A DNA stretch of 38,425 bases, from positions 1-38,425 of the IMG/VR virus record IMGVR_UViG_3300032335_001346; one strand, 5' to 3'. Below, piece after piece: positions 1 to 38,425 of this stretch. This DNA is from a virus. Its lineage: Duplodnaviria; Caudoviricetes. Under the pieces are notes generated by a model. The model ran no database searches, was not told the origin of the DNA, and saw only the letters and a program-made list of their open reading frames with translations. How positions within the stretch are numbered: position 1 is the stretch's first letter; the number at the start of each line of letters is the position of its first letter. The position numbers and the translations under genes were made by a program.

Positions 1-1
1 A

Positions 2-199
2 CCAGCTATAATTTTTTGGAATGTTAATGGAATAATTAAAAACATACCTGCAACAATTAATGATAATAATGTTGCTTTAGTATCTGGAGCATCTCCATCA
101 ATTTTAAAATCTGTTTTAAAAGGAAGAGTATTTCCTATTGAAACTTTATTGAATACAATAAATGTTGAAAGATACAAAATAATAGAAAACAAATTTTAA
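2..199 (+). CDS. C-terminal 65 aa (5'-truncated) of a DUF2828-family, Ro60/TROVE-related vWA-domain protein
   Basis: My translation of frame 2: PAIIFWNVNGIIKNIPATINDNNVALVSGASPSILKSVLKGRVFPIETLLNTINVERYKIIENKF*. The pattern P-x-I-x-FWN...P...VALVSG-x-SPS...P...L...ERY matches the DUF2828 C-terminus as I recall it. Absent from the ORF track because no start codon is in the window. Confidence 0.82.
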   Translation, partial: PAIIFWNVNGIIKNIPATINDNNVALVSGASPSILKSVLKGRVFPIETLLNTINVERYKIIENKF

Positions 200-209
200 A
201 TATTTAAAT

Positions 210-340
210 GGCTAGTGTTGTGGGTGAGTGGCTTAAATCACCTAAAGGGAGGTATTAGCCCTGTAAGTTGTCGGCAACAGTGCTCATCGCTACTACTAAG
301 ATTACGCTGTTCGCAGGTTCGAATCCTGCCAACACTAGCT
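210..340 (+). ncRNA. tRNA-like RNA with extended acceptor stem and enlarged central region, no encoded CCA
   Basis: GCTAGTGTTG (211-220) pairs with CAACACTAGC (330-339). Ser/Leu/Tyr-type D arm TGGGTGAGTGGCTTAAATCACC (221-242). Canonical T arm GCAGG-TTCGAAT-CCTGC (313-329). About 70 nt lie between the D and T arms with no canonical anticodon stem. Confidence 0.75.
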
Positions 341-350
341 TTATAAATAT

Positions 351-597
351 TTAACTCGGCACGGGTAAAGATGAGTGCAGAACTACGACTTGCATAATTG
401 CGAAAGCAATGAGTGAAATAACACTAAGTCAGGCTGATCAAGTGTAATGGCAAGCAACACGATCGGCGGCTTCTCAATAAGCGGCAGCAGTAAATTGAGG
501 CGGGCTTCTAGATTACCGCTTAGTAGCTAGAATATGAGTTAGTCTTTCTTGAACAAAAAGGCATCTCAAGACAGTTAGCCTTCTGTAAAAAGGCACT
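351..597 (+). ncRNA. Unclassified highly structured ncRNA
   Basis: GC-enriched non-coding stretch with consecutive stems: 387-392/425-430 enclosing an ATTGC-GAAA-GCAAT GNRA hairpin; 433-439/461-467; 472-478/494-500; 506-516/523-532; 547-552/566-571; 578-582/590-594. TAAGCGG (478-484) is complementary to CCGCTTA (516-522). Confidence 0.68.
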
Positions 598-623
598 ATT
601 ATTAACTTAAATTAAAAAAATAT

Positions 624-1019
624 ATGGACAAAAATTTAATTTTTAAACTATTAGAATTAGCTTTATTAAATGATAAAGAAGACTCAACAAAACAGGAAAA
701 TAAACTTCAAGATATTGGCAATATTTCATTAGTTGGTGATTATGTGATAGTAAGAACATATTCGGCTGGTGTTTGGGCTGGTATTTTAAGAGAAAAAGTA
801 AAAAATGAAGTTTATCTTGCAAATGCAAGAAGGCTTTTTTATTGGTCAAATAATGAAGGAATTTCATTAAGTGGAATTTCATTAAATGGTATAGATTCAA
901 CTAAATCAAAAATATGTGCTCCAGTTGACATAGTTTGGCTTGAAGCAATTGAAATTATACCGTGCACAAATAAAGCTAAAGAGACAATTATTAATCAATT
1001 AATTTATACAAATATATAG
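624..1019 (+). CDS. DUF6948-like conserved phage protein
   Basis: YVIVRTYSAGVWAG...LANARRLFYW...ISLSGIS..G...EAIEIIPCT motif; AAAAAATATATG start context. Confidence 0.75.
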   Translation: MDKNLIFKLLELALLNDKEDSTKQENKLQDIGNISLVGDYVIVRTYSAGVWAGILREKVKNEVYLANARRLFYWSNNEGISLSGISLNGIDSTKSKICAPVDIVWLEAIEIIPCTNKAKETIINQLIYTNI

Positions 1020-1020
1020 A

Positions 1021-1314
1021 ATGAGTTATTTAGATAGATATATAAATTTAAGAAGCGGAAACGGATACGGACACGGAAACGGACACGGAGACGGACACGG
1101 ACACGGAAGCGGAAGCGGAAACGGACACGGAGACGGACACGGAAACGGATACGGAGACGGAAACGGATACGGAGACGGAAGCGGAGACGGACACGGAAAC
1201 GGATACGGAGACGGAAGAGGAAACGGAAACGGAAACGGAAGCGGAAGCGGAGGCGGAAACGGACACGGAAGCGGAAGCGGAGGCGGAAACGGAAGCGGAG
1301 GCGGAAACGGCTAA
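1021..1314 (+). CDS. Glycine-rich (G-x)n low-complexity protein
   Basis: GNGYGHG/GDG/GSG repeats. Starts 1 nt after the DUF6948-like stop, a pairing I recall from other phages. Confidence 0.65.
   Translation: MSYLDRYINLRSGNGYGHGNGHGDGHGHGSGSGNGHGDGHGNGYGDGNGYGDGSGDGHGNGYGDGRGNGNGNGSGSGGGNGHGSGSGGGNGSGGGNG
1054..1311 (+). repeat. Degenerate hexamer tandem array GGANRC (GGAAAC/GGACAC/GGAGAC/GGATAC/GGAAGC/GGAGGC)
   Basis: Directly visible, about 43 units. Confidence 0.95.
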
Positions 1315-1362
1315 TTAAATTACACCACAAAAAACCTAAAATATTAACTTAAGTAAAAATAT

Positions 1363-1509
1363 ATGTTTATAAATTTATTACAAATTTTATTTATTGCTAC
1401 CATATTTTGCATTATAGCAAGTTTGCCATCTTTATTATTTATTAAAGCTTGCAAAAACACCAACATAAAAGACCCGAATAATTATTGTATAGGAATTAGA
1501 AACAAATAA
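1363..1509 (+). CDS. Small membrane peptide (48 aa)
   Basis: MFINLLQILFIATIFCIIASLPSLLFIKACK...; preceded by the genome's AAAAATATATG leader. Confidence 0.55.
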   Translation: MFINLLQILFIATIFCIIASLPSLLFIKACKNTNIKDPNNYCIGIRNK

Positions 1510-1556
1510 AAAATATATGAAAACATTAAAAGAAATACAAGAATTTAGAAAAAAGA

Positions 1557-1862
1557 ATGACTAAAACAACAAATTTTGAAATATCAAAAAAATTAAGAGA
1601 AATTGGGTTTAAAGCTGAAACATCAACATCAGTAATATTAGAAAAAATTAAAAAACTCGATTATATCGAGGGCAAAAACCTTTCAGTAATTGCCAAAAAA
1701 TATAATTTTAAAAAGCAATTGTTTATAAATATTGCTTACAAAATCAGGGATGCTAATTTAAATGGTGCCAAAAAGAATCAGTTTAGCGACTTTTTGTTTA
1801 TTGGCGGTGATTTTATTAGCATTTATTATAAGCGGGGGGTTAAAATAAAAGAACTATTCTAA
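1557..1862 (+). CDS. Hypothetical phage protein
   Basis: ORF track; the N-terminus TNFEISKKLREIGF is typical of small phage proteins. Confidence 0.55.
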   Translation: MTKTTNFEISKKLREIGFKAETSTSVILEKIKKLDYIEGKNLSVIAKKYNFKKQLFINIAYKIRDANLNGAKKNQFSDFLFIGGDFISIYYKRGVKIKELF

Positions 1863-1914
1863 AAGAATTACATCACAACAAATCCAAATAATATTAACTA
1901 AATAAAAAAAATAT

Positions 1915-2472
1915 ATGAAAGAAAATGAAAAAACACATTGGTTATCTAACCAAAACAAAAACTATCTCGGGCACTTTGATTTACCAAGTGGTCAAGATCA
2001 AATTTTAACCATCCATACTGCTCAATGGGAAGCGGTAGAAAATCCAAGAACTAAAGTAAAACAAGAAAAAAGAGTTATTCGTTTTGTCGAAAATTATCCT
2101 TGGGTTAAACCTTTTATTTGTAATGAAACTAATGCCAAAACAATATATACAATTTCAAAAAAAGCTTACATGGAAGATTGCGGGGGTTTAAAAATTAAAC
2201 TTGGTATAGATAAAACCAAGATGAAAGGCGAGGAAGTAGATTGTATAAGAATTAGAAATGTTAATGTAAATGATCACAAAATTACTTTAGAACAAGTTCA
2301 AAAAGTGTACGATCTTTGTAATCAAAAAAATACTCCAATTGAAAAAATATTAAGTGCTTATAAAATTGGAACTTTAGAAGATTTATCTAGTGCAAAATTT
2401 GATCAAGTTATAAAAACACTTAGCAATAAACCAGATGCGGCAAAAGAGGAGGTGGTAAATGCAAATAATTAA
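1915..2472 (+). CDS. Putative single-strand annealing / ssDNA-binding protein partnering the exonuclease
   Basis: THW...NYLG..DL...ILTI...KP.I.N.TN.KTI...CIRIR core with an ERF-like helical C-terminus (ITLEQ...LEDL...F). Overlaps the YqaJ-like gene start. Confidence 0.55.
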   Translation: MKENEKTHWLSNQNKNYLGHFDLPSGQDQILTIHTAQWEAVENPRTKVKQEKRVIRFVENYPWVKPFICNETNAKTIYTISKKAYMEDCGGLKIKLGIDKTKMKGEEVDCIRIRNVNVNDHKITLEQVQKVYDLCNQKNTPIEKILSAYKIGTLEDLSSAKFDQVIKTLSNKPDAAKEEVVNANN

Positions 2473-3073
2473 AGGTATTGAACAAGGTAGCGATGAATGG
2501 CTACAATTAAGATTAGGGGTTGCAACAGCCTCTAATTTTGATAAAATTATTACTTCAACTGGTAAAGAATCAGCTACTCTTGATAAATATGCTTTACAGT
2601 TAGCTACTGAACAAATGCTAATTGCTCCTGAACCTAGTTATAAAAATGATGCTATGATTAGGGGTAATGACTTAGAAGAGCTAGCAAGAGAAATTTATCA
2701 AGAGCAAACTTTTAATGTTGTTGATCAAATAACAATGTTCAAAAGTGATTGTGGTAATTTTGGGTTTTCTCCAGATGGTTTAGTTGGTAATGATGGATTA
2801 ATTGAAATTAAATGCCCATTAGCTACAACCCATTTCAAATATTTACTTGATAATAAAATGCCAAGTGATTATATCCAGCAGATTCAAACTGGTCTTTGGA
2901 TTAGTGGTAGAAAATGGTGCGATTTTGTTTCATATCATCCTAACTTTAAAGATAAACAACTTTTTATTATTCGAGTCGAAAGAGACGAAGAATATATTAT
3001 AAAGTTAGCGGAATTAGCAAATAAAGTTATTTTGCTAAGGAATGAATATTTAAAACAATTGGAGGAAAAATAA
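2459..3073 (+). CDS. YqaJ / lambda-exonuclease-family recombination nuclease
   Basis: EQGSDEWL..RLG..TAS, AM.RG..LE, SPDGLV, IEIKCP, Q.Q, WCDFVSY motifs; upstream GAGGAGG. Confidence 0.95.
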   Translation: MQIIKGIEQGSDEWLQLRLGVATASNFDKIITSTGKESATLDKYALQLATEQMLIAPEPSYKNDAMIRGNDLEELAREIYQEQTFNVVDQITMFKSDCGNFGFSPDGLVGNDGLIEIKCPLATTHFKYLLDNKMPSDYIQQIQTGLWISGRKWCDFVSYHPNFKDKQLFIIRVERDEEYIIKLAELANKVILLRNEYLKQLEEK

Positions 3074-3324
3074 TGAGTAAAAATAAATTTATGTTACAAT
3101 TAAGTGATGAATTTGATCAGTTAGATCCAATATTTATCGAAAGTTCTCTTGATTTAACTGATTATCATAATCATTTCGATTTTTTAGATAAAGTGCTAAT
3201 TAAGCTGGAATTTAGCGAGAATATGGAATTTTTTTGGTTACACGGGAAAATTGAAATATACAATATAACTAATGAGTCAGTTTTTATAAAAGAGGAAGAA
3301 ATTTTAAAACAATTGGAGGGCTAA
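3073..3324 (+). CDS. Hypothetical protein
   Basis: TAATG coupling, GGAGG RBS; flanked by 17-bp direct repeats. Confidence 0.6.
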   Translation: MSKNKFMLQLSDEFDQLDPIFIESSLDLTDYHNHFDFLDKVLIKLEFSENMEFFWLHGKIEIYNITNESVFIKEEEILKQLEG

Positions 3325-3326
3325 AA

Positions 3327-3596
3327 ATGACTGAAAACCATAGAATATTTATTTTCCAAAGTAAAAAAAAATCTATTATTGGAAGATTTTTAGACAAATT
3401 AAGCTTATTTATTTGTTTAGCTTTATCATTTTATTTCAACTATAAGTTTATAGGAGGAAATGATTTTTTTGATGTAATTATTTTTATTTCATTTTTCATG
3501 TTTATTATATCAATAATGAATTCAGACTATAATACTTACTATAATGTAAGTGAAAACCAATTACAAGAAATTAAAAAAATATTAAATAATAAATGA
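3327..3596 (+). CDS. Small two-TM membrane protein
   Basis: Two hydrophobic segments; GGAGG RBS. Confidence 0.65.
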   Translation: MTENHRIFIFQSKKKSIIGRFLDKLSLFICLALSFYFNYKFIGGNDFFDVIIFISFFMFIISIMNSDYNTYYNVSENQLQEIKKILNNK

Positions 3597-3644
3597 AATT
3601 TATATTCACAAAAAAAGACGATCAACAATAAAATAAAAAGTAAT

Positions 3645-4046
3645 ATGGATTGTAAAAACTTAAATCTTGAAGAGCTTTTGAAAAAATCAAAAGAGTTTGA
3701 TAAAATTTCAAAAGAGTTAGAACATTGTAAAAAAACATATACAGAAAATTTTAATGAGCTTAAATTATTTTTAGAAAAAAATAATTTAAAATTCGTGTAT
3801 AAAGAAGATTTTGTAGACACAGTAATATCAACTATAAGACATTTACTTGATTCTAATCATCAAGGAGTTCTTCTTGCGCAAGAAAGAAAAAGATATAATC
3901 AAGAATTTAAAGAGGTTATGCAAAATTTTGAACGCTCTATGGAGGAAAGGGAAAAAGAATTAATCGAAGCTTGGGAAAAGTTCAGAGTAATTTCTACTAA
4001 AAAATATAAGAAAACTTTAGAGGAAATAAACAATGAAGACATATAA
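3645..4046 (+). CDS. Hypothetical coiled-coil protein
   Basis: ORF track; co-oriented with neighbours. Confidence 0.6.
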   Translation: MDCKNLNLEELLKKSKEFDKISKELEHCKKTYTENFNELKLFLEKNNLKFVYKEDFVDTVISTIRHLLDSNHQGVLLAQERKRYNQEFKEVMQNFERSMEEREKELIEAWEKFRVISTKKYKKTLEEINNEDI

Positions 4047-4308
4047 AAGACATTGTGAATTAATTCAAGATATGTTGGAACATATTAGTCCAACTTATTT
4101 TGTCATTTTTGGGAAGAGAAAATGGAATATAAACGGTTTTAAATTTAAACCAATTTTATATAATAAAAGATATGAAGAGAAAAATTATAAATTTGAAGCT
4201 GATGCAATGGAAATTCGTCAAAATATACTAGTTTATGAAAACTGTATATTAGATAGATTTGTAGTTAAAAAATTATCAATTAAATTAAATCAAAATGAAA
4301 AACAATAA
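4033..4308 (+). CDS. Hypothetical protein
   Basis: ORF track; overlaps both neighbours; GAGG RBS. Confidence 0.55.
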   Translation: MKTYKRHCELIQDMLEHISPTYFVIFGKRKWNINGFKFKPILYNKRYEEKNYKFEADAMEIRQNILVYENCILDRFVVKKLSIKLNQNEKQ

Positions 4309-4651
4309 CAATAACAAACTGAATTGGGCTAGCTTATTTACAAATAAAAACGGTGGTAAACCATTATATAAAAATGGAGAACCTATCTTAGATAAAGAAG
4401 GATTAAATGTATTAGCTGCTAATTTTCAATGTATACTAAATGTTAAAGAACCATTGCCTACTGGTGAATACGTAATTCAGTTTAGGGAAAAAATGTCTCA
4501 ATCAGGTAATTTATATTATGGCGGAGCAATTAAATTAAAAGAACAAGAAAACAAGCCTAATCAACATCAAGATTATCAGCCAGATACAAGGGGATTAGTC
4601 AAACCTGTTATTGAGGATCAAGAGATTATTGATGATACAGTCCCATTTTGA
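4295..4651 (+). CDS. Putative SSB-like protein with acidic DDxxPF tail
   Basis: Beta-rich core, disordered linker and C-terminal IIDDTVPF resembling the SSB-Ct motif DDDIPF; lies in the recombination module. Confidence 0.6.
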   Translation: MKNNNNNKLNWASLFTNKNGGKPLYKNGEPILDKEGLNVLAANFQCILNVKEPLPTGEYVIQFREKMSQSGNLYYGGAIKLKEQENKPNQHQDYQPDTRGLVKPVIEDQEIIDDTVPF

Positions 4652-4676
4652 TTAATAAAATTAGAAAATAAAAAAT

Positions 4677-5210
4677 ATGAAAGATAAAATTAAAAAATTA
4701 TACCAAGAATTAAAAAAAGAAATTAATTTATTTTATAATGAAAGAAATTTAAAAGAAAATCTGTTTGTACATGAAACAATAGCAAGATGCTTAGATGGAG
4801 ACTTTTTAGATCTTTCATTGCGAATAGATAAAGTAAATTATCCATTATTTAAGGAACAACCTTTATCTAATATTTTAGATAATATAGAACTTAAAAATGA
4901 AAAAATTTTTGATTTAACAAATAAAGTTTTACCATTAACAGAAACAAAATATAATAGTAAAAGAGATATTATAGTCATACATAGCTCGGATCTTTTAGAA
5001 AGCATAAGACGTATAACATATTTGTCTCAATCTCCTGCTCTGCTTGATTATAAGATTGGAGATAACAAACGAAAAGCTAAAAAATGTAAATTATTATTTT
5101 TACAAACTAAAGATGATGAATATTTAGATATTTACAAATATCATTTTAATGAGTTTAAAAATCTAATGGAAATTAAAAAGTGCATAAAAACAATAATTAA
5201 TAACAAATAG
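4677..5210 (+). CDS. Hypothetical protein
   Basis: ORF track; flanked by 18-bp direct repeats. Confidence 0.6.
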   Translation: MKDKIKKLYQELKKEINLFYNERNLKENLFVHETIARCLDGDFLDLSLRIDKVNYPLFKEQPLSNILDNIELKNEKIFDLTNKVLPLTETKYNSKRDIIVIHSSDLLESIRRITYLSQSPALLDYKIGDNKRKAKKCKLLFLQTKDDEYLDIYKYHFNEFKNLMEIKKCIKTIINNK

Positions 5211-5266
5211 GAGAAAAAATGATTTATTTATTTACTTTTAATTAATAAAATTAGAAAAAAAATAAT

Positions 5267-5623
5267 ATGAACTTTTATAGAAAAAAAGGCAGTAAATATA
5301 AAAATGTTAAGACCAAAGATGGTTTTGATAGCAAGAAAGAAAGAAAGCGGTTTTTAGAGCTTGAGATGTTGCAGAAGGCGGGAGTTATTAAGTGTTTACA
5401 AAAACAAACTCCTTTTGAATTATTACCCACGTTTAAAGATAAACAAGGCAACACAGAAAGGGGAATTAAATATATTGCTGATTTTGTTTATTATGATAAT
5501 GAAAAAAACACTTTAGTAATCGAAGATGTTAAATCTCCAATTACTAGAGAATTGTCAACTTATGTGATCAAAAGAAAATTGATTAAAAAGTTTTATCCTG
5601 ATTATTTATTTTTAGAGGTGTAA
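5267..5623 (+). CDS. DUF1064-family PD-(D/E)xK nuclease
   Basis: SKYKN.KT..GFDSKKE..R..EL...Q..FEL.P...I.Y.ADFVY...IEDVK. Confidence 0.9.
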   Translation: MNFYRKKGSKYKNVKTKDGFDSKKERKRFLELEMLQKAGVIKCLQKQTPFELLPTFKDKQGNTERGIKYIADFVYYDNEKNTLVIEDVKSPITRELSTYVIKRKLIKKFYPDYLFLEV

Positions 5624-5624
5624 A

Positions 5625-6593
5625 ATGATCAAAGTTTTATCTTTATTCGACGGAATTTCTGGCGCTAGACAAGCATTAAAAGAACTTAATATTGATTGTG
5701 AGTATTATGCTAGCGAGATTGATAGATATGCAATTCAAGTAGCTAAAAATAATCACCCTGATATTATTCATATTGGTGATGTTAAGGGAATTGAATTTGA
5801 AGATGGTTATATTTTTTATAATCAAAATAATGATCCTATGAAAAACGGAGGTAGTTTTAAAAATAATATCGATTTGTTGATTGGTGGGAGTCCTTGTCAA
5901 GATTTATCTATTGCAAAAAAAGATAGAAAAGGGCTTAACGGAGAAAGAAGTAGTTTATTTTATGAATATCTAAGAATTTTAAATGGAGCAAAACCAAAAT
6001 ATTTTATCCTAGAAAATGTAAATTCAATGAAAAAAGAATGGAGAGATAAAATTAGTAAATTGTTAGGAGTTGAGCCAATTATGATTAATTCTGCTTTGTT
6101 GACAGCTCAAATGAGAAAAAGATTATATTGGACAAATATTCCAAATATTCAACAACCACAAGACAAAAACGTTGTTTTAAAAGACATTATCGAAAGTGGA
6201 GACACTGAAAGGCTTAAATCTTATTGTATAACTGCAACTTATTCAAGAGCCTGTCCAGAAGACTATTTTAATCATGGGCAAAGGCAATTGATTTTTAAAA
6301 AACCAGTTAGAGTTGGACATTTTAATAAAGGTGGACAAGGAGATAGAATTTATAGCTCAAATGGTAAATCAATTTGTCTTAGTGCAAATGGAGGAGGAAG
6401 AGGGGCAAAAACAGGCTTATATGAAATAAAAGATTTAGTTAGAAAACTTACTCCTAACGAATGTGCTAGACTTCAAGGATTTCCAGATAATTATTGTCAA
6501 GGAATTAGCAACACTCAAGCTTATAAATGTTTTGGTAATAGTTTTACAGTGCCTGTTATCAAACATATTTTACAACAATTAAATTTATTTTAA
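5625..6593 (+). CDS. DNA (cytosine-5) methyltransferase, orphan
   Basis: Motifs SLFDGISG, GGSPCQ, ENV, QxRxR, RKLTP.EC.RLQGFP, GNS. Confidence 0.96.
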   Translation: MIKVLSLFDGISGARQALKELNIDCEYYASEIDRYAIQVAKNNHPDIIHIGDVKGIEFEDGYIFYNQNNDPMKNGGSFKNNIDLLIGGSPCQDLSIAKKDRKGLNGERSSLFYEYLRILNGAKPKYFILENVNSMKKEWRDKISKLLGVEPIMINSALLTAQMRKRLYWTNIPNIQQPQDKNVVLKDIIESGDTERLKSYCITATYSRACPEDYFNHGQRQLIFKKPVRVGHFNKGGQGDRIYSSNGKSICLSANGGGRGAKTGLYEIKDLVRKLTPNECARLQGFPDNYCQGISNTQAYKCFGNSFTVPVIKHILQQLNLF

Positions 6594-6773
6594 ATGCTTA
6601 CAACAATTTACATACTCATTTTTTTAATTCCTATTTTCAGTTGCTTAGCAGTAAGTAGTAAGGGGGATGTTAAAGAGAATTATGAAGATATGGTGGAATT
6701 GTTGGTTTTAGTTCTATTTGTAATGCTAGCAAGTTTATTTTTAGATAAATATGTTTTTAATAACTTTATGTAA
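6594..6773 (+). CDS. Small two-TM membrane protein (59 aa)
   Basis: ATG immediately follows the methylase stop; MLTTIYILIFLIPIFSCLAV...LLVLVLFVMLASLFL. Confidence 0.55.
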   Translation: MLTTIYILIFLIPIFSCLAVSSKGDVKENYEDMVELLVLVLFVMLASLFLDKYVFNNFM

Positions 6774-6781
6774 TAATGAAA

Positions 6782-7210
6782 TTAATTCATTTTACACCAA
6801 ACATGGGTTTTTTTATCTCCGTAATATTCGATAGCTAATTTCTTTTTAATTAGTAATTCACTAATTAATCCATCTTTTATTTTAATATCAGCTAAAATCC
6901 TTCCGCCAAACTTATCATGTTTGGGATTTTTTAAATAAATTTTAGTTCCTTCTGGGAGCAAAGATTCAATATATTCTTTACTTTTTTTTGCCATCTTTTG
7001 TTCACAAAGATATTTCGATTTTAGCTCTGGAGTATCGATCCCATAAATTCTAACACTAAATTTTAAATCATAAAGATTAGTATCGCTTTTTAATTCTATA
7101 GTGTCTCCATCCTTCACTCTCTCAACAACTGCTGGATAAAGTTTATCATCGGCTTTTGCTGGATCTGGTTTTGTAAATAATAGGGTAAAAATTAATGGAA
7201 TTATAATCAT
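6782..7210 (-). CDS. Thermonuclease (SNase-like) with signal peptide or membrane anchor
   Basis: V.RVKDGDTI, VRIYGIDTPE, DKFGGRILA motifs; hydrophobic N-terminus. Confidence 0.92.
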   Translation of the reverse strand: MIIIPLIFTLLFTKPDPAKADDKLYPAVVERVKDGDTIELKSDTNLYDLKFSVRIYGIDTPELKSKYLCEQKMAKKSKEYIESLLPEGTKIYLKNPKHDKFGGRILADIKIKDGLISELLIKKKLAIEYYGDKKTHVWCKMN

Positions 7211-7211
7211 A

Positions 7212-7784
7212 TCAAATTTTTAATTTTGAATTGAATTGTTGAATAATTTTTTTTGTTTTTTCAGGATTATCATCTTTGATAATCAGTTTAATTGGTTGAC
7301 CTTTTGTTAATTGATGAAACTCTTGCAAACCTTTTTGGGACTCGCTTAAAAAATAATCATAGACATAGTTTTTAAAAACTACATTATTAACAAATCTTTT
7401 ACCAATTGCTATACAGCCAAGTAAATCGTTAATATGATTACCAGAATGAGACCTAATGCCTTTTCTATTATCAACATCAAGAATTAAATATAATTCTTGT
7501 TTTAATCTATTAGATAGATTAAAAATACATTTATATTCACCAATTGGAATGCATGTAGAGGTATTGTTAATTGTTTCTTTTGTTTCTCTTTGATTGGATT
7601 TACCGTTGTAAAATAGCGGTCTTTCTAATGTAAAAAGTGGGGGAGATTTTTCTTTGCCTTTAATTTCTAAATAACCAAGAGTTGCACCATAAATATATCG
7701 ACCGTCTATTTTTAGGTCGCCGTTATTTGTATAAAATCGATTTAATATTATTTCTTGCATATTTTTAGGTAGGGTGGGGAACAT
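7212..7784 (-). CDS. DUF5675-family protein, probable endolysin
   Basis: TLERP, CIP.GEY, R.GI..HSGN...D..GCI..G; position next to holin and spanins. Confidence 0.8.
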   Translation of the reverse strand: MFPTLPKNMQEIILNRFYTNNGDLKIDGRYIYGATLGYLEIKGKEKSPPLFTLERPLFYNGKSNQRETKETINNTSTCIPIGEYKCIFNLSNRLKQELYLILDVDNRKGIRSHSGNHINDLLGCIAIGKRFVNNVVFKNYVYDYFLSESQKGLQEFHQLTKGQPIKLIIKDDNPEKTKKIIQQFNSKLKI

Positions 7785-7817
7785 ATGAAAAAACCACCCT
7801 TTTTTAAGTTTATTATT

Positions 7818-8159
7818 TTAATTTTTTTTGTCAAGACATTTTTTTTCATCATAGGATATCTTTTCATGATACCTTCCATATTCAAAAAATGCTTTAAGGA
7901 CTCTTATTTCAGGTTTCGTCAAATCCAACTTTTTATTAGCTGGTATGTTTTTATCTTCTCCATTTTGCCATTTATTAGCAAAATTTCTTAAATAATTTAG
8001 TGCTTCTTCATCTTTTTGATTAAAGAAATTATCTATCTTTAAATAGATATCGCAAAAATCACTTTTAGTTATTACTAGTGGTTCTTTTTTTACTTGCGAG
8101 CAAGCCGTGATCAAGATCAAAATCATTGCTAACAGTAATATTTTTTTTAATTTTCTCAT
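7818..8159 (-). CDS. Lipoprotein, probable o-spanin (Rz1-like)
   Basis: MRKLKKILLLAMILILITAC lipobox; overlaps the 3' end of the upstream TM/coiled-coil gene. Confidence 0.72.
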   Translation of the reverse strand: MRKLKKILLLAMILILITACSQVKKEPLVITKSDFCDIYLKIDNFFNQKDEEALNYLRNFANKWQNGEDKNIPANKKLDLTKPEIRVLKAFFEYGRYHEKISYDEKKCLDKKN

Positions 8160-8310
8160 TTTCTTTTTCAATTTTAATTGATTCTTCTTTATATTTTTTA
8201 GTCATTAACTCAATACCCTCTTTCTTGCCATCATGTTTTCCTTTTAATTTAGAAAAAAACATAGCACCAACAAAACTAAAGATCAAGCACAAAGATTCAA
8301 TTATTTTCAT
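8065..8310 (-). CDS. Probable i-spanin (Rz-like)
   Basis: Start re-called at MKIIESL; single N-terminal TM followed by a charged helix. Confidence 0.65.
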   Translation of the reverse strand: MKIIESLCLIFSFVGAMFFSKLKGKHDGKKEGIELMTKKYKEESIKIEKENEKIKKNITVSNDFDLDHGLLASKKRTTSNN

Positions 8311-8575
8311 ATTTTTTTGTAATTTTATTAGTAATTTTTCTAATTGGCTCAATAGCAATAAAGCCACCAATTAAAGCAGAGTAGAGCAAGAATGAGCACC
8401 AAACAATTACGAATTGATCAGCAAAATTGTTTTTGATCAATAAATTTCCAAAGTAAAAAGTGCCGTAAAAAACAAGGGGTAAACTGAATAAAAAAGCAAT
8501 TCTTTTAGAAGAAAGTTTTTGATTTCCGTCTTTTAAAAATTGAGAAAGTGTTAATAATTTTGTTAATATTATCAT
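8297..8575 (-). CDS. Probable holin
   Basis: LSSKR motif followed by two TM helices and a basic C-terminus. Confidence 0.68.
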   Translation of the reverse strand: MIILTKLLTLSQFLKDGNQKLSSKRIAFLFSLPLVFYGTFYFGNLLIKNNFADQFVIVWCSFLLYSALIGGFIAIEPIRKITNKITKKYENN

Positions 8576-8751
8576 TTTAATAATAATTTGTTAATAATCT
8601 CAATAATAGCACTACCAGCAAAGATAGCAATTATAATTGATCCTGTAATAAAAGCAATACTTATTCCAGTAAAAAAAATATTGCCATGGGTTTTATTGCG
8701 GTCTAAATGTCTCAAGAATAGCTTTATCCAAAGATTAATATTTTTTTTCAT
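8572..8751 (-). CDS. Small membrane protein
   Basis: One TM segment; start re-called at MKKNIN. Confidence 0.5.
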   Translation of the reverse strand: MKKNINLWIKLFLRHLDRNKTHGNIFFTGISIAFITGSIIIAIFAGSAIIEIINKLLLK

Positions 8752-8752
8752 T

Positions 8753-9262
8753 TTAAAATAAAAGATTAATGCTAGCAATGCCCGCCCCTTTAAGATTCAA
8801 TTCTTTATTTGGAGCGATTAAACTTAAAGTTATTAAAACATCTTTTTTTAAAATATAAGAATAATTAACGCCGTAAAGAATTGAGTGATTGTTTTTTCTA
8901 TGATTATCAATTTTTCTTTTAGATTCAACATTGATAATTGATCCGCTGAAAATATTACGATTAACCCTATAGCCAAGAGTAAAAGTATCGCTTGTTAATT
9001 TTGTTTTTAAAATAGTTAAATTATTGTCAAATTTTCTTACAGCATAAGTTTTATTTTCTCTTTCTAAAAATCTATTAGTTTGAATAGAAACTGTAAATTT
9101 ATTTAGATTATAAAATAATCCATAACTTAAATTTTGAGTATTTTGCGATGGAATTTTATAGTTTTTATCTTTGAGTTGTGAGTAAACATTGGAAGCAGTA
9201 AGCATAAATTTAGCTTGGGCTGGAGCAGAAATTAAGCAAAAGATGACAATTAATATTTTCAT
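8753..9262 (-). CDS. Putative outer-membrane beta-barrel protein
   Basis: Signal peptide ending AQA, alternating amphipathic strands (LSYGLFY, TFTLGYR, LYGVNYSY), C-terminal Phe. Confidence 0.55.
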   Translation of the reverse strand: MKILIVIFCLISAPAQAKFMLTASNVYSQLKDKNYKIPSQNTQNLSYGLFYNLNKFTVSIQTNRFLERENKTYAVRKFDNNLTILKTKLTSDTFTLGYRVNRNIFSGSIINVESKRKIDNHRKNNHSILYGVNYSYILKKDVLITLSLIAPNKELNLKGAGIASINLLF

Positions 9263-9582
9263 TATTTTTGATTTAATTTATTTAAAATTTCATCTAAATA
9301 CAATTTTATTTGTTGCGTTCCATTTTTTTCATGGCGATCAATTTTTTCTAATTGTTCTTTTACTTCTTTTTTAAATTCTTTCATTTCGTCTTTCATTTCG
9401 TCTTGATTTTTTTTTAGTGCAACAATAAAATCTTCCCTTGTTTTTTTCTCACTTATTAACAATCTATTTTCACAATCACTAACAATAGATTTTGTCCAAA
9501 TTTTAGTTAATACTACAAATAACCCAGAAATTAAACTAATTATTAACCAGAATAATTTGTCAAAAAAAATTTGAAAAGTCAT
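9262..9582 (-). CDS. Membrane-anchored coiled-coil protein
   Basis: N-terminal TM plus charged heptads. Confidence 0.65.
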   Translation of the reverse strand: MTFQIFFDKLFWLIISLISGLFVVLTKIWTKSIVSDCENRLLISEKKTREDFIVALKKNQDEMKDEMKEFKKEVKEQLEKIDRHEKNGTQQIKLYLDEILNKLNQK

Positions 9583-10241
9583 AAAAGATAAAGTAAATTG
9601 TAAGTTAATTTTTCTAGTAAATTTGCCATATCGCTTTCATTACATTTGTAGTTTTTTTGTTTTTCAACTCTTGATAAAGAATGGATAAAAATTGGTTTAC
9701 CTTGTGGATTTTTTATAACAATTACCATTATCTTATCAAAATTATTTTTTGATAAATCTAGTAAATCAAGGGACTCATTGTAGTCTTCAAAGTTTTTAAC
9801 AATAAAATAATCCTCTTTTATTTCAGCGATTTGTTTTAATTTCTTTTCATCAATTTGAAATTTTGTATTAAATAATCTTTGATTTAAAAGTTTTAGGGAT
9901 AAATCTGGATTTTGCTGATCACCTATAATTTCAATTGAATAAAAATATTTTTGATTATTTTCGATTCTATAAAAACCAACATAATAATAAGGCGAACATG
10001 TGTGAATAAGCTCTTTCATCTTTTGGATTTGAGCTTTTTCAATTACAGTCAATCTTTCCTCTTCAGCATTTCTAATCTTTAGATTTTTTAAATCAATTTG
10101 TGAAAATAAAAAATTTATTTTTAACAAAAAATGCAATAAAATTATTGAAAATAAAATAAAAATAATAAAAGTTATTTTGATTAATCTTTTATTAATTTTA
10201 ATTTTGTATTTTAATCTATCTAAGAATAATTTAATTTTCAT
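9579..10241 (-). CDS. Membrane-anchored protein with soluble domain (function unknown)
   Basis: N-terminal TM; ATGA coupling on both sides. Confidence 0.6.
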   Translation of the reverse strand: MKIKLFLDRLKYKIKINKRLIKITFIIFILFSIILLHFLLKINFLFSQIDLKNLKIRNAEEERLTVIEKAQIQKMKELIHTCSPYYYVGFYRIENNQKYFYSIEIIGDQQNPDLSLKLLNQRLFNTKFQIDEKKLKQIAEIKEDYFIVKNFEDYNESLDLLDLSKNNFDKIMVIVIKNPQGKPIFIHSLSRVEKQKNYKCNESDMANLLEKLTYNLLYLL

Positions 10242-10843
10242 TGTTTAAATAAAATTTGTTTAGATCCAAGATTGCCTTCGAAAATATCACTTGGAGTCAT
10301 TTCGTAGGGATTACCTTTTTGAATTTGGCTTAAAAGATAGCCTTGATCTTTTAAGAATAAACCCACCAAAGCACTACAAAAAAGCTCTTTTCTTTTAGAT
10401 AACTTAGTCAAATTAATTCCAGAAAATAAAGCATTAATTTTACTATACTCAACTCCCAGATATTTATTTTCAAAGGCTTTTGCTTTTATTTTATCAACAT
10501 TGGTTAATTCTTCTATGTAGACCTTGCCTCTAAAATGTTCTAATTTATCTATTAAAGTGTTTTCTTCCATCCCTCTTTCTAATCCCGCCTCAAATACCTT
10601 AGCAATATAATTATCATTTTCTTGATCATAAATAAATCTTGAGATATGACAAACATGATCAATATCTTTTTTGCCAGTAAAACTAGCAAGTGCTTTAGTG
10701 AGTAGCATCAAGGGGCTATGATAAATATTTTTTAAGCAAATAGAATAATCAAAATAAATTAGATAGATTTTATTTTTATCTAAATTATTTATTCTTGTTT
10801 GTAAATTATTAAATTTTTTAATAACTTCTAAATTTTTTTTCAT
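10238..10843 (-). CDS. Permuted papain-like (YiiX/YebB-type NlpC/P60) amidase
   Basis: His (DHVCHI) precedes Cys (ELFCSALV); G.EY and MTPSDI motifs. Confidence 0.78.
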   Translation of the reverse strand: MKKNLEVIKKFNNLQTRINNLDKNKIYLIYFDYSICLKNIYHSPLMLLTKALASFTGKKDIDHVCHISRFIYDQENDNYIAKVFEAGLERGMEENTLIDKLEHFRGKVYIEELTNVDKIKAKAFENKYLGVEYSKINALFSGINLTKLSKRKELFCSALVGLFLKDQGYLLSQIQKGNPYEMTPSDIFEGNLGSKQILFKQ

Positions 10844-11418
10844 TACACGTTCATTAATTTAGTTATTCGTGTTAGCATCTCAAAAGTTGCTAATTTTGGA
10901 TCCCAAAAAATATTATCTAAATCTTCAATTTTTTTACAATTTTCAATATTTGTTAGAATTACTGAGTAAATTGCAAAATTAGTTTGAAATCGATTTATTA
11001 TATGGTTGAGGATTGTCAATGCTTCGTTTGGTTTTATCCTTACCACAATTTTATTATTTTTTTCATCAACAGTTGCATAAGGCAAAGGTCTTTGTGTAAG
11101 GCAAATAATTTTTAAATATCGATCTGGCTCTAGTGCTGGTATTTTTTGATTTTGAAAATCTAAAGAAAATCTATATTTTTTAATTGTTCCAGTTCCTAAC
11201 CCACTTAAAACAAGTCCATCAAAAAAATGAGGTCTTAGATTTTCTTGAAGATAAATTTCTTCAATTTCATTTTCTTTAATTTTTTTTGCTTCTTTTAATT
11301 CAAATTCTAAAATTTCTTCTGCACTTGCAGATTCAAATAATTCAGGATACAAAGGAGATTCACTTTCTTGAAATTTGTGAATTTTTTGAGTAGATATTTC
11401 TTTTAAAAATTTATTCAT
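10843..11418 (-). CDS. Probable tail fibre assembly/chaperone protein
   Basis: Directly downstream of the tail fibre; L.EAKK.K..EI start and I..C..IEDL..I.W end, DUF4376-like. Confidence 0.6.
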   Translation of the reverse strand: MNKFLKEISTQKIHKFQESESPLYPELFESASAEEILEFELKEAKKIKENEIEEIYLQENLRPHFFDGLVLSGLGTGTIKKYRFSLDFQNQKIPALEPDRYLKIICLTQRPLPYATVDEKNNKIVVRIKPNEALTILNHIINRFQTNFAIYSVILTNIENCKKIEDLDNIFWDPKLATFEMLTRITKLMNV

Positions 11419-11423
11419 ATTTT

Positions 11424-12941
11424 TTATCTGTTAATTGGATTATAAGTATAGCCTTTTGTTAAAATTTGCAAATTGTTAGTTAATGTTGACATTAACGATA
11501 CTTGAGCAGAAGTATTTGTTAATGTTTTCGTATAAAAATTATATCCAACACTTCCGGCGTTATTGTATGCATATCCATTAAAATTAGTTGAAGATGCAGT
11601 TGTAGTCTTTTGTGGATCAATTATTAATGAATATACTGTTGCACCAGTTTCTCCTCTACAAGCTAATTCACAATTAAATTTTAATCCTAATGGAACTGCT
11701 ACAGTTTGTAAAGTTGCTGTAGTTGGTGCAGCTGAAAAAGTTCTGCTTTCAACAGGAGTATTAAATTCAAAATCATATGAACCATCTAATCTAAAACTAT
11801 AACTTCCTCTTCTAATGTTCCCGCTAGCGTCAGTTAATAAAGATGCAATATATTCATATTTTGTATAACCAGTAGGCAATACACTTGTTGGATCAGGAGT
11901 TGTTCCAGCAACACCAAGTAATGCTCCATAATCAATCGTTCCATCAGTTTTATAAATTGCAAATAAATGATATGTTGAGCTATTAGCTCTAGCACCACTT
12001 AAAAGCATATTACCGTTATTTCCAGCTGACCAAGAACCTGTTGATTGTAATCTTTTAGTCATTGCTGTTGATAATGCTTGACCTGAACCATCGTGAAAAT
12101 TCATTACACCAGCAAAAAAGTCAATATCAGTATTTGGAGTGCTTGAGTTATTACCTACGGTAATTGAATTTGCAGGTAATGACAAATAATTAACGCCTTG
12201 GGCGGTAAAAGTGGCAAATAAATCTCTTAAAACCATTGAACCTAATCCATTGAAATAAGGTAGTTTATTTAATGCCCCTGTTAATCCTGCTAAAGCAGTA
12301 AGATTAACATTTAATTGTTGAGCATCAAGAGTTGTTCTTGCTTGTGCAGCAGTTAAATCATCTAATAAAGTTTTAGCAAAAGCAGAAACGGGAGCTAAAC
12401 CCACATCCGCTAAATCTTTAGTTGTTAAATTATTGCCATCATTATTGATAGCTATTACTTGATTTGCTTGACTTGCTCCTATTGGAAATTCAATATTTGT
12501 TAATATTGAAGATTTTGGCAATTTAATAACTCTATTTAAATTTTCTTTTGTTTCTAAAAGCATTAAAGTCAATTTATCTAAAGATCCTTCTAATGCAGTT
12601 CCGGGTAAAGCATCAGTTCCAGAAGTTGTAATATCGTTATTTTGAGTAAAATTTAATTTTCTTAAAATAGAAACTTTATAATTTAATGTAGGAGCGGTAT
12701 TTAAAACAACATTACCTTGAGCAATTACCCCATTTAAATAATCTGTTTGGTTATAAGTTATGGTATAATCAGTAGTTTCAGTTTTAATTGTTTCAACTCC
12801 TGAAAGATCAGTAATAATAATTTCTAATGAAAATTTAGGAGTAGTATTAGATTCATAAAAAATAGGAAAATCAAAAGCAAAGGTAGTATTTACCCCGTTT
12901 GCAGTATAATCTTTTCTTAATGTTTGTGTTGTAATTGTCAT
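11424..12941 (-). CDS. Tail fibre protein
   Basis: T7 gp17-like N-terminus YTANGVNTTFAFDFPIF...LDKLT; shaft motifs FAKTLLDD..A..ARTTL and LTALAGL. Start re-called at MTITTQ. Confidence 0.88.
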   Translation of the reverse strand: MTITTQTLRKDYTANGVNTTFAFDFPIFYESNTTPKFSLEIIITDLSGVETIKTETTDYTITYNQTDYLNGVIAQGNVVLNTAPTLNYKVSILRKLNFTQNNDITTSGTDALPGTALEGSLDKLTLMLLETKENLNRVIKLPKSSILTNIEFPIGASQANQVIAINNDGNNLTTKDLADVGLAPVSAFAKTLLDDLTAAQARTTLDAQQLNVNLTALAGLTGALNKLPYFNGLGSMVLRDLFATFTAQGVNYLSLPANSITVGNNSSTPNTDIDFFAGVMNFHDGSGQALSTAMTKRLQSTGSWSAGNNGNMLLSGARANSSTYHLFAIYKTDGTIDYGALLGVAGTTPDPTSVLPTGYTKYEYIASLLTDASGNIRRGSYSFRLDGSYDFEFNTPVESRTFSAAPTTATLQTVAVPLGLKFNCELACRGETGATVYSLIIDPQKTTTASSTNFNGYAYNNAGSVGYNFYTKTLTNTSAQVSLMSTLTNNLQILTKGYTYNPINR

Positions 12942-12975
12942 TTTTTTTAAATTTTTTCTAAAGTTATAATTTTTT

Positions 12976-15900
12976 TTATTTATTTGCAATAGATTTTTCG
13001 AAATTATCCATTGTTGTTGTTAAAATTAAAGTATTATTTAAAGGAATCATTCTTCTAATTGCTTTTGCATCGGCTTCAGTTATTTCTTGTGATCTTAAAG
13101 CATTTACAGATATTGCGGCATTACCTAATAAATCTACACTTGGACCAAGTAAAGAAGAGGCAAAATCTCTTGTTTGGTATCTTGATAATTTACCTACTCC
13201 ACTTAAAGTTGAAACTCCTAAACCAACTTTATCAGCAATGTGAGAATATTCAGTTAAAATTCCAAAATAACCACTTCTATCTAAACCTTCGCTTATCCAA
13301 ACTTCAGGTTTATTAGAAACTTCTTTGTTAGCTAATTTTTTTCTAAAATAATAAGACATCATTCCTAAAGCAGTTGCAGAAATTAAACCATTTAAAACCG
13401 CCATATCTTTTTGTTGTAATCCAGAGGCTAAAACTTGTTGTGTTGCTCCAAAAGTAAAAGATTTAAATTGCCCAACAACTTTCCCAACTTCGGTTTGCAT
13501 CCACAAAGGTAAATCACCAGCACCAACAGAAACAATTGTGCTATCAACATCAATATTTAATGCATTTCTATAAATTCTAACTGCTTCAGGATTTTTCCAT
13601 TTTTCAGTATTTGCAACCCATAAACCATCTTCCTTGTAAGCATATTTTTTTAATTCATTAGCTATTATTTTATAATTATCTCTACCTATTCCTAAATAAC
13701 CTAAATAAGTTATGTCTTTTTCATTTGCAGAATCATATTTAGATATAGCATTAACCATTCTTTGTTGCGAAACAACAGAACTAAAAGCTTTTTGCGAATC
13801 ATTCCATAAGGGCATCAAATTTATTTTTGACATCCCGTTACTTATATTGCTAATTAACTTTTCAAAAGATGATAAATTACTTGCAAGAGAATCATTTAAA
13901 CCAGAAAAGCTAGCCATTCTTTCAGGCATAATTCTATCTGTAATATTGCCAGCTAATTTCGCCTCTTTAACATTCAATTTAATTCCTTGTAAATTAGTTA
14001 TTAAATTTGGTAAAGTTTTTGCCCAAGTTTTTAATCCATGTTTTCTTATAGGATTTGCTAAATCAGTAATTGAAGAAATTGCAACTTGTCCCATTTTTGT
14101 AATATAATTATATTCTCTAGCAATTCTTCCACCTCTAACTATCATTGAGTCAGGATCATCTGGTCTAGCATACATTCCTCTCATTATTTTTAATGTAGAG
14201 TCTATATCATTAATAACTTTTTTTCTTTCTCTTTCAATATTTTTTAATATTTTAGGATCGGCAATACCCTTTTTTGCTTGCAAATATTCTTCATTAATTC
14301 TAGCTATTTCATTATCCAGAGTTAAATCGCCATCAAAGGCTCTTGCCACTTCAATATCAGTAGCCATAGTATTTTGATAATAATTTAAAACTTTTGAACC
14401 ATCATTTTCTAGCCAAGGTTCTAATTCATTATCTTGAACAAAATTTAAAGTTCGTTCTTTTAGCGGCCCTCTTTCTGCAATTTTAATCCCTAAATCATCA
14501 ATTAAACCAAGTCTATCTTCACCTTTTAAATTATTTATGATATTAGTTGTAATTTCTTCTATATATTGATCTTGATTACCCATTTGGTCAAATTTTTCTT
14601 TAACTTGCAAAGCATTTTTATCATATTGTTTTTTTAATATTTCAATTTTTTTCTTTAATGTTTTCATCTCAGCTTTAGCTAAACCATATTCTAATTTATT
14701 TAAATTAAATTTTACTAATTTATTTGCTTTTTCAATTTTAACATTTTGTTTTAATGCTCTAGCATTTTGTTTTTTAATCTCTATATTTTCTTTTAATGCC
14801 CTAGTATTTTGTTTTTCAATTTTAATGCTTTTTTTAATATTTCCTTTTTCAATTTTTACTTCCTCTTTTAAGCTATTTATATCTATGCCGTATTGATCTA
14901 AATAATTTAAAAATTCTTGAGCTTCCTCAATTTTTAATTGAGCATCTAAATCTTTTATACTATATACTTTTTCACCATTTATTTCTTGTCTAATTAAACC
15001 AATTAAATCATTTTCAGTTATATCTTGTCTTGTTGTATATTCTGGAAAATAACCAGCCTCAAAAGCAGCCTCCATTGCAGAACTTAAAGATTGGTTATTA
15101 CTTTGTTTACCATCAAAAAATAAACCTCCCATTAATTTTTCTTTTCTTATTAAAAAAGGGTATGTTTTGTTGGTTATGCCTAAATTTTTTAATTCACCAC
15201 CAATGTCAACAATACCCCCCCTTTCTTTTAAAAAAGTTAACAAACTTTTACTTTTATTTTCTTTTATACTTTTATTAGCTAGTTTATATTGATTAATAAG
15301 ATTAATTTTTTCATCAATATCATAAAAACTTTTATTGCCAGTAATATATTTATTGTAAATTTCTTGTATTTGATTTTCGTCTATTTCAAAACTATCTGGT
15401 AATTTACTTGATAAATCATCCAAAAAATCATCGAAACTATTGCCTTTATTTTGAAATATTGTTTCTTGAAATATATTTTTATATTCTTGGGGTATTAAAT
15501 TATCTGCTTTTATATTATTAATTTCTATATCATTTAATTTTTTTTCTCTAATTTTAAAAATTTTAAATTTTGGATTAACCAATTCTTTTACTTTTTCAAC
15601 ATAATCAGTTAATTCATCAACTCTAGTTTGAAAAAACAAAATCCTAGAATTTAAATTTAATTCTTTTTTTAATTCAATATTTTTAACTTGAGGTATTAAA
15701 ATATTTTTTATTTTATCTTTTAATAATGTTCTTAAATCATTTTCTTTAGCAATTACTTTTGTTTTGTTCCATAGTCTAGGAAAATAACTTTCAGCGGTTT
15801 TTGGTTTTGTAGTTAATATTTTTTCATCTAACAGTCCAACATTAACAGCTTCTTTACCTAGCTTTGAAATAACTTCATTTCTTGCGGTTTTTGCTAATTG

Positions 15901-17259
15901 CTCAATTTCTGGTATTTCGCTTTTATCTCCATTTCTTAAAGCTCTTGATAATTCTTCATAAAATTTTTCTTGAGATCCACCAAATATTTTTTTATCCAAT
16001 TTTTCACTAAATGTTGTAGCTTTTAAAATATTTTCTTCAGTTGCATTTTTTGCTCCTTCTTTTTTTATTCTTTTTTGAAAATTATAAAAAGCTTTTTTTT
16101 CTAAAGGTTTATAAGCATTAAAATAAGAAGCTTGTAATGTTTTTTTAGATATTTCGGCACTTTGGGCAGAGGCTATGCCAATTTTATTTTTATTCCACAT
16201 TAAACCCGTTTTCATCAATTTTTCAGCAACTTCTTTAGGGGCGGTTGCATATTGAGTTTGGGTTAATCTTTGAATAGGGTTTAAATTATCAATTAAATTA
16301 ATTTTCTTTAATACTTTTTCACCTTTAACAGCTCCAGCAATATCTTGAGTTATTGTTGATATTAAAGATTGTTGTTGTTTTCTAAAATCAGCAAAAGTAG
16401 GAATTTCTTTACCTTCAGCTTTCAATTGTGGAGTTAAAATATCATTATAATATTTTTTAATGGCATCTAATTCTTGAACATTTTTAGCAGTTGTGGTTTC
16501 TGGTTTTATTTCTATTTTTTGAGTTTCCGGATTTATTTGAATATCAGCAGTTTCAGTTTGATTATCTTTTTCAACTTTTTTAGCTAAATTATTAAATTTT
16601 CTTTTTGAAATATAAGCGGCACTTCCGCCTAAAACTCCAGCAAGTAAAGTAGCTCCTGCAATATTTATAGCACTTTCCTCAATTGTTCTTGTTTCTTGTG
16701 TTGCTTGTAAAATTCCTTCACTTGTTGTTGCCCCTATTGCTCCAGCTCCAGCAGTTAAACCAATTCCTTTTGCAACTTTACCAGCCTTATAAGCTTTGTA
16801 GGCTCCTCCACCAATAGGTATAAAATTTACAGGATCTAAAATACCAGCAGCTAAACTCCAAGCAATACCAGTTAAACCGCTATCTTCTAATATTTTAGTG
16901 TTTTCTTCCTCTTTATCAATTTTGTCTTTTAAAGCTTTTACTTGATTAAAATTATTAAATTCTAAAAAACTTTCTAAATATGGTTCATATTTACTACCTT
17001 TAATTTCTCCATCTATAACTTCATCAATATTAAAATTAGGATCAATTTCATTGTCAAATTTTAATTGATAAGAAGCCTCCAAAATTGAAGATACTGCTGT
17101 ATTTTCTCTCTCAAAAGCAGCTTTGGCAATTTGTCCTTGAGTGTAGCTATCTTGTTCAAATTTTATAGGTTTAGCCATTATCGGCTCTAAATTAACATTA
17201 TCATTAACTATAATGTTTTCTTCTTGGCTTAATCCTATTATTTTTCTTGAAGTAGGCAT
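12976..17259 (-). CDS. Large internal virion (DNA ejection) protein
   Basis: 1427 aa, helical, glycine-rich hydrophobic N-region, YFPR.W and QFKSF motifs; position before the tail fibre. Confidence 0.8.
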   Translation of the reverse strand: MPTSRKIIGLSQEENIIVNDNVNLEPIMAKPIKFEQDSYTQGQIAKAAFERENTAVSSILEASYQLKFDNEIDPNFNIDEVIDGEIKGSKYEPYLESFLEFNNFNQVKALKDKIDKEEENTKILEDSGLTGIAWSLAAGILDPVNFIPIGGGAYKAYKAGKVAKGIGLTAGAGAIGATTSEGILQATQETRTIEESAINIAGATLLAGVLGGSAAYISKRKFNNLAKKVEKDNQTETADIQINPETQKIEIKPETTTAKNVQELDAIKKYYNDILTPQLKAEGKEIPTFADFRKQQQSLISTITQDIAGAVKGEKVLKKINLIDNLNPIQRLTQTQYATAPKEVAEKLMKTGLMWNKNKIGIASAQSAEISKKTLQASYFNAYKPLEKKAFYNFQKRIKKEGAKNATEENILKATTFSEKLDKKIFGGSQEKFYEELSRALRNGDKSEIPEIEQLAKTARNEVISKLGKEAVNVGLLDEKILTTKPKTAESYFPRLWNKTKVIAKENDLRTLLKDKIKNILIPQVKNIELKKELNLNSRILFFQTRVDELTDYVEKVKELVNPKFKIFKIREKKLNDIEINNIKADNLIPQEYKNIFQETIFQNKGNSFDDFLDDLSSKLPDSFEIDENQIQEIYNKYITGNKSFYDIDEKINLINQYKLANKSIKENKSKSLLTFLKERGGIVDIGGELKNLGITNKTYPFLIRKEKLMGGLFFDGKQSNNQSLSSAMEAAFEAGYFPEYTTRQDITENDLIGLIRQEINGEKVYSIKDLDAQLKIEEAQEFLNYLDQYGIDINSLKEEVKIEKGNIKKSIKIEKQNTRALKENIEIKKQNARALKQNVKIEKANKLVKFNLNKLEYGLAKAEMKTLKKKIEILKKQYDKNALQVKEKFDQMGNQDQYIEEITTNIINNLKGEDRLGLIDDLGIKIAERGPLKERTLNFVQDNELEPWLENDGSKVLNYYQNTMATDIEVARAFDGDLTLDNEIARINEEYLQAKKGIADPKILKNIERERKKVINDIDSTLKIMRGMYARPDDPDSMIVRGGRIAREYNYITKMGQVAISSITDLANPIRKHGLKTWAKTLPNLITNLQGIKLNVKEAKLAGNITDRIMPERMASFSGLNDSLASNLSSFEKLISNISNGMSKINLMPLWNDSQKAFSSVVSQQRMVNAISKYDSANEKDITYLGYLGIGRDNYKIIANELKKYAYKEDGLWVANTEKWKNPEAVRIYRNALNIDVDSTIVSVGAGDLPLWMQTEVGKVVGQFKSFTFGATQQVLASGLQQKDMAVLNGLISATALGMMSYYFRKKLANKEVSNKPEVWISEGLDRSGYFGILTEYSHIADKVGLGVSTLSGVGKLSRYQTRDFASSLLGPSVDLLGNAAISVNALRSQEITEADAKAIRRMIPLNNTLILTTTMDNFEKSIANK

Positions 17260-18857
17260 TATTTTTTAACTTGTTTTAAATTTGGTTGAAAATATAATTT
17301 TTGGTTATTTTGATCTAACACTACATTCATTTGTCCATATTGATCAACTTCTACTATACCATAAATTGGTTTCCCTTTTTTAATTTCATTAGCAACTGGC
17401 TGTAAAACATAATTATCTAAATTAACATCTTTGCCTTTAACATTTTTTATAATTCTTTCAAATTGTTTATTAATCCAAGAAGTATCACCAGAAAAAAAAG
17501 ATTCAGGTGCATCTTTCATAACTCTTTTTTTTCCAACAGTAGTAATTTTATAAGTATTTTTCAATTGATTTTTAGCAAATTCAGTAGCTCCATCAAAAGT
17601 AGCATTTGGATTATCTAAAAAAACATCATTAACTAAAGTTTCATAATCTTTTTTTATTCCATCTTCAATTTGAGGATTAGATTTTAATAATTCAATAAAA
17701 TTTGGATTAGATAAATCATCTTTCAAATTTTCAAATTTATTATCTAATTGTTTTTTTTGATCTCTTAAAACTTGTTTTTTAGCTATTCGATCCATTGATT
17801 GAAATTTATTCATATCTTTTTCAGCATATTGAATAATATTTTCAGCAGGTAAACCAGTATTTAGTCTTGATTTTATTGCATAAACAAAATTTATATCATC
17901 GCTGTTAAATTGATTTTGCAATCGAGAATTAGATTCAACTAAAGAAGCAATATTTTCAGCTATTGCTATTCTTTCACTTGGATTGCCAACATTTAACATA
18001 GCACTATAATTATTTTTTATTTGATTTGGAACATAACCTGTTTTTTGAATAAAATTCATAGTCATTGCTTCCGGATTGCCATTTCTTTTTATGGTTCCTT
18101 CTAATTGCGTTTGAAAAGCTAACTCCGCCAATTTTCTATCTTCACTATCAGTAGGATCAACAACAATTTGACCATTAGCAACTAAATTTGCTTGTTTTGT
18201 TAATTCATATTTTTTTTGTAAATCTTCAATAATAGATTTTTGCTTGTCTTTTTCTCTGTTAATATCATTTTGATCAATTAACCCAGATTGCAAACCTGTT
18301 TGTAATATTAAATTTAATTCATTAGATAATTTAGCAGCATTGCCGCCATTTTGCAATCTTTGATTAACAGAATATATTCCTTCATAAATTTTATTAGTTC
18401 CATACTCTCTTTTTTTATTTGATAAAGTTCTATCAACATCAAAATTAAAATCTACATTTTCAGCATCGGCTTGCCTTTTAATTAAAGATGATAATTTTTT
18501 ATTATCTGTATAATTGCTTAAATAGTTATTGATAAATTCTTGTCTCTCTGTTTGAAAATTTTTTTTAGTTTCTTCTAAAAGTTTTGGATCATTTGGCGAT
18601 AATTCATTTAAAGCAATTCTTTTATCATTTTCAAAAGTGGCGAGTTTTGTTCTAAAATCTATTACTTGAGCAGCATTAAAACTTTCTTCTTCTTTAATGT
18701 TTTGGTATTGTATTTGTGTTGCAATATTCATTAAATTTGAAGACAATTGTTGTCCAAGTTGACTAGTCATTTGCGATGCTTGAGTATCAGGCATTGCAAT
18801 ATTGCTTTTAAAACTTGGATTTACTACAATTCCGTATGATTGAGGTATTTCTGGCAT
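17259..18857 (-). CDS. Internal virion protein
   Basis: MPEIP start, helical, in the podovirus ejection-protein position. Confidence 0.7.
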   Translation of the reverse strand: MPEIPQSYGIVVNPSFKSNIAMPDTQASQMTSQLGQQLSSNLMNIATQIQYQNIKEEESFNAAQVIDFRTKLATFENDKRIALNELSPNDPKLLEETKKNFQTERQEFINNYLSNYTDNKKLSSLIKRQADAENVDFNFDVDRTLSNKKREYGTNKIYEGIYSVNQRLQNGGNAAKLSNELNLILQTGLQSGLIDQNDINREKDKQKSIIEDLQKKYELTKQANLVANGQIVVDPTDSEDRKLAELAFQTQLEGTIKRNGNPEAMTMNFIQKTGYVPNQIKNNYSAMLNVGNPSERIAIAENIASLVESNSRLQNQFNSDDINFVYAIKSRLNTGLPAENIIQYAEKDMNKFQSMDRIAKKQVLRDQKKQLDNKFENLKDDLSNPNFIELLKSNPQIEDGIKKDYETLVNDVFLDNPNATFDGATEFAKNQLKNTYKITTVGKKRVMKDAPESFFSGDTSWINKQFERIIKNVKGKDVNLDNYVLQPVANEIKKGKPIYGIVEVDQYGQMNVVLDQNNQKLYFQPNLKQVKK

Positions 18858-18859
18858 AT

Positions 18860-19321
18860 TTATTGTGTTAAATTTTTATTTCCAACATTAGAAAAGCTTG
18901 AAGCAGACTGACCAATATTTCCAAGACTTGAAACAATAGCCATAGGCAATAATTTTCCTCTTTTTTTTCTTGCCTGCCTTGCTTGTTGTCTTAATAAATC
19001 AGCTTCAATTTGAGCATTTCTTTTAATTATGTCAATATTTTGTTGTTTATCAACTAAAGTTTTGTCAAAAATATTTAATACCGATCCTTCTAATTCAGCT
19101 CCACTAGATGCAACAGATACTTTTTGTTGACCAAGTAAAGAATCAAATTGTTTAGCTGTTTGCAATGCTTGAAATTGACCTTGTTCTTCAACTAACCTTG
19201 CTTGATCTTCTAAAGCCATTGCTTGTCTTTTTAAGTCTTTTTTTGCCATATTTGCACCATAGATGCTAGTTCCTAGACTTAAACCAGCTCCTGCAGCAAA
19301 AATAAAAGGGGCTAATGCCAT
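18860..19321 (-). CDS. Small internal virion protein (T7 gp14-like)
   Basis: Ala/Gly/Gln-rich; G.Q....A.SG...GS motif. Confidence 0.75.
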   Translation of the reverse strand: MALAPFIFAAGAGLSLGTSIYGANMAKKDLKRQAMALEDQARLVEEQGQFQALQTAKQFDSLLGQQKVSVASSGAELEGSVLNIFDKTLVDKQQNIDIIKRNAQIEADLLRQQARQARKKRGKLLPMAIVSSLGNIGQSASSFSNVGNKNLTQ

Positions 19322-21534
19322 TAGTTATTTACCTCGTAAGTTATATTTTTAATATTCATAGCTTGCGGTTCATTTTGAATTATAGTATATTTTCTATCAT
19401 ATCCCCAATCTCCAGCAACAGAGATTTTTTTTATTTCATCTTTAAAAGATGGAACTTCATTTAAATTATCATTAACAGTTCTAGCAATAATTGGTATAGT
19501 TTTATTGTCAATTTCTATTAAACCAGCTCTTGATTTAAAAAACTTTATTACTAATTCTGTAATTCGCAATAGTTTATTTTGTTGAGAACCCACAACTTGT
19601 AAAAGTTTTTTACTTTCTACTGGATAAGATGTAAAAGTTGATGCATATTTTAAACCAACATGAATTATTGAGGCAAAATTTTTTAATGTAATTTTACCTT
19701 CAACATTTACAGTTTTTGCATCAGGATCGGTTGCTCCATCGCCATTTGCTTCGACACTAGATCCTATTAAATGTGATAACCCCCCTACTTCTTGAATAGC
19801 AATTGCCCAATTTCCAGATGTTAAATTATTTGTGCTAAAATCTCTTGTTATTGTTATTGCTACTTCTGTTGCAGAATTATAAGCTGTAATTTTTGCTTTT
19901 CCTGTGCCATTTAAATTTCTTATTTCTTTACCTACACTTAGAGCAGAAAATATAGAACTTCCAGCAGTTGCAATACCACTTCCAATTGTTAAAGTTGTGC
20001 TTTGTGTTCCATTATAATCTAAGCTACAATCTAAATAAACATAATTTAAATTATCATAACTAAAATTAGGTTCTAATACTTCAATAAATCTTTTAGATAC
20101 TCCATTTATTGTTCTTTTTACTAATAAATAAATTTCATCATATTCTTTAATTGAAGGTATTATTGCTATATCTTCGACAATTCCATCAGTTTTAAATCTC
20201 GTCCAACAATTAACTTCTTGATCACTTTCAAAAACAAATTTGGCAATTTGTCCATCTTCTCTTAATCCCCAAACAGTAGAAACAGGGTTTTGTTGATAAT
20301 CAAACCTTTTTATACCGCTCCCTGTAATATGATCACTTCTAATGGTTATATCTTCAGCTTTATATTTACCTTGAACATTTGTATAATTTATTGCTCTAAC
20401 TTTTTGTTTACCTCTTTGTAAATAAAAACAACTTGAATCACAATAAATAGGGTCTACCCATTCAGATCCAAAAGCAATTTGTCTTTTAAGATCAATATCA
20501 GTGTTTGACATTCCAGCAGAGTTATTTGATGGTTTTGCCCTCCAAACACTATCTGTGCAACCAATAAGCAATACTTCATCACTAAATAACCATAAAATAG
20601 AGTCATTTGTTGAGCTTGCTATAGTTCGATTAAAACTGTCATCAGCTGTTTGTGAATTATAATCTATATCAAAATTTTCAAAATCAGAAGATTTACTAAA
20701 CCATATTTTTTGTGTTTCATTAATTGATCCCGCTAAAACAAGTCTTTGTTCGTGAAATGTTATTGCTCTTGGATAACTACGATGCAAACCAAATTCACCT
20801 TCACTCCAAGTATATAATGTTTTAGAAGTAAAAGAAGTAGCAATTGATGATTGCGAGGTATAGCCAACAGATGTTGAAGAGGTAAATGAAGTAATTTTTA
20901 AATAAGCGTAAACTGTTCCATCTCTTACAAGCCATAAACTACCAACATGATTGGCAGTAAATGGAGCAAAACCGCTAGCAGTCATTGTTCCGGTTGTTCC
21001 TATTGCACCATGGTTATTTATTGAAACTGTTCTAGTTTGCAAAGTATTTTCTTTTTGATATGGTCCATATAACAAATCAATTTGATTAAATGTCCAATTA
21101 TTGTTAGCAAATCTAATTAATTTAAAAATACCTTTTAAAGGATGAATCATCCAAATAACATCATCTTTTTGAATATATCTAATATACTCTAAATCACTTT
21201 CGGTAAAAGAATTAGCTATTTCATAAGGACTTCCACCATTTAAAATTAATGCTTGCTGGTAATAAAATCTAAAATATCCAGCACCAAGTTCAATAATTAA
21301 AACTTGATCAACCGAATATTTAAATCTAATAATTCTTGTTTTTTTTGTAGAGTCTTTTATTTCATTAACAAATTTAGTTCCTTTTCTTCTAAATAACCAG
21401 CCTTGAGGGTGAACATCAAAATTTTCAACTATTGATCCACCATTAAAAAAAGGTTCAAAATCAACTATTCCATCAATATTAGGCGATAATTCGCCAGCAT
21501 TAAACCTAGTTTGTATTTCATCGATATTAGCCAT
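19321..21534 (-). CDS. Tail tubular protein B (nozzle)
   Basis: Q..FNAGELSP, RR.GT.FV, YP....FHEQRL, VGL.Y motifs. Confidence 0.9.
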   Translation of the reverse strand: MANIDEIQTRFNAGELSPNIDGIVDFEPFFNGGSIVENFDVHPQGWLFRRKGTKFVNEIKDSTKKTRIIRFKYSVDQVLIIELGAGYFRFYYQQALILNGGSPYEIANSFTESDLEYIRYIQKDDVIWMIHPLKGIFKLIRFANNNWTFNQIDLLYGPYQKENTLQTRTVSINNHGAIGTTGTMTASGFAPFTANHVGSLWLVRDGTVYAYLKITSFTSSTSVGYTSQSSIATSFTSKTLYTWSEGEFGLHRSYPRAITFHEQRLVLAGSINETQKIWFSKSSDFENFDIDYNSQTADDSFNRTIASSTNDSILWLFSDEVLLIGCTDSVWRAKPSNNSAGMSNTDIDLKRQIAFGSEWVDPIYCDSSCFYLQRGKQKVRAINYTNVQGKYKAEDITIRSDHITGSGIKRFDYQQNPVSTVWGLREDGQIAKFVFESDQEVNCWTRFKTDGIVEDIAIIPSIKEYDEIYLLVKRTINGVSKRFIEVLEPNFSYDNLNYVYLDCSLDYNGTQSTTLTIGSGIATAGSSIFSALSVGKEIRNLNGTGKAKITAYNSATEVAITITRDFSTNNLTSGNWAIAIQEVGGLSHLIGSSVEANGDGATDPDAKTVNVEGKITLKNFASIIHVGLKYASTFTSYPVESKKLLQVVGSQQNKLLRITELVIKFFKSRAGLIEIDNKTIPIIARTVNDNLNEVPSFKDEIKKISVAGDWGYDRKYTIIQNEPQAMNIKNITYEVNN

Positions 21535-22096
21535 TTTGTCTTATATCTATCCACTCATTACTTGTTATTCCTGTTTCATTCCTAATTGCTTTAAATTGAG
21601 TCATTGCAGAATATAAAGCATCTTGGTATTCAGCATATAATTCCTTTTCTTTAGTATTAGAACCAGTTAAATTATAACAAATTTTATAAGCTAATAATAA
21701 TACAAAAGCATTTTTAAAACCTGTTGTATATTCGTTTGGATCGGTAATTCTTCCAATATAAGTAATTTTTATATTATCAACATTAGTTAAAATATATTTA
21801 CCTTCAATTGTATATTCAGGATTATTTTCGATTGAAATTAATTTAATATATTCAGGATTGGTAGGTAAAGCAAATTTATAACTCCATTCATAAAGCGGTG
21901 TGTCTACAACCTTGTTTAAAGATTGTCTACACACCGCAAAAGACCATTCAGCCTCATTCAAAATCTGATTTAATGTAAAATCATAAGCAAGTCTTAAATC
22001 AGTAGCCTGTTGGCTTGAGTCCGTGTCAATATCTTGAACACGACTCTTGCCTAATTTTAATAATGCTAGATTACATAATTCAGTTTTTGAAGTCAT
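21527..22096 (-). CDS. Tail tubular protein A (adaptor)
   Basis: SKTELCNLAL..LG, W.FA, W.Y.F.LP motifs. Confidence 0.88.
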   Translation of the reverse strand: MTSKTELCNLALLKLGKSRVQDIDTDSSQQATDLRLAYDFTLNQILNEAEWSFAVCRQSLNKVVDTPLYEWSYKFALPTNPEYIKLISIENNPEYTIEGKYILTNVDNIKITYIGRITDPNEYTTGFKNAFVLLLAYKICYNLTGSNTKEKELYAEYQDALYSAMTQFKAIRNETGITSNEWIDIRQNG

Positions 22097-22560
22097 TACA
22101 ATACAGAATATTCAATTAATATTCTAATATTGCCAGCAGCTGAACCAGCAGTGTTGAAAGTGATTGCTGGTTGAAATAACTTTTTAGGGTCAGCAGTTAA
22201 GCCAGCAATTTCCCAAAGTTGTTTATGTTTATTTTCAATAACAGGTTTTGTAAAACCATCAACTCCTTTTGTTGCAGTTGCTAAACTTTGTCCGTCCAAT
22301 AAACAATCTTTAACTATTACCGCCGCACCAGCTGAAACGGTCTCATAGAAACCTAAATCAACATCAGTTGCACCAGTAATAGCGTCAAAATCTAATTGAA
22401 TGCGGTGAATAACTGCATTGCTTGGAAGGGGTGCGCCTAGATAAAATACTGAAGCATTGCCGTCAGTTGTTGCTTTCGCAATTGTATCGACAATAATTCT
22501 ACTTCTAGCTCCATTGAGCTGGAAGTTATTTTTGTCAAGTGAGCCTGTTTTATTAGCCAT
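22096..22560 (-). CDS. Probable capsid decoration/cement protein
   Basis: Beta-rich 154-aa protein immediately after the capsid gene (LPSNAVI, DLG.Y). Confidence 0.6.
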   Translation of the reverse strand: MANKTGSLDKNNFQLNGARSRIIVDTIAKATTDGNASVFYLGAPLPSNAVIHRIQLDFDAITGATDVDLGFYETVSAGAAVIVKDCLLDGQSLATATKGVDGFTKPVIENKHKQLWEIAGLTADPKKLFQPAITFNTAGSAAGNIRILIEYSVL

Positions 22561-22591
22561 AATGTATTATAAATTAAAATTAAAATTAAAA

Positions 22592-23494
22592 TTAAGCGGT
22601 TGGTAAATCGGTTGTTAAACAATCAATTGCTACAACAAGTTTTTCTTCCATACGAGTTGCGCCGTAAGAAGCTTTAGCGGATAATTGAATGTTTTGTTTA
22701 GTGACATTTTTTTCTGCAAGAACTTTAATCTCTTGATGTTTTGCAAAAAGACCAGCTCTTTTAACATAAAGAAAAGCTCTTTTAGTGTTGGTATTAGCTC
22801 CAGCAGGAAGATAAGAAGAGTTAAATCTTAAAAATTTAATACCATAAAACTCTTCAGCTCTATTGTATTTTATTTGAGCATTTGCACCGAGTTTATAATC
22901 TTTGTTAACAAATTCAGTTTGTCCTAACAAATATCTATAAGAAGCAGTTGATAAAACGCAATAAACTTCTTCAGTCGCTAAATCAACATCATTTTTCTCA
23001 AAAATTGCAATCGCATCTTTAAGTTTACTAGTTGTTAAATCTTTACTACCATCGGCAATTAATTGAGTAGTATCAAAAGCAACATCAGTTAAAGCGCCAT
23101 TTTTATCGACAGATTTTGCAGAGCCAAGTAAACCATTTATAATAATCTGGTCTTTTTTTCTATTAGCTGCTTTGATGAAGTTTTGCAACATGGCAGATTG
23201 AGGATTTACCATTTGTCTTTGTAAATCTTCCTCGTCAATAAAATCCATACCTTCATAATCTACAGTTTGAATTGACCGCCTTGAAAATTCGGTTGGGGTA
23301 TATTGAACATCAGAGTGTCTTCCTTGTCTTGCTAATAATTCAACACTTCCAATTCTATCAAAATATTCAAGATTAGTGTTCATTTGAACATTATCCAAAG
23401 TGCTTTCTAATAATGAAGTTGATTTTTGGGTAAGTTCTCTTAGGTTGGTGTTAAAGGCAGTTGTTGCTGCCAATAAATCGGCTGTTTGAGTCAT
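22592..23494 (-). CDS. Major capsid protein
   Basis: Q...S.L, RHSD, A.NR.KD.III, GATRMEE..VV motifs of podovirus HK97-fold capsids. Confidence 0.92.
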   Translation of the reverse strand: MTQTADLLAATTAFNTNLRELTQKSTSLLESTLDNVQMNTNLEYFDRIGSVELLARQGRHSDVQYTPTEFSRRSIQTVDYEGMDFIDEEDLQRQMVNPQSAMLQNFIKAANRKKDQIIINGLLGSAKSVDKNGALTDVAFDTTQLIADGSKDLTTSKLKDAIAIFEKNDVDLATEEVYCVLSTASYRYLLGQTEFVNKDYKLGANAQIKYNRAEEFYGIKFLRFNSSYLPAGANTNTKRAFLYVKRAGLFAKHQEIKVLAEKNVTKQNIQLSAKASYGATRMEEKLVVAIDCLTTDLPTA

Positions 23495-23628
23495 AAAATA
23501 AATATTTGAATTAAAAAATAATAAAAATCGGGGATTACTCCCTCCTAATTGCTACCCTTAATTTCAAAGACTTAAATTAAGCTCCCTTTTACTCTTTTTT
23601 GGACAATGTTTGGCTTAATAATATAATA

Positions 23629-24138
23629 TTAAATTTTAATGTCAACTACATTTTTTTTATTTATTGCTAAAAATAAATTAATATCACAAATTGCATTTTG
23701 ATTATCATTTTTATAAAAAGATTGATTAATAAATATCAAAATTGCATCTTTGGTGTAAAAAAAACATTTGGAATCAGTAAAGCCATTATTAAAATATTTT
23801 GTCTTTAAATCTATTCTTTCTTTAATATTACTTATAACAAAATTCCTCCATTTATCAGCGTCATTACTTTTCCCTATAGAATATATTTCTTGATTTTTAA
23901 AATATTCTTTTACTTCCTTAATATTTCCTAAATTTGTTAAGATTTCTTTATCAAGTAAATTCACAATCAATTCTTTTGACTTTGTATTTAATGCTTTATC
24001 TACCATTTTTTTAAAATGGTCAAGTGGGGCATCTGGGTCTCCAAGAGTAAACATATATTCATATTTATTATAGACTCCTGAATCATATTTATTATAAAAA
24101 TCTTCAAGATTATTAAATTGTGTAAAAGTATTTATCAT
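23629..24138 (-). CDS. Divergent, shortened paralog of the major capsid protein (putative)
   Basis: Four colinear blocks resemble the adjacent capsid protein (see findings). Confidence 0.5.
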   Translation of the reverse strand: MINTFTQFNNLEDFYNKYDSGVYNKYEYMFTLGDPDAPLDHFKKMVDKALNTKSKELIVNLLDKEILTNLGNIKEVKEYFKNQEIYSIGKSNDADKWRNFVISNIKERIDLKTKYFNNGFTDSKCFFYTKDAILIFINQSFYKNDNQNAICDINLFLAINKKNVVDIKI

Positions 24139-24140
24139 TA

Positions 24141-24938
24141 TTATAAATATGGTTTTTTTAAAAGCTCAAAAACTTCATTCCATGCTTTTGGATCTCCTTT
24201 GTGGTAAGGATGATCTTTGTTTTTTAAAATTTGTTGAAATTGTTCTTCTGGTGAAATTGAGCTTAAATTTCCACCAACCGAACCCTCACCAACTTTTAAG
24301 GCTATCTTATCCATTATTTTATCAATAATAATTTTTTGACTAAAAGGTAAATTTTCAATTATAGCCAAATCTTCTTGACTAACATAATTTGGTAAAGTTT
24401 TTCTTGCCCTATCTGCCCTTTGTTCATAATCAAAACCCCATTCTTTTTTTAAAGTTTCTAAAGCTTGTTTATTAGCTTCAAATTCTTTTTTTTCTAATTC
24501 GACAAATTCTTGTTTGTCAGCTTCAAAAATACTATTAAGAAATTGTTGAGCTACATCTGGTTTAATTCCTAATTCCAAAGCTTTTGTTTTAGCTGTGTTT
24601 ATAATATTATCTTCTATTGCATAACCTTCAGGAAGTTTTATTTGGTAATCTTCAGGTTTAAATTGTTGATTTGCTTTTAATTCAGCTTCAATTTCAGCTT
24701 TTACAACATCGCGAGCTTTACCAAAATGTTTATTTTTGTGATAATAATCTTTAGCAATTGCTTGTAAATCTTTAGGAAAATTTTTAGAAAGTCTTTCAAA
24801 ATCAGCATCTTTTCTAATATCTTCAGGGAAAAATGAATTAAGATCAAAACTAGGTGTTGAATTTTCTTGAATTGATGGAGTTTGGGTTGTTTCTTGAGTT
24901 AAAATTGGTTGTGAAATGCTTTGATTTTCAATTGTCAT
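24141..24938 (-). CDS. Capsid scaffolding protein
   Basis: A.ELG, LKKEWG..Y, HPY motifs; between portal and capsid. Confidence 0.85.
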   Translation of the reverse strand: MTIENQSISQPILTQETTQTPSIQENSTPSFDLNSFFPEDIRKDADFERLSKNFPKDLQAIAKDYYHKNKHFGKARDVVKAEIEAELKANQQFKPEDYQIKLPEGYAIEDNIINTAKTKALELGIKPDVAQQFLNSIFEADKQEFVELEKKEFEANKQALETLKKEWGFDYEQRADRARKTLPNYVSQEDLAIIENLPFSQKIIIDKIMDKIALKVGEGSVGGNLSSISPEEQFQQILKNKDHPYHKGDPKAWNEVFELLKKPYL

Positions 24939-24940
24939 AC

Positions 24941-25198
24941 TTATAAATTTTTAATTGTTTGCAAATTTAAGTTATTATCAATGTATTGAAAAGCAATCTT
25001 CATTCCATATTGAATTAAAGCTTCTTTTTCAATATCATTAGTAAGATCTTTAGTTAAAAATTCTGGATTAATAACTAAAGCAGTTCTTAAATCTTTGTAA
25101 ACAATTTGACCTTCAACAGTTTGGAAAAGATAATTAAAAATCCTTTCTCTTTCTTCAATTTTTTTATCAATTTTTTCAATAATTTGATTATTATCCAT
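24941..25198 (-). CDS. Bbp19-like small head-associated protein
   Basis: F.T.EG..V..DL...G......YI pattern; after portal. Confidence 0.7.
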   Translation of the reverse strand: MDNNQIIEKIDKKIEERERIFNYLFQTVEGQIVYKDLRTALVINPEFLTKDLTNDIEKEALIQYGMKIAFQYIDNNLNLQTIKNL

Positions 25199-26864
25199 TT
25201 TTATTAGCTTTATTTAAATTTAAAAGTGTATTAGATTGCATGTTAGTATCCAATATTTCTTGTTGTTGAGCTATTTGTTGTTGTTTAGCATTTCTATCTT
25301 TTTTAACTACATTAGGATCTTTTATTGCCTTTGGTTCGATTTGTAAGATATCGCCTTTAAATCTTACCACTTGATCAAAATCAATATTATCTAAAATATT
25401 TGGATTAGCTTGAGCTAAATTTAAAATAGACATCAAAAAAACATCCATGCTATTATTTTTAGCTAATCTTTGAGCTTGATTAACTGGATTAATAAATTCA
25501 ATTTTAATTTTTGGAAATATAGTTTGATTAGTAATTGGATCAACTTTTAGAAAACTTTTTATTGCATTTGGAATTTCAGTAAATGGAGCATCTGGCAATA
25601 ATGTAAAATTACCATCATCAGCATAAGACATATTAAACAAAATATCAAAAACCCTGTCTAATATAGACTCTAAATATTGCTGTAAAGATGAAGTTATTGA
25701 TCCCATAATTCGATAACTTTCAGCTCTTAATTCTAAAATTTGAGTTGCCGTAGCTCTTGGATCATCTAAAACAGAAAGCTTATCTAAAAAGAATATTTTT
25801 CTAATTGCCTCTTGTTTTTGTAGTATTAATTCAACAGTAGGATTAACATTTTTAATATCAAAAAGTGGCTCTACCGCTCTTCCATTACCAACGGGGTTTT
25901 TAGCATAGTTTAAAGCTCTCGGTTGTTGATCTAACCTTTTTTCAAATTGACTATTAACAACTAAAGGTGGATTAAGAGTTTTTTGAACTGACTCAAAATA
26001 ATCTCGCCACATTACATTTAAACTTCTAGCATCTGGTAAAGCATAGACGGCTTGTCCTGTTCCATAAACTTCATTAGTTCCTTTTGATCCTCTACCAATA
26101 GCAATTGGAAAAGTATTAAAGCCAGTTTCTTCAATAATTATTTGGTTTTTAACATCAAACCAAATTCCTTTGAAAGGCATGTTCAAATTATCAACCTTAG
26201 TTTTATCCCTTTGGGTTCTTGGCATGATATAAAATCTTATATCACAAATAGAATCTGGTTTTTCAACCGCCTCTTTTTTTATATCTGCATGAATTTTACC
26301 TTCAGGAAATTTATCTACAATTTGTTTAGCGCTATATTTAAATAAAAGAATACAAGTATCAACCATCCCTTCATCATTTTCACCAATTAAAATGTTTTTA
26401 ATATGAATTGGTAAAAAACTAATTAAAGATTTTTTGCCTTTTTCAATTTTCATAGCAATTGTGCCAAATGTAGCAAAATCTTTTAAATTTTCATGATGAG
26501 CATTTTCAAAATTAGATTTACCATTATAAATTATATTCCACATTTTATCAGTGGTCATCTTTAAATATTCCAAAACTTCATCATTATCTTTAAGATCTTC
26601 ATCTTCTATTTTTAACTCAAACCAATTTGTTGATTTATTGGTAAGAGTTCCATTAAGAATTGAAGCAAAATTTTCTAAAGCAACTGCCATTGTTGAATCA
26701 TTAACAATAAAAAAATCTTTTTTATCGCCAATACTTTTTTCGCTTGAAATATCAGTTTTAATCGGTCTAAAATATTTAGCTGTGTCTTGCCAAATAGTCT
26801 CAAAATTCTTTTTAACAATATTGAGATTATCAAATGTTTTATTTAACTCTTTTATTTGATCCAT
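25191..26864 (-). CDS. Portal / head-tail connector protein
   Basis: W......Y.RP, WF.L, SNF, FGT, E.YG.G....LPD...LN, PP, TAT(Q/E) motifs. Confidence 0.93.
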   Translation of the reverse strand: MDQIKELNKTFDNLNIVKKNFETIWQDTAKYFRPIKTDISSEKSIGDKKDFFIVNDSTMAVALENFASILNGTLTNKSTNWFELKIEDEDLKDNDEVLEYLKMTTDKMWNIIYNGKSNFENAHHENLKDFATFGTIAMKIEKGKKSLISFLPIHIKNILIGENDEGMVDTCILLFKYSAKQIVDKFPEGKIHADIKKEAVEKPDSICDIRFYIMPRTQRDKTKVDNLNMPFKGIWFDVKNQIIIEETGFNTFPIAIGRGSKGTNEVYGTGQAVYALPDARSLNVMWRDYFESVQKTLNPPLVVNSQFEKRLDQQPRALNYAKNPVGNGRAVEPLFDIKNVNPTVELILQKQEAIRKIFFLDKLSVLDDPRATATQILELRAESYRIMGSITSSLQQYLESILDRVFDILFNMSYADDGNFTLLPDAPFTEIPNAIKSFLKVDPITNQTIFPKIKIEFINPVNQAQRLAKNNSMDVFLMSILNLAQANPNILDNIDFDQVVRFKGDILQIEPKAIKDPNVVKKDRNAKQQQIAQQQEILDTNMQSNTLLNLNKANKNG

Positions 26865-26865
26865 T

Positions 26866-27231
26866 TTATCCTAATAATTTTCTTCTAATTAAATCAGTTG
26901 CAATTGATGATCCAGCGAAAGTAGTTCGTTTTTTTAATGCTTCTTCTTGTGCTTTTAAATCTTCTTCGCTAATTAATCTTAGTCTTTGTTCTTCAGCTAT
27001 TTTAGCTTGTAGATCAGGATTTTGTGATCCTTGCATTTTTAAATTTTGTTCTTGTGTAGCTTGTCTTTGTTCTCTTGAAAACCCGCTACTTGCTGCAAAC
27101 ATTCCGGGGATTGATCCAAATGATCCAGCTGCAATTGCTGCAGTTCTTCCCAATGCTTCGCTTCCTGTTAAATTAGCAACGGACATTCCTATTTTACCTG
27201 TTGCTCTTTTAAATGCTTTACCTATTCCCAT
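26866..27231 (-). CDS. Small virion-associated protein
   Basis: MG... start and K.LLG end, typical of the gene preceding podovirus portals. Confidence 0.65.
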   Translation of the reverse strand: MGIGKAFKRATGKIGMSVANLTGSEALGRTAAIAAGSFGSIPGMFAASSGFSREQRQATQEQNLKMQGSQNPDLQAKIAEEQRLRLISEEDLKAQEEALKKRTTFAGSSIATDLIRRKLLG

Positions 27232-27235
27232 ATTG

Positions 27236-28561
27236 TTAATAATAAAGAGGGCTACTTATAGCAGTATCCCATTGTTGTTTTGCTTGACTTATATCTTTAC
27301 GATATGAGACTGCTAAATATCTAAATGCATCAGCTCCGTGTGAAGCCCAGTCATGTTTTGGTTGTAGTTTAAAAGTATTATTTTTATTGTCAAATTCTTT
27401 TTTGTAGTTTTTGAGCGTCAACAAACCCCTTCTTGTTGTAGTTTCATTAAAAAAGCACTTAGGAAGTATTGATCTAACTGCATCAATACCATCTTCAATT
27501 GAAAGCTTAGGAGCAATTGAGAATCTTAAACCCAATTCCATTGCCGTTTCTAGCCTACTCTTACCGTTGCTAAATTCCCTAATCTGTATATCATGCGGGG
27601 CAAAATGTTGCTCGTAAATATAAGGCTTGTCTTTTACTTCTTTGATGTATGAAGCTAAGCCCCTGTTGTTGTCTTCAATGTAGTCGATAATTCTTATCTC
27701 ATTACCTATAAATTGAGCGAACCAGATTGTTGTTGCATCACCAACCCCAAGATCCCAGAAAGTATAGACTGGGAGTTGTTGCTCCCAAGGATAATTGCCA
27801 ATCCTTCCTTGCTTGTCTAAATCATCAATAATCTTAGAATAATAAGCCCCCTCAATCGGGTTGTTAAAGCTACAAAGAAATTCTTGATTAAAGAAATCAA
27901 GTGTTTTTCCTTCGCTTAATATTTCCGCTTTCACTTGTTCGAGTTGCTCTTGAGTGAAAACTCCCGTTTCCTCCGCTGTTTTAATCTCACTGTGCCAAAC
28001 TTCTGGCATCTTTTGAGCCATTTTGAATAGCTCATAAGCGTGATTTTGACCCTTTGGCGTAAAATTAAACATCGCCCAGCCGTTATTCTCAAGTAGCATT
28101 GGCTGAATCGTTGCCCATGCTCTCGGGTCTTGTTCTGCATATTCGCTGAACACTGCCCCCTTGATGCCTGCACCCCTTAAGCTGTCGGGGTTATCAGAGC
28201 CCACTATTTGATAGATTGAGCCGTTTTTTAGTGTAATTTTTAATTCTTTTTCGTTTTTCTTTGCAATTAAAGATTTTGGGATATAGTCAATGTATTTTCT
28301 CCCTTCGCTGTTAGTCTCTTGCCAGACTGATTTAGCCCCTTGTGCGTAGCTTGGGAATATATGCCAGTAAGTGCCGACTGCTTCGAACATAGCACTAAAT
28401 AAAATGCGATTCAAAGCAAGTAGATCTTTGCCAGCTCGTCTATGCCACACATAAATTGCCCGCTTTTTTTTATGCTCGATCATAGCAAGCCAAAGCCCTA
28501 GTTGATATACTCGGGGCTCGTAGTCGTGCGGGATTTGTATTTCTAATTTATTATTGTTCAA
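27236..28561 (-). CDS. terL: Terminase large subunit
   Basis: WHRRAGKD Walker A, LRG...GAVFSE Walker B, TPKG.N, QEF.CSF, WDLG..D, SHGADAFRY. Confidence 0.96.
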   Translation of the reverse strand: MNNNKLEIQIPHDYEPRVYQLGLWLAMIEHKKKRAIYVWHRRAGKDLLALNRILFSAMFEAVGTYWHIFPSYAQGAKSVWQETNSEGRKYIDYIPKSLIAKKNEKELKITLKNGSIYQIVGSDNPDSLRGAGIKGAVFSEYAEQDPRAWATIQPMLLENNGWAMFNFTPKGQNHAYELFKMAQKMPEVWHSEIKTAEETGVFTQEQLEQVKAEILSEGKTLDFFNQEFLCSFNNPIEGAYYSKIIDDLDKQGRIGNYPWEQQLPVYTFWDLGVGDATTIWFAQFIGNEIRIIDYIEDNNRGLASYIKEVKDKPYIYEQHFAPHDIQIREFSNGKSRLETAMELGLRFSIAPKLSIEDGIDAVRSILPKCFFNETTTRRGLLTLKNYKKEFDNKNNTFKLQPKHDWASHGADAFRYLAVSYRKDISQAKQQWDTAISSPLYY

Positions 28562-29030
28562 TCAAATTATTGTTGTTGTTTTGATTTTGATTATCAATAT
28601 TTTTTGAGAAATTTGCAGGAATTACTACAATTTGTTGACTTGTCGCAGTGTCTTGTTGCTCTTTATAGTTCAAATCAAATTCTTTGCGATTTTTGACTTT
28701 AGCTAAATATGTTGAAAATTGAGATAGTTCACACTTCTTGCGAACACTTGCGTTTGTGTCATCTGCTTCTATTGATTCAAGATATTGTTTAGCTTCGTCA
28801 ATCATCTTATAAGATGCTATTTGTAAAGCGACCTCTTTTTTTTCTTTTATTTCATCTTGATTAAGAAAGAAACAAAGATAAGCGACATTAACATTAAATT
28901 CTTTAGCGAGAGTTGCGTAGCTCACATTTTCGCTTATTTTTTTTAAAATATAATCGAGATTTTTATCGAGCAGATTAAAAGCATCAGTTTTTGAAAGCCC
29001 CTTTTTTTTATTTTCTTGAATTTCCTGCAT
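28551..29030 (-). CDS. terS: Terminase small subunit (probable)
   Basis: N-terminal HTH-like segment and helical core; overlaps the terL start. Confidence 0.7.
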   Translation of the reverse strand: MQEIQENKKKGLSKTDAFNLLDKNLDYILKKISENVSYATLAKEFNVNVAYLCFFLNQDEIKEKKEVALQIASYKMIDEAKQYLESIEADDTNASVRKKCELSQFSTYLAKVKNRKEFDLNYKEQQDTATSQQIVVIPANFSKNIDNQNQNNNNNLIEQ

Positions 29031-29095
29031 TTTTTTTAAAAGTTTTTACACGCGCGATATTTACGCGCGCGGGATATAGCGCAACACACATTTCA

Positions 29096-29123
29096 ACTTT
29101 AATCTCAAGTCTTTATTTGTCAA
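29096..29123 (-). promoter_or_regulatory. Candidate sigma70 promoter for the packaging/virion operon
   Basis: Minus-strand TTGACA (29123-29118), 16 nt, TAAAGT (29101-29096), about 65 nt upstream of terS. Confidence 0.45.
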
Positions 29124-29140
29124 CAATTATCTTGTTTATC

Positions 29141-29344
29141 TTAATATTTCAACTCTTTGTAAAAATATCTTTTTGAATTCAAATAATTATCTTTACTCAA
29201 CTCACTCAAATTAATTCTTTTTTTCTTATCTCTTTCTTTATTGATAGTTCTTATCAAAATTGGTTTTGAAATTTGTTTCAACTTTTTTTTTAGTTCAAAT
29301 TCCTTTTTTAAATTTGCGATTATTTCTTTTGAATTAATTTCCAT
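29141..29344 (-). CDS. Small basic hypothetical protein
   Basis: ORF track; A-rich start context. Confidence 0.5.
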   Translation of the reverse strand: MEINSKEIIANLKKEFELKKKLKQISKPILIRTINKERDKKKRINLSELSKDNYLNSKRYFYKELKY

Positions 29345-29875
29345 TTTTTTATTTTTTTTTAATTTTTTATTTTAAAGAAAAAGTAAGACAAAAAGAAAAA
29401 AATACTAACAGAGATGAAGCAAGAATTTTTTTGTTAACTTTTTGTATTTAATTTGTTTTTGATTTTTTATTTTTTTTAGCGTATCACATCTTTTTTCAAA
29501 TGCAAGCTTTTTTTTTAACTTACAGTCTCTAAGCTAAAAAAACTCTTGACATATTTTTAGCTTACTCCTGCTTGATTGCATTTTTTTTTAATTATTTTAC
29601 TTAATTTAATCTTTTTATGTGTTTTTGTTTTATTTTGCTACAACTTAAAATATTTTTTAATTTATTTACATTTTTTTCTTGACAACATTTTTATTATTAA
29701 AACTTATTAACTTATGTTAACATTTAATAGTTTTTAATAATTAATTTATTCTAATTTTTTGTTTAAATTTTATTAAAAATATTTTTATTTATTTTTATCT
29801 TTTTCTATTTTGATACAGTGCGAGACCTTGATTTTATTGACTTGATACATTTTTTAAATTATTTTAAATTAGTTG

Positions 29876-29904
29876 TTGACTATTATTTTATTGTAGTTTA
29901 AACT
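29876..29904 (+). promoter_or_regulatory. Candidate early sigma70 promoter
   Basis: TTGACT (29876-29881), 17 nt, TAAACT (29899-29904), upstream of the + strand small-ORF cluster. Confidence 0.6.
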
Positions 29905-29973
29905 TAGTTTTATTGATTAACTAATTTTGTTAATTAATTAATAAATATTAATAATAATTAAATTTAAAAATAT

Positions 29974-30111
29974 ATGAAAATTTTAGCAATCATCTCAATA
30001 TTCACTGCGATAGCATTTTATCAAGAATCAAAGCAAGTCAAACTAACTCAAGAAGTTGTTGACTACTTTTATTGCAAACATCAAGCGAATTTACTCGAAA
30101 CTTGTAATTAA
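29974..30111 (+). CDS. Small exported or membrane peptide (45 aa)
   Basis: MKILAIISIFTAIAFYQESKQ...; AAAAATATATG leader. Confidence 0.55.
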   Translation: MKILAIISIFTAIAFYQESKQVKLTQEVVDYFYCKHQANLLETCN

Positions 30112-30135
30112 TATTAACAATTAAATTAAAAATAT

Positions 30136-30429
30136 ATGAACGATCAAAAAAAACTAGAAGTAATATTTACTTCTGAATCTAAATTGGAGCAAATAGAATT
30201 TCAAAAACAATTTGCAATTAAGAATAATATGCAAGAGTTAAAAATAGAGCTCGTTATCAAAAGTTGCGAAGGCTCGGTTAGAACTTTTCATAATAATTTA
30301 GTTAAAAAATTAAAACAGCTAAAAATCACAAAATATGTTATAATAAATCAAGAATCACGACGCTTAGAAAATGTTGCATCTAATTCAAACTTCTGGCTCG
30401 TAGAATATGAGCTTGCGGTAAATTATTAA
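30136..30429 (+). CDS. Early hypothetical protein
   Basis: ORF track; conserved leader. Confidence 0.65.
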   Translation: MNDQKKLEVIFTSESKLEQIEFQKQFAIKNNMQELKIELVIKSCEGSVRTFHNNLVKKLKQLKITKYVIINQESRRLENVASNSNFWLVEYELAVNY

Positions 30430-30479
30430 AAAATAACTTCATCACGAAAAACCCATTTTATTAATTAAATTAAAAATAT

Positions 30480-30674
30480 ATGGAATTAAAAATTAACGTA
30501 AAAAAAGAATTAGAAAATTGTTTTAATTTAAACAAAGAGATTTTATTTGATTTATCATTTAATACAAGTTACTTATTCTATGAAGAGCCCCAAAATTTTC
30601 AAGACTATCTTGATTTAATTGATGGCTTGAAAGAATCAACTTTGTCAAGAATTATTAAAAACTTTAACAATTAA
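30480..30674 (+). CDS. Early hypothetical protein
   Basis: ORF track; conserved leader with CATCAC box. Confidence 0.6.
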   Translation: MELKINVKKELENCFNLNKEILFDLSFNTSYLFYEEPQNFQDYLDLIDGLKESTLSRIIKNFNN

Positions 30675-30686
30675 AATAAAAAATAT

Positions 30687-31013
30687 ATGAAAAAAGAAAA
30701 TGAACAAAAAACATTAATTAAAGATTTAAAAAAAATAATTAAAAAAAATAGCGAAATTATTGTTATAATTCATAGTGTAAGCAGATCAGGAACACAACGC
30801 AAAATGTCAGCTTTTGTTATTTATAAAAAACAACTTATAAATCTAAATTGTTATATTGAGAAGTTGGAAATTGCTAAATGCGACAAAAACCAAAAATTAA
30901 TAATAAAAGGGTGCGGAATGGATATGGCTTTTCATTTATGCTATAAAATTAAATGTAAACTTTTTGGTTATAAAAAAGCTATCAATAATCAGCAATACAA
31001 AGCAATCTATTAA
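30687..31013 (+). CDS. Conserved uncharacterised phage early protein
   Basis: VSRSG..R and GCGMDMAFHL.Y motifs, which I recognise from other phage early regions. Confidence 0.75.
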   Translation: MKKENEQKTLIKDLKKIIKKNSEIIVIIHSVSRSGTQRKMSAFVIYKKQLINLNCYIEKLEIAKCDKNQKLIIKGCGMDMAFHLCYKIKCKLFGYKKAINNQQYKAIY

Positions 31014-31054
31014 ATAAATTAAAATTAAAAAATAATATCAATTAAAACAAAAAT

Positions 31055-31297
31055 ATGGCACAATTCAAAATAAAATGGTCTTTTATTAACTCAAAGCAAG
31101 CAATAAAAGCAATTGATTTATTGGGGGCAAAAAGTCTTGATAGAATCACATATTACAAAAACAACAAAAAAATTGATGATATAAATTATTTTTTTGTTGA
31201 TTCTTTTACTGCTGATAAAAGAGCTAAAAAAGATATTAGAAAATTTTTTAAAGAAAATTCTACAATGAATGATTTTATAGAATTTATTAAAAATTAA
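31055..31297 (+). CDS. Early hypothetical protein
   Basis: ORF track; leader motif. Confidence 0.6.
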   Translation: MAQFKIKWSFINSKQAIKAIDLLGAKSLDRITYYKNNKKIDDINYFFVDSFTADKRAKKDIRKFFKENSTMNDFIEFIKN

Positions 31298-31316
31298 CAA
31301 TACAAATAAAAAATAT

Positions 31317-31643
31317 ATGAACGAAAAAAAGATTTTAAAAGAGTTTAAAGAGTTAAATTCATTAGATTTCAGGTTAATTAAATATTACAAATCTTCTTAT
31401 TTTTATAATGCCAAGTACTCAGTCTATTTTGATTATGATTTCGCAAAAAAAATTGTTTTAGATCTTAATAATTTTTTAATAAAAAAATTTGGTAAACAAC
31501 TAGTGATTTTTAACACAGAAATGGATATAGAAAGCTTAAAAACTCAAACTTTAAAAAATTATGTTGAGTCAAGAATTGATCAATATCTTTATTATTCAAA
31601 CGAGCCAGCTTCTTCTTGTCTTCTAGATTGTTGCAGATTTTGA
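31317..31643 (+). CDS. Early hypothetical protein
   Basis: ORF track; leader motif. Confidence 0.6.
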   Translation: MNEKKILKEFKELNSLDFRLIKYYKSSYFYNAKYSVYFDYDFAKKIVLDLNNFLIKKFGKQLVIFNTEMDIESLKTQTLKNYVESRIDQYLYYSNEPASSCLLDCCRF

Positions 31644-31711
31644 TATGATTGATTAAATCCAGATGCTCCTGTTCCAATATCTTTATATCAATTAACAAAA
31701 AATAAAAAAAT

Positions 31712-31960
31712 ATGAAAAATTTAACTGCTTCACAAGAATTAGGAAAAAAAGTCTTTTATGGCAAGCTAACTCAAATTGATTTATTAATCGAAACAAAAAT
31801 TTTAGTAGATGCTGGTTTAGACTATTACAAAAATTGTGATAATGAATATTTAGACTGTGAGCAGTCAAATAAAGGCTGGTTTGAAATTTGCACTCAAAAC
31901 GGGCTTTTAGAATATGTTAATAAGTTAAAATTAGAATATGTTAATAAGTTAAAAAAATAA
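31712..31960 (+). CDS. Early hypothetical protein
   Basis: ORF track; C-terminal LEYVNKLK duplicated. Confidence 0.6.
   Translation: MKNLTASQELGKKVFYGKLTQIDLLIETKILVDAGLDYYKNCDNEYLDCEQSNKGWFEICTQNGLLEYVNKLKLEYVNKLKK
31907..31954 (+). repeat. Perfect 24-bp tandem duplication
   Basis: TTAGAATATGTTAATAAGTTAAAA x2. Confidence 0.95.
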
Positions 31961-31982
31961 TATCAATTAAATTAAAAAATAT

Positions 31983-32285
31983 ATGAAAAAATTAAATAAA
32001 AATTACGCTGATGAATTACAAAAACTTGGAATTACTACAATAACAAGAGATCAATATCATGAAATGCTTTGTTGTTTACCGCCTCAACTGACAAATTATA
32101 AAAAAAATAAAGGTTTTAATGCTTTTTTATTTGGCGAGCCCTACACACATGCATTTTGCAAGTTTAATGGCATGATAGTTCCTTTTTTTGAATGTTTCGC
32201 AAAAACTAGCGACGGCAATTATTTAAAAGCGGGATTGTTAAGTGAAGCAGGTTTTACAAAATTCTTTATTAACAAAGATTTTTAA
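31983..32285 (+). CDS. DUF1419-like early protein
   Basis: I...QY.EML.CLPP...AF..GEP motif. Confidence 0.6.
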   Translation: MKKLNKNYADELQKLGITTITRDQYHEMLCCLPPQLTNYKKNKGFNAFLFGEPYTHAFCKFNGMIVPFFECFAKTSDGNYLKAGLLSEAGFTKFFINKDF

Positions 32286-32455
32286 TTATTAACAACAACA
32301 TCACAAAACCCATTTTTTAACAATTATCAAAAACATGGAAATTAAAACAATAACATTTATTTACAAAAAAACATTGATTTATCTTTTAATTACAACAATC
32401 AACATTATAAACTTTTTGCAAAAAAAGTAAAATATTAACAAAAAATAAAAAAATT

Positions 32456-32893
32456 ATGAAAAAATACAAAAAAGAATTTTTAATAAAAGAAATCAAAGCA
32501 GAAAATAACAAGCTCTATTTTATTGCTGAAGATGACCGAAGCAGATTAATTAAAGTCTTTTATGATAAAAAAGATCATCACAAGATTAGAGCAATTAGCG
32601 ATGAATTTATCATTCACAAAATAATTAAAATGAAAGCTCTTGAAATTGAAGAAATTGAGCAACTCGCAACTGAAAATAGAATGCGCGAGTTCAATCTAAT
32701 TTCAATTAGCGATGTTGCTAAAAGTGATATTGTATTATTTAAAGAAAAATTGCTTGAACTAAATCCATTTTTTGATCGTTGCGATTGTCATGCAGAATAT
32801 ATCAAAAACTCAAAACTACTACAGCAACTTGAAGCTGAAGCAAGAAACAGCGAGATCAAAACAAATTTATTAAAAAGACATTTATGCATTTAA
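32456..32893 (+). CDS. Hypothetical protein
   Basis: ORF track. Confidence 0.65.
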   Translation: MKKYKKEFLIKEIKAENNKLYFIAEDDRSRLIKVFYDKKDHHKIRAISDEFIIHKIIKMKALEIEEIEQLATENRMREFNLISISDVAKSDIVLFKEKLLELNPFFDRCDCHAEYIKNSKLLQQLEAEARNSEIKTNLLKRHLCI

Positions 32894-33090
32894 AAATAAA
32901 AAAACCGATTTTAAATGCTATAATTTTATGCTTTAGCTTAGTTATAGCGATAATATTTAACTTATTGCCATTTTTTTGGCTATTTGCTTACATTTTCATC
33001 ATAAATCAAATATCTAAAGAATTTAACAGCAACAAGCTTATTAGAAGATTCATTAACACAAAATTTAAAAAAATATGGAACAAAAATTAA
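32884..33090 (+). CDS. Small membrane protein
   Basis: Long hydrophobic segment; overlaps neighbours. Confidence 0.5.
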   Translation: MHLKIKKPILNAIILCFSLVIAIIFNLLPFFWLFAYIFIINQISKEFNSNKLIRRFINTKFKKIWNKN

Positions 33091-33350
33091 TTGAATTTCT
33101 TAAAAGTGAAATTGATAAATACACAGGCGAAGATATTTATAAATATCAACTTGTAATTTTTTTTAAACAATTTGAAACACAACTAGAAAATAGATTTGAA
33201 ATGTATTTTTTATTTAAACTTGTTGAAGATCAAGTTTTAAATAATCTTTTTTCAAATACAGTTATAAATCAAAAAAAATTTGTAAATCAATTTTTGGATC
33301 AAATTTTATCAACTCACAATTTTATTATAAACAATCATGAAACAAATTAG
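33075..33350 (+). CDS. Hypothetical protein
   Basis: ORF track. Confidence 0.6.
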   Translation: MEQKLIEFLKSEIDKYTGEDIYKYQLVIFFKQFETQLENRFEMYFLFKLVEDQVLNNLFSNTVINQKKFVNQFLDQILSTHNFIINNHETN

Positions 33351-33513
33351 TAAAGAACAATTAGAAAAACTATATCGCAACAACCCTAATAAAAAATGTT
33401 GTAAAATTCTTGGTGTAGCTGAAACTACACTTTTAACACTGCTAGCAGAAGCTGGCATTGAAAAAAAAGGGAAAGGTAATTGTAAACGTAAAAAAATAAA
33501 AATTATATGTTAA
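33337..33513 (+). CDS. Small helix-turn-helix DNA-binding protein (58 aa, not in ORF track)
   Basis: MKQISKEQLEKLYRNNPNKKCCKILGVAETTLLTLLAEAGIEKKGKGNCKRKKIKIIC; LGV..TTL...L...GI HTH pattern; fills the gap between neighbours. Confidence 0.7.
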   Translation: MKQISKEQLEKLYRNNPNKKCCKILGVAETTLLTLLAEAGIEKKGKGNCKRKKIKIIC

Positions 33514-33737
33514 AAAAATTTATAAATACTAACGACAATAAAAGACTTAGAAAAATTATCTACATTGCTCAAGCTCTATCATTGAGCCCAGCAATATATT
33601 TTATTTACTTGTGTTTTATTGGCACAGCGACTAAAGAACAATTGAATTTCTGGGCTTTATGTTCAATCATTACCGGAGCTTTATTTTTAGGCTTTATAAT
33701 GTTAATAATAAAAATTTTATCGGGGATTTATGAGTAA
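33507..33737 (+). CDS. Two-TM membrane protein
   Basis: Two hydrophobic helices. Confidence 0.6.
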   Translation: MLKKFINTNDNKRLRKIIYIAQALSLSPAIYFIYLCFIGTATKEQLNFWALCSIITGALFLGFIMLIIKILSGIYE

Positions 33738-33975
33738 AGAACAAGAATATCAACAAAAACTTGAAATAATCAAAGATTTTTTAGGTATTGACTATTTATA
33801 TATCACAGTTTTGGAATTTAAAATAGAAATAGAAAAAATAGATAAAGAAATTGAAATTAATGACAACGAAATTATTTATTTAAAATCAGAAATCGAAGAT
33901 TTAGAATATGAAATCATCGATTTAGAAAATGAAAATAAAAAATTAAAAGAACAAATAAAAAATAAAAATATATGA
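33730..33975 (+). CDS. Acidic coiled-coil protein
   Basis: Heptad pattern; coupled ORF. Confidence 0.6.
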   Translation: MSKEQEYQQKLEIIKDFLGIDYLYITVLEFKIEIEKIDKEIEINDNEIIYLKSEIEDLEYEIIDLENENKKLKEQIKNKNI

Positions 33976-34298
33976 AATTACAAATTAATGACAAAATTTA
34001 TGAATATGCTGATAATTCTCATCATATAAACAGAGTTCATAAAATCATCAGGACAACTAAAACTTTAGCAATCGCAGATACTAAAGAAAAATTTAAAATA
34101 GATATAGAAAATGGTAAGTGCGAAAAAATAGGAAAAAAAAATATTTGGCAAGATATATTTCATTATAAAGTTGAAACTTTAGAGTTAAAAGAGAAGTTTC
34201 AAAAACAAAGAATAATTTTAAAATTAGAAGAATTTGATTTTAAAAAATTAAGTTTAGAGACTCTACAAAAAATTGATTTTATTTTAACCAAAAATTAA
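33972..34298 (+). CDS. Hypothetical phage protein (small beta-barrel plus helix)
   Basis: L..ND.IY...I.RTTKTLA...LSLE.L.KI pattern. Confidence 0.65.
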   Translation: MKLQINDKIYEYADNSHHINRVHKIIRTTKTLAIADTKEKFKIDIENGKCEKIGKKNIWQDIFHYKVETLELKEKFQKQRIILKLEEFDFKKLSLETLQKIDFILTKN

Positions 34299-34304
34299 AA
34301 ACAT

Positions 34305-34556
34305 ATGAAACCTTACAATCCACCTGCTTTTATCGATAAATTTATTGATAAATGCATAATCACACCCGAAAATTTTGAACTTGTAATGAATCATTATCAT
34401 TTATCAGTTCAGCCAGATCTTACAAGGGTTCAAGAAAATGAACTTAAACAAATTGAGAATAAAATTAAGTTTTTAGAAAAATTAAAAATACGAGTTCATC
34501 TTGGCAACTTAGATGTGAATAATATTGGTTGCATAATGATAACAAACAACAAATAA
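34305..34556 (+). CDS. Hypothetical protein
   Basis: ORF track. Confidence 0.6.
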   Translation: MKPYNPPAFIDKFIDKCIITPENFELVMNHYHLSVQPDLTRVQENELKQIENKIKFLEKLKIRVHLGNLDVNNIGCIMITNNK

Positions 34557-34566
34557 TTAAAAATAT

Positions 34567-34836
34567 ATGAACAAAGACAAATTTTTAAAAAAATTAAAAA
34601 TCGGACAAAAAGTTTTTACAGCTTATTCTAAATCTAATGAGATTATAGATCAAGAAATTAATCATTTTGAAGAAACAGAAAATCAAATATATTTTAAAAT
34701 AAATAAAGAAAAATATCGATTTAGCAAATCACTTTTTAATATTTCTAGGGATAAATTTATTCAAGCAAAATGGTTTCTAGAAGATGCTAAAAAAGATTAC
34801 AAAAATGCTAAAAACAATTTGACTAACAAAAATTAA
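34567..34836 (+). CDS. Hypothetical phage protein
   Basis: LKIGQKVF start motif; leader motif. Confidence 0.6.
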   Translation: MNKDKFLKKLKIGQKVFTAYSKSNEIIDQEINHFEETENQIYFKINKEKYRFSKSLFNISRDKFIQAKWFLEDAKKDYKNAKNNLTNKN

Positions 34837-34845
34837 AAAACTAAT

Positions 34846-35085
34846 ATGAAAGAGCAAAATAATTTTGCAAATATAAATGTTAATCTTGCAATGAATAAAG
34901 AAAATTTAACTGATTTAATTAATGATGAAACTAGAAAATTAGTAGGCTATATTATGCCTATTTTGGAAAGTCAAAATGTTAATGAAAATCAAAGATTATC
35001 TATTAAAAAAATACTTTACACTTACAAGAATAATTTATGCTCAATGTTAATTAATGAAATGTCAAATGAAAATCAAAACCAATAA
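34846..35085 (+). CDS. Hypothetical protein
   Basis: ORF track. Confidence 0.6.
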   Translation: MKEQNNFANINVNLAMNKENLTDLINDETRKLVGYIMPILESQNVNENQRLSIKKILYTYKNNLCSMLINEMSNENQNQ

Positions 35086-35099
35086 AATCAATAGTCGAA

Positions 35100-35171
35100 A
35101 TGCAATTGCATATGCAATTGAACATGCAATTATATATGCTTTTGGATATGCAAATGGATATGCTAAACATA
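35100..35171. repeat. Six 12-bp imperfect tandem repeats (consensus ATGCAATTGNAT), iteron-like
   Basis: ATGC at 35100, 35112, 35124, 35136, 35148 and 35160; the first unit ATGCAATTGCAT is a perfect palindrome. Confidence 0.85.
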
Positions 35172-35252
35172 TAAACAATAAACAATTAAACATTAAACAT
35201 AAAAACTTTAAACATATTTATTTTTTAACTTTTAATTTTTTTGGTTTTTAAT

Positions 35253-36137
35253 ATGAAAGATAAAAAAGATAAAATTTATTACTTTCAAGAAAAATCAAAT
35301 GATATTCTTGATTTACAAGATGAATTAACAACTGAAGAAATTGGAATTTACTTTATTCTAAAAGCTGGATATTTCAAATATTCTGGAGAATTAACAAAGG
35401 AAAATATCTATCAAAGATGTAAATTCTTTGGCGATAAAATAAAAATGGATTCAATGATTTCTAAGCTTTTTGATTTACAAGATGGATTACTAGTCAATAG
35501 TAATTGGCTATCAGAAATTAATTCAATTAAACAATTATCAGAAAAAAGAAAACAAATTGCAGAAAAAAGATGGAATGATGAAGGATTAAAGCAAAAAGGA
35601 AGCAAAAGCGAAGCAAAAAGGAAGCAAAAAGAACCTAAAAAACCCAGTGGGTTATTTGGAAACCCAAAAGAACCCAAAGAAACCCTTAATGATAATGTTA
35701 ATAAAGATGATAATGTTAATAAAGATGATAATGTAAATGAATATGATAATGTAAATAATAATTTTAATATTATAGAAAACCATAATATTAAAAATAAATT
35801 TGATGAATTTTGGAGTTTTTACACTCCAGTAGCTGGGAGAGATGGAAGTTTCACTCCAAAGGGTAGCAAAGCAGAAGCTTTACAGGTTTATGAAAAAGCT
35901 ATTAAAAAATTTACCCACGAAAAAATAATGGCAAATCTTGAATTTTATTTAAAACATTGTCAAAAAAATGCAAGATTTACAAAACATGCTTGTTCATGGT
36001 TAAGAGAAGCTTTAAAAGATAATTTTGAGTTTGAGGTATCTTTGGCTATAGAACCAGAAAAAACCCAACAGAAACTCACCAAAGACCAATTACAAGACAA
36101 AATAAATGAAGAGTTCTTAAAAAAATATAGTAATTAG
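35253..36137 (+). CDS. Replication initiator (lambda O-like; DUF1376/YdaU-type N-terminus)
   Basis: LT.EE.G.Y..L, A.KRW, a repeat-encoded linker, and a C-terminal FDEFW..Y....GSK..A...Y.KA...H..SWL domain. ATG start at 35253. Confidence 0.8.
   Translation: MKDKKDKIYYFQEKSNDILDLQDELTTEEIGIYFILKAGYFKYSGELTKENIYQRCKFFGDKIKMDSMISKLFDLQDGLLVNSNWLSEINSIKQLSEKRKQIAEKRWNDEGLKQKGSKSEAKRKQKEPKKPSGLFGNPKEPKETLNDNVNKDDNVNKDDNVNEYDNVNNNFNIIENHNIKNKFDEFWSFYTPVAGRDGSFTPKGSKAEALQVYEKAIKKFTHEKIMANLEFYLKHCQKNARFTKHACSWLREALKDNFEFEVSLAIEPEKTQQKLTKDQLQDKINEEFLKKYSN
35589..35760. repeat. Iteron-like arrays inside the initiator gene, probable replication origin
   Basis: AAGCAAAA x4 at 11-bp period (35589-35632); AACCC at 35641/35661/35671/35681; 18-bp ATGATAATGTWAAT... 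x4 (35689-35760). Confidence 0.72.
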
Positions 36138-36144
36138 AAAAAAT

Positions 36145-36513
36145 ATGATAAATGCAATAATTTTTATAACTGGATTTAAAAAAATTCAATTAACTTTCGA
36201 GTTCGATCCTAGCACTGAATATCAAGAAATGGTCTATGATGTACTAAAAGATCAATTAAATGATCAAATGTTTCTTGAAACATGTAGTGAGATATTGAAA
36301 ACTATATCAAAAAAAGAATGGAACGACAAATATGGTTTTAGAGGTAGACCAGCTTTGGCGGACTGGTTAAAGGCTTTTATTCCTAAAAAAAAGCCAATAA
36401 GTATTTATAAAACTTGTCCACAAACTGGGGCGAGACTTGTAGAAAGAGATGAAGCTTATCCCAAATATTATCAAGATTTTCTTGATAGTAAAAAACCTAA
36501 AAAATTAAATTAA
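36145..36513 (+). CDS. Probable helicase loader (lambda P / G39P-like)
   Basis: Follows the initiator; Y..L.D.L.D..F.....I...P..A helical pattern. Confidence 0.5.
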   Translation: MINAIIFITGFKKIQLTFEFDPSTEYQEMVYDVLKDQLNDQMFLETCSEILKTISKKEWNDKYGFRGRPALADWLKAFIPKKKPISIYKTCPQTGARLVERDEAYPKYYQDFLDSKKPKKLN

Positions 36514-36530
36514 CAATAAATAAAAATATT

Positions 36531-37178
36531 ATGTCTATAAAAATCATAAAAGAAAAATTCATTGTAAATGAATGTTTCTCAAAACAATTTCTTGATAGTG
36601 ATAAAATATGTATTTTAAGTCTTTACGACTATTTTAAAAAGTATAAAGAAATTACAGAGTATTTTGGTAAAAAAGAATGTGATGATATCATATTTGGATT
36701 ATTTCCTGATATTGATAGAAACTCTTGGAGTATTGATTATCCTTTTATACCCGAAATTACTACTTGTGATCAATTTAAATTTATAAGAATTCCATTTATT
36801 CATAATGTAATTACAGAATATTTTGAAAACATTTTGTACAAAAGTGATTGTGTACAAGTTTTGAATGAAAAGCCTGAATATTTTAAATTTGAAACAAAAA
36901 AAGAAGAGATTGCAAAAAATTTTGCAAAAATTTTAGAAAATATATCTAATCAAGAAATAATTGAAAAAAATAAAAGAATTGAAATTGAAAAATTAAAAGA
37001 TGAAGTCGAAAAATCAAAACATGATTTTTTGAAAGAAAAAAATGATTTTTTGATAATGAAAAATGAAATTTTAGATGAAATAAAAAATGATTTCATCGAA
37101 GTATTTACAGAGTTAGCACTAAAAAAAATAAAAACTCCTAAATTAGAGAAATTTATAAATAAATATAAAAATATATGA
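36531..37178 (+). CDS. Hypothetical protein with C-terminal coiled coil
   Basis: ORF track. Confidence 0.65.
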   Translation: MSIKIIKEKFIVNECFSKQFLDSDKICILSLYDYFKKYKEITEYFGKKECDDIIFGLFPDIDRNSWSIDYPFIPEITTCDQFKFIRIPFIHNVITEYFENILYKSDCVQVLNEKPEYFKFETKKEEIAKNFAKILENISNQEIIEKNKRIEIEKLKDEVEKSKHDFLKEKNDFLIMKNEILDEIKNDFIEVFTELALKKIKTPKLEKFINKYKNI

Positions 37179-37684
37179 AAGAAAAAAATATTGAAAATCA
37201 ACCTGTATTTTACAGTCAATATACTTACGATAATTTTCAAAAAGATATTGAAACAGAAATAAAAGTTTTTGTTGCACAGAATAAAAATTTGTGTGATAGA
37301 GCAGGGATTGAGGGATGGCTTGGATCATTTATATCAAAAGATCATAAAGGATTGCTTGGCTATATGAGAATGAGTTATGCAATGCAGTTAAAGATATTGA
37401 ACAATTATAGCTTTCTTGTTCCATGCTATTTTTTAAATGATAATATTTATAAATTTTTTAAATCATCCAAATTTTACGATGAAGTTAAAAAAAATGGTTG
37501 TATAAAAGGTTTTTATAAAAATGAACATTTTGAATTTTTAAAGGCTGAAGCTAAAGACTTAAAAGCAAATTATTCTTTTAGCATTGAAGATTTAATGAAT
37601 AAACTAAAAGAACAAATTGAAAAAAATAAAAAAATCGAAGAAGAATATTATTCTTTTGAAGATGTAAAAATTTTAACTAACTAA
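37175..37684 (+). CDS. Hypothetical protein
   Basis: ATGA-coupled ORF. Confidence 0.65.
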   Translation: MKEKNIENQPVFYSQYTYDNFQKDIETEIKVFVAQNKNLCDRAGIEGWLGSFISKDHKGLLGYMRMSYAMQLKILNNYSFLVPCYFLNDNIYKFFKSSKFYDEVKKNGCIKGFYKNEHFEFLKAEAKDLKANYSFSIEDLMNKLKEQIEKNKKIEEEYYSFEDVKILTN

Positions 37685-37686
37685 AC

Positions 37687-38097
37687 ATGTTGCCAATTAT
37701 TTATATTATATTAGATGAATTATCATCTTTATTTTTACAAGATGCGGCACCTGTTGTAAGAATTTTTTTGTTTTTAATTTTTATAACAATTTATGTTATT
37801 AGTCAAAAAACTCTTGAAAAGATTTATTTATTAAAAAAAAACATTAATGACATATTAGAAATTTTAGAAGTTATTAATGATCAAACATCAACACTAAATT
37901 CTAATAATCATATATTCATTAAAGAATATAATAGAAACATAGAAGAATTTAATAATTTATATGAAAAAATAAATTATAGGAATTATTTTTTTTTCAGTGA
38001 AAAGTTATTAAAACTTATTAAAAATAATAAGTTCGAATTAACTGACATTGGAAAAGCAAAATATAATAAACTTAAAGAAATACAAAAACTATGGTAG
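37687..38097 (+). CDS. Membrane-anchored hypothetical protein
   Basis: Hydrophobic N-terminal segments. Confidence 0.55.
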   Translation: MLPIIYIILDELSSLFLQDAAPVVRIFLFLIFITIYVISQKTLEKIYLLKKNINDILEILEVINDQTSTLNSNNHIFIKEYNRNIEEFNNLYEKINYRNYFFFSEKLLKLIKNNKFELTDIGKAKYNKLKEIQKLW

Positions 38098-38222
38098 AAA
38101 TAGCTTCATTAATAGCTTTATCGCTTATATTAATAGGTGGCATTAAAGGTTATTCTAAATCATTTACTGTAAAAGAATTGATTCAGGAAAAAAAAGAAAT
38201 GGAGCAAAAAAAAGATTTATAA
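38091..38222 (+). CDS. Small membrane peptide (43 aa)
   Basis: MVEIASLIALSLILIGGIKGYSKSF...; overlaps the previous stop. Confidence 0.45.
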   Translation: MVEIASLIALSLILIGGIKGYSKSFTVKELIQEKKEMEQKKDL

Positions 38223-38241
38223 AAAATTTATAAATTAATGC

Positions 38242-38270
38242 TTGACAATTAATTTAACCAGTATTATCAT
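38242..38270 (+). promoter_or_regulatory. Strong sigma70-type promoter
   Basis: TTGACA (38242-38247), 17 nt, TATCAT (38265-38270); A-rich UP-like region upstream. Confidence 0.8.
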
Positions 38271-38305
38271 TGGTTTGTTAATTTATGAATGTAGTTTATA
38301 AATTA

Positions 38306-38421
38306 AATAGGCTAACAGCAAAAATTTTGCATTGGGAGCATCAGGGGAAGGTTAGAGTCCTTCAACCGCCTTTATTGGTGGTTAAGCTCTAGGATTATCG
38401 GAGCGGATTAAAATGCCTATT
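38306..38421 (+). ncRNA. Y-RNA-like (YrlA architecture) circularly permuted tRNA mimic
   Basis: Closing stem AATAGGC/GCCTATT; T arm GAAGG-TTAGAGT-CCTTC; loop-closed 7-bp acceptor AACCGCC-TTTATT-GGTGGTT; D arm GCTC...GAGC; ATC/GAT anticodon-stem stub. Confidence 0.75.
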
Positions 38422-38425
38422 GTTA

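Follow-up and report, generated by a model that had tools for sequence, protein, structure and literature searches.

Small RNAs that resemble tRNAs and do not decode have been known in phages since T4, and we know of none whose function has been explained. The species 1 and species 2 RNAs of T4 are stable and are made together with the tRNAs of that phage. Related ideas occur in the engineered 'tRNA scaffold', in mascRNA and in the herpesvirus tRNA-miRNA units, where a constant frame of acceptor stem and T arm provides processing and stability and a foreign RNA takes the place of the anticodon arm. In the T4 genome, rnaC is annotated as 'small, stable RNA; species 1 RNA' and lies directly after the T4 tRNAs (NC_000866.4 70908-71046); its T arm is canonical and stands 9 nt short of the 3′ end, and its oversized interior is closed by an imperfect terminal stem. 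The YrlA RNAs are permuted, consisting of a T arm, a sealed acceptor-like hairpin and a D arm and ending in a stem that binds Ro (Chen et al. 2014, PMC4201824). We found no paper on the element described here in the literature on phage tRNA-like decoys and T4 stable RNAs, and the T4 stable RNAs are not mentioned in PMC2330249.

The stretch of DNA analysed here (the window) comprises 38,425 bases of a viral record that is 97% complete according to CheckV, and its structural genes (tail tubular proteins, internal virion proteins and the major head protein) are of podovirus type: the window is a podovirus genome. Parts of it are present in 20 sequencing runs, the four of these that were inspected being contigs from DNA or probably DNA, and a near-identical contig (L002) joins the end of the window to its start, filling in 1259 missing bases. 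The genome has a G+C content of 27%, and a G+C island (0.39-0.46) lies at bases 200-600; at the start of this island is the tRNA-shaped RNA that we call element X (0.42-0.46, against 0.27 for the genome). ARAGORN with default settings called no tRNA or tmRNA genes in the whole window, ordinary tRNAs included, so the label 'tRNA array' for this locus is taken from its relatives. A blastn search of bases 150-650 against 50,697 phage records gave no match. By comparing element X with its homologues, with other RNAs that share its closing stem and with the RNAs found beside Ro60-like genes, we hypothesize that bases 211-339 encode a conserved, likely non-decoding 'tRNA-scaffold' small RNA, likely released by tRNA-processing enzymes and comparable in kind to T4 species 1 RNA, a reading to which we assign a probability of about 0.55.

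Table 1. Features of the window, with the basis of each assignment (R1, covariance model built from element X and its homologues)
Feature	Position	Strand	Basis
Element X, tRNA-shaped RNA, 129 nt	211..339 (210-340 counting G-U)	+	Sequence; R1 152.8 bits
Closing (acceptor-like) stem, 10 bp, 5′ strand GCUAGUGUUG	211..220, pairs with 330-339	+	Invariant in 3 homologues
D arm, class II (serine-tRNA type), stem 223-225/237-239, loop GAGUGGCUUAA	223..239	+	Sequence, pair changes
Hairpin A, AGGG/AGGUAUUAG/CCCU, in the place of the anticodon arm	246..262 (246-249/259-262)	+	4 pairs, one compensatory
Hairpin B, GUUG UCGG CAAC	267..278	+	75% of cells paired; weakest helix
Long arm, in variable-arm position, 5 nt before the T stem	280..307	+	Two-sided pair changes
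T arm, GCAGG-UUCGAAU-CCUGC	313..329	+	Sequence; sole part scored by Rfam
AU-rich spacer UUAAAUAUUUA, predicted pairing with 344-354	196..206	+	MFE fold of 192-360
'Module 3', next RNA-like module, conserved ends	355..595	+	G+C island; ends in 9 viral contigs
Last 65 codons of the 461-aa Ro60-like gene (DUF2828 + DUF7788)	2..199	+	PHROG 850, E 2.7e-12
Sigma-70-like promoter, TTGACA-17-TATCAT, 11/12	38242..38270 (L002 1435-1463)	+	Consensus match only
YrlA-like leader RNA, stem AUAGGC/GCCUAU, handle UAACAGCAA, T-arm-like GAAGG-UUAGAGU-CCUUC	38307..38420	+	Sequence

The upper half of element X is that of a tRNA (Table 1). In the D arm, G230 and G231 sit as G18 and G19, with U221 (the U8 position) and G222 preceding a stem that can be read as 3 bp (GGU/AUC) or as 4 bp (GGUG/CACC) reaching 242. 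The T arm (G313-G317, loop U318-U324 or TTCGAAT in the DNA, C325-C329) has the canonical UUCRANY loop with G53-C61, and its closing pair is G-U in the homologue L237. The ends and the lower half depart from the canonical form: in place of a 7-bp acceptor stem with discriminator and CCA there is a 10-bp stem followed directly by UUU (terminus ...CACUAGC-UUU, bases 340-342 being TTT in the DNA), to which G210-U340 adds an eleventh pair, and no anticodon arm of 5-bp stem and 7-nt loop is present, candidate loops varying with the tool and with the homologue. Three other hairpins occupy the 70 nt (243-312) between the D and T arms. The first of these, hairpin A, has a loop of 8-9 nt that includes a Shine-Dalgarno-like GGGAGG and is near-conserved across the three homologues; the last, the long arm, consists of an outer stem (280-282/305-307, or ACAGUG/CGCUGU at 277-282/305-310 in a longer reading), an inner stem (286-288/300-302) and an 11-nt loop. 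The arms and stems given in a preliminary description of this locus, its statements that CCA is not encoded and that some 70 nt separate the arms, and its CTGTAA at 261-266 all agree with the sequence; so does its acceptor stem of 10 bp, or 11 with G-U, except that the 3′ strand of the 10-bp stem ends at 339, not at 340. Element X alone folds with a z score of -2.09; the fold of 192-360 reaches -51.9 kcal/mol (z -3.36, 0 of 200 shuffles being as good), and there pairing between the flanking spacers is predicted to add 11 pairs, lengthening the closing helix to about 22 bp. The next module downstream, module 3, matches no Rfam family.

A pattern scan of the whole IMG/VR collection placed the X type in four further contigs. 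Together with the window these make three sequence variants: that of the near-identical contig (L002/L216), one of 125 nt (L237/L189/L317) and one of 128 nt in two contigs (L266/L368). Identity to the window is 88% for L266 (114/130 aligned columns) and 78% for L237 (101/130). The scanning pattern AGTGGYTNAA-N6-TAAAGGGAG gave 12 matches, 10 of them chance ribosome-binding-site-like sequences, and TGGCTAGTGTTGTG gave 119 loci, 10 of them genuine. In bacterial and archaeal genomes (185,579 species) neither the string of T arm plus stem nor the two-part stem pattern had a match, which argues against a host tRNA or prophage source at the level of exact matches.

In a model of 32 pairs (closing stem, 3-bp D stem, hairpins A and B, two-part long arm and T stem), 94.8% of the 96 cells pair; shifting the 3′ partners by 1-3 columns lowers this share to 31-52%. 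Five pairs carry two-sided changes that retain pairing, a number reached by 11 of 500 shuffles, and the covariation score of 0.271 is reached by 4 of 500. These changes fall on two outer pairs and one inner pair of the long arm, on the D stem (one two-sided change, G-U to C-G, and one one-sided change among its three pairs) and on hairpin A, where a G-C pair has become A-U in L266. The closing stem is invariant within the three X variants, and hairpin B is kept in L266 by way of a G-U pair and lost in L237. RNAalifold favours an alternative pairing of the D region, GGCU 230-233 with AGCC 257-260, which is kept in all three, and thus the D arm, for all its canonical bases, is not proven. The three homologues have no open frame in common, and a small protein gene was rejected, the 43-codon frame at 215-346 being interrupted by stops in L266. 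Coming from three sequence variants, the support from covariation is modest; as judged by these alignments, element X is conserved at the RNA level and is not a product of decay. The preliminary description had likewise thought random decay the wrong explanation, and the three variants, their compensatory changes and the want of a shared open frame bear it out: the homologues that it proposed to compare have constrained pairs and do not look like unconstrained decay.

Relatives show the setting in which element X belongs. Their X slot comes after tRNA genes and behind a strong promoter-like site, the L237 homologue following a tRNA-Met and a tRNA-Asn and the L266/L368 homologue following a tRNA-Ser behind such a site; the window has the same slot and spacers without the tRNAs. 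In related phages, all tRNAs and RNA modules are separated by the spacer AAAUCGU(A/G)AAUAUUUAAAU(G). Eight distinct sequences of 125-189 nt share the frame GCUAGUGUUGUG...CAACACUAGC, with UG next, around differing interiors, and a ninth (L383, 142 nt) ends in CAACGCUAGC, the closing-stem form that in L254 reflects a one-sided change from U-A to U-G. Of the nine, seven fall outside the X type, and they represent at least seven other interiors around the closing stem GCUAGUGUUG/CAACACUAGC. Some combine a D arm that we take to resemble that of leucine tRNA with a hairpin of 6-7 bp, loop UGNAAGU, in the T arm's stead, and one (L288/L346) has the T arm of X, its interior containing another T arm and, after it, a piece resembling a D arm. 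Exchange is visible at the window's own locus too: contigs from other runs match it up to 222/223 (one up to 241) and resume at 313-330, with 29, 92, 118 or 141 different letters replacing the interior of X. In the homologues, which retain that interior, the neighbouring modules differ completely. The reuse of a shared frame for different interiors looks like cassette exchange under selection.

On the reading that we favour, element X as a scaffold RNA, transcription from the promoter-like site at 38242-38270 would yield one RNA containing the Ro60-like gene, X and the next module. Host tRNA-processing enzymes would release X from it, RNase P at the 5′ end and a 3′ nuclease at the other, and RNase III might act on the extended stem of about 22 bp. 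The constant top (closing stem and T arm, with the D arm for the elbow) would serve processing and stability; the function would lie in the replaced lower body, which would most likely offer some tRNA-binding factor a bait or a tether. A wider form of this idea, which we put forward tentatively and expect to be wrong in more cases than right, is that these podoviruses possess a natural 'tRNA scaffold' system: a constant frame of stem GCUAGUGUUG and T arm would present swapped cargos as baits or inhibitors against host tRNA-targeting defences or tRNA enzymes, and some arrays would have recruited a Ro60-like ring protein and a Y-type RNA to act on them. The cargos, swapped as cassettes between the phages of a small aquatic podovirus group, would be tRNA-Ser-like bodies, nested permuted tRNA pieces and interiors of 100-150 nt.

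It is unlikely, in our view, that element X is instead a bare processing or punctuation element, along the lines of the RNase P/Z signal listed among the options of the preliminary description. RNase P/Z or RNase III would then cleave the polycistronic transcript there, so that the Ro60-like mRNA ends and the next module is set free, while the excised piece would have no task of its own. The predicted helix of about 22 bp formed by closing stem and spacers would suit such a site, the same stem and spacers bound every array module whatever its interior, and in L243/L248 the slot holds just a 63-nt hairpin with a covarying 11-bp stem (GCUAAUGGAAC/GUUCCAUUAGC) around a 41-nt interior. However, the spacer is self-complementary, so that its pairing may be incidental; a cutting signal could do without an intact elbow and D arm; and compensatory changes keep both hairpin A and the long arm across homologues that are 78-88% identical. 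Conservation of the interior speaks for a role beyond that of a site to be cut.

Element X begins 11 nt past the stop codon of a Ro60-like gene encoded on its own strand; no terminator lies in between, and the relation of X to that gene has to be weighed. The preliminary description had noted neither this gene nor the modular array nor the sharing of the closing stem by other interiors. The rest of the gene falls within the 1259 bases that L002 supplies between the two ends of the window, and on the full protein, taken from L002, the Pfam families DUF7788 and DUF2828 were matched. The AlphaFold model of the protein has a pLDDT of 89.7, and its 13 best PDB matches by Foldseek are Ro60/TROVE structures, among them Xenopus Ro60 with RNA, Deinococcus Rsr and Thermus phage Ro60; according to this predicted model, the upstream protein is Ro60-like, with a TROVE+vWA fold. 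A sequence search of the protein against PDB chains returned nothing, and single-protein scans retrieved only the near-identical contig among viral contigs and none among metagenome contigs; relatives of the protein were recovered by scans that used alignments.

RNAs with tRNA-like pieces are frequent in such loci. The leader RNA at 38307-38420, in which ACAGCAA occurs at 38315, is 80% identical to the leader of L085 (a 68%-identical relative), and part of the latter matches Rfam YrlA at 36.3 bits (E 5.7e-5), under the gathering score of 69. The gap between the window ends contains a further hairpin, GAGGGGC-UAACAGCAA...GCCCCUC. Across 161 DUF2828 loci the gene strand has 224 copies of ACAGCAA and the opposite strand 32, where about 36 per strand are expected, and in 20 DUF2828 loci 31 of 36 Rfam tRNA matches are 114-124 nt long, with inserts of about 50 nt. 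Dictyostelium Class I RNAs have an 11-nt motif whose conserved positions, as reported in PMC7919456, are matched by ACAGCAA where it adjoins the 5′ strand of a short stem; the Rfam Class I model scored the L086 hairpins at a sub-threshold 28 and 26 bits. As far as titles and abstract openings tell, none of the DUF2828 papers found is about RNA partners.

Given these neighbours, the Ro60-like DUF2828 protein might have element X as its substrate or Y-RNA-like partner, the tRNA-shaped body tethering the ring protein to a tRNA-binding effector, as is thought for YrlA and Rsr. Adjacency on one strand in a terminator-free interval, the Ro60 fold of the modelled protein, the tRNA-like RNAs that often flank DUF2828 genes and the tRNA mimicry of YrlA-type bacterial and phage Y RNAs (PMC4201824) would all agree with this. 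We nonetheless find it doubtful, because the evidence from X itself points elsewhere. The handle enriched beside DUF2828 genes, a short stem followed by NNUNNCAGCAA, is absent, there being no ACAGCAA in 211-339; the nearest handle-like string, GUUGUCGGCAA (267-277), is not kept in L237, and this phage already has a handle-bearing YrlA-like RNA. No X type occurs in the 160 other DUF2828 loci, where the best matches to the covariance model R1, built from the three X sequences, reach 35.8 bits and are oversized tRNAs with handle-bearing inserts, not X homologues; the model's own sequences score 136-154 bits. Homologues and same-stem relatives also occur in records without the gene: it adjoins X in the window and does not adjoin them, it was found in 0 of 5 genomes of related phages with the same array modules (96-100% complete) and in 0 of 4 further records, among them one that is 96% complete and those of L266 and L368 (12% and 46% complete; a known carrier was recovered as positive control), and there was no DUF2828 match in the part of the L237 contig that was covered, its flank. 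One contig (run X2) carries X unchanged and different DNA upstream of position 187. Since X homologues and arrays exist without DUF2828, the Ro60-like cassette looks like an insertion into a pre-existing tRNA/small-RNA array. With a Ro60-like neighbour seen in this phage only, the link between X and that gene is weak.

We consider it very improbable that element X is a working tRNA, oversized or intron-bearing (Ser by its D arm, or Leu by CUAAGAU/CUGAGAC), that is charged after CCA addition and used in translation. Its elbow bases and U8 are intact, its T loop is canonical, and A337 comes next after a 7-bp reading of the stem. A well-formed 7-nt C-U-NAG-A-Y loop (CUAAGAU at 296-302, CUGAGAC in L237) stands exactly 10 nt before the T stem in 3/3 homologues, and the presence of CU(A/G)AGA(U/C) in all three makes some decoding-related role conceivable. 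This anticodon-loop-like sequence, however, has just two adjacent pairs and competes with the inner stem of the long arm (AUC/GAU, or GUC/GAC in L237), which shows a compensatory change. ARAGORN in intron mode calls L237 and L266 at the normal threshold and the window only at a lowered one, at which the anticodons of the homologues are ACT, ATT and CAT and the 'intron' is put at a non-canonical place, between the D arm and the remainder; three different anticodons are unlike a real intron-bearing tRNA family. To our knowledge, bacteria have no splicing route for inserts of this sort. The Rfam tRNA model has no match on the window or on L237, yet it gives 43-53 bits to oversized tRNAs with 50-nt inserts elsewhere. 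The absence of CCA from X and its stem of 10 bp rather than 7 also set it apart from the tRNAs of related arrays, 14 of 15 distinct ARAGORN calls there having CCA encoded (the remaining one, inside module 3, is doubtful).

The intron-bearing tRNA that the preliminary description had entertained was accordingly rejected, there being no call in the window at the normal threshold and no consistency among the anticodons, and element X is a tRNA mimic rather than an intron-bearing tRNA. The mimicry proposed in the same description finds support in the conserved fold and in the checks that it had suggested with ARAGORN and Rfam, by which X is neither an ordinary tRNA nor a member of a known Rfam family: Rfam has 0 matches in the window at gathering score, and at E<=10 on 150-650 the T arm alone scores, with 7.3 bits to tmRNA. 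A tmRNA was rejected as well (no call by ARAGORN -m, no G3-U70, the third stem pair being U-A, and Rfam scores of 7.3-11.4 bits from the T arm only), and an Ala-His-Arg-Tyr-Tyr-stop frame at 282-299, seen by eye as a candidate tmRNA tag, is not kept in the homologues. The model R1 aligns the tRNA-Ser of phage T4 at 39.4 bits, with the T4 D arm UGGCAGAGUGGUUUAAUGCACC nearly identical to UGGcuGAGuGGcUUAAagCAcC of the model, and from this similarity element X likely descends from a class II tRNA while not being a decoder itself. That it is a functionless, decaying pseudogene, as an unrecognisable anticodon arm and the lack of a tRNA score might suggest, is scarcely credible with T arm and stem perfect, 94.8% of the modelled pairs kept across three variants (5 by two-sided changes) and the element retained as a unit across different array contexts.

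Element X is thus a variant of a kind already known but functionally unexplained. It is likely a non-decoding look-alike and an unusually clean one, with an intact elbow, a replaced anticodon arm and conservation through compensatory changes, and it shares a predicted operon with the Ro60-like gene and the YrlA-like RNA. Even as nothing more than a processing signal, it would account for the maturation of these small-RNA arrays.

The engineered tRNA scaffold, mascRNA and the herpesvirus tRNA-miRNA units embody the same idea as element X, but they are engineered or eukaryotic, and for X processing and stability are predicted. The ACAGCAA-handle RNAs beside DUF2828 genes (here the leader at 38307-38420 and the hairpin in the gap) share its neighbourhood and carry tRNA pieces; X differs from them and from the Dictyostelium Class I RNAs in being free of the handle, its conserved part being the stem GCUAGUGUUG. 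The YrlA/Y RNAs (RF02553) are, like X, tRNA mimics with T and D arms and without a decoding anticodon arm, and in the window X too lies beside a Ro60-type gene. Unlike YrlA, X has the normal order of D arm then T arm, open ends at its acceptor-like stem and no Ro-binding motif, and its homologues lie in records where the protein gene was not found; at E<=10 on 150-650 neither YrlA nor Y_RNA matched. With the class II serine tRNAs, such as T4 tRNA-Ser, X shares a nearly identical D arm (UGGCxGAGUGGyUUAAxGCACC), the T arm and a long arm in the variable position, whereas a 4-bp hairpin with an 8-9-nt loop and another hairpin replace the anticodon arm of 5 bp and 7 nt, the stem has 10 bp, CCA is lacking and tRNA models do not score it.

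Closest in kind are the T4 species 1 (rnaC) and species 2 (rnaD) RNAs, which like X are small RNAs found with tRNA genes (for X, in its relatives), with a T arm near the 3′ end on a terminal stem, an oversized non-decoding interior and no anticodon arm. In sequence X and rnaC are not homologous (R1 13 bits, E 0.25), and X goes beyond rnaC in keeping a full D arm, an elbow and a perfect 10-bp stem, in sharing that stem with swappable interiors and in following, in this phage, a Ro60-like gene.

Upstream of genes for DUF2828, a Ro60-like protein, several loci carry arrays of oversized tRNAs, 114-124 nt long and scoring 43-53 bits against the Rfam tRNA model. Their inserts of about 50 nt lie in or beside the anticodon stem-loop and take the form AUG-hairpin-CUAACAGCAA; ARAGORN, run with default settings, missed these insert-bearing tRNAs. 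In some of them an anticodon can still be read, such as GCC, where the acceptor is Gly-like and ends in UCCA, or UUU/GUU within one body. A tRNA-like gene was also seen in the viral contig L207 (match at 601-699), with an insert, UGAUUAGGUAUAAUCA-CUAACAGCAA, bearing the handle, which is an ACAGCAA-containing motif enriched beside DUF2828 genes. On its 3' side stands a stem-loop with the 7-nt loop CUCUAAA, which, if read as an anticodon loop, would present CUA, the anticodon of an amber suppressor.

Locations of the RNA-like features
Feature	Location	Remarks
Oversized-tRNA arrays	L031, L033, L046, L048, L050, L053, L054, L061, L063, L066, L068, L078	Upstream of DUF2828 gene
YrlA-like RNA, stem and UAACAGCAA handle	Window 38307-38420 and L002:1619-1690	Includes the second handle hairpin
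Module 3, RNA-like GC island	Window 355-595	Directly after X; second such island

In X, the tRNA-shaped element of the window, the hairpin found where an anticodon arm would be expected (hairpin A) contains a strong Shine-Dalgarno-like motif, AAGGGAGG, at window 245-252. This motif is kept in all three X homologues (as AAAGGAG in L266), and no start codon or reading frame is conserved downstream of it among the three. A 131-nt element in L288 and L346 shares the closing stem and T arm of X, but enclosed within it are another T arm and, after that, a piece resembling a D arm, an arrangement that reads as a permuted tRNA nested inside a tRNA frame.

Module 3 matched no Rfam family and is present in nine viral contigs, with variable interiors that include T arms in some. 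One conserved end, CUCGGCACGGGUAAAGAUGAGUGC, forms a GCAC/GUGC hairpin that covaries to GCCU/AGGC in relatives; the other, AGUUAGCCUUCUGUAAAAAGGC, forms a 5-bp hairpin with a Tyr-anticodon-like loop, CUGUAAA, and additionally scores as terminator-like. Farther along, window 1050-1300, inside the frame at 1021-1314, is very unlike the remaining genome in composition (about 60% G+C, AT skew 0.9); it probably represents a coding repeat of low complexity.

After the YrlA-like RNA, a second handle hairpin lies immediately upstream of the Ro60-like gene, in the 1,259 bases missing between the window's end and start and supplied by the near-identical contig L002. Dictyostelium Class I RNAs carry an 11-nt motif that their authors (PMC7919456) describe as unique to dictyostelids, and the UAACAGCAA handle agrees with the conserved positions of that motif.

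Follow-up and report, generated by a model that had tools for sequence, protein, structure and literature searches.

Does the GC-enriched interval at positions 351–597 of this phage genome encode a single structured RNA of a new kind, and what could such an RNA do for the phage? The window analysed here is the whole 38.4-kb record (38,425 nt), which is AT-rich (27% GC) and belongs to a podovirus-type phage with PHROG matches to terminase, portal, capsid, and tail tube. The record is present in freshwater and aquatic sequencing runs, among which one labelled as RNA is probably DNA and the RNA runs X19 and X20, where its share is small, provide no evidence. In contrast to the window, the 351–597 region has a GC content of 43%, and its plus strand contains no ORF longer than 30 codons. 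A preliminary description, made from the letters alone, had proposed one multi-stem RNA of about 245 nt with a closing stem and a kissing loop. Comparison with homologues indicates that the region is real and conserved but consists of several separately inherited modules (354–594) rather than one 245-nt unit, ordered in the window as module A (354–378), a core of ~117 nt (383–499), module D (500–532), module B2 (536–562), and module B (571–594). Compensating base changes point to a structured phage RNA on the plus strand that is absent from catalogues.

A contig identical to the window (L001) indicates a circular genome that was opened within a gene for a 461-aa DUF2828 protein. The order on the plus strand is a promoter, two handle RNAs, the DUF2828 plus DUF7788 gene, a tRNA-like gene (210–340), the 351–597 region, and small early genes. 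The sigma-70-type promoter at the operon head (TTGACA-17-TATCAT, 38242–38270, plus strand; L001 1557–1585) is an 11 of 12 match. The 3′ end of the DUF2828 plus DUF7788 gene lies at 2–199 (plus strand), and Pfam, AlphaFold (model pLDDT 83), and Foldseek (top 10 all Ro60) together assign its product a predicted Ro60 fold. The gene downstream of the RNA encodes a DUF6948 protein; directly 3′ of it, positions 1021–1314 encode a 97-aa protein with Gly-rich hexapeptide-like repeats (GNG/GHG/GYG).

Between the Ro60-fold gene and module A, at 196–354 (plus strand), the tRNA-like gene (D arm, odd anticodon arm, long variable arm, and T arm) is enclosed in a stem of ~22 bp that finishes on the first base of module A. 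The stem ends in two copies of the palindrome TAAATATTTA, and its outer arms are the palindromic spacer. Gene and stem together fold with a z-score of −2.98, and homologues of the gene are 86–88% identical. Both ARAGORN, which reported nothing in the window, and Rfam miss this gene, which has an unreadable anticodon arm and no CCA. Relatives in L210, L279, L284, and L304 retain the outer stem and swap the inside for 92 to 141 other letters. The palindromic spacer precedes module A in 19 of 66 distinct contexts, and an enclosing stem of −22 kcal/mol or lower stands directly before A in 6 of the 18 spacer cases listed, a count without shuffle control in which several of the other cases end before the stem is complete. 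The enclosing stem is likely a processing site that sets the 5′ end of the cassette; we take it to be of a size suited to RNase III, and the spacer presumably fits an RNase E site. The preliminary description had overlooked this gene within its long stem, together with the Ro60-like neighbour and the bracketing modules A and B.

Base-paired modules of the 351–597 region

Folded as a whole, the region was no better than shuffled controls (z −0.91, 30 of 200 shuffles), which is expected because the chain is rich in pseudoknots, whereas the 385–470 sub-region folded better than its shuffles (z −2.67, 1 of 200); unusual folding stability is thus found in this part and not in the whole. The evidence that decides the reality of the RNA is comparative. 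Ten distinct homologues of the core, 74–98% identical, were aligned over module A and core with MAFFT, and in this unfitted alignment 91.5% of 388 cells pair and both partners differ in 12 of 40 pairs. None of 500 shuffles reached the observed pairing, although the relatedness of the homologues inflates this test, and slid controls gave 28–37%. The stems of the core are accordingly compensated among homologues, as had been anticipated for a genuine RNA.

The motifs named in the preliminary description were all recovered in place. Its three-way junction (387–430, plus strand) agrees with the homologues: P1 (387–391/426–430) and P3 (412–415/422–425, with a T-loop-like cap) are invariant in 10 of 10 distinct sequences and by themselves contribute no covariation evidence, and P2 (397–401/406–410, capped by a GAAA tetraloop) is compensated in two of them, L284 and L275, where a G-C pair becomes C-G. 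Much of the junction is uninformative because the homologues are related and it is hence invariant. The 44-nt junction stays nearly invariant while adjacent stems vary in compensated pairs, and letters in unpaired loops are kept. The hairpin at 433–467 (plus strand), which has an internal loop and the invariant loop GCAAGC (450–455), has stems compensated across homologues; the homologues likewise bear out the proposed stem 473–478/494–499 and hairpin 506–532. The GCAAGC loop possibly pairs with the junction strand 392–394. RNAalifold places an extra pairing of 389–394 with the invariant loop 449–454, within which 392–394/449–451 is compatible with P1; two pairs of this contact are invariant, and the third is standard in 7 of 10 sequences (1 compensated) and mismatched in three, including the window itself.

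The core ends in pseudoknot C (469–499, plus strand), whose stem 1 (469–472/479–482) is 100% paired in 10 of 10 homologues with 2 of 4 pairs compensated, and whose stem 2 (473–478/494–499) changes on both sides in L257 and in L321, L284, and L275. Stem 1 occupies the loop that had been assigned to a kissing interaction (479–483/517–521), and that interaction fared poorly: 2 of its 6 pairs are lost in variant X7 and the second hairpin is absent from 8 of 10 core homologues, with L318 and L332 alone staying compatible (4 of 5 pairs). The proposed closing stem (352–357/536–541) is given up as well, its arms belonging to stem 1 of pseudoknot A and to module B2, and its 536–541 arm being absent from 8 of 10 core homologues. 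What stands of the multi-stem RNA first described is the junction and the hairpins; the single closed molecule gives way to independently shuffled modules, and four or five predicted local H-type pseudoknots appear better supported by the comparisons than the long-range pairs that they replace.

Module A (354–378, plus strand) is predicted to be an H-type pseudoknot that opens the cassette, with stem 1 (354–357/363–366), a 1-nt loop, stem 2 (359–362/375–378), and the purine loop AAAGAUGA. Across 20 distinct variants 94% of cells are paired and 6 of 8 pairs are compensated (0 of 500 shuffles). Stem 1, which is the unbiased part of this test because the variants were picked on stem 2 and the loop, is 90% paired with 3 of 4 pairs compensated. 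All four stem-1 pairs are present in fixed register in 20 of 39 variants of a looser set and in none on the other strand, and pattern scans for module A returned 18 stretches, roughly half of them genuine. The plus-strand orientation first proposed is supported by G-U wobbles on that strand in modules A and B and by 0 A-like sites on the opposite strand. L037 (2540–3420, minus strand) has two copies of module A, a direct repeat of ~40 bp flanking an insert of ~800–850 bp that carries an oppositely oriented 157-aa gene, and this duplication suggests that module A is an insertion or recombination point.

Module D (500–532, plus strand) is optional and comprises the hairpin 506–532, whose loop (517–519) is likely paired with 500–502. 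Its evidence comes from 4 distinct variants only: X7 has compensated changes at 511/527 and 515/524 and a G-C to U-G change at 500/519, and L318 and L332 change 501/518 from C-G to U-A. Module B2 (536–562, plus strand) is a variant copy of pseudoknot B with the same layout, and it travels together with D in L318 and L332.

The cassette is closed by module B (571–594, plus strand), a predicted minimal H-type pseudoknot with stem 1 (572–574/583–585), stem 2 (578–582/590–594), and an A-rich loop. Pattern scans found it in 115 metagenome stretches, 14 viral stretches, and 5 genome contigs; stem 2 was fixed by the search pattern, whereby the invariance of B is partly built in. The one pair of stem 1 that the pattern left free persists in all 105 distinct contexts (99 A-U, 3 G-C, 2 U-A, and 1 U-G, the last probably a chance match inside a gene), the next pair in 102 of 105, and the outer fourth pair in 57 of 105. 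The module stands alone among the clustered tRNA genes of L215, a 175-kb phage, and, identical or with a compensated pair, before genes in the marine contigs L266, L277, L299, and L319.

Organization and exchange of the RNA cassettes

Modules A and B recur in more than 100 freshwater and marine phage contigs. Among 155 gathered loci 146 carry B, and 83 of these also have A on the same strand. The DNA from A to the next B comprises 54 distinct sequences, which were grouped by their 5′ domain into 20 families, two of them containing 76-codon ORFs; the present core, with 11 sequences, is one of the two largest. The array follows a grammar of A, payload, and B, with ~20 interchangeable payload families exchanged between unrelated phages. 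Besides the core, ~19 uncatalogued A-to-B payload families of 67–336 nt were seen (L213, L245, L314, L249, and others), several with many members and likely pseudoknots, and payload folding z-scores are mostly modest.

Exchange can be followed around the core itself. Module A precedes it in 10 of 10 homologues and four different tails follow: D, B2, and B (window and L274), a long other domain (L037 and L308), an immediate B variant (L257), and a third tail (L304, L338, L321, L284, and L275). In L318 and L332 the 3′ half of the core (470–563) stands directly behind a B and lacks the junction, and several contigs aligned to 150–700 retain the ends (to ~380 and from ~572) with the middle replaced. 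The core is also found in G005, a 45-kb record with terminal repeats in which the DUF2828 gene was not found (control record positive) and a search without control returned no relative of the window's portal; therefore the cassettes move between unlike phages. The arrays sit behind a promoter and among tRNAs and tRNA-like genes; a promoter-like site precedes 43 of 70 loci, versus 17 of 70 on the other strand.

A first pattern scan for the core, covering 52 of 64 parts, contained 1 true homologue among 119 stretches, and further viral patterns gave 3 of 3 and 4 of 23 true matches but only one new contig. A covariance model of the core, built from 10 distinct sequences and run on 200 sources, produced 12 strong matches that were all known from BLAST; weaker matches were module A alone, and no more distant homologues were found in these sources.

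Module B turned up in a Rickettsiales bin (two contigs) and a Fonsibacter bin (one contig), and a portal 46% identical to that of the window lies on a phage-only contig of the same Rickettsiales bin. Contig C16 of G001 (L394), in the Rickettsiales bin, carries a phage structural module whose genes are ordered as in the window, and L360 and L361 are array contigs. A host is only hinted at by these matches because the contigs concerned in the Rickettsiales bin are phage-only.

Proposed mechanism and alternative readings

The reading favoured here, held tentatively and at somewhat below even confidence, is that the region is a cassette of a shuffled phage small-RNA array, expressed in an early transcript, released by nucleases, protected at its ends by pseudoknots, and loaded with a decoy or ligand. 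Transcription would be early and polycistronic from the strong upstream promoter, and the cassette would be released by host cuts of the RNase III or RNase E type in the long stem and in the A/U-rich spacer before A. Modules A and B could then act as end-caps that block exonucleases, by analogy with viral pseudoknotted xrRNAs, which block RNase J1 in vitro (PMC5760640). An RNase J-like gene is present in one candidate host bin; counting against the end-cap step, A and B are far smaller than the ring-shaped xrRNAs. As short repeats, A and B would probably also serve as recombination points for cassette swapping, and repeat-mediated module shuffling of this type exists in PeSLs (PMC2839356). The most speculative step is the role of the payload, which may serve as ligand or decoy to a host defence protein that binds or cuts RNA. 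A decoy role is considered because the rapid turnover of many unrelated early-region folds resembles that of counter-defence genes and because a phage RNA decoy of a defence nuclease has a precedent in pseudo-ToxI (PMC3475682). It is the weakest step since no target was found, ToxN included, for which 3 incomplete candidate host bins were searched without a positive control. It is possible, albeit on the unlikely side, that the arrays would amount to an RNA anti-defence arsenal, in which a standard chassis carries at least 20 swapped payloads that each inhibit a different host immune protein, the core being one such inhibitor.

Modules A and B might instead be cis elements of the early transcript, serving as antiterminators, mRNA stabilizers, or translation enhancers, with the payload secondary. 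What keeps this role alive is that in 54 of 126 contexts B is followed by an A/U-rich leader and the start codon of a gene; in 3 of the 126 it lies near a promoter, and the window, like 4 of the 5 records searched, carries a single B. We nevertheless consider it rather unlikely, as B also precedes A (10 contexts), T-arm elements (8), and other RNA modules, the same leader occurs without B at most window genes, and the payloads maintain compensated structure of their own. An intrinsic terminator was flagged at B in the window, but the homologues and most contexts have no U-tract and this function was rejected.

That the modules are folded spacers or recombination hot spots, and the payload ballast under weak selection in a tRNA-like array, would fit the fast gain and loss of cassettes, the mostly modest folding scores, and the duplication of module A around the L037 insertion. 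Such a view is unlikely given the nearly invariant 44-nt junction beside compensated stem changes and the conserved letters in unpaired loops. The multi-stem junction and its invariant unpaired letters, together with the T-loop-like and GNRA loops and a possible nested pseudoknot, are features that Weinberg et al. treat as marks of biochemically demanding RNAs (PMC5737381), and the core could on that basis be a ribozyme or a small-molecule aptamer, for example a self-cleaving element that releases the cassette or a sponge for immune nucleotides. We regard this as distinctly doubtful, since no ribozyme or riboswitch family matched at E up to 10 (up to 2 for the homologue), the distribution is narrow, and no single type of gene lies downstream.

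Improbable, too, is that the RNA is a Y-like partner of the adjacent Ro60-fold protein. The two share a predicted operon in which the protein gene ends 150 nt upstream, L278 and L279 carry a DUF2828 gene within the same kind of array, and Ro60 loci bear several RNAs, some of them missed by homology (PMC4201824). The window does contain an RNA with YrlA topology: two stem-UAACAGCAA handle RNAs (window 38306–38421 and L001 1621–1798) stand before the Ro60-fold gene, and the first of them, at 38306–38421 (plus strand), is YrlA-ordered, folding into a T arm, a closed acceptor hairpin, and a D arm with its handle. In L278 a homologue of this first RNA reaches E 2.3e-6 against Rfam YrlA, a match short of the gathering threshold. 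The handle motif WHCAGCAA occurs in 73 copies within 650 nt before DUF2828 genes, at 38 of 54 loci, with a density of 2.08 versus 0.17 per kb (12-fold) and 0 copies on the other strand. Features of YrlA RNAs, including the Ro-binding motif, are given in PMC4201824; unlike YrlA and YrlB, the RNA at 351–597 contains neither GNCGAA nor WHCAGCAA, has no T arm, acceptor hairpin, and D arm order (the D-loop-like GG at 449–450 is unconserved, and YrlA does not match), and is present without the protein. A search of 68 DUF2828 loci did not detect the core, and the Ro60-fold gene adjoins the RNA in the window but not in G005, the other core loci having short flanks. The Ro60-like neighbour is thus probably not a partner of the RNA, and the DUF2828 protein and its handle RNAs seem to form a further cassette of the same array, as in L278 and L279. 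Behind the DUF2828 gene of L007 (3480–3960), repeated handle hairpins alternate with tRNA-like genes of 110 nt whose anticodon arms are oversized. Phage Ro60 is described in PMC12135203, and a structural relative of the neighbour in phage Bas63 counters the ppl system (bioRxiv 2024.10.10.617714).

Least probable is a single closed 245-nt RNA, or one switching between long-range pairs and local pseudoknots: the window permits both pairings, L318 and L332 retain their kissing pairs with a U-A change, and the closing stem is unchanged in X7, but X7 breaks kissing pairs, most core homologues lack the partner arms, and the competing local stems are compensated.

Relation to known RNAs

The expectation that no known family would match was confirmed: Rfam 15 yielded 0 matches above its gathering thresholds across the window (the lowest E-values being 0.11 outside the 351–597 region and 4.7 inside it), nothing over the RNA in the homologue L212, and only tRNAs in 20 array loci. 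A distant-mode search of GenBank phages returned one 31-nt chance match, and a sister array only short chance matches. No description of these modules was found in the open-access literature searched. Two known classes were rejected as candidates. No tmRNA (tRNA-like domain, tag frame, and pk1) was reported by ARAGORN, and B-like sequence is missing from the tmRNAs of two candidate host bins, so that for these bins a derivation of B from tmRNA pk1 was rejected as well. For the known self-cleaving ribozymes (hammerhead, HDV/theta, pistol, twister, and hatchet), Rfam returned no match in a search that admitted E up to 10; module B resembles the P1 and pseudoknot of the pistol fold but is too small to accommodate its remaining stems.

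Several described systems share single features with the RNA. T4 RNAC and RNAD (species 1 and 2), GOLLD, and ROOL are likewise structured phage RNAs beside tRNA genes that are orphans as to function in the accounts of PMC9697503 and PMC5737381, but they are unitary and have no sequence or model match with the present RNA, which is a chain of swapped small modules. The type III antitoxins ToxI, CptI, and TenpI have an H-type pseudoknot of ~25 nt with an A-rich loop and flanks (PMC8860590, PMC12283969). Modules A and B also have such a pseudoknot with A-rich flanks, which is a generic feature; unlike the antitoxins, they have no Rfam match, are of two types, and enclose unrelated payloads. Their copies are single or spaced, not arrayed as near-identical tandem repeats before a ToxN, CptN, or TenpN gene, and the gene downstream encodes DUF6948. 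In the xrRNAs of plant and animal viruses a pseudoknot marks where a noncoding RNA begins (PMC5760640), as module A would here; A and B are much smaller and have no evident ring fold, and any exonuclease resistance is putative. PeSLs of T4-type phages are short repeats in variable early regions that enable recombinational module exchange, but as PMC2839356 presents them they are promoter-terminator units that shuffle protein genes, whereas here pseudoknots would shuffle RNA folds. The irregular tRNA polycistrons of PMC5389517 are tRNA-shaped, unlike this RNA. Our best guess is that it resembles a stable tRNA-cluster RNA with xrRNA-like caps and PeSL-like shuffling and that it belongs to none of these classes.

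The analysis adds three or more new RNA motifs that can be curated, namely A, B, and the 117-nt core. Modules A and B, at ~25 nt, could be the smallest bacterial RNA end-protectors and may be useful for stabilizing RNA. Small RNAs of phage tRNA clusters have been without a function for decades, and RNA-based counter-defence is known in very few cases; the chassis of two pseudoknots with ~20 exchangeable payloads would offer a testable library that can be screened against defence systems.
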